From the NCBI GenBank assembly GCA_050273025.1, contig CP158635.1:15438001-15502000 (forward strand): a DNA stretch of 64,000 nucleotides. The letters are read 5' to 3'. The notes under the pieces are model-generated. The model was given only the letters and a program-made list of their open reading frames with translations. It did not search any database and had not been told where the DNA came from. The DNA comes from Cenococcum geophilum. Its lineage: Eukaryota. Below are positions 1 to 64,000 of this stretch, one piece after another. How positions within the stretch are numbered: position 1 is the stretch's first letter; each line of letters starts with the position of its first letter. The position numbers and the translations under genes are program-made.

Positions 1-1660
1 CTTAGCCAATACTTATAAATAAAGTAATTAAAATAGAATAGATAGTTAAAAAAGTAATATTATCTACCCTATCTGGCTAGTACTTGTATTTCTTATAGTT
101 AGACAGTCTCCAACCTCTTAGTTACCTATCCTTAAGTTTATATATAGTACTTTAATTATCCTCTTAGTAGTAGTTTAAAATTACTCTATTCTTAAAGCCT
201 TTATAAAGGGGAATCTTAAAAAGTAAATAATATACCTCCTATACTAACCAATTACGTTTAATAATAAGCTTATTTATAAACTTAACTACTACTAAACTAA
301 AGGTACAAAGACTGTTAGTATATAGCTATACTAATTAAAATAACTCCTAGTAGGAAGTTAGCTTCTTCTCTTCCTTACTATAATATTTGCCTATATAGTT
401 AACCGTTACTAATATGCTTATAGCGGGTAATATATTAATATTTACTATCTATACTAGTATTATAGCTATATTATAGATATTAAAATTTTTATTATTATAC
501 TATAAATATAATATTTAGTAATATAGATTTTAATCCTTTAATATAGCGGCTTTATTATAATAAAATGCGTTAAAAGTAAAAATAAAACTCCTTTACTCTA
601 GCAGAGCCTTTCTTTAATTTTAAGTGGTAAGATTTAGTGCAATTACAATATTATTAAAATCAGTTAAGGTAAGTAGTAAGAAGCTTACTAGTATTAACTT
701 ATTCTTTATAACTAAAAGTAGAAGGGTATTAGAAATTAGGAAGCTTAGATTAATTAGGATTAATTATAAATATAAAAGCAGCCTAGTACTTAGTAAAAGC
801 TACCCTTAATTCACTAGCTAACAGATCTAGCCTTAGGGCTATTAAACTCTAAAAAAGCTATATATAGCCGCTACCTTATACCTACCACTTATATTAAGAT
901 TAAAAGTTAGTATTATTAAATAGACCTATAAGTATATACTTTCTAAATAGATTAAAGCGGTAATATAGCTAGTAAGCAGCAATGTATAAGTTATTATTAA
1001 ATTTTTAAAAAGTAATCTAGTAGCGCCCAGCCTTATTAACAGCCTTATACTTATTAAATTAAAGTATATAAGAGTATAAACCATATTAATATAAATTAGT
1101 AGCACTAAATGTAAACAATAGTAACCTACTTTTACTATTTTTAATATAAACTATAAGCTTATTTCTTTCCTACCTCTATTAAGATCTAGTGCCCTTAAGC
1201 TGCCATATATACTATATAATTTTATTTAGCAACCAGTCCCCTAAGGTATTCTTAGTATTATTTTTAGGTGGAGTAGTTTACCACACCTTATAGGACGATT
1301 CTTAGTAGTAGAACCTAACTCTATAATAGCTCTCTACTTATTTAAATCATATTTAGAGGCCTAGAAAAGTAAGCAGAAGCAGGAGTAGTATATAGGGAAG
1401 ACGCGCCTTGTCAATCGGAAGTCCGTGCGCAGATTTTAGGTGAGGAAAACTTGTGTAAAGATTGATCTATGAAGAAAAAGAGACTAGATATACATGAGGT
1501 AGGTGGCAAAGACTGACGTCGACACTACGTCATTGCAACCTGATCGACACGCCTTTAACAATCGATATAACTGATATAGCTTTAAAAGCTTCTTTAAAGG
1601 GCCGTCTTTAACAAAATTAAAGCGGGGCTTATAGATATAACACTTGCTACACTTAATTAC
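1..1660. mobile_element. RIP-degraded AT-rich repeat relic, unclassified
   Basis: Very AT-rich with strong TpA excess, no intact ORF, and it hosts a solo LTR. The family is not recognisable and the right boundary is approximate. Confidence 0.6.
1409..1549. mobile_element. Solo LTR (141 bp)
   Basis: Begins TGTCAATC and ends GATCGACA (TG..CA, imperfect inverted ends). Flanked by 5-bp TSD CGCCT (1404-1408 / 1550-1554). Confidence 0.85.
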
Positions 1661-1979
1661 AGTAAGATCTGCTATATTTATAATATATATAGCAGTATTA
1701 ATAGAGGTGTCAACAAAAAGGAAGACGCAATACTAGGGTATTTTAATGTTCATAATATTTTGATGTCCGTCACGTGGATTCTGCCATAACTTACCGCGCG
1801 CAACTTTTTTTTTAACCAATCAGAAGCAGGCGTGGCGGGGGTTTGAATTCTAGGTCCCGAAAATATAGACCACTCGTACCTAAGGCTAATCAGAAGACGG
1901 AAAACACCGCATACTCTCCTTCATAAATCTTTCTCCATCACGTTTGCTCATTTAGTTATGGTATTATAGATAATCTAAC

Positions 1980-3243
1980 ATGGACCATTTCGAGAAATTG
2001 CTTGCTGAGGCGACAGCGAAAGGATCTAATGGAATACCAGGCACCGTCGTCGCTGTTGTTGATAAGGAAGGTCAGTCTGCAAAAGGTCGATAATATTTCG
2101 GAATTAATGGTCCATATAGGGAAATATGTCTACAAGAAGACTGCTGGATATAAAACCCTTGCCGAATATGCCTTGCCAATGGACTTCGACAGTACCTACG
2201 CAATAGCTTCCTGCACTAAGCTGATCACATCAATTGCGGCATTGCAGTGCGTTGAGCGAGGTCAAATAACTCTGGATGGCCCGGTGGATAAGCTCTTACC
2301 AGAACTTACTGAGCTGCCCATAATTGAGGCAAGTGCGGATAATGCGGAAAAGCCCCCGTATACCCTCAAACCTGCGAAGAAGAGTATTACTCTCCGCCAT
2401 CTGCTCACCCACACAAGCGGCACCTGCTATGAAGTAATGGACCCTAGTGTGGCGGCGTGGAGAACTGATCGTGGCGAAGGGCCCAAGTGGATGATAGGCA
2501 AAGTAGTGGAAGCGTTCAGTACACCAAGGATTTTCGAGGCAGGGGAGAGCTGGTCTTACGGCACGTCGCTGGATTGGGCCGGTCTTCTGGTAGGGCGTCT
2601 CAACAAAACTACCCTTGGCGAGTACGTGGAGCAGCATATTTTTAGTCCACTCGGTATGAACTCGACGACTTTCCATTTGGAGCAGAAACCACATGTCCGA
2701 GAGGAGCTGATGACGATGTTCGCACGAGGTCCTGGTGGCGAATTGCTACCCGGACCGTCGAGAATACTCGCAGACCCAGCTCCCGAAGAAATGGGAGGCA
2801 CAGGACTGTATTCTTCTGTGCCAGATTATACCCGCGTGCTGGCGGACCTCTTAAAGGAATCCCCGGTAGTACTGAAGAAAGAAACTGTGGATATGATGTT
2901 CACACCGCAACTCGCCGAGGGTACTAGCGCACACAGTGCGCTAATTGGGGAGGACCGCGACACATATCGTCTTATGGTCGGAGGGACGTCGAGAGGTCTG
3001 AATATTAGTTTTGGCCTAGGAGGTTTAGTCATACTGGACGACATCGAGAAGCCGGATTACTACAAACCAAAGGGAACGTTGACCTGGAGTGGGCTTCCAA
3101 ATCTAGTGTGGGCCGTAAATCGGGAAAAGGGCCTCGCACTGATGTATGCAACACAGATAGTTCCCTGGGGAGATGAGAAAAGCCACGCCGTGACTCAGGC
3201 CTTTGAAACTGCAGTGTGGAGAAATCTCAGCAAATCAGCATGA
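1980..3243 (+). CDS. Beta-lactamase-family serine hydrolase (LovD/EstB-like esterase/acyltransferase)
   Basis: ATG at 1980 (MDHFEKLLAEA...VVAVVDKEG); GT-AG intron 2071-2119 joins in frame to the 413-aa ORF. Motifs: SxxK (ASCTKL), LLTHTSG, WSYG, and C-terminal WSGLPN. Confidence 0.9.
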
Positions 3244-3737
3244 AATTCTCCAGGCTTAATAGAATATCAAGGATCAATGAGTTTATGAAATGAGAAACAA
3301 CTTGACGCGAAACGCGCTTGCGCGAGAAAACAAACGCCACAATAGGTGACGCCGTGAACCAGCCATCATCCCCTAAGCTTCAACGTCCTCCGCTCATCTC
3401 CTCTGTTCACATGCATTCACCTCACAACTATCTGGCACTTTGTTGAGTTTGGTACTATCCGATGAATCAGAATACCTATGTACGCTTTTATTATATTGCA
3501 AGGATTGGGACAGCTGTCAACCCCCCCTTCGTGGAGCTCGATACGACTCTCTAGGCACCCAATCTTAATGACATTAACAATCGATTGACCAAGCAGGAAG
3601 ATTGAGAAGCCTGAGATGCGGAGGAGTCCCAGTGCTTGAGGGGGATTAGGCATATCGGATGCTATGGGAGCTCGGAAAGATCTATACACTAAACTTGATC
3701 AGGCGCTCCGTTCCAGAAGGATTAAACAACGCATCAT

Positions 3738-3787
3738 GAAGCCGCATCGCGTTGTTGAAGCCGCATCGCGTTGTCGAAGCCGCATCG
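3738..3787. repeat. Short tandem repeat, 19-bp unit GAAGCCGCATCGCGTTGTY x ~2.6
   Basis: Seen directly upstream of the PLP-enzyme gene. Confidence 0.8.
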
Positions 3788-4014
3788 AGACGTTACAGTA
3801 TGCAACTCGTAGGGCGTACCAAAGGCTCTACGAACAAGCGGCGTTCCTAGCGTCGATCATCCCCACCTGCCTATCTGGGTGCGTGTCCCCTCATCTTGCG
3901 CTGGCATATATAGCGATCTGATATCTAAACAACAGCTTTCAGCAGACCAGGCTTCAAGTTTCATTGCACCATCTCATTTCCAATCTCAAGTCTACGACTC
4001 TAGGAACCACAATC

Positions 4015-5489
4015 ATGGAGGCTTTTGACGTCTCCAAAGCTAGGAGCCGCTTCCCTGCCTTGAACCAAGATCAAGTCTTTCTTGATAATGCTGGTGGTAG
4101 TCAAGTTCTTGGAGACGTAATCGAGTCGTATGGTCCATGCTTTACTGAGTGGTGATCGCGAACCGCTATTGAATAAGACACTAGGATATCCAAGTACCTT
4201 TCCCACACCAATGTCCAAACTGGAGCTTCATATGCCATAGGCAAAGTGTCTACTTCTCGATATGGTGAAGGCTGCAAAGCGGCAGCTCGTTACATGAATG
4301 CAGACCCGGATGAAGTCGGTTAGTCGACAATTATTGTATCTATTCAAAGCTATCTGTAAAGTCTACCAGTGGATATTTTTGTACTCCATTTGTATAGCGG
4401 TCATATCATATACAATGCTTCCATGGCGCTCTGTATAATATTGCTACGTGCTTTAATTGCCTAACTCTTTGCAGTACTTGGCCCCTCTACAACCCAACTA
4501 TTCCGTAACATTTCACTCACGATGAAGTTCGAGCTCGAGGATGAAATTATAATTTCTAAAATCGACCACGAAACGAACATCAAACCCTGGGTTGATATGG
4601 CCGAGCGAAATGGCATGATACTTAAATGGTGGGTCCCTGAGAATGAGAGCTTGAGATTGGACGTCGACTCTCTTACCCCTCTTCTATCTTCCCGGACAAA
4701 GTTTGTTACCTGTACCCACATTTCTAATATCCTGGGTACGGTACACGACATTCCATCTATTGCAAAAGCGGTTCATTCCATACCTGGAGCCATGTTTTGC
4801 GTTGATGGAGTGTCATACGCTCCTCATCGCCAAATCGATGTGAAGGAGCTAGATGTCGATTTTTACGGATTCTCGTGGTATAAGGTAAGCCCCTCGATCC
4901 TTCATTCTTGCTACAACGCGGTCTGAAAGGTTTTCAGGTCTATGGACCCCACATATCTACGCTCTATGCTCGACGAGCTGCCCAGGAAAACCTCAACCCA
5001 TTGAGCCATTTCTTTATCCCTAAAGATACGCTGGAGGGCAAAATTGGCCTGGCAGGAGCGAATTACGAACTGGCGCAGTCGATCCCCGAAATTGTCTCCT
5101 ACCTTGGTGGATCTTCGCCAAAGCCCGTTTTCGAAGCTATTGCAGTGCACGAGGGTAAACTTCAAGCCGCCCTACTTGCATATCTAACATCTCGAGGCGA
5201 TATTAGTATCTATGGCGAGAAGAATGCTGATCCTACCATCCGAGTGCCAACAATCAGTTTTACCGTGAAAGGGATGGACTCTCGGGAGGTAGTAGAACAA
5301 GCAGATCAAAAATCTAATTTCGGATTCCGGTGGGGACATTTCTACAGCAAGAGGCTGTGCAGCGAGATTCTCGGATTAGGCGACGGTGGTGTAGTAAGGA
5401 TTAGCATGGTACACTACAATACCGAAGAGGAAGTAAGATCATTGATTGAAACGTTGGATGGAATTCTACCTCGCAATACACTAAAATAG
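4015..5489 (+). CDS. PLP-dependent aminotransferase class V / cysteine desulfurase-like protein
   Basis: Exons 4015-4127, 4185-4318, 4475-4884 and 4938-5489 with GT-AG introns. Motifs: FPAL..VFLDNAGGSQ, DHETNI.PW, VDGVSYAPH, FSWYKVYGPH (PLP lysine spans the last intron), VRISMVHYNT. Confidence 0.9.
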
Positions 5490-5762
5490 AGAGCATCCGT
5501 TTTCAAAGTTTTAAACTATTATTGTAGGTTGTTATTGTTTTAATTGATCTCATTACAACAGAACAATGACAATTTTATGTGAATAATCCACAATAGCTAT
5601 TCTTCCCTAAGTTAAAGGTCCCATCGTCCGCAGTAGGGACTTAGATCAAACAAACCAACTTACAACTCTCTCATCCACACAAATACAATTTCTTAGAATC
5701 TACAATCCTCATATTGGCACGCCTGATTTCATCATCATCATTCTCAATCTCAAACACGCAAC

Positions 5763-6299
5763 ATGTCAGAGGTCACTGCCCAAATCCAGTCCTACGAGGC
5801 CACCTTCCAGGAACTATGCGCAATCATAAAGCACCAGGAAGAGTAGATTGACGGCCTGAAGGCGCAGCTGAAAGCTGTGACGGAATCTGGGAAGCAGGAG
5901 ACGTAGAAGCTCAGAGCCCTCAATGAGCAAAGTGGGGTGCAGGCAAAGGCCGACCTCGCCAAAGCTGATTGGGTCTTGCACCTTGTCCCAACTGTGACGG
6001 AACGGCGGCTGAGATAATGCCTCTGGGCTGTTGGGAGAATGTTCGGGGTCGAGGCGGATGCCCCTTACGCAGATTGGCCCATGCCAGCACCATTTCCACC
6101 ACCAGCTGTTAGTGGCTTCGGCCAATCAAAAAGGCCCTTAGATGGCCCAAGCGGTCGCGGTCCCAAACGTCGCAAGGGCACGACTTCTCACAAGGCCTCT
6201 CCAGCACCGTCAATCATAGCAGCACCGCCGCCAGCATCGCCACCTCCAACAGAAGAGCCGAGGCAGAGCCGAAGACTTGCGTCAATGAGAAAGAGATAG
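5763..6299 (+). pseudogene. Pseudogene of a ~178-codon coiled-coil/Pro-rich basic protein
   Basis: One frame runs from ATG 5763 (MSEVTAQIQSYEATFQELCAIIKHQEE) to TAG 6299. It is broken only by in-frame stops at 5844, 5904 and 6015. Confidence 0.65.
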
Positions 6300-6549
6300 G
6301 GGATGGAGAGGGGGGTCTCCTGGGGTTGTTTTGGAAATTGGAAGTTGCTTGTCTCTAAGATTGTGTTTTGGAGTTGTACGATACTGTCTGGCGTTATCAA
6401 TAATGAGGGCCGTGCTGAGTAATTTATGCTAACCCGATTGAGTTCAATTTTAAAAACCGTGCCTCTGAACGTGCTCATTTCCCCACCAGCCTCACCTAGC
6501 TGATATACATTTGTCCAAGCCTCTACTTGTCCGAACCTACTATTCGATA

Positions 6550-9500
6550 ATGGAAAGCAAGTTAGATAATACTATAATACGTCAGCTAGAACCCCCGGGG
6601 CTTGCTCTTTACTTCCGCCATATCTTGACGACGAATTCTGAAGCAGCCGTTTCAGCTCACCTGTTGGAAGCAGTCAAATATGGATCAGTAACGCCTATGA
6701 TCTTTTGCATCTGGCTGACAATTGCCAAATTGCCCTCGTCATTATCAGATGCCCTTACGCAGGAGCATTCATTGATTGTTCGGAGAGTCGCCATAAAGCA
6801 ATTCGGCAAAGAATTGAAAAGCAGCCGCTGGAGAACAACTTTGGATGAACTTGGTGGAACACCTGGCTTGCTCTCATTGATTGCTCAATTCTCAGTTGTA
6901 GAAGTCCAGCTCTTCGTGAAAACCGTTGCCCGATACGTCAAGGGAGTCGAGGTTGATGAAAAGCGGGAAAGAGTTGAAGAATTGCTGCGTGGATTGCTTC
7001 CGCGCCTATTCCCCGATATGCCTCACAAAAGCCCCGACGGGCGACCACTAACCAGCCATTACGCTTATCTTACTTTATGCAGTACATCAGAGTTCCTCAC
7101 CTTGGCCTTGCGTACTAAATCATTCCCGCCCTTGCAGTGGTTGCCTACATCACTAACCCTCAAATACCGATCTGAGTTGCTGCGACAACTTTCTCTCAAC
7201 AAAATCTTCGAAAAGGATAGTAGTCAATTTGACCTCCCTGATTGCCTTTCTGATTTGCTTGGGCGCTCTCCTTCATGTTCTAGTCTAGAGCCAGGCTTTT
7301 CGGAATCAATGCTTTTCTCACTAGAGCTCCTCCGCAAACTTGCACGAGATAATAGTGCCAAATTTCCAAAACGAATGTTCATGTCACGACTTGTAGAACC
7401 GCTTCTTCGCAGGGCCGTTAAAAAAAAACTTGATTGGACAAGTATACAAGAAATCATCGATCTTGCCATTCAATATCTTCGAGTTTATCCAAACGAGACT
7501 GCCAATATTTCGTTTTCCTCTGGTGGCTTTTTGCATAGCCTCATGCGATGCTGGTCAGCTCGCGAATCACTGTTTCAGAAACAGCTCGTTGAGGCTCTTG
7601 AATTGATTCCTAAATCACAGGCCAGCATCAGTAATTATGCTGGAATTCTTCTTGTCTTGCGGCGGTCTCTTCGCTACGACTTTCTTCGGCTTTGCTTTTT
7701 ATATGTCTCAATTCACAAACGAGACATCGACATTGATGAGGGATTAAACGATCTTCGTGTGGGTCAGTGGCCCTGCAACATTTTCACCAGATTGGAGCCG
7801 GGACATGCTCTGAACTTGCTCCGACGACTACGCCGCGTCAAAAACGATCATAACTTTCTTACGTTAGACCATTCATACAGTGATTATTCAATACTCCACC
7901 AACCTCCATCGCCAGGTTTGAAATATGGAGACTTCAATCTGCTTCAGATATTTCTCGAGCAAGGAGATGCGGAGGCTCTAGACAGAGCTAAGATCAGTAA
8001 GCGTTATTCATTTGTAGAATTTTAGCTAGTACTAACCAGCGAAGCTGTTGAGGAGAGAAAACGGAAAGCAGTGATTAGTAGAGAACAAACAGATCGAGCC
8101 TTCTTCGCTAAGTCTGCTCTTTTTTACGCAATCGCAAGTGGATCATTACAGCTGTACTCGGAGACACTTGTCTGGGCACGCCGTTTTGTCCGGGACCCGG
8201 TGCGTGGAATCTTAATGTTTAGTGTGGTTTCCTTCTAATCGTATTGCAGCTCGCCATCAAAATTCTTTACGCAAAAGATGCCACTCATACTCATGAAGGA
8301 ATTAATTTGCTCTCTGGCACGCAAAAAGTCTTCCCTTCAATATCAGATAGCTCCCTTATCTACTCAAAAGTATTGGAAGGAAATAAAACCCTCTTAACAC
8401 TTTTCGAAACAGCATGTTCAGCTATAAGAGAACCATCCTTCTACCATCTCGACTGGTCTCCTATCTTGGAACTCTTCCGAATCATCGTTCTAGCTCGTCT
8501 ACAGCGCTCAAGCACCTTGAAACGCTCCCTGATACTATCTGACGACGAACTTTACGAAATCCTCTGGGCCGATACTATAGAGCTTCTCATTGGGGTGGAG
8601 AAAGCAGCTCTGAAACCTGGACATGAGGCCTTGAGTTTTGACTCACCACAGGGCCCGTTATCTTACAACTACTTTAACAGCCACAGTTCGCTTGGAGACC
8701 CTCTACCGGCATCCTTTCGGTTCTTTGACAATCTAGCAAAGGCGCGGGATGCCCTTTGGCGGAAGTTCCGGCCATCCATCTTCCCCGTTGCTGCGACGCT
8801 CCCTTCACCTTGGCCTCTAGGTCTGCCGATTCAGTGCATGACGCATCTTTTCAACCCGGCGGTCGAGTCAGCGGGTAGTCATACACCCTTCATAGCTTCT
8901 CGTGCTGCTGCCATAGTTTTTGCTGAAGCAGGGATTGCGCTCTCGCCTGCACCCGAAGATAAAGAGACCAAGGATGCGATTGGAGCCTTTGTTGATAGCT
9001 TCAGGGTATCCCTTGAAATCTACGTCCTGCAGAGTCCACCCCAAGAGAGGAGTGAACGTATGAAACGCGCATGGTCCCATGCTATGGAATCTTTTAGTAT
9101 CGGACGCATGGAACCAAATGAAGCGTATCGTACCTGGGCCTACTACTTCCAGCAAGCCCTGCCATCTTTCCTAATGCCACCTCCAGAAAGTGAAATAATT
9201 CCTCCATATCCCATCCTTCCCGAAGATGTCGACACTCTAGAACCCAGCGAGTGGGATCCTGCCTTCAAACAACCTCCTTCGATAGCCTCTCGAAACCTCA
9301 CGTTGACATGCTTGGACTATTTACTAATGGCGCCAACAAATATCAGCAAAGCCACGCAAGGCTTCAGTATCCTAGGATCAACAACGCAAGGACGTAACCT
9401 GCCAGGAGTATGGTCATACCAGATGCCATGGAGATCACAGGAGGTACGAGAAGGCCAAGTTCTCTCCGCTCTGCTATTTCTTGATAGTAGGAAAGGAGGT

Positions 9501-11528
9501 TATCGGAGACTATTATCAACACCATTTCCTTCGGAATCGGACGTTCGATATCCATGTCTTTTCCTTGCTCCTGAATTCCTCTGTCGGCCTGAACTAAGCC
9601 CGTCAAATGCGAGAGAAATACTTGCTCACCTCTTAAATACCGTGCCTCCACCTCTTCTTGCCGATTTGACAAATGCCACACTCGACACGCTATTGAAAAC
9701 ACCTCCGGAATCCTCTGGTGCTATAGAGTTAGAGGGTATTGCTTATGGACTGCTTATTCTCCTTACGAAGAGCGATTGTCCGCACCTTGCATCAGACCCC
9801 GTCTTGAGAATAATTATAGATAGGCCGGAATCTAGTTCGTGGCATCGGAGGTTTCTCACTGTGACCTTTTTAAGGAGACTCTCGGCGGCTCAATCACGGG
9901 GTTTGTTTCAGTCTTTCGCTAGTGCAGTTCGGATGAAGCTCGAAGAGCAGGCTGAAGCAAGGAAAATCAAGCCAGCGGAAGGTCCTCAAAGCACTTCCTC
10001 AATGCCTTACATCAAGGTTACTACGGTGAAATACTTGGCTCAACTCCTGGATGGTGCCGATTTCGTCTCAGAAAGCTTCTCAGTTGACGTGCTTTGTGGT
10101 TTGTTTCAAAGTTCCTCTCATCTGGATATTCGAGCTGCAGTTATTGAGAGCATGCTGGGTATGCTCGGAAGGTGTTCAGATGAGTTTTCTGACCCTTTGG
10201 CGGAGCAGTTAATATCGTCGTTTGAAACTACGATGCCTATTTTAGGCAGCATCAATGAGAGACGCTCGTTGACCGAGGAAGATTGGGTTGAAGCCGAACG
10301 GACCGAGATAACCCCAGAGGCTTACGGCGACAAGGATATGAAATCACTTCCGCCTATCTTAAGTCTCCTAGTCCACTTCGTCTCAAATTCCTCTTATCCG
10401 ATGAACCGGCGTAAAAGATTCATGGAGTCCATTCTGCTACCATTAATAGACATACTGAGAGCGAATACGGCCCGCTGGATAGATATTTTCTTAAGAAAAC
10501 ACAAATCAACTTTGAAGGCTTCGGATTTACCGTCAATTCCCTTCCGCACTCAGCTACTTGTCCACCTTCTCCAATTCTGTCCCACATTAACTCCTGCGTC
10601 AATCCTGGATCTCCACCATCAATTCTTTCTCGCGAATGTCCGACCTCAACCCGACTTAGCCATATTTAACAAATATGTGGCAGAAGGCTCTCTAGAACTT
10701 CGAAACTCAAATGAAGGACGTTACTGGCTATCTTTGTTCAATAACGGGCGCGACGCTTTTGACAACGGCGGGTTTAACCTCCCGTCTCTCTTGCGTAGGG
10801 TATGGGTACCTCCAGTAATACCGAATGGACTTGAGATCTCTCGAATTCAACGTGTCTTGTTTGAGCAAGCATATGCATTGCTACAGGCGCCGACTCTCTC
10901 ATTCACGCATTGGAACCGATTTATGCAGCGACTTGAACCCTCGCTCCACGCATCTGATCATGACATTCCGGACAAAAAGGCATGGCTCGAAAATACTAAG
11001 CCGGTAATCGAGGATATCATTAACTATATTGAAAGTATGCGCACGCGGGAGTGGCAGCGAAATTCGCAGCGAAAGCCGGCGATTCTCCCTACAACGTTCA
11101 ATTTGAGGTTGTGGCTACTGTGCTACCCCTCACAGCCTTCATCAAAGACTGCACCTGAGAAATGCAAGGACTTCGCAGAACAAATAAGCGTGTTAGTAAA
11201 TAAAATTGGAGGCACCAGGCCTTATCATGAGGATTTTCGGCTGCTCAAAAATGCTGCTCTGAAGTGCCCGACAAGAGATTGTGCGCTTGTTGCTTGCTAT
11301 CTTGGTGATCTGAGCAGGACGCTCCTCTCTTGGTTGACAGCTGTGGACTTGCTGCGTGTCGAGTTGGCAGATGCTTTATTCTGGGCTGCCACACCTCCCG
11401 AGAACGATATTACGATTCGAGCCAGAGAGATATTGACATCGTGGGCAATCAATGAGAACGAGGACGTGCGAATGAGAGGAATGAAGCTGCTTGCTAAGGG
11501 AATTGAACTATTCAAGAGAGATGGATAA
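6550..11528 (+). CDS. Large (~1600 aa) hypothetical protein, leucine-rich/helical, unknown function
   Basis: The 504-aa and 1094-aa ORFs are joined through a middle exon (8045-8199). Introns 7997-8044 (GTAAGC..ACTAAC..AG) and 8200-8249 (GTGCGT..CTAAT..CAG) preserve the frame. Confidence 0.8.
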
Positions 11529-12372
11529 CATTTTCAAAGGGTCATACAATTTTTTTTTCATGAAGCGTACTGATTCCAAGCTGGCAGAAAGAGTCATCCA
11601 CTATGCTTAATACGTAGATGGAGATAGGGGTTTGGTGTTGCGATGAGTGTCATGGAGAAAGGCGATTTTGCAGGAATTATTTGTGTGTTCTTGGTGCCCC
11701 GCTAGCAACGTCGGAGAGGCTCCGTGTAGGGGCTGGAAGAGGCCTGATTTGCTGCCTTTTCGCGCATTTCGGCATGCAGCCTGTCATGCCACAATAATTT
11801 CCCAAGAGCGAACTCTACAACGGCCATTGCCGCCATCTCTTTGCCAGTATTTGCTTTATGCTTGCGGTACATTGAGTCGTCGTTTCAACCGTTCATGCCG
11901 GCGGGAGATTGGCCTGTCCCTGACCTGCGCATCGATACCCAGCGACTGATCACTGCTCACCACGCCCAACCATTCCAACTTACAAGTCAGCATAGTCAAA
12001 TTTCAGAATCCCATGGTGACATGTTATGCCCCCGTTTTGCGGGGTCTTCGTTTGGAGCACAGCAGCAGCCAGGGTTTTAGTTCTCAACAAACACATGCCA
12101 AATGCATTACAACCTAATCTCACCTCTCGCATCACAGCTGCCTTTAAAAGAGTGGCGCTCCCTTGCTTGATCGATTCTGATTGATCCATGTTCGAATTTA
12201 TAAACATGCGCCCCCGCACTCAAGGCACTTTTCATTGACTTGATCGAAAACCCTCGAACCAGTCTGTATAGGAAGAAGTGGAAACACTAGGCAATATTCC
12301 AACGGAGACCGGTCTTTTACCATCTATCATACTACAGAATAGTGTTTGCATCAAGGCTTTGTCGCTATAGCA

Positions 12373-13404
12373 ATGGAGCAAGCGAACCTTTTCCAGAGCT
12401 TTCCGGACTTGTACAGGAGCAATTGGCACGACAGCATTCATGTCAAGAATGTCCTCTGCACTCCTCCCCAAAGCAATTCATTACCGTTTGAGGATTACAA
12501 ACCCCTCCGTGCCACTAGCTCCAGCTTTGAGCGGAACGGAGAATTCGATATTGACAATCATCCTTCGCCTGATATGGATGACTGGGTGAGCAATACTTTA
12601 ATGGCTCTAGAAAATATGCCATTATCACCTCCGCAAACCCACAAGTGGACGAACGACGCTGGAAAGACTCTGGCTGCCAGCGCAGCATTTCTACCCCCGC
12701 TAATAACGAGAAATCCCCCCCACCATCTCGAAATTCATGGCCAAACCACACAACCTAACGACCTATCTCCTAAGCTGCATTGCGGATCTCAGAGCTCTAG
12801 AACTGATTCAATTCCGCCCGAACAAATGAGAGTCTCGCCTCAGGAAACAAGGAACCGTTCGCCCCTGCCGCAAGCTCAGCAATCCCCCCCAAAACGACGC
12901 AAGGCGTCTCCAAAAGCCACCACCAGCACTGAAACCATACCAGAAAAGAAAACACGCCGCGGCCGCAGACCATTTGGTGTCTCTAAGGAAGGTGGTGCCG
13001 CCAACCCTGTCTTCTCAGCCAAGCGCGAAAGCCATCTCGAAAAGAACCGCATCGCAGCGCACAAGTGTCGACAGAAGAAGAAAGAGTGGGTCGAGGACCT
13101 GGAAATGCAAGCACGCGAACTCACAGCTGTCCGAGCGCATCTGAGATCCCATGTTACGATGCTAAGAGAGCAGGTTCTATTGCTCAAGAATGAGCTGCTC
13201 TCCCATGCGAATTGCGGATGTGGAAGGATTGATGCGTATGTTAACCGAACAGCGACGCAGATTTCACCGTCATCTCACATGGCAGCCTTGGAATTGCTAG
13301 GGGATATCGAGGGAAAGAAGGCGGAAGATAAGACTGAGCTGGGAGATAAGGACGCGTTTGAGCGTTTGGAGGATATCCTGAAGATGGACGAGGGTGAAGG
13401 GTGA
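12373..13404 (+). CDS. bZIP transcription factor (ATF/CREB, Atf21-like basic region)
   Basis: KRESHLEKNRIAAHKCRQKKKEWVEDLE basic region, a leucine heptad zipper, then LLSHANCGC. The start codon is uncertain (possible upstream exon). Confidence 0.88.
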   Translation: MEQANLFQSFPDLYRSNWHDSIHVKNVLCTPPQSNSLPFEDYKPLRATSSSFERNGEFDIDNHPSPDMDDWVSNTLMALENMPLSPPQTHKWTNDAGKTLAASAAFLPPLITRNPPHHLEIHGQTTQPNDLSPKLHCGSQSSRTDSIPPEQMRVSPQETRNRSPLPQAQQSPPKRRKASPKATTSTETIPEKKTRRGRRPFGVSKEGGAANPVFSAKRESHLEKNRIAAHKCRQKKKEWVEDLEMQARELTAVRAHLRSHVTMLREQVLLLKNELLSHANCGCGRIDAYVNRTATQISPSSHMAALELLGDIEGKKAEDKTELGDKDAFERLEDILKMDEGEG

Positions 13405-15008
13405 AGAGCTACTTGACATCACTTCTAGAAACAAGCAACATGGTGAACGGTATGGGTTATATCCTCGGAAGTCAGCAGATTCCGTTGAGGAGAAGCCCGA
13501 CGGTTCACTAGCTACGGCTTGAGAAATTTTGAGAAGGCCTCAAGCGCTTGCATCTCAGAAGCAAGTAGAGATGGCTATTTTGGAGCACGGGGAGGCGGAG
13601 AGGCGGAGAGGCGGGAGGACTGAGTTTTGGCAGGGTTGCGATTAGAGCCAGAGCTCCACCCGGCCGGACGGTAGCGTTATTAGCAAGTGATACGATACAT
13701 CTAGTCCAACAATATCCTCTTAGCAAAGAGCTCTTACCTTACGGGACTTTCCTGCATTGGCGTGCTACTGGCGCCTGGCTTGCGCCTCCCCTATACAGGT
13801 CTTAGCTCCATGACTATCAAGTACTGCTAATCCACTGGTCTGCGGCTTAGGCCTTACATGTACACAGAACTTTCCTTGATGGCTTATCTTCTACTAACGT
13901 CGGAAGAGCGCGGAATCATGTCGCATCATAGCCTAACACCACTCCTCGTCTGCAAAAAAAATGAAGTGAGATTCCCATACATCAGGCTAGTATCCCTCTT
14001 ATCAATTTCCCAAGCAGATACGCATTTTGATTTTATTCAACCATTTGTAATACGGCCTATCTGATATCTGGAATTCACAACAACCCAACCTTCATCTTCA
14101 CCTTTCCTACCAATTTAATGGCCCATCTCATGAGTTTAGTCTAACTTTGTTTTCTATGGCGTGCAGTTTGCGAGCATTCTTCGCGGAACGCTGAGCCGTC
14201 ATGTGGTCGGAATAACAGCACATCGTTGGAACATGTCCGAGGAAAGAATATCTGATCTCGGAAGAAATACAAGGCGAGGAGTCGGAATTTTACTTGTGGA
14301 CGAATGGCGAGACGAGTGAGAGGTCCAGAACTATAGTCACATGAAAAGTGTTATCCAATCACCATGATAATTTTCTGGTGGCGTGAGCCCTAGTGTGCTT
14401 AGATCCCGAGAATGGACTCCCTGAAAGCTAGTCTTCAATCGGCTAGAAAACCGCTCAAGTCTACCAAGCAAACTAACGAATAGACTCACGACGACATCGA
14501 CGAGCGTACACTCCAAGAGACCAACCGGTGGGTATACAAGAATACTGGAGGCTTTCACGAGAAAATACTTCAAAGGAAAAGAGTGGTCGGCTGAGGATAG
14601 CAGCCGGGAGCGGTCGATACATTGAGATCGAACGAAACCATTAGAACGAGCGTATCATCATCGATGAGGTGATGAAGCGGGCACCTTGAGCGAACCTGTT
14701 CAAGCTTTCTAACGAAGGGCGGAAGGGCTGCGACAGCAACCCAAGTGCATTGTCGCGTCATGGTATAATCACTAGCGAAATCGGCTTCCGCCCTTTCGTG
14801 CACTCAAACATTTTCCGCTGCTCACTAAGACGTTTAAGATTATACTAATCCACATGTAATTAGACCATTTAAATATGGATAACAGTGTCTATAAGTTCCG
14901 CCTGTGCCGTGACATTTCGTGAGATTATAGTCGAGCTGGGCATGCAATCTCAAAATGAAAACAAAACTTCTTGAAAAGTTCAATTTAACCCCAAGTGTTT
15001 GGTACGGA

Positions 15009-15726
15009 ATGGCCCACAAAACGCCAGAGTTTGAGAAGATTATACGAAAGGCAATGACGGAATGGAAGGTACCTGGACTCGTCATCGGCGTGATACAAAG
15101 GGACGAAATATAAGCAAAGGTAACGACTGCTATTTCTTTTGTGCCTGCTCCAACCAAGTATGCTGAACCTCACTCACCTGACATAGGGCTATGGACTTGC
15201 ACGAATTCCTGACGAGAGCGCAACAGCCGACACGCTCTTCGACTGCGCTAGCACGGCAAAATCCTTCACTGCTGCAGCCGTTGCACTCCTCGTGCACGAC
15301 TGTGACAAATTCCCGGATACGAAGTGGACGACGCCAGTGTCGAGGCTGCTGCGAGATGATTTCGTGCCTGCGGGTCTGCAGTACACGGAAAATGTCATTA
15401 TTGAAGATATTTTGAGTCATCGAAGTGGTATGCCTGGGTATGTATTCCACTGCCTCCTTATGCACGATTACCGTGCTCTAATGACGATTACAATTTGTTC
15501 AGGCATGACGAGTCCTATCTAGGCATCAACTCAGCGACTCCCGACACCCCCAAGTCTGTGACGCGGAATCTCCGGAATCTCTCCGTGTGCCGCCCCCTGC
15601 GAAGCGAATATCAGTACTGTAATATGATGTACACGGCCGCCAGCTGCATAGTCGAAGTCCTCAACGGCGAGCAGTTTGCCGAATTCTTGCAGAGCCGGAT
15701 CTGGGATCCACTGCAAATGTCAAACG
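15009..15726 (+). pseudogene. Beta-lactamase/AmpC-like serine hydrolase, 5' half (interrupted by hAT)
   Basis: MAHKTPEFEKIIRKAMTEWKVPG with a premature TAA at 15111. Introns 15120-15186 and 15438-15502. SxxK (ASTAKSF), ILSHRSG, YxN (YQYCN); ends IWDPLQMSN at the insertion. Confidence 0.88.
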
Positions 15727-16280
15727 GCAGTGATCTTTTTGGACTGGAGCCAATATGGAGCTCCAGGACGGACTGAGGCTTGGCCTGGAGTGGATCTAAG
15801 TAATTTGATTGGTGGATGGAGTGGATCTAAGGTAGTGGAGCTCTTGGAGCTCCAAACCCTATACCTAATTAGGAGGGAGGAAAGAACATTATATTATCAG
15901 TGCGTAGGATTAGCCAATTGGGGGCTTGCGTAATGGCGCAGTGTTCTTAATAGCTAGTATTAGCCACCTAATCTAAAACCCCTAGGTACACCTTAGCCCC
16001 TACCGCCGCTATTATCGCCCTTTTTACCTCCCTCCCTTAGTATTACCACTTGTTCTTTTAGTGTTGTTCCTTACTAACTAATATGGAACGATTCTTCCCT
16101 ATCCGTATACCTGCCTTAGATAATATCCTTATTACTCCTAAAGGAATTAACCTAAACGGAACTAACGCGTTAAGAAAGGTAGAGGAATTTAAGCTAAACG
16201 GCAAGCAATATATTTGGTGTCACGCCCTAATAAAGGGCCCTAAAAATACTAAACTGTGAACGTTACCGATATAGCGATAG

Positions 16281-19200
16281 TGTAACGGAACCTTGTAGCA
16301 AGAACTACGGTGGGTTCGTTATTGGGCTAGGTGTGTAGGAAATGCAAGTACAGAAGTTAACAACGTAATAATAACTGGTGGAGTGGTTGCCTAACAGATT
16401 AACTCTAATTATATTCTAAGAATCACTATAAGGAAGGAACTATCTAGGTAGGGACTAAGGGTCCTTAAATACATAACCGTACTCCTATAAAATCCTTCTT
16501 ATATATAATATACGTGTGCTTTATTTACTCTATTACGGATTATATAGATCCTATAGATTATATAGATTATATCACGTGACCTTAGTTACTATTCCTTATT
16601 ATATAGCTCTATTGGTTTTATTTTAGACCGTGCCTAGATTAACTAACTAGCTTCTTTTAACTCTTCTTTAAGTAGTCGTAATATTGTACTTAAAGCGTCC
16701 GTAACACTATCTCCCTCTCTATTTTTGTCCTTAAAGATTTTAAATATCTTTAAGTTATTTACTAGAGGTGTAATATCCGTCTAATTAATTTAGTTAATAT
16801 TATTACTTATTATACCTAAAGCAATTTCTTTTTCTTTAACTGCTTGTCGCGTTCGCACTATTACTATAATATTATCTCTTAGTAAGATTATATCGTCTCC
16901 GTATTCTCGCTATTTAAAAGAGGGGTTAGTTTATATTGCGTTAGTAAGTCTATCTTTATAATAACTGTCCTCTTGCTTAAAGTATACTAAAGTAAATATT
17001 TGTTTATCCTATAATGTTCGCTTTATCTCTAATACAGAATATACGCGGCCTATTACTCTTAATAGTTATCTAGTTCCCTAATTAATTTATTTTAGGGTTT
17101 TGTGTTTAATTTATTACTGTATAGCTAAATAATAAACTATCTATTACTCTAGCAGAGTTACGCTATTCCTATAACGTAGAACGGGAGGCTACTAATGCTT
17201 AGTAATGGGCTCTTAAGTCTTATCTTGCGGCGTCCGCTTACTTAATCTATCTTAAAAAGGTTTATAAAAAGGTCCGTTTTAAAGAGTAAAAACTTATAGA
17301 ATAGGGTCTATAGGAACTTAGTAATAAAAAAACGGATTCTCTTTTAATAAAGAAGGAAATAGATCTAAGTAGTTCGGCAACTACTCTTCTTAGGTCCCCC
17401 TTAAGTGGCTTATTCTTTAGTAATTCTTTTTTATTAATACTACCTAACCTAATTTCTTCCGATACTTCTATACCTTTTTTATAGTATTCTTTAAATTTTC
17501 TAGTGGTTCCTAAGTAGTCTTATTATAGCCTATCTACTTAACCTTATACTATATTTTATTGTTAATGTCCTTATAACTAATAATCTTTAAAACTTACTAT
17601 TTATCTTCTTTCTATCCTCTATACGTGTCCGCTTTATAGGTTAGTGGCTTAATATTCTTATATACTAGCTTTAGTATTACAATATACTATATAGGGTAGA
17701 TCTTTATTTTAGCTAGTAGGTTTAACTTAAACATAACCAGTAAAATCCTTTAGGTGATTTTAAAAGGTCCTAGTCTAACATAGTTTAACTTCTTACTTAG
17801 TTATTAACTCTTAAAATTTTTATATAGTAGCTATACTTTATCTCCCTCCTTAAGATCTAGTCCCTTAAATCTCTTAGTATTATAGTACTTTTTTATTCTC
17901 TCTTATACTTTCTTTGCTAATTCTATAAGGTCTATATAAAGATTTATTAATATCTTTATTCTCTCTTTAGCTATGCTACTCGTTTTCTTTACTTACTATA
18001 GTAATAACGATATTCTTAGCTTATATCCATAATTTGCCTTAAATAGTAATATGCCTATCCCTTCTTATAGTGTTATATTATATATAAACTATATAACTAG
18101 TAATAGTAATACCTAATTATTTTATATATAATTAATATAATACCTTAGATACTGTTTTAGTATCTAATTTAATCTTTCCGTCTAACCGTCTGTCTACAGA
18201 TAATACGTAGTAGAAGTTACTACTTAAACTCCTTATTCCGCTAAGAATACCTCTTAAAATACTGCTATAAATCTTAGATCTCTATCTAATATAATTTTAC
18301 TTAGTGCTCCGTGTCTTATAAACACTTCTTTAATATAGATTCTAGCGATATCTTCCGCTAAGATATCTTCCGTATATACTATAAAGTATCCCTACTTTAT
18401 AAGCTTATCTACTATTACTAAGATTACGTTATAGTCTTATCCGGTAATAGGATTTTTTAACTTTAGTAACTTAATAATAAAGTCCTATAATATGACCTCC
18501 TATAGTCTCTCTGGTGTTTTAATAGGTTGTAGCCCTCTATATAGCTTATGCCTTATTAGTTTATTCCTCTAGCAATCTAGATATTCTTTTATAACTTTTT
18601 ATGTTAAGCCCTAAATTCTATTAATAATATACTCCTTTTAGAGTCTTAATACTAAGCCTGTTGCTCTATTATGTCCTTAAGTTAATCCCTTATAGAACTC
18701 CTCTATAAATTACTTCGCTATACTTCTTAGGATATACTTTACTTTTTAATTTTCGTATATATCTGCCTATAGATCTTCTAGCTATACTTCTAGAATTCTT
18801 TATACCTAAAAGCTTTTTAGTAACTTATAAATCCTCTCTAATTCCTTCTAAGTTACTATAATTTTTAGATAATTATATCTAATTAATCCGTCTATATCTT
18901 TTCGCAGTAAAGCCCCTAATAGCTTTTTATTATTCTGTAGTTTAGCCTTTTAACTTAGAGTATCTGCCCTTATATTATCTATACCTTTAGTATACTAAAT
19001 CTTAAAATGGTATTCTATAAGTATCTCTACCTATTTAACCTATCTTTAGTTAAGTTCCTTTATTATTAGGAATCCTATTAGATTCTTATAATCCGTCTTA
19101 ACTATAAATAGTTTCTCTATACCTTATAAGAATGCTCTTTATTTCTTTAATACTGTAACTATACCTAATAACTCCTTATTATAAATGTTATAGTTTAACT

Positions 19201-22200
19201 CTAGTAGTATTATCTTCCGACTATAGTATACTACTAGGTGCTATCTATCTTAATGTTTTTATATAAAGTATGCCCTTAATATATAGTCTAATACATCCGT
19301 TTCTACAACTGTCTTTAGTCCTAGTTAATAGATCTTAAGAACTAGCTCCTAGGTAAAGATCTCCTTAACTTATTTAAATAATTTCCGCTGCTCTTCTCCC
19401 TATACCTATAGTTTTTCTTTCTTCGTTAATTGCGTAAATAGTTTAATATCCTTTAACTATTATGCTATAAACCTTCTATAGTAATTACAAAACCCTAGAA
19501 ATAATCTTAACTGCGTAACGTTCTCTAGTTCTTGCCAATTTACTATAGCCTCAATCTTCTTTAGATCTATACTAAGTTAGCCTAGTTTAATAATAAATTT
19601 AATAAAATCGGTCTTCCTAGTAAAGAACTCGTATTTCTTAATTACTACTAGCATCTATTCTTCTTATAGTCTCTTTAAGACCTATTTAATATATTCTCTA
19701 TATTCTTCCTTAGTTATTAAGTAGATAATAATATTGTTAAGATATGCTATAATAAATTCATTTAAGTGTTCTTTTAATATATTATTAATACGCTTCTAAA
19801 ACGTTGCTAGTGCGTTTATAAGCCTAAATTGTATAACTAATAGTTTATATAGTCCTTTCTTTAACCTAAAGGCTGTCTTCTATTTATTGCCTTCCTTAAT
19901 CCGGATCTAATGGTACGCCTATCTTAGATCTATCTTTATAAAGATTTATACGTTGCCTATCCTATCTTAGATTTCGCTAATTAAGGGTAAAGGATACCTA
20001 TCCTTCTAAGTAATACTATTTAACTATTTATAGTTGATGTATAACCTTAGTTTACTACTTTTCTTTAGTATGAATAGTACTGGATAACCTGCTAATAACT
20101 ATAATGGTCTAATATATCCCTTTTATAAGTTTTCCTAGAGTTTCTTACCGTACTTATAGTATCTCTTTAGTATATAGCTTAGCCCTTTTTCTATTTCTTT
20201 ATAGGTCGCCCCTACTTAGTACTATACTAACTTAGCTTGTTATTATATCTTATAGCGTTAAATATCTCTAATATTGGCTTAACCTATAATCTAATTAATC
20301 CTTAAATTATATTTCTGTAACTAAGGCATTCCTAGTACTGCCTTATTATTCCCTAATAGTAATATATTAAAAGACATCTTAATCTGTCTCCCTTTAATAG
20401 TTAACTAAATAGGTCCTATTTTAAGATTAATAATCCCCCCTCTATAGGCTATTAGATCTCCTAAAATCGTAACTAATAGGTAAGGTTGTTCCATCTGTCT
20501 ATAAGGTAATCCTATTCTTTTAACTACTACTAGTAAGATATGGTTTCGTATTACTCTACTATCTATTAGCGCTTCGAACTACTAATCTTACTATTTAACT
20601 TATAAATTTAGGTGTTGTCCTTAAATTCCTTTAAGGGTCTAAGGCTCTACTACTAGCTCCTCTAGTTCTGTAGGCCTCCACTTTTCCTAACTATTAGCTG
20701 CTTAATCCTGTTATACTTAGCTTATTCTTTAGCTAATACTTAGTTCGCTTTTTGTCTTTAATATACTATAGATACGTATTCTCTAGGTATTTCCACCACT
20801 ATTATCTATTTAAGTATTCTTCTATAAGGAATCTTTCTAGTTAAAGTATTAAGTCCCCTAACTCCTAAACTTCTACTAGGTGCTAACTATATATATACTT
20901 AGCGTTTCTATATTTTGCCTTATTTAATAATTAATATATTCTTACTAGGTACTTTTAGTTCTTATCTTTTAGTACTCTATATATATTATACGCATTATCT
21001 ATATATATAATCTATACTAATATATAATATGCTAGGTATTTTAGGTTAACTCTTAATTTGTTTTTATCCTTAAGTTTAAACCTCTCTTGTATTAATCTAA
21101 GCGTTACGACTTTATTTATAGGTACTATAATTTGCCTCTCGCTTCTCTAGTCCTCTAATTACTACTCTAGATCCTTTAACGTTATAATTAAGGCTCCTTT
21201 AATATAACTTATAGCCTTTTCTGTAATTAGGTGGTCTTAAATAACTTTTTTATCTAACTATATATAGAAATCTTCCTACTTATTATTATGTTGTTGTCTA
21301 TACCACTTTTAGTATAACTCTTTAAGTATATACGGCTTGTCCGTAAGGAAGTATCTTCTTATTACTATATTATAATAGCCCTTTATATATTATTCCTTAA
21401 ACTTAGTAGGAATTCCTAAATTCTCTTCTTATTCCAGTTTGGTAAGCTACTTAGCCCTTAATATACCTGCCCTAGGCCTATTAGTAATTTGTTGTACTAG
21501 TACTATATTCCTTATACGTCCTAATATACTAGATCTCTTATCTAGTTTCTGTTCTTGCTATACAATAATTTTTTGCCTAAACTCTTCTATGGTTTCCTTT
21601 GGTTTATATCTTGCTAATAAATCCTTAAAGTTCTCTTACTTCTTAATCTTAGTATTAACTCTTTAATCTTTAGGCCGAATACTGTATTCTCCTAGTAAGT
21701 CTTCTAGGTCTATATATCTATCTCCTAGTTTAGTTACTATTTACGCTATAGATTCTCTAATCTATAAAGAAGCCTCTTACCTCTTATTTATAGGTGCCCT
21801 AATTTATGCTCTGAATTCTTAGTCCTTTAGATTCTTTAGTTTTGAGCTTACTTCTTTCTTAAGCCTTGCTCCTGCCTTAGTCTAACTAGGCTTACTTAGT
21901 ATTCTTATCTCGTCTTAAGAGTCTTAAATCTTATTTATCTTGTCTTAAGAGTCTTATGCCTGTGGGAAACTCTGTCCTAAGCTTATTTATATATCTTTAA
22001 ACTAAGCTGCTGCTCTACTCCATCGGTTATTATCTGTTGTGGGTCCTTAAGCTTGCCTTATCTCGTCTTAAGAATCTTAGTCTTTTGGCCTTTTACCTTT
22101 ATTGAGTGCCGAAGTAGCTCGCTGTCCTACTTCCCTTACGTCTTACGAAGTGATAGACATCGTGTTTAGTGGGGTCTTAATCCCTACTAATGTTCCCTAT

Positions 22201-24091
22201 TCTATAGTGGAATTATCCTCTACCTTTTATATAACATCTCTAAGGTCTACGTGCTCCTAGTAAGCCGCCTTTATTGCCTTATCGTTATAAAGTGTTTTAC
22301 CTACGTTAAATTTATTGTCCTTAATGTCTAATCTATAAACTAGTTTATTAGTTCCTCTATACTTTGTAGATTTTAGCTCCTATAGCCAATAGCTTGCGCT
22401 GTACTTAGCGTCTTTATAAATTTAGTATATGTTATTATAGCAAAACGCAAAACTTCTAATTAAATATTCTTTTATTCCTTGTAGTACACTATTTTCCCTC
22501 TATACGTATATATCTTTTACTGTTAGTTAGGTTCCCTTTATTGCATAATATCTCTAACTATCTTTATAATCCCTTATAAAATAGCCTTATTTCCCGTAAT
22601 TTATATAAGCTCCTTCTTTAAACTATTAACTTTGCTATAGAGTCCGCCTAAACATCTTCTGCTGTTAAAATCCCTGGTTTAGCCTCTGCTCCTTAATTCT
22701 ATAATTACTAGATCCTTAACCTCTAAATTTTTATAGTTATTTACTCTATCTTTTATAGGCTTCTTTAGTACTACTTAGGTCTATTAGCTCTGCGTTATAC
22801 TATGGTTTCTAACTTAGCTTTAGTTGTTATATACTCTGCGCCTTATATAACTATAGAACTCTATCCTAGCCTCTCTTAGCCTGTTCCCTTTGGTAGATCT
22901 AATTATTAATCTTAATTACTTAATCTATTAGTTCCCTTAGGGTATCCGCATCTTCTATTAGGATAATTATATTCTGGACTTTAGCCTTAAGTCCTTATTT
23001 ATACTATACCATAAGCGCCCTATTATTCCACTTTATTTACGTTGCTAATGTCTAGAACTACGTTATGTATTTAATTGCTAAAGTTTATTACATAATATTT
23101 TAGAGTTTTTTTTTGCCGTAGTTGTCGCTTCCGGGTCTCTAAATATTTACATAAGTCGTTTTATAAATCCATTCTAGCTTAAGAACATAAACCGTACTTC
23201 TTGGTTTATAGTTGTTATTCCGTTTACCTAGATTTCTATAAGGTAAGGCTTAAACTACTTAAGTGCCCTTCCTGTTAAGAATAGTCCCGTATATGCTATT
23301 TAATCTATAGGCGTTGCTAGCTTGGCTCCTTCCTGCGCTACCTTAAAGTGTATTTACGTAAGGAATCCTTTAAGCTTTAATCTCTCTTCTAAGTATCTTT
23401 CGATCGATAGTAACTTAACCTTTGCTGCGCCTATCCTATTAATCCTATTTTCTAACGTTATATTATTTTCTATTAGCTAGTTAACTATCTCTTATAGTTA
23501 TCTAACCGTTATAGGTTGCTATAAGTTAGTATCTATTATACTAGTGTCGTTACCTAACCTTAAAGTAGTTGCCGCCGTTAATAGCGTTATAGCTGGTGCT
23601 TTTAGTGGCATATTATTTAACTTTCTATATTTAATACTATAACTAGGTAGTGATTATATAACGGAACCTTATAGTAAGAACTACGGTGGGTTTATTATTA
23701 GGCTAGGTGTATAAGAAATGCAAGTATAGAAGTTAACAACGTAATAATAATTAGTGGAGTAGTTGCCTAATAGATTAACTCTAATTATATTCTAAGAATT
23801 ACTATAAGGAAGGAACTATCTAGGTAGGGATTAAGGGTCCTTAAATATATAACCGTATTCCTATAAAATCCTTCTTATACGTAATGTACGTATACTTTAT
23901 CTACTCTATTATAGATTATATAGATTATATAGATTATATAGATTATATAGATTACGTTACATAACTTTAGTTACTATTCCTCGTTATATAGCTCTATTGG
24001 TTCTATCCTAGACTATACCTAAATTAACTAACTAGCTTCTTGTAACTCTTCTCTAAGTAGTTGTAATATTGTACTTAAAGCGTCCGTAATA
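16281..24091 (-). mobile_element. Gypsy/Ty3 chromovirus-type LTR retrotransposon, near full-length, RIP-inactivated (copy 1)
   Basis: LTRs 16281-16706 and 23657-24091; 5-bp TSD GATAG/GACAG. PPT (AGAGAGGGAGATAG on minus) abuts 16707. Degenerate minus-strand motifs: gag CCHC ~22600, protease ALIDS ~20570, RT AYLNNII (=YLDD) ~19740, integrase, and chromodomain-like T*EP ~17510. Confidence 0.93.
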
Positions 24092-25130
24092 GACAGGGGG
24101 AGGATATTTAAGAGAAGAACGGTAATGGGAAGGACTAGTACTACTACTGCTATTTTTATAAGTAATTAAAACGTTAATAGGAGCTTATAATTATCTTAAC
24201 TAAAAGAACTACTGCCCTAGATTACCTTTATAATAATTATAATATAAATAGAACTATAGGTAAGCTTAATTAAGAAGGTCCTTAATCCTTAAACTAACTA
24301 ACGATTGCATAATATCTATATAAAAGGTCGCTTAATTTAAATCGCAATTTCCAGATCTTTAAGGACTTACTTATTTAATGGATTATCTACTACTATATTA
24401 CCTTCTTTTAATTTAAGAATATCTACTTCTATTAGCTTCTAAACTTCCTATATTTTAGCCTTAATAGATTTTTACTAAATATAGGTAATATAATTCGCGG
24501 CTAGGTTACCAACGCCTTTATAAATAGGAAGAATTAGTTAAGGATAGAGCTGTATAACGCCCTTAGCGCTATATTAATATCCTTTAATCTTTAAACGTTA
24601 CTAAACGCCTATATAATTCTTAGTGTTATTACCTACTTTATTAATAAGTAAAAAAGGCGGCGGAACGTAGTTCTAGGGCTTTATAAGATTATTAGTAAAT
24701 ATACTAGTAAAAATATAGCGGCTATTCTGCTTAAGGTGTTTAAGGACTATATAATTAGCGGTAATATTAGATATTTTATAGCTAATAACGTGGACTTAAA
24801 TAATACCTATATAGATGTAATCCTTTAAGCCTTATATTTAGATATATCGTTAAAGAAATAAAAGGCTCGTTATCTTCGCTGCTTTAGCTATATTATTAAC
24901 CTCTATATATAGGCTTTTATTATAGGGAAGGACGTAAAGAAGGTCTATAAGGAGCTAGCAACTACCTATCGCGAAATAGATTTTAAGAAGGTAGATAAGC
25001 TTTAGAAGAAGCGCGGGGCGGTTAGATTAATACATAACCTTATTTAATATATTTAAAACGGCCCTTAGTATCGCGGCTTCTTTAGAAGGATTAAGATAGG
25101 TAGTTTCTTAGCAGAATTTAATGGCTTAGA

Positions 25131-25257
25131 TATTAGGTGACAAAGTCACCTCGCCTATATATATTGTTCCGCACAGCCGTGTCTGGTATCAAGCTAGTCA
25201 CTCGTTTACCTTTTATGGGTTTGTGTGGCTAAGTGGTACGGAGCTTATCACCTCACA
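25131..25257. mobile_element. Solo LTR (127 bp) inside the hAT transposase
   Basis: Ends TATTAGGTGA...TCACCTCACA (TG>TA by RIP), flanked by 5-bp TSD TTAGA. Confidence 0.8.
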
Positions 25258-26119
25258 TTAGAGCTAAGTTTATTAGATTTTTTACTATAGTAGAACTGCG
25301 GAGGCTCTCTAATTAGCTGCGGTAGTAGATTATCTTTAATCCTATTCTAACGACTTTAAAATCGCCTAGTTTTTTTTAACCATTTTCCTATATCGCGACT
25401 TTTTTAGAATTATTTGGTAGAATATTAGAGGCGCTCTAATTAGCTTCTTTAGTAATTATATTAGCCTAGTCGTAATATTTATATCTATGTCTTATTTATT
25501 AAAAGCGATACTAATTATTTTATAGCTTATTTAAAATAATTAAATGCATTAGAACTCGCTTTTCTTAGCTATATCTTGCTTTCTTAATTATAAGGAATAA
25601 ATTTAGAAGTTTTATACTAACTATATACCCCCCCTAAACTTAAAAAAGCTTACTAGCGACAATAAACTTAAGCCGCGCTACTAGTAAGAGCTTTTATATT
25701 TATATAATTACCTTAAGACGTTCTATAAGGCTACTCTTATAGTAGAAGGTAATAATACTAGCTTTACCAATTATTTCTAGATACTTAATTAGCTACTACT
25801 TAAGCTTAAAAAGTTAAAGAATAAGTTTCTTTAGCTCTAAGTTAATAAACCAAGGTCTCCTTAAGTAAAGAATTTTTACTACTTAGCTAGCTACACGGAG
25901 GAAGTATAGCAGAAGGCTAAAAAGTACTATAATAAGGCGGATAAAACGGCAGCTTATTACATAGTAATCGTTCTAAATCTAACTCTTAAGATATAGTAGT
26001 TTAGGCTAGAATAGGGTTCTTATAAAGTAAAGAAGACGTAAATCTCTACAGTTAAGTAGGTAGTAAGGGAGCTTTAGGTTAAATATAAAAGTAAAGGCAA
26101 GCGTTAATTATCCTTAGTA

Positions 26120-26231
26120 GGGCTTCATAAAATCGGCCTCTACACCTCCACGCGGTAGAGCCCAGGAACCTGGCAGTACTATTGATATTCCGTTAGGATC
26201 GTATCAATAGACTACCAGAGCAAACGCAGAG
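26120..26231 (+). ncRNA. Putative HDV-like self-cleaving ribozyme (RIP-damaged)
   Basis: P1 GGGCTTC(26120-26126)/AGAGCCC(26157-26163); P2 CTCTAC(26138-26143)/GCAGAG(26226-26231); P3 ACC/GGT around L3 TCCACGC; GG at 26165-26166 for P1.1; P4 hairpin 26170-26218; J4/2 AGCAAAC with candidate catalytic C26221. Confidence 0.7.
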
Positions 26232-27137
26232 ACGTCCGTACGGCTGCGCACCGCTGGCGCTACAACGGGTGATCGCGAAGAAAGAAGTTTCTATTAGGAG
26301 GGTGAGCCCCAATAAGGCTTCAGGAACACGACCAACTTATCTTCACATACAGTCGACCTGCTCGAATCACGGCATCTAAATTGGCGTCCTCCTTCTACAC
26401 AGCATAGCATGCTATACTGCACGACCCTATATAGTATATACGTACCCTTATAGGCTAAAGCCCGCAATAAGCCTCTTTATCTACCTACCTTCCAAAAGCC
26501 TCTCGTCTATTACCTTTTAAGGCCTCTTATCTACCCGCCTTTATTATTACCTAATAGCTTAGACTTACCGCACGCGGTATATATCCTCCTTTATATTATA
26601 AAGGACTTAGGTTAGGGCCCTAGGAGAAGACACCTAGCACCAATTACTATCCTATTATTTTAGTTTTAAAAAAGGTCATATAGGACTGTCTATCTCTCGC
26701 ACGGCACGAACAGGTCATAGTCCATTTCAAATATATCGATTGTGGGGGGTGTAGGCCTATAGGGCGGGATCCAGGCGATATCCTAGTGTTTATAAGGCTT
26801 TTTAGGCCTAAACTTTAGAGATCTGGCCTGAATCCTACCTAGTGCCCCTAATGGAATAGCCCGCCGCTAGACCTAAACAGGACTATAAGTAACTAATCTA
26901 ATATACATTATAAGGGAGGTAGGTAGGTAAAAAGAATAACCTATTAAGTGCAGTTGCAAGCGATAATGTTATTAACTATATTGAATATTTAGTTGAATAC
27001 CTAAGTTGCAGGGTTTTCGGCCAAGTAATGTATAGACACGTGATATCTATCTCTCGTATGGCATAAATAGGTTATAGTCCATTTCAAATATATTAATTGT
27101 GGGGGGTATAGGCCTATAGGGCGGGATCTAGGCGATA

Positions 27138-27331
27138 TGTAAGCTTTGCAGTGTGTGGGAATTAAACGAGCGACTTAATTGTAAATCTATGGAAATCAAG
27201 TGGTATAAATACATGAAAGTAGACCCCTAACTCCAAAGCCCATAAGTCATTTAAACCATATCCAAGACATACGAGGGTAGTGCTAACGCAGATGAAACAG
27301 GGTAATATACAAGGTCCGGTAGTCGGTTACA
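27138..27331. mobile_element. Solo LTR (194 bp) inside the Ngaro B1 repeat
   Basis: TGTAA...TTACA ends and 5-bp TSD CGATA. Removing it restores colinearity with the B2 repeat. Confidence 0.88.
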
Positions 27332-27567
27332 CGATATCTTAGCGTTTATAAGGCTTTTTAGGCCTAAACTTTAGAGATCTGGCCTAAATTCTACCTGGTG
27401 CCCACTAGCGAAGCGCCTACTACCCATAAAGAATTGAGTTAAAAACTGGAGCGATTTCCGCAGTATAAACTGTGTAATGAAATTAAGATATTATATAAGG
27501 AAAGAAGGTAAGGAAACAGGAAGAATAGATATATATTATTAACTTGGTTGCTTAGTTAACCATAGTC

Positions 27568-27856
27568 CTGGTAGAGTTTAGTAGACTTGGTAGAATTTAG
27601 CAGAATTCGGCAGCTTTAGTAGAATTTTATAGAATTTGGCAGACTTGGCAGAATTTGGCAGAATTTGGTAGAATTTGGTAGACTTGGCAGAATTAGGCAG
27701 AGTTTAGTAGAATTTGGTAGACTTAACAGAACTTAGCAGAGGTTACGGATATTACTAATATTGTAGATATTGTAAATATAGGATAATCTTGCGGTGGTAG
27801 GCAGAATATAGCAGAATATAGCAGAATGCGGTAGATTGCGGCAAAATGCGGCAGGT
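27568..27856. repeat. Degenerate 9-10 bp minisatellite (GGCAGAATTT-like) in the Ngaro 3' region
   Basis: Many tandem copies with RIP-type variants are seen directly. Confidence 0.85.
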
Positions 27857-30800
27857 AGCGTGTGTAAGGTATTATGGAATAGTCCCGTAACAGAAAGTAT
27901 AGAGTCCCTATATTAGGCTTCCCTAGCTAGTATAGGCATACTCCGCTAGAAATATAAGTTTAATTAAAGTCGTTTAGTTTCTAAGGTGTTGTAATAAAGT
28001 TTTACTATATTTAATGTCCATCGACCTAACTACGCCGTTTATGACTCTGTAAAGCCACAGTTATACGTATACTACGCTATACCCCTACGGAAAAAGTGGT
28101 TAGAGTAGCCGTTAGGTAAAATGCCGCTAGTAGCTAGGCGGGTTAATAGAATCTTACGTACTACTAGCGCCGAAAATGCTTTATTATTAATGCTAAATAA
28201 TAGATCTAATAGAGGCCGGGGGTTACGGTTAAATAACCGTATTATTACGGCTATGGGGCATAGACGATCTCCTAGTACAGCGGCGATCTGGATATTAACG
28301 CCACTATAGGTTTTGTCTAACTTGCTCTGTTTTAGGTAAAAGACTATTAAATAGCTATTAGGGGCGATCCTAATATTATTACGGAGGGCCCTTATAGTGC
28401 TAAAGTCCTTAGCTTTCTTATTTAGGTATATAATTTCTCCTATACGTAGGAAACCTATAAACGCCATTGTAAATGCCGCATCTATATTTATATCCGCTTT
28501 ATAGGGTAGAGGTAATAATCTTATCTAAGATGTCCTTTATAATTAGTAGTTTGGTCTTTTTAGTAAATGGGAATAATAATATAGCCCCCGCTAGGGCCCT
28601 TTTAATAGTATAGTCTTTAAAGGTGGTAATTAAATAACCTAGGTTTATATAATAAGATCAGATTACGGAAATATAGTTAGAGAGGGTTTCTGGCTTAATC
28701 CTGCCTATTAAAGGGGCGGCTGTACTAAACGCTTATTAGGCAATCCACTCCCCTAAGTTTATCCTCTTAGCTAGATATGGTAATAAACTATTTAGGGCTA
28801 AGAAGGCCTCCCAGCTCTTAATAGCGGAGGAGTAGCCTTTCCTTATATTGGCTGCTAAGCCATACTATATAAGTAGTAAAAAGTAATAAGACCTACTGAT
28901 TTTACTCCAGAAGGTTAGGGGGGGTTAATTAAACAACTCTGGGTTAACTGTAAGAGTTAGCAGCCACTTAGAGGAGAGGTATTATTTTTCTAGTAAGAAG
29001 CCTTTATTTATCCGGTAAGAAGCTATTATTTATCCAGTAAGAAGCCGTTATTTATCTAGTAAGAAGCTATTATTTATTTGCCACTTAGGGCACAGTAATA
29101 ATAATTTCTTGCGGTTAAATCGCGAAAGAGTATTAGTAAGCCTATTATTGGCGCTAGAGACCTATATAGTTATTATAGTAATATTATTTGTTATTAAGGA
29201 TATAAGTATCTCTTAGAGTAATTAGTTTTTAGAACCTTTTATAATATTATTTTAGATACCGCTGTAAGTAACTATATTATCTGTATAAATATAAAGAAAT
29301 CTATATCGCCAGACCAATAACTACTTTTTAAATGCCTTCGCAATAGCATGTATCTCTTTTAGGTTAATATAGTTATCCGCCTAGTCTAGTAGGGGATAAT
29401 AGCTGAAGGCCTAGGCCTAGGGTAGGGAAGCCGCGTAATTAGGCTAGTGGCCGTTCTCTCTACTAAAGTAGAAGCCTCTATAGCCTTTAAGTGATAAGGC
29501 GTTGGTAAATAAGTGAAACTGCGGCCTTTTCTTGTTATTAAAGAATAGTATACTGTTACTTAATATAAGAACCTCAAGCCAGAGGTTAAGGTCTTCTTTT
29601 AGCTCTAGGGGGAGGCGCTAGGGTATATGTCTTGATAACCTAGTAGGCCATTTTGTTATAAAGGCTTATAAGGAGTAAGAGTACGAGTGCCTAAGGTGGA
29701 TAACTCTTGTATACTATGCTAGGCGGCCCACCAGTTATTAGGTTTGCTGTAATAATAGCTAGCCCTTTTAGAGGGCTTCGGTTACCTAATTAATAGCTTT
29801 CTATTACTTAGCTAGTAAGAGTTTTATCTCCATTGCTATGGTGTTAATAGTATAACCTAATACTTTAGCCTCCGTACCCTTAATATTCTTAGCATTATTT
29901 TAGGGTACCCCTAGCTAGTTAGTAACCAAGAGGTATACCTCCCTTAGTGACGGTAGTATAGTTAGACACTTGACCACAAATATAAAATTATTAAGGTAGT
30001 GCTTAATAGCGGAATTAATCTATTATGCTAGGATTTAATAAAGACCTTCGGCGAATAAGTTAAAAAGAAATAGGGCTATTCGTAAGCTAAATGGTAGAGA
30101 GCATTTAACGTATATAACTCCCTTCTAGATAAAGCCGAGTAGGTAACGCGACCGCACTAAAACGGGCACTATCCGGAAGGCATCTTTAATGTCTCGTTTA
30201 ACTAGGTAGCAGCCTCTACTAGCTGTAATTATATATGCTAGTATAGTCTCTATTTGGGTATAGTGTAGTACTGCCTAGGCTAGGTTGATAGAGTTATTGA
30301 CTAAGAAGCCCTTGGGTGAAGAGAGGTTGTAAATACGGTAGAAGTTACTATCTGCCTTAGGCACTAGGCCTAGGGGTAAGGTAACTATAGAGTTGGTGGC
30401 CTATATACGGCCTAGGGCTAGGTTAATAATAATCTTTTTTAAGATAAGGTCTTCGTTATCGTGTAAGGAGAGGTGGTTTTTATAGATATTAGGTAGTATA
30501 GGTAACAAGGGACCTATCTCCGCCCTATAGGTAAGGATGCCTTATAAAATTACTAGGAGATTTCTAGGGTACTTATAAAGGAGCGTGCTCCAAGCAAGAG
30601 GTCTTAAAGGTAATAGTAAATTAGCTAGTAAAGTTATTTATAAGTAAGTTTTAAAAAGGGGTACTAAATTAGGCCTGCCTTAGAGCCTTAGCGTCTATGG
30701 TAGGTCTATCTAGATAGTTAAACCTAGGAAGACGTCTTTATTTACCATTAAATCCTAGGTTTAACTACTTATAGTAGTAAGCTACCTAGGGCACGACTTT

Positions 30801-32583
30801 AATAGGTGGTTTTTGTTATATTTAGAGTATGCGTGGCGGTAATAATATAGATCTTCTCTATAAGCCTACTAGTTATTCTAGCTATAACAGGGCTTACTAG
30901 AGGGGAGGGGAGGGGAGGTATTCTTTTGCGATCTTTTTAATGCTATACCACGGACTTTAAGTCCCTAGCTCTATACCTTTATATTAGCTGCCTGGCAGTA
31001 TAGGGCCTTAAACTAGGTAGGTATGTCCTAGTTACTAGGCTTAAGCTAATTGCGATCTATAATATACCTATAGTAGTTAAGCGCGAGGTCTAGGATGGAG
31101 GTCCAGTTATAGGTTGCGGAGTAGTCGCGGATCTTATTTATCTAGAGCAATATTCTTATATGGAGGTTAGTTGGGCATATATAGAGAGTGCTTACGATTA
31201 CTATGTAGTTTATAAATCCAGTAAACTAGACCTCCTTATTCTCGTAGACCTTGCGGCTAATAGTAGGTCTCTTTAAAATAAGCTTTCCGTTTTCAATAGT
31301 AGCCATATTAGAAAGGTCTGGGCGGCTAGAGTATACCTATAAACGTACTAGGTTCTTTAGGCGGAAGGATCCTTTCCATATATTATAGAGGTCTCTTTTA
31401 GCTAGGCTAGGGAGGTTAAGCTTAAGCGTGCCTGAGCCTTCCGGTAGGTTATAGGACTTACCTAGTTTATCTGCCTTAGTAGTAGAGGTATACTCTAGTG
31501 GAGTAGGCTGCTTTAGAGCGGCTAGCCTTGCCTAGTAAAACTCCTCTTTCTATTCCGTCTTTTAGATCTATGCCTATTTCTTCTACTCTCTCTTTCGGAT
31601 CTCTAGGTTATGGAGTTATTAGGCCCTCTTGTCTTATTTTCTAGCTCTTTCTTCTAAAGATAAAACCATAGTATATTTGGTAGATGGGATGGTAGTAGAT
31701 AAGGAGGTAGATAATAGGGTGGTTGAGCGAGGAGTTTTCGACCGGGTGCTATTGGCTAGAAAGTCGGTTATGGGCCTTAATAAATTATCGCCACTAGGAA
31801 CACTAATCGTAAGCAATCTATGATAAAAAGAACGACCTATTGAGTGCAGTTGTAAGCGATGATGTTGTTAACTGTGTTGAACATCTAGTTGAATACCTAA
31901 GTTGCAGGGTTTTCGGCTAAGCAATGTATAGACACGTAATAGATATAAATGCATTATATAGAAGGGCAGTGGATTATACTAGAAGGTATAATAATAAGAT
32001 TGGATTATGCTGTAAGTAGGGAAGCTATAAGTAGTATACGTGTATACATATAGGGCGGAGTAGGGAAAGGGCAGGTATATAATTCTACATAGGCAATAAT
32101 AGATAGGGAAAGTGGTTTAAAAGGCAGATAGGGCAAGACAGGCATTCGAGACACCTTCCTTAGGGGTCTCTAAGCAGTAACCTAACAATGTTTTTCCCCC
32201 CGTTGATGTAGTACAAATGCTATCTAAAAGTATTACCTCTCACGTTTCCCTTAGGGGTTTTTTATTCACCCAAAAAATGGGTTTTTCTCAGTATATATAT
32301 TGAGTTTTTACCATAGGAATTAGTCTGCGTGGACCCATTAGGGGGACTGGGTTAGACGGTAAATTAAATCTATTATTAATTATCCTTAGTAGTAGATTAC
32401 TTACCTTAACCTACACTACTATAGATAAAGGATAAGACTTATACTTCTGCTTATAATTATAAACGCCTTAAGATTATATACAAAGCTAATGTTGCCGCTA
32501 AGGTATAAGAGGTTAATCCTTTTAACGACTATATTAGCATAAATTATATATTACTTAAACAGGATAAGCAATTTAATACTATA

Positions 32584-32751
32584 TGTCAGGGCACTAAACA
32601 GGCTGATGGAATAATACATATAATACTCTATAAGGAAGAATCTCAGGGGCTCAAAGGCCCCGAGAAGATATCTACACAATGGCCCGCGCGCTGTCACGTG
32701 ACACGTCGCCGAGCTCAAAGAGACTGCCCAAGTACCCCCCCCCCACCAACA
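32584..32751 (-). mobile_element. Solo LTR (168 bp) of the Copia family whose 5' LTR is at 47052-47220
   Basis: TG..CA ends and 5-bp TSD CTATA. It is the near-identical reverse complement of 47052-47220. Confidence 0.92.
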
Positions 32752-33425
32752 CTATATAATATTAGTATAATCGCCTTACTACCTAACCCGAGCTCGCTTA
32801 ATTCGCCCTTAATATTCTTACTATTCCACCTATATCTAATAACTATGAACAACTATTTAGTAGCGCTAAAATCCTCCTTAAAGATCGTTGTTCTTAGTTA
32901 CGGATAGATATAATTAAGGCAAATACGTGTCTTCGCTACTTATATAGGCCTCCGCAGAAGGGTACATTTAATAATAAGGACGTTGGTAAGGTAGAAGGAG
33001 AGCCTTAGCTAGATAGGATATCGCCATCATAGGCCTTAAGGCTTCGTGTTACTGCGTATGAGAAGGCGTAGGCGGAGGTAGCGGCAGTTTACTTAATAAG
33101 GGAAGATGAAGATAATAATGAAGATAAGGGTGAGGGTAAGGACGAGGCATTGGAGGTGGAGTTCGCTACTATTGAGGCGATTCTTAATTAAGGCAACGAT
33201 ACTAATGATGGCGATAAGGAAGGAGAGGTTAATAAGGACAATAAGTAGAGAATCTAATTTAATATTGGTAATATTTGCCACCTTTACCTTAACCTCCTTA
33301 ACACTATATTTATGCTAAGACTTACTATTTATAGTATATATTTGCTTCGGAGCTTCAGCTTTTGATAGGCTAGTGGGGTGGATTTGAGCCCAGATCCAGT
33401 CCAGTCCAGTCCAAAAAGATCACTG

Positions 33426-34339
33426 GTCAAACGCATATCACGACATTAGCGGCATACAGGCGCGCAATGCCACTGCGCTTCTGGCTCACGGGTATCACTG
33501 GGATGAGAGAGCGGAGTACTATGTCAAGATTCCTTCGATTGAGCAGCCCGAAGCGCAAGGAGCTGGTTCAGTCTTTAGTAGCGTAAATGACTACGCCAAA
33601 TGGATACGAGCATTGATCAAACGCACTGACCATCTTCCTTTGGCTGCGCATAAGGAGCTGGTAAACCAACGGGCTATCATGCACGAAGAGGAAGGAGACA
33701 GGATACCTTTCTATAGTCAGGCCCTGTATGCGCTTGGCTTGGTGGTTGAGCCTTACCGCAGCCTCACGGTGATTGGGCATGGCCGCGTCCCCCGGATTCA
33801 ATAGCTTGATGCGATATCTACCAGAATTAGAGTTGGGCATTGCTATCTTTGGAAACTCGAATGGAGCCGGGGACATCGCGGAAATTTTATGCTGGCATCT
33901 AATCGACGGGCTATTGAGCGTACCTACGCCAGAGCGGCTGGACTGGACCGCACTTCAACGTGAGTATCATGAGAAGTCCAAGCAAGAAGAAAAGAATCGT
34001 TTGCAATCTAAGCCGCTAGAACCTGAGTTCGCAATGAGTGTGCCTCTTTTGCAGTATGCGGGCAAGTATCAAAATGTTAGCTATCATGATCTTATTCTTG
34101 AGGTTAAAGACGGGAAACTTTGGGCAGATTGTTCGGTCCGGAATTTCGGTTTTGTATTGTCGTTCGACCACGTATATGGAGATACCTTTGTTGTCGAGAT
34201 ACGTGACTTTTTGGATGATAGTAAGAGAAACGTGGGAGCCGAATTTCAGCTTGGTGTGTTAGGGGAGGTAGAGTCTTTAGGTATGGAATTTGTAGAGTAG
34301 ATGAAGGCAGAAATGATATGATTCACGAAGGTCGAGTAA
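33426..34339 (+). pseudogene. Beta-lactamase/AmpC-like serine hydrolase, 3' half with C-terminal extension
   Basis: Continues in frame from the 5' half (MSN|AYHDISG..QPEAQGAGSVFSSVNDYAKW..VIGHG). Frameshift at ~33790 and premature stops at 34298 and 34319. Confidence 0.88.
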
Positions 34340-34864
34340 AGTCTCTGCCAGGTGACTATTTGACTATTCGCGCGGTTTGGTCTGATTCAGAAAGCAATCT
34401 TGAAGCTGTTTAGAGAGTAATGAAGCGTACTCCTGTATCTAGTGCGCTTCTCCTCGACACCCATCATTTAGGTTGACCCCGGCCCCAAGATCTTCTCCAC
34501 AGGCCACCATTAATGTCAAGCTTTAATTCTTACTGCCTTGTCACATTAAAACTAGAATGAACTCGCAACTTGTAGAAACAAACCATCTTGCGCTCAAACT
34601 TGTCAGCTCTATTCATCCATTCCACCTGTTTGTCATTGCGACTCCTGTTTCAACTTCCGAATGGCAAGGTCGCTTCTGGCCGCGCTAATACCTCAGCTTG
34701 ACGCCTCCAATAATGTACACGGCCCACATGGTAGCTGTGAAATACTTGCGAGTCTGCAGAGCCCCTCATGACCGGTATCGAGTTTCTTCTTTCACCTGGT
34801 CAATTCACCTTTATCATTGGTTCTCCTATTTTTCTTCAAGTACTTGTTTTCTATACAGATCGGC

Positions 34865-35839
34865 ATGGACATCTTCAATCGCTACATGAGTGGTGGTATC
34901 TCAGGAATCTTTGGTTCCAGCCCAGAACAATATTGGGGCACTCTTGTTGACGAGGTTGGGACACCTTCACAAATGTTTACACGCCTCGTCCTCTCCATCT
35001 ATGAGTTCCTCAAGGCAACTGCGGAAGACCGAGCCCCACAAATGCTTCCCCACGGTGCGCAGCCTTACCTTACGCCAGAGATGTTCGCAAACCTACTGGA
35101 TGCCCTCTCAATTGGCCCCCTAAACTTCGACGACAGCGACACCAAGAATTTCCAAATCACCACGCTCGACCAAGCTTTCCTAGAATTCTACACCGCCATG
35201 AATCTTGCCCACAACCACATCGCGCGCCCCAACGTGCCAGGGAGCAAGATGCCGTTGCTGCGACGCAGCGGGCTGGGTGCATACTTGCTATTACTCATCC
35301 GAACCGACCCGCCGGCGATGCAGCAGAAGCTGACGGCGCTGCTGAGCGAGCAGAAGCGGCTCTTCCTTGACCCGTTCACCGAGTCCGCCTTCGTGCACAC
35401 CACGATCCCACTCTCCTGCTTCCCTGCCTCGCCCGACCCCGGCAGCGTCGCGACCCTCGCAGCCTCATCCGCCAAGTGGTTGGAGAAGCGGACGGCGCTG
35501 ATCGCGAGGGCGAACGCAGCGGCTGCGGGCGGTAATCCTGACCTTCGAGCGCTGCTGGCGCAATACCAGTCCCAGTCGAGTAATGTGATGGGTGCTCGGA
35601 TGCAAGCGGCGGGCAATATCGGTGCGGCGAACGCGGCGTATGCGATGGCGATGGCGGAGAGGCAGAAAGCGCTGGCGCTGAATCGGGCGATGGAAACTCA
35701 GGATATCTACAGTGATTATACTTATAAGTGGCAGCAGGCGCCTGGAGGAATCCGGGGATTTGGTGATATCCTTTTTCGCGTTGACTTCCGCGTACGGCGA
35801 TTAAACGTCGGAGTGCAAGGAAGGAAAGGTTTTCCCTAG
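34865..35839 (+). CDS. Hypothetical fungal protein with Ala/Gln/Met-rich C-terminus
   Basis: Long GC-rich ORF with coding-like composition; the first ATG is at 34865. No motif recognised with confidence. Confidence 0.7.
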   Translation: MDIFNRYMSGGISGIFGSSPEQYWGTLVDEVGTPSQMFTRLVLSIYEFLKATAEDRAPQMLPHGAQPYLTPEMFANLLDALSIGPLNFDDSDTKNFQITTLDQAFLEFYTAMNLAHNHIARPNVPGSKMPLLRRSGLGAYLLLLIRTDPPAMQQKLTALLSEQKRLFLDPFTESAFVHTTIPLSCFPASPDPGSVATLAASSAKWLEKRTALIARANAAAAGGNPDLRALLAQYQSQSSNVMGARMQAAGNIGAANAAYAMAMAERQKALALNRAMETQDIYSDYTYKWQQAPGGIRGFGDILFRVDFRVRRLNVGVQGRKGFP

Positions 35840-35899
35840 GCACGTGCAGCGCACGTGCCTCACAGGCGAGTCGACTAGGTCGCCTGTACTCCAAACTTC

Positions 35900-36140
35900 G
35901 CAGTGGTTGAATTCTATAGCTCTGGTTGGCTAGCTCTTATCGATAACATGGGGACGAAATCTGACGGGTTAAGGTATCCCTTAACCCGTCAAAATTGGTC
36001 CTTACGGTATCAATAAGAGTCCACCAATCAAACCGGTCGAATCAAGCCGCCGTTCCCGGAAATACGGACCTTTGACTTCGTTGAGAACGATGTTCCGCAC
36101 AGACCACTTACGCTAAGGACCTTGACGGGTTAGGGGATAG
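35900..36140. repeat. Degenerate palindrome / MITE-like inverted repeats
   Basis: TGACGGGTTAAGG-TATC-CCTTAACCCGTCA is centred at ~35977 with decayed arms of ~75 bp. A third copy of the motif (TTGACGGGTTAGGGGATA) lies at ~36122-36139. Confidence 0.6.
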
Positions 36141-37041
36141 CTGCACCTTTGCTGATTTTGAGGCTAGTTTTTATCCCTTGCAGCCCCTCAGGTTATTGAT
36201 CAGAACTGACCAGTTAGATTAGATGAATTTGGTGCCCGTGTCCGAAATATAAGGCTGGTAATATTTATAATATACTATATAAAAATATACAGGCTTAATC
36301 TTTGGAATTAAGTCCCTTAATATGAGACCTCTAGCGGTTGTCCTCCTTGAAGAACAGTATTTTATATATGCTGCAGCCAAAATGAGTCCTTGGAGCGCCC
36401 AAGCCATAGTCGTCCCAATCGTCAATATAAAGAGGCTTGAATTCGGACAACAGCCAAAGCCTGGGGGGAGGGCTTTTCGCCGTCTTATTTGGGGAGATGT
36501 TGTATTGAGTCTTCTGAACAAGATCTATATCAATTCTAGGCATGATGGTGGTGTAATTAATGGTTGAATTCTATATAGATACACGCGTTGATTTGAAAAC
36601 GGTGTTCCCGCACGGACTACTTAGAACTACTCTAAGGACCCTGACGTTGGAATGTTGTGCGAGTTTGCACAAAAGCTGCACAATAAGCACCTTATTAATC
36701 CTGACCAGGTGTGTGATTATTAAGCTCAGGATCCAAGGGACTAAATATCTCGGAGCTAAAAGTGTTCTTTTGATGACGCCAGTTTGATTCGCACCAGATA
36801 CGGAGGACAAACGAACTTATAGTGGAAATTCTTTAGGCTGATATGTAAGCTGACCCCTCATACACCCCGCTTCGCTTTCTTTCTTTAGAATTCGGGGTTT
36901 GCAACCACTGTAGCGGTTCCAGGCTGCTACGAGGCTTATAATGGGAGCTTTTTTATATATTCTCTCCCCAGGGCGGACAGGTAGACCGCGACGCAAATAT
37001 TATCCAGTAAGTTAGCCAAGCATTTACTTGAAGCACCTTTC

Positions 37042-38193
37042 ATGGCTACCATCCGCATCGGGTTAATTGGCCTCTCTGCCAATGCCATTTCCTCTTGGGC
37101 CGAAAAGGCCCACCTTCCATATCTCCAATCCGATCCTAGATATGAAATCACCGCTCTTTGCAACACTTCTGTTTCCTCAGCTGAGAAAGCCATCAACCAC
37201 TTCAACCTCCCGGCATCGACCAAAGCCTATGACTCCGTCGCCACGCTAGCAGCAGACCCGGACGTCGATCTCGTCGTCGTGAGCGTGCGAGTGCAAAATC
37301 ACTACGAGGCAGTCAAACCCGCGCTGCTGGCTGGGAAAGGTGTATTCTGCGAGTGGCCATTCAGCGTCAACGCGACCGAAGCGCAGGAGCTCGCCGCTCT
37401 GGCCAAAGAAAAAGGGGTCAAAACGATGGTGGGCGTGCAGGGCCGCGCCAGCCCCGTCGTCGTGAAGTTGAAGGAGTTGGTTAACTCCGGCGCCATCGGC
37501 GAAGTTGTTAGCACGGATGTAGCGGCGTCGCTCGGGCCACGCATGGAGGCATGGACGGAGAACGCGAGCTTCGTCCTCGACATCAACAGCGGCGGCACGC
37601 CGTTGAACATCAGGTTCGGGCACTTCCTCGATCCGTTCTGCCATGTGCTGGGCGAGTTCGAGAGCCATCATTCCCTGCTCGCGACGAATGGGAAGGAGGT
37701 CAAGGTGTATGACGTCCCGTTGACCGACCTGGCGCGGGCGGCGGAGGATCCGCAGAAGCCGTATCGCGTCGCCCAGCGCACGTCGTCGGACGAAATTTTG
37801 CTGCACGGCAGGTTGGAGGGTGGAGCCGTTGCGTCGCTACATTTCAGGACTGGCCCGCCGGAGCCGGATGGGATGGGGCTGAGATGGCTCATCACGGGGA
37901 CGCAAGGCTCGATTGAAATATCTCACCCTCAGAGCGTAGCTTTCCTTCAGTTTGTGGATACAAAGATTCGGGTAAGGAAGCACGGGGGGGATGTGGAGGA
38001 GGTGGGGGTGGAGTGGGATCGTGAGGGAGCGTTTAAAGCATATGGCGAAATTACATTTGCGGCGAATACGGGGAGGCTTTATAAGGCGTGGGCGGACGGG
38101 GACACAAGATTTATCATGGATTTCGAGCGGGCAGTGAAGAGGCATGAGCTAATTGATGATATGATTAAGCAAGCTGGCAAAGAGAGAATATGA
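37042..38193 (+). CDS. Gfo/Idh/MocA-family NAD(P)-binding oxidoreductase (Gal80-like fold)
   Basis: Intact 383-aa ORF with N-terminal IRIGLIG Rossmann motif, DPDVDLVVVSV..H, GKGVFCEWP and GHFLD. Confidence 0.92.
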   Translation: MATIRIGLIGLSANAISSWAEKAHLPYLQSDPRYEITALCNTSVSSAEKAINHFNLPASTKAYDSVATLAADPDVDLVVVSVRVQNHYEAVKPALLAGKGVFCEWPFSVNATEAQELAALAKEKGVKTMVGVQGRASPVVVKLKELVNSGAIGEVVSTDVAASLGPRMEAWTENASFVLDINSGGTPLNIRFGHFLDPFCHVLGEFESHHSLLATNGKEVKVYDVPLTDLARAAEDPQKPYRVAQRTSSDEILLHGRLEGGAVASLHFRTGPPEPDGMGLRWLITGTQGSIEISHPQSVAFLQFVDTKIRVRKHGGDVEEVGVEWDREGAFKAYGEITFAANTGRLYKAWADGDTRFIMDFERAVKRHELIDDMIKQAGKERI

Positions 38194-38360
38194 AGCGGTG
38201 TAAGAGGATGACGCCTATTCAGTAAGTTGAGTCTATTTTGAGAGAGCAAGCAATCTCAAATTGTCATGACAGAATTTTGATTGAAGAATATGGTTCATTG
38301 AGTCTTCAACTAGACTGGAGATATCCTAGTACGGCTGTCCAAATAGCCAAAGTCAAGTTA

Positions 38361-39418
38361 ACGTAGCTGACCGGGAAGCGAGCCACCCCACGAAGCGAGC
38401 CATATATGGAAATGCCTACCATTTCTAATTTCATAGCAAATTACACCAAAATCAAAAAGCCTCAGCACATTACACGATGCCAAATTAATCCTTGCCCTCT
38501 CGTGAAGCCGAAACTACTATATAAAATATTATATAAGATCTTTCTTCTAGTATTAAGCCGTCGATTTATAAAGCCTCTAGCGCATACAGAGCACCCAATC
38601 TATCGTTAGACATTGTCCTACTAGCTATCTCCTACAATATAAAGCTTACCTAGGTTTATTATATTCTTTATAAAAATAGTAAATTATTAAATAGCTGTAT
38701 AAATATTAATCCTAGGACCTTCCGTTAAAGGCTTATATACTTTTAGAAATAGCTTATTCCCTTTTAAGCGAAGGCCGTATTATATATAAGCATTAGAGGT
38801 AAAGATTTATTCAATACCACGGTCTTAGCACTATACTAAGTTATTATCTTAACTGCTAGAGAGCTTAAAATGGCGATCTAGTAGTTATATATAATTAGTT
38901 TAGGTTCTTCCGTACTATACGTAAGCAATATTAAGTTAAGTATTTAAATATTATCTATAACTTTAACGAAAAGGGGGTATTACTAGGCCTTATAGCGGTG
39001 GCCTAAATAATTATATCGGGTAAGATATATAGGGAAGAGTTAAAAAATTATACAGTTATATAGTTAAGCACTTGTAAGTTAGTATCTATAATTAAAACAA
39101 TTTACGCTAATAGCTCTCTACCGCCTACCTTCTTAATTTAGAACGCGTAATACTACTAGGAAAGATAGTATTAAATTAGTAAACAAAATAAGAGCCTTTG
39201 CGGATATATATACGCTATCTTCCCTAGTAGGTAAATAGATAACTCTTTAGGCCTATATTATATCGAATATTATAATAAATATACAAGATATTTTATAAAA
39301 GATTCTAACTATAAAATATAGTAATATTGCCTAATTTTAGTAGATAATTATTAGAGCTACCTTACCTAGCAATTTGTTAAGTATACGCTCGCGCATAGGA
39401 CTATCTTAATAGCTTTAC
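38361..39418 (+). mobile_element. Tc1/mariner pogo/Fot1-like DNA transposon, 5' part (interrupted by Gypsy)
   Basis: TA followed by ACGTAGCTGACCGGGAAGCGAGCCACCCCACGAAGCGAGCC, a Fot1-like end. Degenerate DDE motifs YNFNEKG (~38955) and LILVDNY*SY (~39335). It breaks at ..ILIAL| where LPPH is expected. Confidence 0.8.
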
Positions 39419-42400
39419 TATAATGGAGCCTTGTAGTAGGTACTACGGTGGGCTCGTTATTAGGCTAGGTATATAGGTAATGCAAATTAAAGTTAACAAC
39501 GTAATACTAATTAGTGGAGTGGTTGCCTAATAAATTAACTCTAATTATATTCTGAGAATTACTATAAGGAAGGAACTATCTAGGTAGGGACTATAGTCCT
39601 TTAAATATATAACCGTGCTCCTATAAAATCCTTCTTATATATAATATACGTGCGCTCTATTTACTCTATCGCGGATTATACAGATCCCTTAGATTATATA
39701 AATTACGTTATATAACCTCGGTTACTATTCCTCGTTATATAGCTCTATTGGCTCCATTTTGGACCGTGCTTAAATTAACTAACTAGCTTCTTTTAACTCT
39801 TTTCTAAGTAGTTATAATATTATACTTAAAGCGTCCGTAACACTATTTCCCTCCTCTCTATCTTTATCCTTAAAGATTCTTAATATCTCTAAGTTATTTA
39901 CTAGAGGTGTAATATCCGTCTAATTAATTTGGTTAATATTATTGCTTATTATGCCTAAAGCAATTTCTTTTTCCTTAACTACTTGTCGTATTCGCACCAT
40001 TACTGCGATACTATCTTTTTGTAAGATTATACCATCTCTATATTCTTATTGTTTAAAAAAGGAATTAGTTTATATTATATTAGTAAACCCATCTTCGTAA
40101 CAACCATTCTTCTATTTAAAGTGCACTAAAGTAAATATTTATTTGTTCTATAATATTTGCTTTGTCTCTAATACTAAATATACGCGACTTATTACTCTTA
40201 ATAGTTATCTAGTTTCCTAATTAATTTATCTTAGGGTTTTGTGTTTAATCTATTGCTACGCAGCTAGATAATAAACTATCCATTACTCTAGCGGAGTTAC
40301 GCTGTTCTTATAATATAGAATAGGAGGCTGCCAATACTTAGTAACGGGCCCTTAAGTCTTATCTTGTAGCGTCCGCTCGGTTAATCCGTCTTAAGAAGGT
40401 CCGTAAGAAGGTGCGTTTTAAGGAGTAGAAACTTATAGAATAGGGTTTATAGAAACTTAGTAATAAGAGGATAGACTCTCTTTTAACTATAAAGGAAATA
40501 GATCCAAGTAGCTTAACAACTGCTCTTCTTAGGTCCCCCTTAGGTGACTTATTCTTTAGCGATCCTTTTTTATTAATACTACCTAACTTAATTTCTTCTA
40601 ATACTCCTATACCTTTCCTACAGCGTTCTTTAAATTCCTTAGTAGCTCCTAGGTAGTCTTAGTATAGCTTATCTACTTAACCTTATACTATATTTTATCG
40701 TTAATATCCTTATAACTAACTATCTTTAAAACTTACTATTTATCTTCTTTTTATCCTCTATATATGTCTACTTTATAAACTAGTGACTTAATATTCCTAT
40801 ATACTGGCTCTAGTATTACAATATACTATATAGGGTAGATTTTTATCTTAGCTAGTAAGTCCAACTTAAATATAATTGGTAAAATCCTTTATATAATTTT
40901 AAAAGGTCCTAGTTTAATATAGTCTAACTTCTTACTTAGTTATTAACTTTTAAAATTTTTATATAGTAGCTATACTTTATCTCCCTCCTTAAGATCTGGT
41001 CCCTTAGATCTCTTAGTATTATAGTACTTTTTTATTTTCTCTTATACTGTCTTTACTAATTCTATAAGGTCTATATAAAGATTTATTAATATCTTTATTC
41101 TTTTCTTAGCTGTACTACTTATTTTCTTTGCTTACTATAGTAATAATAATATTCTTAGCTTATATCTGTAATTTGCCTTAAATAGTAATATACCTATTTC
41201 CTCTTAAGGTGTTGCATTATATATAAACTATATAACTAGTAATAATAATACCTAATTATTCTATGCGTAATTAATATAGTGCCTTAGATACTGCTCTAGT
41301 GTCTAATTTAATCTTTCTATTTAACCGTCTGTCTACAGGTAATATATAGTAGAAGTTACTACTCTAATTCCTTATTTCGCTAAAAATATCTCCTAAAATG
41401 CTACTATAAATCTTAGGTCTCTATCTAATATAATCTTACTTAGTACTCTATGTCTTATAAATACTTCCTTAATATAAATTCTAGCGATATCTTCTACTAA
41501 TATTTCTTCTGTATATGCTATAAAGTATCCCTACTTTATAAGCTTGTCCACTATTACTAAGATTATATTATAATCTTATCCGGTAATAGGATCTCTTAAC
41601 TTTAGTAACTTAATAATAAAGTCCTATAATATAACCTCCTATAGTCTCCCTAGTATTTTAATAGGTTATAGCCCTCCGTATAGCTTATGCCTTATTAGTT
41701 TATTCCTTTAGTAATCTAGATATTCCTTTATAACTTTTCGCGTTAAGCCCTAGATTCTATTAATAATATACTCCTCTTAGAGTCTTAACACTAAGCCTCT
41801 AGCTCTATTATGTCCCTAAGTTATTCCCTTATAGAAATCTTCTATAAAATACTCCGCTATACTTCTTAGGATATACTTTGCCTCCTTATACTTATACAAT
41901 ATCTCTTTTTTTAAATATTCTAACTGTTCTTTTAGTTATGCCTTAGAGATCCTTTATACCTAAAAGCTTTTTAGTGTCTTGTAGATTCTTTCTAGTTTGT
42001 TATTTTCCTATATTGCTGCGATTTTTGGATAATTGTACCTAATTAATTTGTCTATATCTTTTTGCAGTAAAGCCCCTAATAGCTTTTCCTCGTTTTATAG
42101 TTTAGCTTTTTAACTTAAAGCATCTACTCGCGTATTGTTTATACCCTTAGTATACTAAATCTTAAAATAGTATTCTATAAGCATCTCTACCCATCTAACC
42201 TATCTTTAGTTAAGTTCCTTTGTCGTTAGGAATCCTATTAGGTTCTTATAATCCATCTTAACTATAAATAGTTTCTCTATACCTTATAAAAATGCTCTCT
42301 ATTTCTTTAGTGCTGTAACTATACCTAATAACTCTTTATTGTAGATGTTATAGTTTAACTCTAGTGGTATTATTTTTTTTAACTATAGTATGCCACTGGG

Positions 42401-45400
42401 TGCTATCTATTTTAATATTTCTATATAAAGCACGCCCCTAGTATATAGTCTAATATATTTATTTCTATAACTGTCTTTAGTCCTAGTTAATAGATTTTAA
42501 AAACTAGCTCTTAAGTAAATAACTCTTGCTGTTCCTCTCCCTATACCTATAGTTTTTCTTTCTTTATTAACCACGTCAATGGTTTAATATCCTTTAACTA
42601 TTGCGCTATAAACCTTTTATAGTAATTGCAAAACCCTAAAAACAATCTTAACTGCATAATATTCTCTAGTTCTTACCAATTTATTATAGCCTTAATCTTT
42701 TTTAGATCTATATTAAGTTAGCCTAGTTTAATAATAAATCCAATGAAATTAGTTTTTTTAGTAAAGAACTTATATTTTTTAATTGCTACTAGCATCTATT
42801 TTTCTTATAGTCTCTTTAAGACCTATTTAACGTATTCCCCGTGTTCTTCTTTAGTTATTAAGTAGATAATAATATTATTAAGGTATACTATAATAAATTT
42901 ATCTAAGTGTTCTCCTAATATATTATTAATATACTTCTAGAACGTCACTAGTGCGTTTATAAGCCTAAATTGTATAAATAATGGTTTATATAGTTCTTCC
43001 TTTAACCTAAAGGCTGCCTTTTATTTATTGCCTTCCTTAATCCTAATCTAATAGTACGCCTATCTTAGATCTATCTTTATAAAGATTTACGCATTACCTA
43101 TCCTATCTTAGATTTTGCTAATTAAGGGTAAAGGATACCTATCCTTTCTAGTAATGCTATTTAACTATTTATAGTTAATATATAGCCTTAGTTTGCTATT
43201 CTTCTTTAGTATAAATAGTACTGGATAACCCGCTAATAACTGTAATGGTTTAATATATCCCTTTTATAAGTTCTCCTAAATAAACTCTTTTAATGCTCTA
43301 CCTTCTTCTTTAGTAAGCTTATAGGTTAGAAAAAACCTTAGGCTCGTTCCTAGTTCTAAGTCTATCTTATAGTCCCATACTATATGCTTTAATAGCCTTT
43401 TACTCTCTAGTGACTATAATTTCTTGCTATATTTATGGTATCTTTTTAGTATATAACTTAAGCCTCGTTTAGTCTCTTTATACATCGCCCTAATTTAGTA
43501 CTATACTAACTTAGCTTGTTATTATATTTTGTATTATTAAGTATCTCTAATATTAACTTAACCTATAACCTAATTAATCTTTAGATTGTATTTCTATAAC
43601 TAAGGCATTCCTAGTACTGCCTTATTATTTCCCAATAGTAATATATTAAAAGATATCTTAACTTATCTCCTTTTAATGGTTAACTAAATAGGTCCTATTT
43701 TTAGATTAATAATGCTTCCTCTATAGGCTATTAGATCTTCTAAAATTATTACTAATAGGTAAAGATACTCCTTTTTCCTATATAGTAATCCCATCCTTTT
43801 AACTGCTGCTAGTAAGATATGGTTCCTTATTGCTCCACTATCTATTAATACTTTAATCTATTAATCTTACCATTTAACTTATAAATTTAGGTGTTGTCCT
43901 TAAATTCCTTTAAGGGTCTAAGGCTCTACTACTAGCTCCCTCTAGTCCCATGGGCCTCTACTTTTCCTAACTATTAGCTACTTAATCCTATTTATACTTA
44001 GTCCAACTTCAGCTAATACTTAGTTCGCTTTTTATCTTTAATATACTATAGATATATATTTTCTAGGCATTTCTACTACTATTATTCATTTAGGCATTCT
44101 TCTATAAGGAATCTTTCTGGCTAAAGTATTAAGTTGCCTAACTTCTAAACTTCTACTGGATACTAACTATGTATATATTTAGCGTTTTAATACCTCTATT
44201 CTTCTGCTAACTAATATATTCTTATAGGATATTTTTAATACTTATCCTTTAGTGCTCTGTGCATATTATATATATTATCCACGTATATAATTTATACTAA
44301 TATATAATATGCTTAGTGCTTTAGGTTAACTCTTAGCTCGTCTTTATCTTTAAGTTTAAACCTTTGTTATATTAATCTAAATATTATAACTTTATTTATA
44401 GGTACTAAGATACATTTCTTGCTTTTCTAGTTCTCTAATTATTCCTTTAGATCCTTTAACATTATAATTAAGGCCCCTTTAATGTAACTTATTACCTTTT
44501 CTATAATAGGGTAGTTTTAAATAACTTTCTTATCTAACTATATATAGAAATCTTCCTACTTGTTATTATGCCTTTGCCTATACTACTTTTAGTATAGCTA
44601 TTAAAGTATATACGGTTTATTTATAAGGAAGTATCTTCTTATTACTGTATTATAATAGCCCTTTATATATCATTCTTCAAACCTAGTTAAAATCCCTAAA
44701 TCCTCTTTATTTTCCAGTTTAGTAAGCTACTTAGCTTTTAGTGTGCCTATTCTAGGCCTATTAGTAATTCTTTATATAGGTACTTTGTCCTTAGTACGTC
44801 CTAATACGCTAAATCTCTTGCCTAGTTTCTGTTCTTGCTATACGGTAATTCTTGCTCTAAATTCTTCTATGGTTTCTTTCTTTTTATATCTTGTAAGTGG
44901 ATTCTTAAAGTCCTTCTGCTTTTTAATCTTAGTATTAGTTTTCTAATCTTTAGGCTAAATACTGTGTTCCCCTAGTAAGTCTTCTAGGTCTATATACCTA
45001 TCTTTTAGTCTAGTTGCTGTTTATACCGTAGATTCTCTAATCTTATTAATAGTCCTTATTTATTACTTAAAATCTTAGTTCTATAGGATTTTTAATCCTA
45101 AGCTTGCTTCTAACTTAAGCTTTGCTTTTACCTTAGTCTAACTAGGCTTATTTAGTGTTCTTATCTTACTTTAAAAGTCTTAAATCTTACTTATCTTATC
45201 TTAAGAGTCTTGTACCTATAGGAAACTTTATCCTAAGCTTATTCTTATATCCTTAAACTAAGCTACTGCCCTACTCTATCGGTTGCTATCTATTGTAGGT
45301 CCTTAGGTATGCCTTATCTTACTTTAAGAGTCTTAGTTATCTCTTATCTCTTTTTAAGAATATTAAGCCTTTGGCTTTTTGCCTTTATTAAGTGCCGAAG

Positions 45401-47051
45401 TGGTTTACTGTCCTACTTCTCTTATATCTTATAAAGCAATAGACATTATATCTAGTGGGGTCTTAATCCCTACTAATGTTCCTTATTCTATAGTGGAATT
45501 ATCTTCTACCTCTTTTATAACATTTCTAAGGTCTATATACTTCTAGTAAGCCGCCCTTATTACCTTATTGTTACTAAATATTTCGCCTATATTAAATTTA
45601 TTATCCTTAATATCCGATTTGTAAACTAGTTTATTGGTTTCTTTATATTCCGCTAAATATAGCTCTTATAGCTAATAGCTTGCGCTATACTTAGCGTCTT
45701 TATAAATTTAGTATACGTTGTTATAACAGAACGCAAAACTTCTAATTAAATATTCTTTTGTTCCTCGCAGTATACTATTATCCCTCTATATATATATATC
45801 TTCTACTACTAGTTTAGTTCCCTTTATTATATAGTAACTCTAACTATCTTTATAATCCCTTATAAAATAACCTTATTTTCTATAATTTATATAAGTTCCG
45901 TTTTTAAACTATTAACTTTGTTATAGAGTTCGCCTAAACGTCTTCTACTGCTAAGATCCCTGGTTTAGCCTCTGCTTTTTAGTCCTATAATTACTAGATC
46001 CTTAACTTTTAGGTTTCTATAGTTTCTTACTCTATCTCTTATAGGCTTCTTTAGTACTACTTAGGTCTATTGGCTCTACGCTATACTATAGTTTTTAACT
46101 TAGCTTTAGTTATTGCGTATTTTGCGCCTTATATAACTATAGAACTCTATCCTAACCTCTCTTAGCCTGTTCCCTTTAGTAGATCTAATTATTAATCTTA
46201 ATCGCTTAATCTATTAAGTCCCTTAGGGTGTCCGCATCTTCTATTAGGATAATTACGTTTTAGACTTTAGCCTTAAGTCCTTACTTATATTGTGCTATAA
46301 GCGCCCTATTATTCTACTTAACTTATATTGCTAACGTCTGGAACTATATTATATATTTAATTGCTAAGGTTTAGTGCGTAATGTCTTGGAGTTTTTTTCC
46401 CGCTATAGTTACTACCTCTAGGTCTCTAAATATTTGTATAAGTTGCTCTATAAGCCCCTCTTAACTTAAGAATATAAATCGCACCTCCTAGTTAGTGGTT
46501 GTTATTCCGTTTACCTGTATTTCTGTAAGGCAAGGCTTAAACTACTTAAGTACTCTTCCTAATAAGAATAGTCCTGTATAGGCTATTCGATCTATAGGTG
46601 TTAGTAGCTTTGCCCCTTCCTATATAACTTTAAAGTATATTTACGTAAGAAATCCTTTAAGCTTTAACCTTTCCCCTAAGTACCTCTTAATTAATAGTAG
46701 CTTAATCTTTACTACTTCTATCCTATTAACCTTTTCTTTTAGCGCCGTATTGTTTATTGTTAACTAATTAACTATCTCTTATAGTTATCCAACCGTTACA
46801 GGTTATTAAAAGTTAGTATCCGCTATACTGGTATCTCCTCCTAACCTTAAAGTAGTTGCCGCCGTCAATAGCGTTATAGTGGCTGCTTTTAGTAGTATAT
46901 TGTTTAACTTTCTATATTTAATACTGTAACTAGGTAGTAATTATATAATAGAGCCTTATAGTAGGTACTACGGTAGGCTTATTATTAGGCTAGGTATATA
47001 GGTAATACAAATTAAAGTTAACAACGTAATACTAATTAGTGGAGTAGTTGC
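39419..47051 (-). mobile_element. Gypsy/Ty3 chromovirus-type LTR retrotransposon (copy 2, same family as 16281-24091)
   Basis: 3' LTR 39419-39842 with adjacent PPT, and colinear with copy 1 throughout. The 5' LTR starts at 46944 and is cut at 47051 by a Copia insertion. Confidence 0.92.
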
Positions 47052-48237
47052 TGTTGGTAGGGGGGGGGGTACTTGGGCAGTCTCTTTGAGCTCAGCGACG
47101 GGTTACGTGACAGCGCGCGGGCCATCGTGTAGATATCTTCTCGGGGCCTTCGAGCCCCTAAGATTCTTCCTTATAGAGTATTATATATATCATTCCATCA
47201 GCCTGCTCAGTGCCCTGATAGGTTATGAGCCCTCTTGCAGCTTTAATTAAAGCTCTATTAGCTGCTATTTTATTTAATTAATTGGTCGACACGAAGCCAT
47301 ATACCCTCGAATTTGGAGCCAGGTATGGTGTAATAGAAATTTATAACAAACTGATATAAATACACGCCATGTAAGATACGGGTGAGCCGATAACTGCATT
47401 ATGGCGGACATAGTATAAAAGAAGAAATACCACAGCTCCCTTGGGGCTGTTCCTATATTGAAAGGGGAGAGTAATTACGAAGAATGGTATTGTCGAATCG
47501 TACGACGACTTGAGCTTCAAGACCTCCTACCACTGATATAAGGTACGGCTGTAGAGCTGCTAATGAATACGAACGAACGCCGAGAATGGCGATATAAACA
47601 GATAATGGGACTTAAGATAATAGAGGGAGTAGTGTCAGAATCGATTCGCGATCGTCTCGCCGCATTGGGCAAGCCGTGAGATTCTATCAAGGACCTGCTT
47701 AACTCAATTCGATCACTCTGCACCGCGCAAGGTCTTGTTTACGACTACCAGATATGGAATTAATGGCTCGATCTTAGTCGCAAAGACTATAACTCACTCG
47801 AAGCCTACGCAGAAGCTTTTGTCTCGGGCATAAGAAAATCAAACGCAGCGTCAATACCGATATTAAGGAAGCAGGCGCACGCCCGATTGCTTTACGCGGT
47901 GGAAGAGGAGTTTCCTATTTGGACGGCCAATCGTCAAGAGGCAGCCAGGAGAGTCACGAGGGAGGACGACCTTATTACAATAGAGGAGCTGGTGAGCGAC
48001 CTTATGGATGAGAGCCGTACACGACCAGATGTCCCCAACCTCGCAATATCCTCAGTCAGTAAGAAGCTATCCAAAGACGATCAATTAAAATCCAATACAG
48101 GAGGATTAACATTAAATGAGAGTCTCGAGCGCTGCTTATATTGCAATGGCAAGCACCCTAGCGACAAGGAGAGGTACTTCTACCTTCACCCAGAGCTTCG
48201 ATATCCGGCGTGGAGGCCCTATAAAAAGCATATATTA

Positions 48238-51200
48238 TGTTAAACGCGTAGGTCAAGGCAAGCGTGATTGCAGAATATCAAGTGTAAGAAGTGGTTGATT
48301 GAACTATCTGAGTAGGAGGTTAAGATAAAAGGTTGACGACAACCGAGTCACGTGATATAATATTAGGTGAAAATAACACTCCCCCTTAAACGGTATTGCA
48401 TCTACTATATTGCCCATTAAAACTCCCTATATACCTAGTATAATTATAATATAGTCCCCTCGTCCGTTATAAAGCGTAGAAGCTAGTTGCAGTAGGTGAG
48501 GCGATTAGTGATGCTGGAAGCTCGTAATATAGCTTGTAAGTTAGATATCTTATAAGGTAGCTTATAAGACAGTTTATAAGGCTGGTATAAGCTAACCTAT
48601 TCATTGGCCTATCTTAAATATAAAACTTATTAAAATCGGAAGCTATAAATATAAGTTTTAGAATTACCCCTTGCCTAACCTAATTCTCCTTGTCCATTGT
48701 AGAGCCCTAAGGCCAATTGCAGTAGGTAAGGCGCGAAGGCTAGATGCTTAAGCTGCTCCGTCTGCTATATTCTTATTCTAACATCACCCTAAAGTGCTTT
48801 CTCTGCGTTATCCTTTAGCAGAACAAAGGCCTATTAAGGTAAGAAATCGGTTAAACTTAATTGGACTAAGGGGCTTAGTAAGGGCGTCAGCTACTATATC
48901 CCTGGTGTTAACGAAAGTAAGTTTAATACGTTTAGTAGTGACTTTATCGCGTATAAAGTGGTATTAGATATTAATGTGCTTAGTACGCTAGTAAAATTTA
49001 GGGTTCTAAGCCAATGCTATTAAAGACTTGTTATCGCCGTAAATTGTAATAAATTTGGTGGCGTTGAGGACTAAGTCCGCTGCTGAGTTGTTTTTCCGTA
49101 CCTTAACGTCTATATAAGGTTGGTTAATCTGTTATAACTTAGTAAGCAGCAACTTTAGCTATAAGGCTTCCTTTGCTGCTTGTGTTAGGCCTATATACTT
49201 AGATTTAGTGGTTAATAGGGCGATAGTTATCTGGCGCTTAGAGCTCTAGGTAATTGGTCTACCGCTAAGCATAAAGATATATCCGGAGGATAAGCGTTAA
49301 TTTATAATATTATCGCCGTAGCTTATATCTAAGTAGCCGACGAGCGTTAAATCTTAGTGGTTGCCGCTATAGTTTATTCCGTAGTCTAGAGTTTCTATAA
49401 TATATCAGAATATCCGTTTAATTGTAGTAAAATGCTAAGGTCCCGGATTATGGCTGAACTAGCTAACTTATAAAACTGCGAAAGCAAGATCTAGTTGGGT
49501 CTTAATTATTGCGTATATAAGGGAACTAACCTACGATTAATAGGTCTTAATATCGTCCTTTAAGGCCTAGCCGTTAAATGGTTTAAGATATTAATCTTTC
49601 TTATTTATAGGAGTCTTCACCGGATTTAATAAGGGTTTATTATACTTGTTATCCTAGTAGTAGAAGGTCTAAAGTACGCGCTTAAGGTAGCTGCGTTATT
49701 GGATTATAATAATCTTTAGCTTGCGATTGCGAGTAATGGTTATGCTAAGGTAGTAGCTAATAGGGCCAAGATCTGTCATCTTAAATTTGCTATAGAGTTG
49801 CTATTTAAGAGAGTTAACGGCGGCTTTGCTGCCGATAATCTTAATATTGTTTACGTAGACTAATACAATAAGGCCGTTCGCAGAGGTAAAAGGGGAGTTC
49901 TTGGTTATAAAAACGCTGTGGTTAGCTTAAAGCTTCTAAAAGCCAAGGCTTATGAGGAAGTTGTAAATAACTTTATACTATATATAAGGTGACTGTTTAA
50001 GACCGTAGAGACCTTTAAGGAGGCGGTAGACCTCTTTAGATTTACTAAAGCCGTAAGGGTATTTAATATATACGTCCTTAATAATTTAACCATTAAGAAA
50101 TGCTGTTTTAACGTCCATTTAATTAATTTTAAGATTATAATAAATAGCTAGGGCGAATAGCGTGCGGAAGGCTATTGGCTTAACTACTACGGCGAAGGTT
50201 TAATCGTAATTAATACCGTACTACTATTTATAGCCTTTAATAACCCAGTATGCTTTATACTTAAGTATTTCCCCTTTTAGCCTACGCTTAATCTTAAATA
50301 CCCATTTGCCTTTAAGGACTTTATATAAAAAGTTTACTAATAAGCGTTAGACGGAGCGCCAGGTTTTATTTTATAGGAGAGATTTAAGTTTATCCTGCAT
50401 AGCTTCTAGCTACTATTTCGCGTGTAGGCCGCTGAGAGCTTCTCTTAAGGTCGCTAGCTTAAGGGGATCGTGTATAGACGACGCATTAAGGAGAATTTAG
50501 TTAGGTTGCCAAGCGTAACCCTTATAGATCTTAAAGTGATTGTGCTTGGTAGAGCTAAGTAAGTTAATAGCAATGTAGTTTAAAAGGATTTTATTAAGGA
50601 GAGCTTCGCTTTTAATAGATTCTTAGAGAGCTTAACTAGTATAAGTTTTACAGCCGGATCGTCGTGGAGGTGGTTCCAAAATTAGATTCCGAGTCATAGG
50701 TTCTAGATCCCATAACGTGGATTCTTCGTATAGTTCTTAAGGAAGTGGTAATATTAATATAGGACGAGGATAAGACGTAAACTAATAATTCTCCCCCTAC
50801 GGATTAGTATTGTACTCCCCCTACTACTTATTCTCCCCTTAAAACGGAATATCTTAAGCTTTAATAGTCTTAAAGATAGTAATATCCTTAACTCTATGTA
50901 CCTACTAAGACTAAGAGTCCCATACTTAGTAAATGGAGTTCCCTTTAAAACTAATAAGAGTAAACTTCTTAGCTCTTAGTCCTAGCTTGTTAGACTATAC
51001 AGGTTTTTTATAGTAGTAAACTGTGGAGCTAATAGTACGTAGGTAGTTAAGGCTAGGCTTTAAACCGTAGCGCTTCTTATATAGTGTGAGATATAAGAGC
51101 GGAGCTAAGGGACTTTAGTTGCGTAGATAGGCTACCGTTTAAATAAGTTTAGGCCAGAGGTTTTATGGTAGATAACTATAGATACATAGGCAGCGAGCTT

Positions 51201-53846
51201 TTATAGTAAGCGTTCGCTAGTTACGCTCCGCGACTCCGTTCTATTTAGGTAAGTTAGCGCAAGAGAATTTAAGCTTAATGCTATAAGAGGTAAACCAGTT
51301 CTTTATAAGCCAGTTATCTAATTCGCCGTTATTAGATTAAACCCTTTTAAGAGGGCTAAGTTGCTTTTCTAACTAGGCAATATAGTTTTTAATAATGTCT
51401 TAAACGCTATAAGCCTCTTTTAACCTAAGGAAACGGACCTCCATTTATCTAGTATAGTTATTAGTAAAAGTAATAGCGTACTTAAGCCTTTAATGCCGAC
51501 TAGCGTAAGATAGATAATATTAATATAAACCAGTTCGCTTGCAGCTATAGCACGCTATTAAGGGCCGTAATTAAATAATTTATGCCTTTTTAAGATGGCA
51601 TAGGTTTTACAGTTAAATGGATTAGTAAGAAGTCCTAAACATCTTATATTTATAAAGTTTAGGTAGCTAAGTTTTTTATATTACTGCTAAGAGTTATAAT
51701 CTAAGCCTATTAGTAAGAGAGTAGTGTATAGATCGTTTGGTTTATTAAGGCGGTAAAGTCCTCTCTATATAAAGAAGTACGCTAGTTTTGTTTTGTCCCT
51801 AGTACGTAGAAAGCAGTCTGTAGTATTAATAGTTATCCTATCTCTTTGGCAGGTAGAGCTAGATATAAGGTTAATAAAGAGGTCTAGAATATAGAGCACG
51901 TTGCGGAGTTTAAGTACGTTATTACCCTACGGTAAAGATGTAACGACGTTAACGTCGCTGTACCTAGTAGCGTAGGTAATGCCGGTGGCGGAGTTAACTT
52001 TAATCTTACATCCTTAAAAGTTCTTAAAAAGCTTGCGATCCTTATAAGTATAGTATATTACTCTAGTGTTGAAATACCATCCATTTAATTGAGAATTTAC
52101 TGTGTTATAAAGTATGAGGATCCTTTTATGGTTATTTAAGAAGTCGGTTAGTTAATTGTCGCTTTAGTTAGGTAGAGGAGTTTTATTTTAGGCAAGGCGC
52201 CTTTTCTTACTCTTAGGTTTACTAGTAGATGTCTTTATAGCCCTATAGTTGCAAGTCTAGTAATTAAGTAACTTGTGAAAATTGCACCATTTTTTATTAG
52301 GTATAGCGGTAGGTGCTATATAAGATTAATTTAGGAGTGGCTGAGCGCCTAGTAACATTACGGACGGCTTATTATTAACTAGTTGATAAGCTTCCTTATA
52401 GAGTTTAAGGCTAAGGAGTTCTATAATAAGATCGTTAAGAGCAGAAGGCGTGTTCTCTTTATAACTAGGCGTAATTTTGCTATTATGGAAGTTCTAATAG
52501 TAATCACCTAAGTTATAAAGAAAGATACCAGTTATCTAAGTATCCGTTACCCTGTTTTGTATAGGCCTAGTATAAGTTAGATTTAAGCAAGGTATTTCCT
52601 TAAAAAGTTGCTTTATCTGTTTAGCAGCAGCTTTATATTTAGTGTAATATTCTTTAAGGGAGTTACCTAAATGCGTGTTAATAAGCGCCTTAAGTCTAAG
52701 GTGGTAAGAGACCTAGCCGACTTTTATATATAGTCCCTTAAGTATTTCCTAGGCATACTTCGCCGTTTGGTTTTTAATATATAATTAGAGTTTAAGGCTA
52801 ACCGATTCGTATATTAACTAGAAGGCTTAAGATTCCCTAAGAGTATACTTTTCTTTATCTTTTAAAGAGGCGTTATTGGCTGGAGTAGTTGCTTCGCCGG
52901 TAATATACTTCCAGAGCACTCTTAAATAAAGCTTATAGCGTTTTTTAGTAGACTATAAGAGGTAGTTGTTTTGGCCTTTAAGGATAATGCTAAGACGTTT
53001 CTTATTGGTAGGAGTTTCTAATATAGTAAAAGAGACAATTAGTATATGGGTTAAGAGATAAGGATAAAGTGGTAATAATCCTCTTTAAGGATGAAGACTT
53101 TCTAATAGTTATAGCTTATCCGTCTTAGTATAGTCGTTATCCAATTAACCACTAGGAAGAAGGCCGTTGGAAGTTAACGTGAATATAAAGGGGTCGCTAA
53201 GGCGCTAGTAGTAAGCAAGCTAATAGCGATTTTCTATCCTGGGGATGGAAAATCCTAATTGGTTAGTATAAGTCAGGGTCCGCAAAATATAGCAGAGTTT
53301 AGCAGGTGACGCGCCCTAGCGCTGTTATAATTTGGTGTTAGTTAACTACTAATAAGTATCCTTTGAGTTATTGCAATCGATGGGCCTTTTTTAGGGTGTA
53401 TTAGATGCCCTATAGCTTAAAGACTTGTAAAGCGGATAGCTTATAAGGCAGGTAGCTCGTAAGGCAGACAGCTCGTGAGGTAGCTCGTAAGGTAAGTTGC
53501 TTATGAGGCTGGTAGCTTATAAGAACGAGGCTTAAGCTTATAAAAGCTAAGGAGCAAGTAATGTACGTTAAAAGGAGTTAAGGTTTAAACGTGTTTTTTG
53601 TACTAATTCAAGTCTTAAGGTATAAGGACGCTAGAGGGCGTGTTTAACTCAAAAAACTAATAATAAAAAGGCGTGAATTGCGTTAAGCAGACCGGGCTTA
53701 TAACCTGTTGAACGCGCAGGTTAAGGCAAGCGTGATTGCAGAATATCAAGTGTAAGAAGTGGTTGATTAAACTATCTGAGTAGGAGGTTGAGATAAAAGG
53801 TTGACGACAACCGAGTCACGTGATATAATATCGGGTGAAAATAACA
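48238..53846 (-). mobile_element. Copia/Ty1 element B, full-length, RIP-inactivated
   Basis: 141-bp LTRs 48238-48378 and 53706-53846; TSD TATTA. PBS GGTTATAAGCCC and PPT AAGGGGGAG on minus. Motifs GLYGLKQSP, VYVNNI (=YVDD) and ADALTKP. Confidence 0.93.
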
Positions 53847-54701
53847 TATTATGCATAGATCCACCCCAGGAAGGGGCGGAGACTACATTGAATTTGAATC
53901 ATTAAGTCGGAACGACAGGCAGAGGCTTGGCAGAAGGCCTATTCAGCAGTATGGCCATAGTCGACGACTTGGGCGACAGCAATTAGGACGACTGGTTCCT
54001 TGATTTCTGCTCCAATATTACGATAAGTAATGAATAAAGTTAGTTTATTAAATATTACCACCTCACGAAATAGGAACGTTAGGGGGGACTATCCACTATG
54101 CGATTGGTAAAGGGACGGTACATATGCCCCTACTGATGGACGACGGTAACACCTGTATGGTAGCTACTGAGGCCTACTATACACCCAAATTACCCTATAA
54201 GCTCCTATCGGAGTCGTCCCTTGAGAAGCGCAAGAAGCTCTACATTGGGCCTGATAAGGAAACAGGTGGCCGTACGGTTCGACGGTACTCCGACGATTTG
54301 GTGGTGGGCAGAGCGACTTGCAAGAACGGCTTATATGTCGTTCGACAGGCTTCAAAGCCTCAATATATTGCGCACGCCTCGACGGCAAAGCGCCAATTCT
54401 CTCGAACTGCACCTACTACGAAGGAGGCAGCACGGCAATCAGCTGCCAATTCTCTCCTCGTAGGCAGGGAGAGCATAATACCAACGATCGCGAAAGGCGA
54501 CGATCAGGACGACGTCGATTCTAATGACAGAGGCGTCTATCAAATTGACCAACAGCTTGAGGGGGGTGTGGAGACAGAGGCTGCTCAACCAAAGAAGGTC
54601 TCTTATACGACAGTCGCATGCTCGTCTTACGCACATATACAGCCGACTCCTCCGGAGCCTCATCCAAAAGCTCCGTACAAGATCAAGATACCGCGAAGGT
54701 C

Positions 54702-57700
54702 CGGAGCGTCTCCGGGCACATTCATCCTTACCTCAGCGAGCTCAGACGTGATTTTTTAGCTAGCGTCGGAATAACCTACGCCGTCTTCCGAGTTGCAAAA
54801 TCACGTCTGAGAGGCTTTGGCGAGTTTTGTTAAAAGCATAAGCAAAAATCTTAGTTTTAGCAATTTTGTACGGGGATTTCCTCTACAACATAATAAAATA
54901 AAGGTTTCAAAAGTTCATAGATATATCTTAGGTAGCTACTTTATATACTAACAGCTTTAGAATTATAATATCCCCTCCTGAATCTGAGATTAATTTCGTT
55001 AAAGTTAAAATTCCCGTTGTTAAAAGCATAAGCACCTTTACGTACCCTTATATACGGGCCCACGTAAGGTATAAAAAGCCTAAAATCTCATAATTTATAG
55101 AGCTAGATCTCCTGAGTAATTTAATATAATTTTTACCTTAGAATACGTTGTGGGGAGATTAATTAATTTTGTTGGGGTTTATAAGTTTTCCTTACAAAAA
55201 AAGCTTATGCTTCCATACAAATCTCGCCAAAGTCCCTCAGACCAAGAAATCGATCAAATATCCGAAGGAGTTTAGCGCGCCAGCGCAATCGATTTCTTAG
55301 TATGAGTCCACTGAGGTAACATTCATCCCACACATTCAAGATTAGTAAGCGCTTACTAAGTCCCGCACGGGCCGCTATCGCGAACTTGATTTGAATAACA
55401 AAGCACTATTTACATATGTAATACTCCAATATTCGGCCGTCTATTTCAATAGGATCTTTTCCCTTTTTATTACCACGCGTTCGCTTGGCCTGAGGGGACC
55501 TAATAGCAAGTATGCTAGCTTTATAAGCCTTATGCGCGTCTACAGAAGCTCCCTATCACGGTCGCTTTAATTTTAACGGAATAACAATCTCTTTTGGCTT
55601 GGTATTACTAGGACCCTCATCAGTATCACTTAAGATTAATATAAAATTACCACGGGCTAATTAAGTATAGGTCCTTCGAGCTCTAGTACGCGCCGCTCTA
55701 CCAGATTAATGGAGTAGGAGAGGTGGCGGCTCTTAATAATTATTAGATGCCGAATAGTTCGCGATAGGCTCCTTCTCACTAATATTTTGGTAAGGGTCGT
55801 CCAATATAGTACCTTGGAGTACTTCCGCGTTATTAAGCCACAAGTTATCGTCCTCCCCTGCTTCTAAAATAACCACCTTATCCTCCAACCCCCCTAAAAC
55901 TTCGTTATACAGCACCGACGGCTTATTAAACGGTTGCTCCTTATCCTCCTTAATATCCTTATCCACTTTATTAGCCGGTTCTTTGTTTTAAATTAGAAAA
56001 TAGCTAAGATCTATACTACCGCTTAGTTAAGTAGGTCCAGACTCTACCTTTTCCTTCTACTTCTAGGCCTCCTCCTGCCTTTCCTTTTAGAGCTCTTGCT
56101 CGGCTACATCGGCAGCACGTTCAGCAATCTTAGTACTTATTTTGCCCCGCTAGTTAGCCTTACCGTGCTTCTTTTTAGGTAGTGGCTGCTAGCGAGCCTT
56201 TTAAGGAACCTCAAATGGAGCGCCCTTAGGTAGTAATTGAAGCTCTACCTATCTAATTAAAATAGCCATTTAGGCTACCTTAAAGTCTTTAAATTTATTA
56301 GTAAGCTCGCCTATTTCTTTAGTAGGAAGGTCCTTAATAATATTAAGGAGGCGGAGAACTAATAGCCGGATCCTAGTAAGAGCTTCCGGGTGCCCTAGCA
56401 GAGGGTTACCCTAAAACGCCATATTCTTAATATATTGCGGCTGCTAATCTAGAGCGGCAATTAGCTTTATTGCGATATACCAGCGAGGGTAGATTAAAGC
56501 CGGTGATATAGGAAGCCTCTATATTAAGCACTAAATAAGCATATAATAACAGGGGAGGCCATATCAGTAGGGGTCCTCATAGTTGCAGTTATCTTACTTC
56601 CACTCCTAATTGGCCTACTCCTGCTTTTCCTTATTCGTTAAAGCTCTTACGCCATATATAAAGTTAAAGATTCGCTAAAGCGCGTAGTGTGTTACTACAC
56701 CGTTAACCTACGCGAAGTAGTGTTAAAAGAGGTCTAGGGTAATAATTCGGGGGAGGGACATTTCGGATGTATATTTGGATTTAATTAACTCCTTACACAA
56801 TATCGAAATCCACCTCTTTAGCTCAATTATGGTATCCTTAAGGCTTAATTAATAATTAGTAAAGCATTTTAATTCTCTATTAATACCCTCGCCTTATTAG
56901 CTTGCTGCTATACCTAAATTTAGAAGGTATCTAGTGAGGGAGTAAGCGGTTAAGGAAAAGTTAATGTTAAAATAAGGTTTTTAAGCCGGGGAACAGAATA
57001 TCACCATAAGATATTTAGATGAGCTTTACTATAGGCCGGCCTATAGTAAAGCTTATCTAAATACCTTATAGCGACATTCTATTCCCTAGCTTACTAAAAC
57101 TTACCTAATATAATAGGTAATTATCTAGCTCTCCTTTTTAACGTATATAGTCTAAAATTATACCTTATTGCATGGGTGTAGCTTGTCTAAGACTGCCTTT
57201 TAATTAGCTTTAAGCTCTACTACCGTTTTAGATTTTAGGTAGGGCTAAAATAGTTCCTTTACTGCCTTCCTTTCTTCTACTAAGTAGCCATGCGGCCTTT
57301 TAGCCTTTGTCTAGATCCCCTTATTAATCCACTTCTTTATTGCCTTTACGGCGTGCCACTAGCAGTACTGGAGAACGACTATAATTAACTGCCCTACTAA
57401 TAAGGCGGCTGCAAGGCCCTTACCAAAATTAGTAATAATAACTTTAGGTGGCCGTTTCCAAAGTTTCTGCTAAGCAGACTCCAGTAAAAAGGTCCAATCT
57501 GGCTAAGACTTGCTTTTAATAAACAATTGCATTACTAGAAAAGAGGACCCTATATTAATAATGCTAGTAATAATAGCTAATAAGAGCTTAGATCGATTGG
57601 TATTAAATATAGCATCTATTTAGTAGCCAAAGTCGGTAATAAATCTTTATGCCAAATCTACCTAGATAGGAAGCCAGAATATAAGCTGCTAGAGACTCCG

Positions 57701-59283
57701 GGTAATTAGATAACCTAATTCTAGATTAATTATATAGGTATATTAAGACCGGTACTTAAATCTATGCTAGTAGAGAAGCAGCTCAAGCGCGCCAAGCGCT
57801 CGCGGCTGGCCCTTAGCTCCACTAGGAAGGCCGCTTAACGATCGCGTTAAGCTATAGTATTTCTTCTTGCTTATATATAACTCTCGGGCAGAAAGCTGAC
57901 GCTATGTAGTAAGATAGGTCTCCCGAGTTGCCCTAAGAGCGTAGGCTTCTACGGCTGCCTCTTTAGCCTTTGGTAGTTGATCCTGGTGGCCAATATAAGT
58001 AAGGGGATTTGCGATAAAGTCGTGTTCTAGAGCCTCTGGAGTATCTAGATTAGAGTACTTAGCACGCGTAATAGTTGCCACCTATCCTTTAATATTACCT
58101 ATATAGCTAGGAAGCTTCTTCTAGGCCACCCAAATATACTAGCCGCAGTTCTTTTAGTATACCTTAGTAGCCTCTCACTGCTAGTTGCTATTTTTACCGC
58201 AGAAGTTGTCTAACTTGCGGTAATTCTAGGTATACTTACTATAGTATTTACAGCTAAAGACACGGTGCGGCCGTAGAGTGGTTTTATTATCTAAGGACAG
58301 TATAATAATAAAGAAGCCTTTGCTAAAGGCGTAGTCCTAGTATTAATTAAACGCGGCGTTAGGATCCTTAAAGGTCTCACTATTATATAGCTCTAAAAGG
58401 TGGTGGGCGGGCATAAAGTTAACTACCTTTTTTACTATTGGAGCCAGGTCTAGGTGCAAACGGTAGTTTAGCTGCCACTCTGGATATTAGATCTTAACTT
58501 CTAGTAACGGCAATTAAAGCTATAGCGGAAAAGGATTATTTATATTGTGTACTAAAGGAGTAGAAGCAGCACAATATTTATAACTAATAGGGGTTGGAGT
58601 TCTAGGAGGGGGTAGAGGAGAGAATAACTCCTACGTAGAGGCCTGCGCCAAGCTCTCTATACCTATATACTATAGCCGGCGAAGCTAAGATAGAGTTAAT
58701 AGAGCCTAAGAAATCTTATACTAAGCAGCTGGAGCAACCTAGTAAAGGGGGGGTAGGGTATTAAGGACTTTAATAGGGTTGCTCTGGCGATTACTAGATT
58801 TTCGTACCGGAGCAGCAGAGGCAGTCTAGGCAGTATAGGCAGTATAGGCAGTAGGGCAATACTGTAGGAGCTTATTAAGGTTAGGAAGAGTTAAATCGAT
58901 ATTAAACAAAGAGCTATCGGCCATGCTATATAGTAGGAAGTTAATATAGGCTTTGCAAGGTATAGATTTGGAGCAACTTTGTAGTAGAAAACTTCCAGAA
59001 ACTTGCTATTAAAGTCGTCCGACTTTGGCGTTATATCTTAAACCTAGCACTAATGTTTACTTTATAAGCTGTTTAGGGCTTTTAGTCTATATAATACGCT
59101 ATTAATTCCGCGCCCCGAACTAGTCTATTTACCATATAGTTGTATAGATATTCTATAATGTAAATTACGGTAAGGATATGCTTTTTTAAAGTTCTTCAGC
59201 CACCCCAATAGCGGCCCGTGCGGGACTTAGTAAGCGCTTACTAATCTTAAATATATAGGATGAATGTGCCCGGAGACGCTCCG
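54702..59283 (-). mobile_element. Mutator-like (MULE) DNA transposon, RIP-degraded
   Basis: ~75-bp TIRs starting CGGAGCGTCTCCGGGCACATTCATCC. 9-bp TSD GCGAAGGTC/GCAAAGGTC. Minus-strand MULE motifs DAIFNTNR, PKVIITNFGKGL and LQYC*WH. Confidence 0.88.
54728..55319. mobile_element. 592-bp MITE inserted in the left TIR of the MULE
   Basis: TIR TTACCTCAG/CTGAGGTAA and 9-bp TSD CATTCATCC (54719-54727 / 55320-55328). Removing it restores the MULE TIR. Confidence 0.88.
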
Positions 59284-59415
59284 GCAAAGGTCAAAGAAGC
59301 CTCTACAGTCACCAGAGGCTCCTCACTGGCGGCAGATACTAACTATTAAGACGACTTAACACAAGAAGGTCAAGACGCATCAATTCGTCAAAAGACTAAA
59401 GGACCACTATGCGGA

Positions 59416-61944
59416 CAGGGTGGTTTTAGATAATGCGAATAAGCGAGTATAAAATATCCTTTATTTAATAGAATATGCATAAATATCGCAATCGATAAGG
59501 ATAAAAGTGCCCTGTGCGGAGCTTTTCTACCCCAACCAGGTAGAATAGGACTCGGTTCTAGCAGAATTTAGCAGATACTGCAGATATTGCGGATATTACG
59601 GATATTGCGGATATTGCAGATATTATAGATATTGCGGATATCGCAGATATTGCAGATATTGCGGATATCGCAGATATTGCGGATACTGCGGATATTGCGG
59701 ATATTATAGATAGGCGTAGGGTATTATAGGGTCCCTATCTACCTTTCCCCCCTAACTATATAATAGCTATATACTTAAAGAAAAATTACCTATTTCTCTT
59801 ATAGTTCTTCTCTAATGCCAATTCTTTAAACACTTTATTTTCTTAAGAGTTTCAGGATCTATCTGTATTCTCTCCTATAATACCGTACAACGTCCTTCTA
59901 AAAAAACTCTTTCTGGCTTATTACTTATTGCTAGAATTAAGAGAATTTCGATTGCCATAAGCGAGAGCCGTAGCTAGCGTTTTCGTTGCTGTTCTTAAGA
60001 CTACTACTAAAGTATAGTTGTTGAAATCTTATATAGTGTCTTAGAGATAAAGTCCTTATACTTATTCTAACTTTTTAGTTAAAATATTATACTATTAAGA
60101 TCCTCGGCAATCTTATTAAACTTGTTAAGGTCTTAAGCTAGAGCTAGCTTTTTGTATAATAATATACTTCTAGGTATAAAACTCCTATTCCAATATCTTT
60201 TCTAAAGCTTTTTAACGCTATTAAGTATAGGCTTACGCCACTCCTTCTTCTAAACCTACTTAATATATCTTATATAACGGGCTAGATAAAGAATAAGTGC
60301 AGCGGTGTAAAGGGGTAAGTTATCTATTTTATAGTAATACCTATTAAAGGTATTCTAAGCATTTTTAATGCGTTTAGAGAACTCCTTATTAGATATATAC
60401 TTCTTCTATTATATATTAGCTAGGAAATAAAGAGGGGAGAGAGACTAACCTAGAATTTATTAAGGTATTTAATTATAACGTCTATTATAAAAAGCATATT
60501 CTTAAGTATTGCTTTGTGTCCCTAGCATTTTAGGGTTGCCTAGTAGAATATCTAAAGAAAGCTTTTTATTATATAAAGCGCCTCCTAGTCCTTTAGACTA
60601 AGATAGTCCTTTTTAAGCATATTAAGGTTACGCTTAGTATATATATTAAGGGCAGACTCTTTCTAAATTACTACGCTAAGTATAAAATACTAGCTATTTT
60701 ATCTTATATAATTATTAAGCGGAATTCTTCTCCCTATAAGACTTTTAAACTCCCTTATATAACTAGCTAAGCTGCGGGTATATATAGTAATATTATAAAG
60801 CTTTCCAAGTATACTAAGTTTTTAAAATAAATTACTTTTCTCTTTCTTTTTTTTTATAGATCTAGCTCTTTTTTTCTTTATATAACTTAATATCATTAAG
60901 ACTAATTAAGTTTTTAAAGAGGAAAGCCTATACGGTAAGGTTAAGAATATAACCCTAATAGCGGATCCGTTAGTAAACGGGATTCTATTTAATTTCTTCT
61001 TTTTAGAGAAGCTAGTTGCTTATTATATAATAGAGCTTATTATTTATAATATGGTTATTAGATATAACGGCACCTAGCTTTTATATAATCCCGTAGTTCT
61101 TAAGCACTAAAAGAAGAGTATTCTATTGCTCGTCCCCACTATAAGAGGCTACCGTATAAAGGCTAAGAAGAGCGTTTATAAGCTTTTTCTAGCTATTAAT
61201 AAAATAGCCGTAAATTATAAGAAGGTAATTATTTAGAAAGGTCTAGATATTAACGGAGAGATAAATACTTATTAGTGCAGACTATAGCCTCTTTTATATA
61301 ATATTCTTTTATAATAGCTATAAGTTATAGATCTTTTTACTAACTGCTAAATAGGCTATAGTTATATAGCCGTCTACTTTAGGATTAATTAACTATAAAA
61401 GAATATAGAACTCTAGCTACTTAACTATCTAAAATAGTAAGTTTTATATAACAATTAATGTAATAAAGGCCTTATTAATAACTTCCTTATTTAGGACCGC
61501 TTAGAGTACTTCTAAATCTAGCTCTTCTATCTTATTTTAAGATAACACTTTAAGGTAAAGGTCTTTTAATTAATTCTATATTACTTCTTTTATATAACTA
61601 GTTTTAGGCTTAACTGTAATACTATACTTTAACACCAAGTAATTTCGGAAGTTGAAAGTTAACTATGCAGTATATAACTCTATATAGTATTTACAATAGA
61701 ATAAAAGATAGGCTTTTTTATTTTATACGGGCTTATTACTGCCTAGTAGACGGGTATGCTCCTATATTAAAAAAGCTAAGCGACCTCTTATATTTTTTAA
61801 TTTAGAGGTATTAATAGAGTTAAGAGCTTCTAATTCCACTTCTAAAGCCATATTTTGTATAATAATAAAGAAGAAAAAGGCGACGAAAATTTATTTGGGG
61901 TATGCCAAGACTTATCGCGATAAGATTTATCTAAAACCACCCTG
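59416..61944 (-). mobile_element. hAT DNA transposon (second family), RIP-degraded
   Basis: 18-bp TIR CAGGGTGGTTTTAGATAA and 8-bp TSD TATGCGGA. Minus-strand remnant PLYTAALILYLAR resembles hAT 'YxAAxILHP'. Confidence 0.88.
59571..59711. repeat. 9-bp tandem repeat (GCRGATAYY) in the hAT subterminal region
   Basis: About 15 tandem copies are seen directly. Confidence 0.9.
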
Positions 61945-62199
61945 TATGCGGATATTAAGCTCCGCAAGGATATTGAACGGGGTAGGATTAAACTACACCA
62001 TATACCGAGCATGGATCAACCAGCAGAAGGCTTGACGAAAGCTCACTAAAGGACGCCTATAAGGCGATCAAAGAAGGTGTCGGGGCCACTAAAGTCACCT
62101 AGGCCACCTGGGTCACCTAGTCCTAATTAGGAAATCATACTACGACCGGCGGAACCTCGGAATTGGTGCCAATCGACTCAGTTTAAAATTTCAAAAGCT

Positions 62200-64000
62200 T
62201 ACTAATACTACTTTTCAGCATGGGAGACTTATCTCGGTCCCAGACGATCAACCAATCATAAGCTGCTTACATAACCTTATGTTGTTGTCGTCTGGTACAC
62301 GGTTCGGAAATTTGTTAGTCCCTCGCGCCGATTAATATATAATTCTTATATAAACTCACGCGCCATACTAAATCCTTTAGCTATTAATTAACAACGAACT
62401 AACGCCTTTATAAATAATCGGCCAATGTTATGTTTTAGAACTTTATAGGGCGATTTTAATGCTACCAAAATTATTGCAAACGGCCTGGTGGTTACTACTA
62501 CATTTCGCCTTAAATAAGCGAATCTCCTCTTTAAAGCTCTGCTTAAAACTCTACTACTATTAATTAATAACAAACTAACGCCTTTATAAATAATCGGCTA
62601 ACGTTATATTCTAGAGCTTTATAAGGCAATTCTAACGCTACCAAAATTATTATAAACGGCGTTATGGTTACTGCTATATTTTGCCTTAAATATTACCACT
62701 AAAATAGTAAATATTTAGCCAGAGCTATTAACCATTACCAATCCTTAACATTTAACCTCCTATATTAATATTTATAGTAGATAAATACCTAAATAGCTAA
62801 TATATTGTATCTAGACTAACTCTGGGCCTTATTACCTGCTTTATTGCTCTTCCACTGCCTGCATAAACGCCTACACAAAAGCCTGCACGAAAGCCTGCAC
62901 GAAGCCTGCACGACGTCTGCACGAACGCCTGCACGAATACAAACTCTATATAAAGCTCTGCACAAGGCTCTGCACGAGGCTCTGCTTAAAGCTCCGGTCG
63001 AAGCTCCGGTCGAAGCTCTGGTCGAAGCTCCGGTCGAAGCTCTGGTCGAAGCTCCGGTCGAAGCTCTGGTCGAAGCTCTGGTCGAAGCTCTGGTCGAAGC
63101 TCTGGCCGAAGCTCTGGCCGAAGCTCTGCTCGAAGCTCTGCTCGAAGCTCTGCTCGAAGCTCTGCTCGAAGCTCTGCTCGAAGCTCTGCTCGAAGCTCTA
63201 TACGAGGCTCTGCTTAAAGCTCTGCACAAAGCTCTGCTCAAAGCTCTATACGAGGCTCTGCTCAAAGCTCTGCACAAGGCTCTGCTCGAAGCTCTACTCA
63301 AAACCTTATATAGAGCTTTAAAGCTCTACTAACACAGCACTAATATACTACGAAGGTTCTATAATTAGCTATATAACCACCTATATAATTATTATTATTA
63401 ATTCTATTTATTGCCCAATTTAGTCCCCTTTTAGGTCTATATAGGAAAAAGCCCTATAAGGGGAAAATCCTAAGTATTTCCTTTTAGCTAGTCCTATTTG
63501 TTCCGCCTTTACCTAGCTAGTATATCTTTATATCTTCTAGTCTACCTTATATACTATACTTCCTAGGTATATTAGAAAATCTAAAAGAAGTAGTAAAAGG
63601 GTTTAGAAATTCGCTAGTAAGCCGCCTATAGCTAGGTGGGGGTATTTAGTCCTTAAGGGGCTAGAATAGGGCGTATTATTTAGTATCCTCCTATTAGATC
63701 TTATATGCTATTTAAAACTACTAAAGAATTCCTTAGCCTATAAGCTATTTTACTACTATTTATAAGCCCCTACTTATAGAGAGTATCTAAGTAATATTAT
63801 TTATACCTACGCTAGTAAGTAGCTAGTCCCTTACTAAGCGGTAGCTATAAAATAGTAGTATATAATATACTAACTAAATAGGCCACCGGTATATATATTA
63901 AGGTAACTAAAAAGTAGTCTATATAGGCCTAATAGGGATCTAAATTAGACGTTAAGTAATAAATAAATATTATTATATATTAAGGTAAGATATTTAGAAT
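62200..64000. mobile_element. Unclassified RIP-degraded element inserted in the 3' part of Copia A; extends beyond the window
   Basis: Abrupt switch to AT-rich RIP-type sequence before any Copia 3' LTR. It contains a duplicated ~130-bp block (~62385-62515 / ~62560-62690) and a 12-bp array. The left boundary is approximate. Confidence 0.55.
62856..63330. repeat. 12-bp tandem array (CGAAGCTCTGST-like)
   Basis: Several dozen copies are seen directly; they produce the repetitive ORFs EALL/EALV and RASS. Confidence 0.92.

Follow-up and report, generated by a model that had tools for sequence, protein, structure and literature searches.

In ribozymes of the HDV-like class, cleavage takes place directly upstream of P1, whose first nucleotide is usually a G. 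The catalytic cytosine lies in J4/2, and cytosines of L3 pair with the two G residues that follow P1, forming P1.1. Retroposons with such ribozymes at their 5' ends are documented in metazoans other than insects. Within the insects they have been described for R2 and the R2 SIDEs (PMC3414825), and within the trypanosomatids for L1Tc and NARTc (PMC3185411). The R2 SIDEs of Drosophila are presented as non-coding, short internally deleted elements with a 5' HDV-like ribozyme, which defines the 5' end of the RNA by self-cleaving a co-transcript (Eickbush & Eickbush 2012, PMC3414825). In NARTc and L1Tc of Trypanosoma cruzi, and in the related RIME/ingi and Leishmania SIDER, the first nucleotides are said to form an HDV-like ribozyme that cleaves at +1, and the head is common to several element families (PMC3185411). 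The list of features that defines the class, including the helix order P1, P2, P3, P1', P1.1, P4, P2', is the one customary in the field, with support from PMC8256844. A full-text literature search returned no description of an HDV-like ribozyme in a fungal retroelement.

In the window, that is, the whole 64,000-nucleotide stretch of Cenococcum geophilum DNA analysed here, positions 26120-32375 lie between two exact copies of a direct repeat, 16 bp long and extended by one ambiguous G. At its full 17 nt this repeat, TTAATTATCCTTAGTAG, is exact at both 26104-26120 and 32376-32392, and dinucleotide shuffles of 25500-33000 contained an exact direct repeat of at least 17 nt in 2 of 200 cases. As comparison with the family places the first base of the element at G 26120, the true duplication is 16 bp (26104-26119 and 32376-32391), with the seventeenth matching G due to chance; the earlier note on this DNA was right about the repeat and one base too generous about the duplication. 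When the 5,253-bp insert is removed, the remainder is 569 + 434 = 1,003 bp of non-coding sequence (26120-26688 plus 31942-32375), in agreement with the ~570 and ~435 bp estimated previously. The parts of the locus are as follows.

26104..26119, plus strand: left 16-bp target-site duplication TTAATTATCCTTAGTA (exact repeat, empty site, family duplications)
26120..26231, plus strand: predicted HDV-like ribozyme fold (family alignment A1, pair counts, core conservation, weak Rfam drz-agam-1 match)
26232..26688, plus strand: non-coding body, 5' half (conservation profile, no ORF, no Pfam domain in the least-degraded relatives)
26689..31941, minus strand: nested tyrosine-recombinase-type (Ngaro/DIRS-like) retroelement, separate from the retroposon (split direct repeats, joint 26688/31942)
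31942..32322, plus strand: non-coding body, 3' half (family alignment, conservation profile)
32323..32357, plus strand: conserved 3' hairpin, the presumed reverse transcriptase recognition site (26-copy alignment, consensus fold)
32358..32375, plus strand: 3' tail GGTAAATTAAATCTATTA, ending in TTA/CTA (family alignment)
32376..32391, plus strand: right 16-bp target-site duplication (exact repeat, empty site, family duplications)

The explanation that we consider best overall, and hold with good confidence, is that the window contains one copy, altered by RIP, of a non-coding non-LTR retroposon of ~1 kb, non-autonomous and with two conserved modules, and that this copy inserted into a hAT-like repeat and was later split. 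The uninterrupted ~1-kb copies with differing target-site duplications that had been predicted for such an element are found both in contigs and in metagenome loci. In public contigs from the DNA runs X1, X5 and X6, 26103 is followed directly by 32376 and the repeat occurs once, as in an empty site; the X1 contig departs from the window sequence at 6 of 121 and 18 of 161 positions, and thus represents a paralogue of the host repeat. The direct joint from 26688 to 31942 is present in two contigs of X1, two of X6, none of X5 and eight reads of the RNA run X21, and metagenome copies run continuously through the same point.

Scanning the metagenomes with the head pattern yielded at least 120 loci, a collection in which 5'-truncated copies are invisible. 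About 25 of the copies in the loci listed are complete, with lengths of 736-1,066 bp, and a further one of 1,162 bp is bounded by target-site duplications. Continuous copies of 1,003 bp occur in these loci, and two of them (L059 and L062, with 91% and 90% identity to the window copy) show 0 transversions over 1,002 aligned bases, so that every difference is a RIP-type transition. Flanking repeats scoring at least 10 (10-17 bp, all different) accompany 15 of the 26 complete copies listed, as against 2 of 650 mismatched flank pairs, and three more copies (L010, L035, L050) have duplications of 14-15 bp. In all scored cases a single base separates the upstream repeat from GGCT; this base, the first of P1, is a G in 82 of the 98 heads, and the duplications end directly before it. 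Flanks and duplications differ from copy to copy, and are AT-rich and situated in repeat or genic DNA. Variable target-site duplications of this kind are those of a non-LTR retroposon, inserted by target-primed reverse transcription. Across the subfamilies of 736-1,162 bp, conservation is strongest in the first 150 and the last 200 nt, and the 5' half of the body (26232-26688) varies more among subfamilies than either end.

The fold of the head was threaded by hand on the window copy, and its pairs were then counted on 98 sequences. P1 pairs 26120-26126 with 26157-26163, P2 pairs 26138-26143 with 26226-26231, and P3 pairs 26144-26146 with 26154-26156; L3 spans 26147-26153, P1.1 pairs 26148-26149 with 26164-26165, P4 occupies 26170-26218, and J4/2 (26219-26225) holds the presumed catalytic C, predicted at 26221. 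The head therefore combines a 7-bp P1 beginning at base 1, a 3-bp P3, a 7-nt L3 with CC, the GG for P1.1, the C of J4/2 and a P2 that closes the knot. In the window copy this fold is degraded by G-to-A changes at 26142 (P2), 26157 (P1) and 26164 (P1.1). A G at each of these positions was predicted from the fold before the family was seen, and the positions were left as R in the search pattern; the A of the window copy is a G in most family copies. The helix mismatches of the window copy are thus RIP-type G-to-A changes, reversed in the majority of the family.

The fold stands at the start of every copy collected. Over the 98 sequences, the nested double pseudoknot (P1, P2, P3, P1', P1.1, P4, P2') pairs in 93.5% of 3,819 cells, compared with 30.9-41.5% in controls with the partners slid by 1-3 columns, a contrast that is inflated because the structure was derived from these same sequences. 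Compensatory changes number 71 cells versus 30.3 +/- 3.5 in shuffles, none of 500 of which reached 71, and the underlying variation consists mostly of RIP transitions, which can yield G-U and A-U exchanges without selection. Within P4, one pair is GC in 57 cases, AU in 21 and GU in 9, while another is AU in 63 and GC in 29. The presumed catalytic C of J4/2, at a position outside the search pattern, is found in 91 of 98 heads, and it is accompanied by an intact P1/P1.1/P2/P3 core in 53. The two pairs of P1.1 form in 98 and 68 of the 98, within a pattern that fixes C and G and leaves one position as R. The search pattern fixed or limited alignment columns 26-55, which partly forces the invariance seen in P3, L3, the 3' strand of P1 and part of P1.1; independent support for the fold comes from the 5' strand of P1, P4, J4/2 and the 3' strand of P2. 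The modelled head has the nested double pseudoknot order, the J4/2 cytosine and the P1.1 of the HDV-like class, and its G-first P1 and the ends of the duplications would fit an RNA that starts at the predicted cleavage site.

The closest Rfam family, drz-agam-1, matches the window copy at 15 bits (E 3.6), with the match beginning at 26121, the second base of the element, and matches the intact L049 copy at 21.1 bits, still under the gathering score of 37. By that score the head is not a member of RF01787 or its relatives, and the other Rfam ribozyme families gave no match at E up to 10. A model built from alignment A1 matches 26115-26248 at 155 bits, as it must by construction, the window copy being in A1. 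A strict descriptor of the fold did not recover the mutated window copy, and a search of the prokaryote genome collection with the 30-nt head pattern gave 0 matches. The ribozyme head proposed in the earlier note is upheld as an HDV-like fold by the family alignment, the Rfam match being weak.

At the other end of the element, the 3' stem-loop and tail that had been noticed in the single copy (32323-32357, followed by the tail) are kept in 26 of 26 aligned copies; the single-sequence fold of the hairpin, at z -1.35, is weak alone. The tail is expanded to (CTA)n in some copies, and two of them (L029, L054) have CTA repeats between tail and duplication. The last ~200 nt are part of the conserved 3' module, and three T5-T6 runs within them are conserved.

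Neither half of the window copy has a stop-to-stop ORF of at least 80 aa, the longest frame of the element has no conserved ATG, and three little-mutated copies (L049, L076, L070) have no Pfam domains. No terminal inverted repeat or long direct repeat linking the two ends appears in the repeat listing, ARAGORN reported 0 tRNA genes, and the 5S, 7SL and snRNA families of Rfam gave no match at E up to 10. The account of a non-coding, non-autonomous retroposon with no ORF, TIR or LTR and no tRNA or 5S head is borne out by these results together with the variable duplications. The label SINE/SIDER-like needs dividing: a SINE in the strict sense, with a tRNA, 7SL or 5S head and an internal Pol III promoter, this is not, and R2 SIDEs and NARTc are its nearest counterparts. 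In X21, RNA depth with the first mate on the minus strand is 435-461 in the left half and 114-148 in the right half, with 2-9 on the other strand, which means RNA of the sense strand, provided that the library was made in the usual stranded way. Of the 4,902 RNA reads, 3,739 are less than 90% alike and 4,517 overlap the stretch only in part; they come from diverged relatives in another strain. The listing for these reads shows no accumulation of RNA ends at 26120. Two named hypothetical proteins of Zopfia rhizophila start with a translation of the ribozyme P4-P2 region.

The insert that splits the window copy (26689-31941, 5,253 bp, minus strand) is RIP-degraded, has no target-site duplication at its ends (26688/31942) and contains split direct repeats (D2, D4, D5). 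Its RVT_1 match is weak (E 3.7e-4, 20.7 bits, below cut-off), its recombinase-like motifs were noticed by eye only, and its 76%-identical intact relative gave no Pfam recombinase match and no significant PDB match (Cre at E 0.9). The name Ngaro applied to it earlier holds loosely, through the split repeats and the weak RVT_1 match, but a match to the recombinase family is missing.

On this evidence, the family is a genuine non-autonomous non-LTR retroposon headed by an HDV-like fold, a new fungal representative of the R2-SIDE/NARTc kind. We propose that it would be transcribed within a longer upstream transcript, with no promoter of its own ahead of the fold. Its first module, the initial ~112 nt, may fold as an HDV-like self-cleaving ribozyme, which would cut directly 5' of its own first G and release an RNA that starts at the first base of the element and retains the whole ribozyme. 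The second module, the last ~200 nt, closes in the conserved hairpin and TTA/CTA-type tail, and this 3' end may be recognised by a LINE reverse transcriptase supplied in trans. That enzyme would nick AT-rich DNA and prime on the tail, where slippage could generate (CTA)n, and would copy the RNA up to the ribozyme-defined 5' end. At this locus, on this account, target-primed reverse transcription into the hAT-like repeat produced the 16-bp duplication, and the tyrosine-recombinase retroelement later split the copy.

A reading that we take seriously, while leaning against it, is that the element was shortened by internal deletion from an unseen autonomous LINE with the same ribozyme and 3' end, as in the R2-SIDE model, and is not a free-standing composite dependent on an unrelated LINE's enzyme. 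Such an origin is the one described for known SIDEs and NARTc (PMC3414825; PMC3185411), and conserved ends around a middle that differs between subfamilies are expected if only the ends matter. However, the autonomous LINE sharing both ends that the earlier note anticipated is found neither in the 64-kb window nor in 370 kb of related loci (~430 kb in all). None of 23 heads in loci longer than 4 kb, about 15 with more than 3 kb downstream, is followed by a long element, the duplication-bounded copies listed are all 736-1,162 bp, and the 370 kb contain no 3' end without a head; that no longer protein shares the 5' reading frame is weak evidence in the same direction. A non-cleaving fold, with the 5' end set by transcription initiation and the structure acting as internal promoter or protein-binding site, seems improbable to us: cleavage here is a prediction, the Rfam scores are sub-threshold and Pr77 of L1Tc is described as promoter and ribozyme both (PMC3185411), yet the full HDV-like feature set is present, P4 covaries, and the boundaries of the copies coincide with the predicted cleavage site.

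We regard a Pol III SINE with an unrecognised head as highly unlikely. The element is short, non-coding and high-copy, with duplications, as a SINE would be, but it matches no tRNA, 5S or 7SL, its ~1 kb is long for a SINE, and it has the three conserved T5-T6 runs at a distance of 60-115 nt from its 3' end. Such runs would halt Pol III ahead of the 3' hairpin. Scarcely credible is the remaining suggestion, for which only adjacency in this window speaks, that the flanks are the true termini of the tyrosine-recombinase element or that the 17-mer was duplicated within the hAT-like host repeat. It had been asked whether the flanks are always attached to the Ngaro-like element, and whether other hAT copies carry both 17-bp repeats. 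Neither is the case: uninterrupted copies without the insert, in contigs and metagenome, refute the former, and paralogous host copies with a single 17-mer and no element refute the latter.

If cleavage of the retroposon RNA is confirmed, the strategy of ribozyme-headed retroposons would reach into the fungi, and structure-function studies would gain a small natural ribozyme that comes in many sequence variants. Cleavage would also explain the persistence of a promoter-less element in a RIP-active genome, and would supply an annotation signature for a family otherwise recorded as 'unknown' or mis-called as protein. A broader joint reading, which we offer tentatively and consider doubtful, is that filamentous ascomycetes harbour an undescribed, abundant class of retroposons made of two portable RNA modules (an HDV-like ribozyme that makes the 5' end, and a 3' hairpin with tail). 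Such elements would have no sequence-related autonomous parent, rely on read-through transcription and the enzyme of an unrelated LINE (for example of Tad1 type), have spread across Dothideomycetes, and form part of the 'unclassified' repeats and of the spurious gene models that start inside the ribozyme.

Of the known systems, the best Rfam match of the fungal head, the Anopheles HDV-like ribozyme drz-agam-1 (RF01787), has the same P3-L3-P3' core ACCUCCNCGNGGU, begins P1 with the same GGCU and follows the same overall helix order, but the Rfam alignment puts P4 and P2 in other places. With R2 SIDEs the fungal element would have in common its non-coding nature, a ribozyme 5' end, a 3' end recognised in trans, and target-primed reverse transcription. 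R2 SIDEs, as described, insert at a specific site in rDNA and have both ends in common with known R2 or R1 partners, whereas the fungal element, in a filamentous ascomycete host, is not inserted site-specifically in 28S rDNA but is dispersed in AT-rich DNA with duplications of 10-17 bp. Like NARTc, it is a dispersed non-autonomous retroposon with an HDV-like fold at its first nucleotides, cleavage being predicted here. The tail of NARTc is poly(A). The Pr77 ribozyme is 77 nt and its sequence is common to the autonomous L1Tc; in contrast, the fungal fold takes up ~112 nt and has a long P4 that covaries, the element ends in a hairpin and TTA/CTA tail, and no autonomous relative was found in ~430 kb. 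Stringent-type LINE/SINE pairs, such as UnaL2/UnaSINE1 of eel, have a conserved 3' stem-loop and a short repeat tail that can be expanded by slippage, and SINEs of the UnaSINE1 type have tRNA-derived Pol III heads. The fungal element resembles this pair in its 3' hairpin and repeat tail, and differs from it in being headed by an HDV-like fold.

The two non-coding flanks at 26120–26688 and 31942–32375 are one element, and the direct repeat that encloses them is its target-site duplication. The parts of the locus are as follows.

26104–26120 and 32376–32392: TTAATTATCCTTAGTAG, 17 nt, exact at both places
26120–26688 and 31942–32375, plus strand: the retroposon, 1,003 bp
26689–31941, minus strand: a separate element lying between the repeats
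about 32772–32936, plus strand, just downstream: weak match to the hAT C-terminal dimerisation domain (E 0.004, 17.3 bits, below the cut-off)

An exact direct repeat of at least 17 nt arises anywhere in 25500–33000 in 2 of 200 dinucleotide shuffles. Three public DNA runs (X1, X5 and X6) and one public RNA run (X21) were compared with 25600–32900. Each of the three DNA runs has contigs in which 26103 is followed directly by 32376 and the repeat is present once. The one from X1 shows 6 differences from the window in 121 positions and 18 in 161, which marks it as a paralogous copy of the host repeat that lacks the insertion. The halves of the element also occur directly joined, with 26688 running straight into 31942 in two contigs each of X1 and X6 (none in X5) and in eight RNA reads of X21. 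The earlier note had named two findings that would speak against a retroposon, flanks always attached to the nested element and other hAT copies already holding both 17-mers; the 26688–31942 joints show flanks free of the nested element, and the paralogous host copies carry one 17-mer. There is no second copy of the element within the 64-kb window.

The DNA around the element is AT-rich, with a strong RIP-type dinucleotide bias (TpA/ApT 1.5–1.8). The hAT match and the retroposon share a strand: the host is a hAT-like transposase remnant, and the retroposon reads in its sense direction. Other copies of this host repeat lack 173–177 bp at 32576–32754 (joints in X1, X5 and X6), which is an indel polymorphism among its paralogues. 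A gene neighbouring the element resembles an ascomycete one, which we take as a lead only.

The boundaries can be refined by comparison among copies. Among 26 complete copies (the window's and others from the matches listed), flanking repeats reach a score of at least 10 in 15; these repeats are 10–17 bp long, AT-rich and no two alike, while mismatched flank pairs used as a control scored as high in 2 of 650 cases. Three further copies among the matches listed have duplications of 14–15 bp, and the rest have none or degraded ones only. The upstream repeat stops one base before GGCT in every scored case among these matches, and the base preceding GGCT is G in 82 of the 98 heads listed, so that the element starts at 26120 with GGGCU, which leaves a duplication of 16 bp in the window. 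The 17-bp duplication of the earlier note therefore stands as an exact repeat flanking the element, but loses one base, G 26120, to the element itself. At the other end, the element terminates in CTATTA or CTACTA, with (CTA)n between tail and duplication in two copies, and the duplications usually start with T(T/A)A (both among the matches listed); reverse transcription may prime on the short-repeat tail at an AT-rich nick.

To find the wider family, metagenome contigs were scanned with a 30-nt head pattern, with R in place of A and Y in place of T so that RIP-mutated heads would still match. This identified at least 120 loci, and the same pattern had no match in a collection of prokaryote genomes. 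BLAST of both window halves against the loci revealed continuous, insert-free copies. Two copies of 1,003 bp, L059 and L062, show 91% and 90% identity with the window copy; transversions are absent over the 1,002 aligned bases, and RIP-type transitions are the sole differences. Other subfamilies among the matches listed measure 736–1,066 bp, with one copy of 1,162 bp. Conservation across subfamilies peaks over ~150 nt at the 5' end and ~200 nt at the 3' end, with purine/pyrimidine identity of 0.91–1.00 there (0.87 in one 3' bin) versus 0.78–0.91 in the middle. Individual loci have histories of their own. In one copy (L002:33-3388), ~2.8 kb of foreign sequence separates element position 216 from position 225, a different site from that of the nested insertion in the window. 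Another (L029:2386-3263) has (CTA)5-6 before the duplication, a ribozyme broken within P4 and an inverted partial head at 2769–2885; either a rearrangement or the nesting of a second copy may account for this. Ordinary genes lie within a few kb of the copies L041:1795-2994 (PIG-P, E 6.6e-46) and L030:1048-1869 (AMP-binding enzyme, E 1.1e-35), which places the family outside RIP-degraded repeat islands as well.

The conserved 5' end is predicted to adopt an HDV-like ribozyme topology, which we threaded by hand on the window copy.

HDV-like topology threaded by hand on the window copy
26120–26126 with 26157–26163: P1
26138–26143 with 26226–26231: P2
26144–26146 with 26154–26156: P3
26147–26153: L3, 7 nt, UCCACGC
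26148–26149 with 26164–26165: P1.1, the CC of L3 with the two bases after P1
26170–26218: P4, long
26219–26225: J4/2, with C at 26221

This copy has defects: C faces A in P1, in P2 and in P4, and the first position of P1.1 holds an A. All were predicted to be G-to-A changes made by RIP. The family majority is G at 26142, 26157 and 26164, positions that the search pattern had left as R; at the fourth defect, in the P4 pair of columns 63/114, 71 of 98 copies lack pairing. In the alignment of 98 sequences from the matches listed, 93.5% of 3,819 cells are paired, versus 30.9–41.5% when partners are slid by 1–3 columns. Changes on both sides of a pair affect 71 cells (30.3 +/- 3.5 in shuffles, with 0 of 500 reaching 71) and 9 pairs (5.8 +/- 1.2; 8 of 500), while further pair types are no better than in shuffles (235 of 500). 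These counts are to be read with the search pattern having constrained alignment columns 26–55, the structure having been derived from the same 98 sequences, and transitions being common through RIP. Covariation is found chiefly in P4, where one pair is GC in 57, AU in 21 and GU in 9 sequences, and another AU in 63 and GC in 29. Among the matches listed, the C of J4/2 is kept in 91 of 98 heads, and 53 of 98, the window copy not being one of them, combine it with an intact P1/P1.1/P2/P3 core.

The relevant Rfam match is drz-agam-1 alone, at 15 bits for the window copy and 21.1 bits for the intact copy L049; it covers the whole model from the element's second base, but falls short of the gathering score of 37 that Rfam membership takes. 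This match emerges only in a search of a short stretch: Rfam over 24000–34500 at E up to 1 returned nothing but a chance viral pseudoknot match within the insert. A strict HDV descriptor, which the mutated copy fails, had no match in the window and 2 in 100 shuffles, and is uninformative on this copy. The single-sequence fold of the head, which is unable to show pseudoknots, is weak alone (z -2.38). R1, a covariance model built from the head alignment, found no second head in the window, its runner-up at 53509–53605 (15.4 bits) being unlike a ribozyme by eye. Applied to 40 of the at least 120 loci, R1 added three degraded heads and nothing more, and covariance-model search of the window and these 40 loci gave no other head type.

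The last ~60 nt are near-invariant in the 26 copies from the matches listed, and comprise an imperfect ~14-bp hairpin (32323–32357 in the window) followed by GGUAAAUURAAUYUAYUA. Hairpin variation in these copies is mostly G-U wobble, with four pairs changed on both sides, and the single-sequence fold is weak alone (z -1.35). Neither a tRNA nor a match to 5S, 7SL or snRNA was found in the element. Runs of T terminate Pol III transcription, and the three conserved T5–T6 runs upstream of the hairpin argue against transcription of the whole unit by Pol III. In X21, which carries another strain label, first mates on the minus strand reach a depth of 435–461 over the left half and 114–148 over the right, versus 2–9 on the opposite strand; if the library follows the usual stranded chemistry, the RNA comes from the sense strand. 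The reads are mostly less than 90% alike and alignable in part only, which indicates diverged relatives as their source, and no 5'-end pile-up at 26120 is listed.

The least-mutated copies have an open frame of 160–184 aa, beginning without a start codon. We rejected this frame as a gene: its only ATG falls on a covarying P4 position (among the matches listed, 63 of 98 copies have A there and 29 have G), three little-mutated copies gave no Pfam family, and its 71 database "homologues" are short unnamed metagenome calls plus two hypothetical proteins. A search for longer proteins sharing the 5' frame found none. Neither window half has an ORF of at least 80 aa. The two hypothetical proteins (P0062 and P0069) are source-named Zopfia rhizophila CBS 207.26, and translation of the ribozyme region P4-J4/2-P2 gives their N-termini (MFHxDRVNRLPEQTQRRVYG...). 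This suggests related heads in this Dothideomycete that were mis-annotated as genes, and both proteins are likely to be gene-model artefacts marking related elements in its genome.

The element nested at 26689–31941 had been called Ngaro in the earlier note. It does have split direct repeats of the kind found in Ngaro/PAT-type tyrosine-recombinase retroelements (families D2, D4 and D5), but its RVT_1 match is below the cut-off (E 3.7e-4, 20.7 bits), an intact relative, 76% identical, gave no Pfam family and matched Cre at E 0.9, and its recombinase-like motifs were recognised by eye only. The label is, on these sequence features, plausible but not proven. The RVT_1 match came from a 233-aa piece; long read-through translations overlooked even this reverse transcriptase. 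Inside the second copy of the split repeat lies a 193-bp insertion (27139–27331) with the 5-bp GATAT at both sides. Its DNA word depth is ~9x that of the rest of the recombinase element (in X1, ~81,000 versus ~9,000). Positions 27138 and 27218 are points of divergence for many contigs, RNA reads cover the insertion on both strands with 27 molecules starting at 27157, and Rfam at E up to 1 gave no match to it. The insertion is probably a short repeat in its own right, present at very high copy number. The recombinase element also holds an array of ~10-nt units resembling TTGGCAGAAT (27568–27740), parts of which are skipped or repeated in contigs of other copies, so that array length varies between copies.

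The autonomous LINE with shared ends that the earlier note predicted did not appear in ~430 kb, a scope that makes its absence a weak negative. In loci longer than 4 kb, no ORF of at least 200 aa follows any of 23 heads, with a few ORFs of 150–198 aa, and every bounded copy among the matches listed is ~1.2 kb or less. All 12 ORFs of at least 220 aa in the loci lack a reverse transcriptase or endonuclease, the matches being PIG-P, AMP-binding and a weak MULE. The heads of L044 and L058, in which similarity fades after 160–350 nt, were considered as LINE starts and rejected, having no Pfam family (three frames, stops read as X) and no ORF. The 3' module does not occur without a head in the loci; two "tails without heads" from a fuzzy 3'-tail search were spurious AT-rich matches.

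A minimal HDV-like ribozyme has reportedly been seen once in a Trichoderma genome. In the literature searched, we found no case of an HDV-like ribozyme in a fungal retroelement. Passages of a 2026 study (PMC12910237) describe a TE-rich, RIP-active ectomycorrhizal Dothideomycete genome in which Tad1 LINEs are abundant and unclassified TEs are put at 17.8%, and these passages make no mention of ribozymes. In its design the element would resemble the R2 SIDEs, as portrayed in the abstract of PMC3414825, with an HDV-like ribozyme at the 5' end, a body without coding capacity, a 3' recognition end and target-primed reverse transcription. The same design is common to NARTc/L1Tc in passages of PMC3185411. 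What appears to be new is a fungal example of this already known design, its ribozyme being predicted from sequence.
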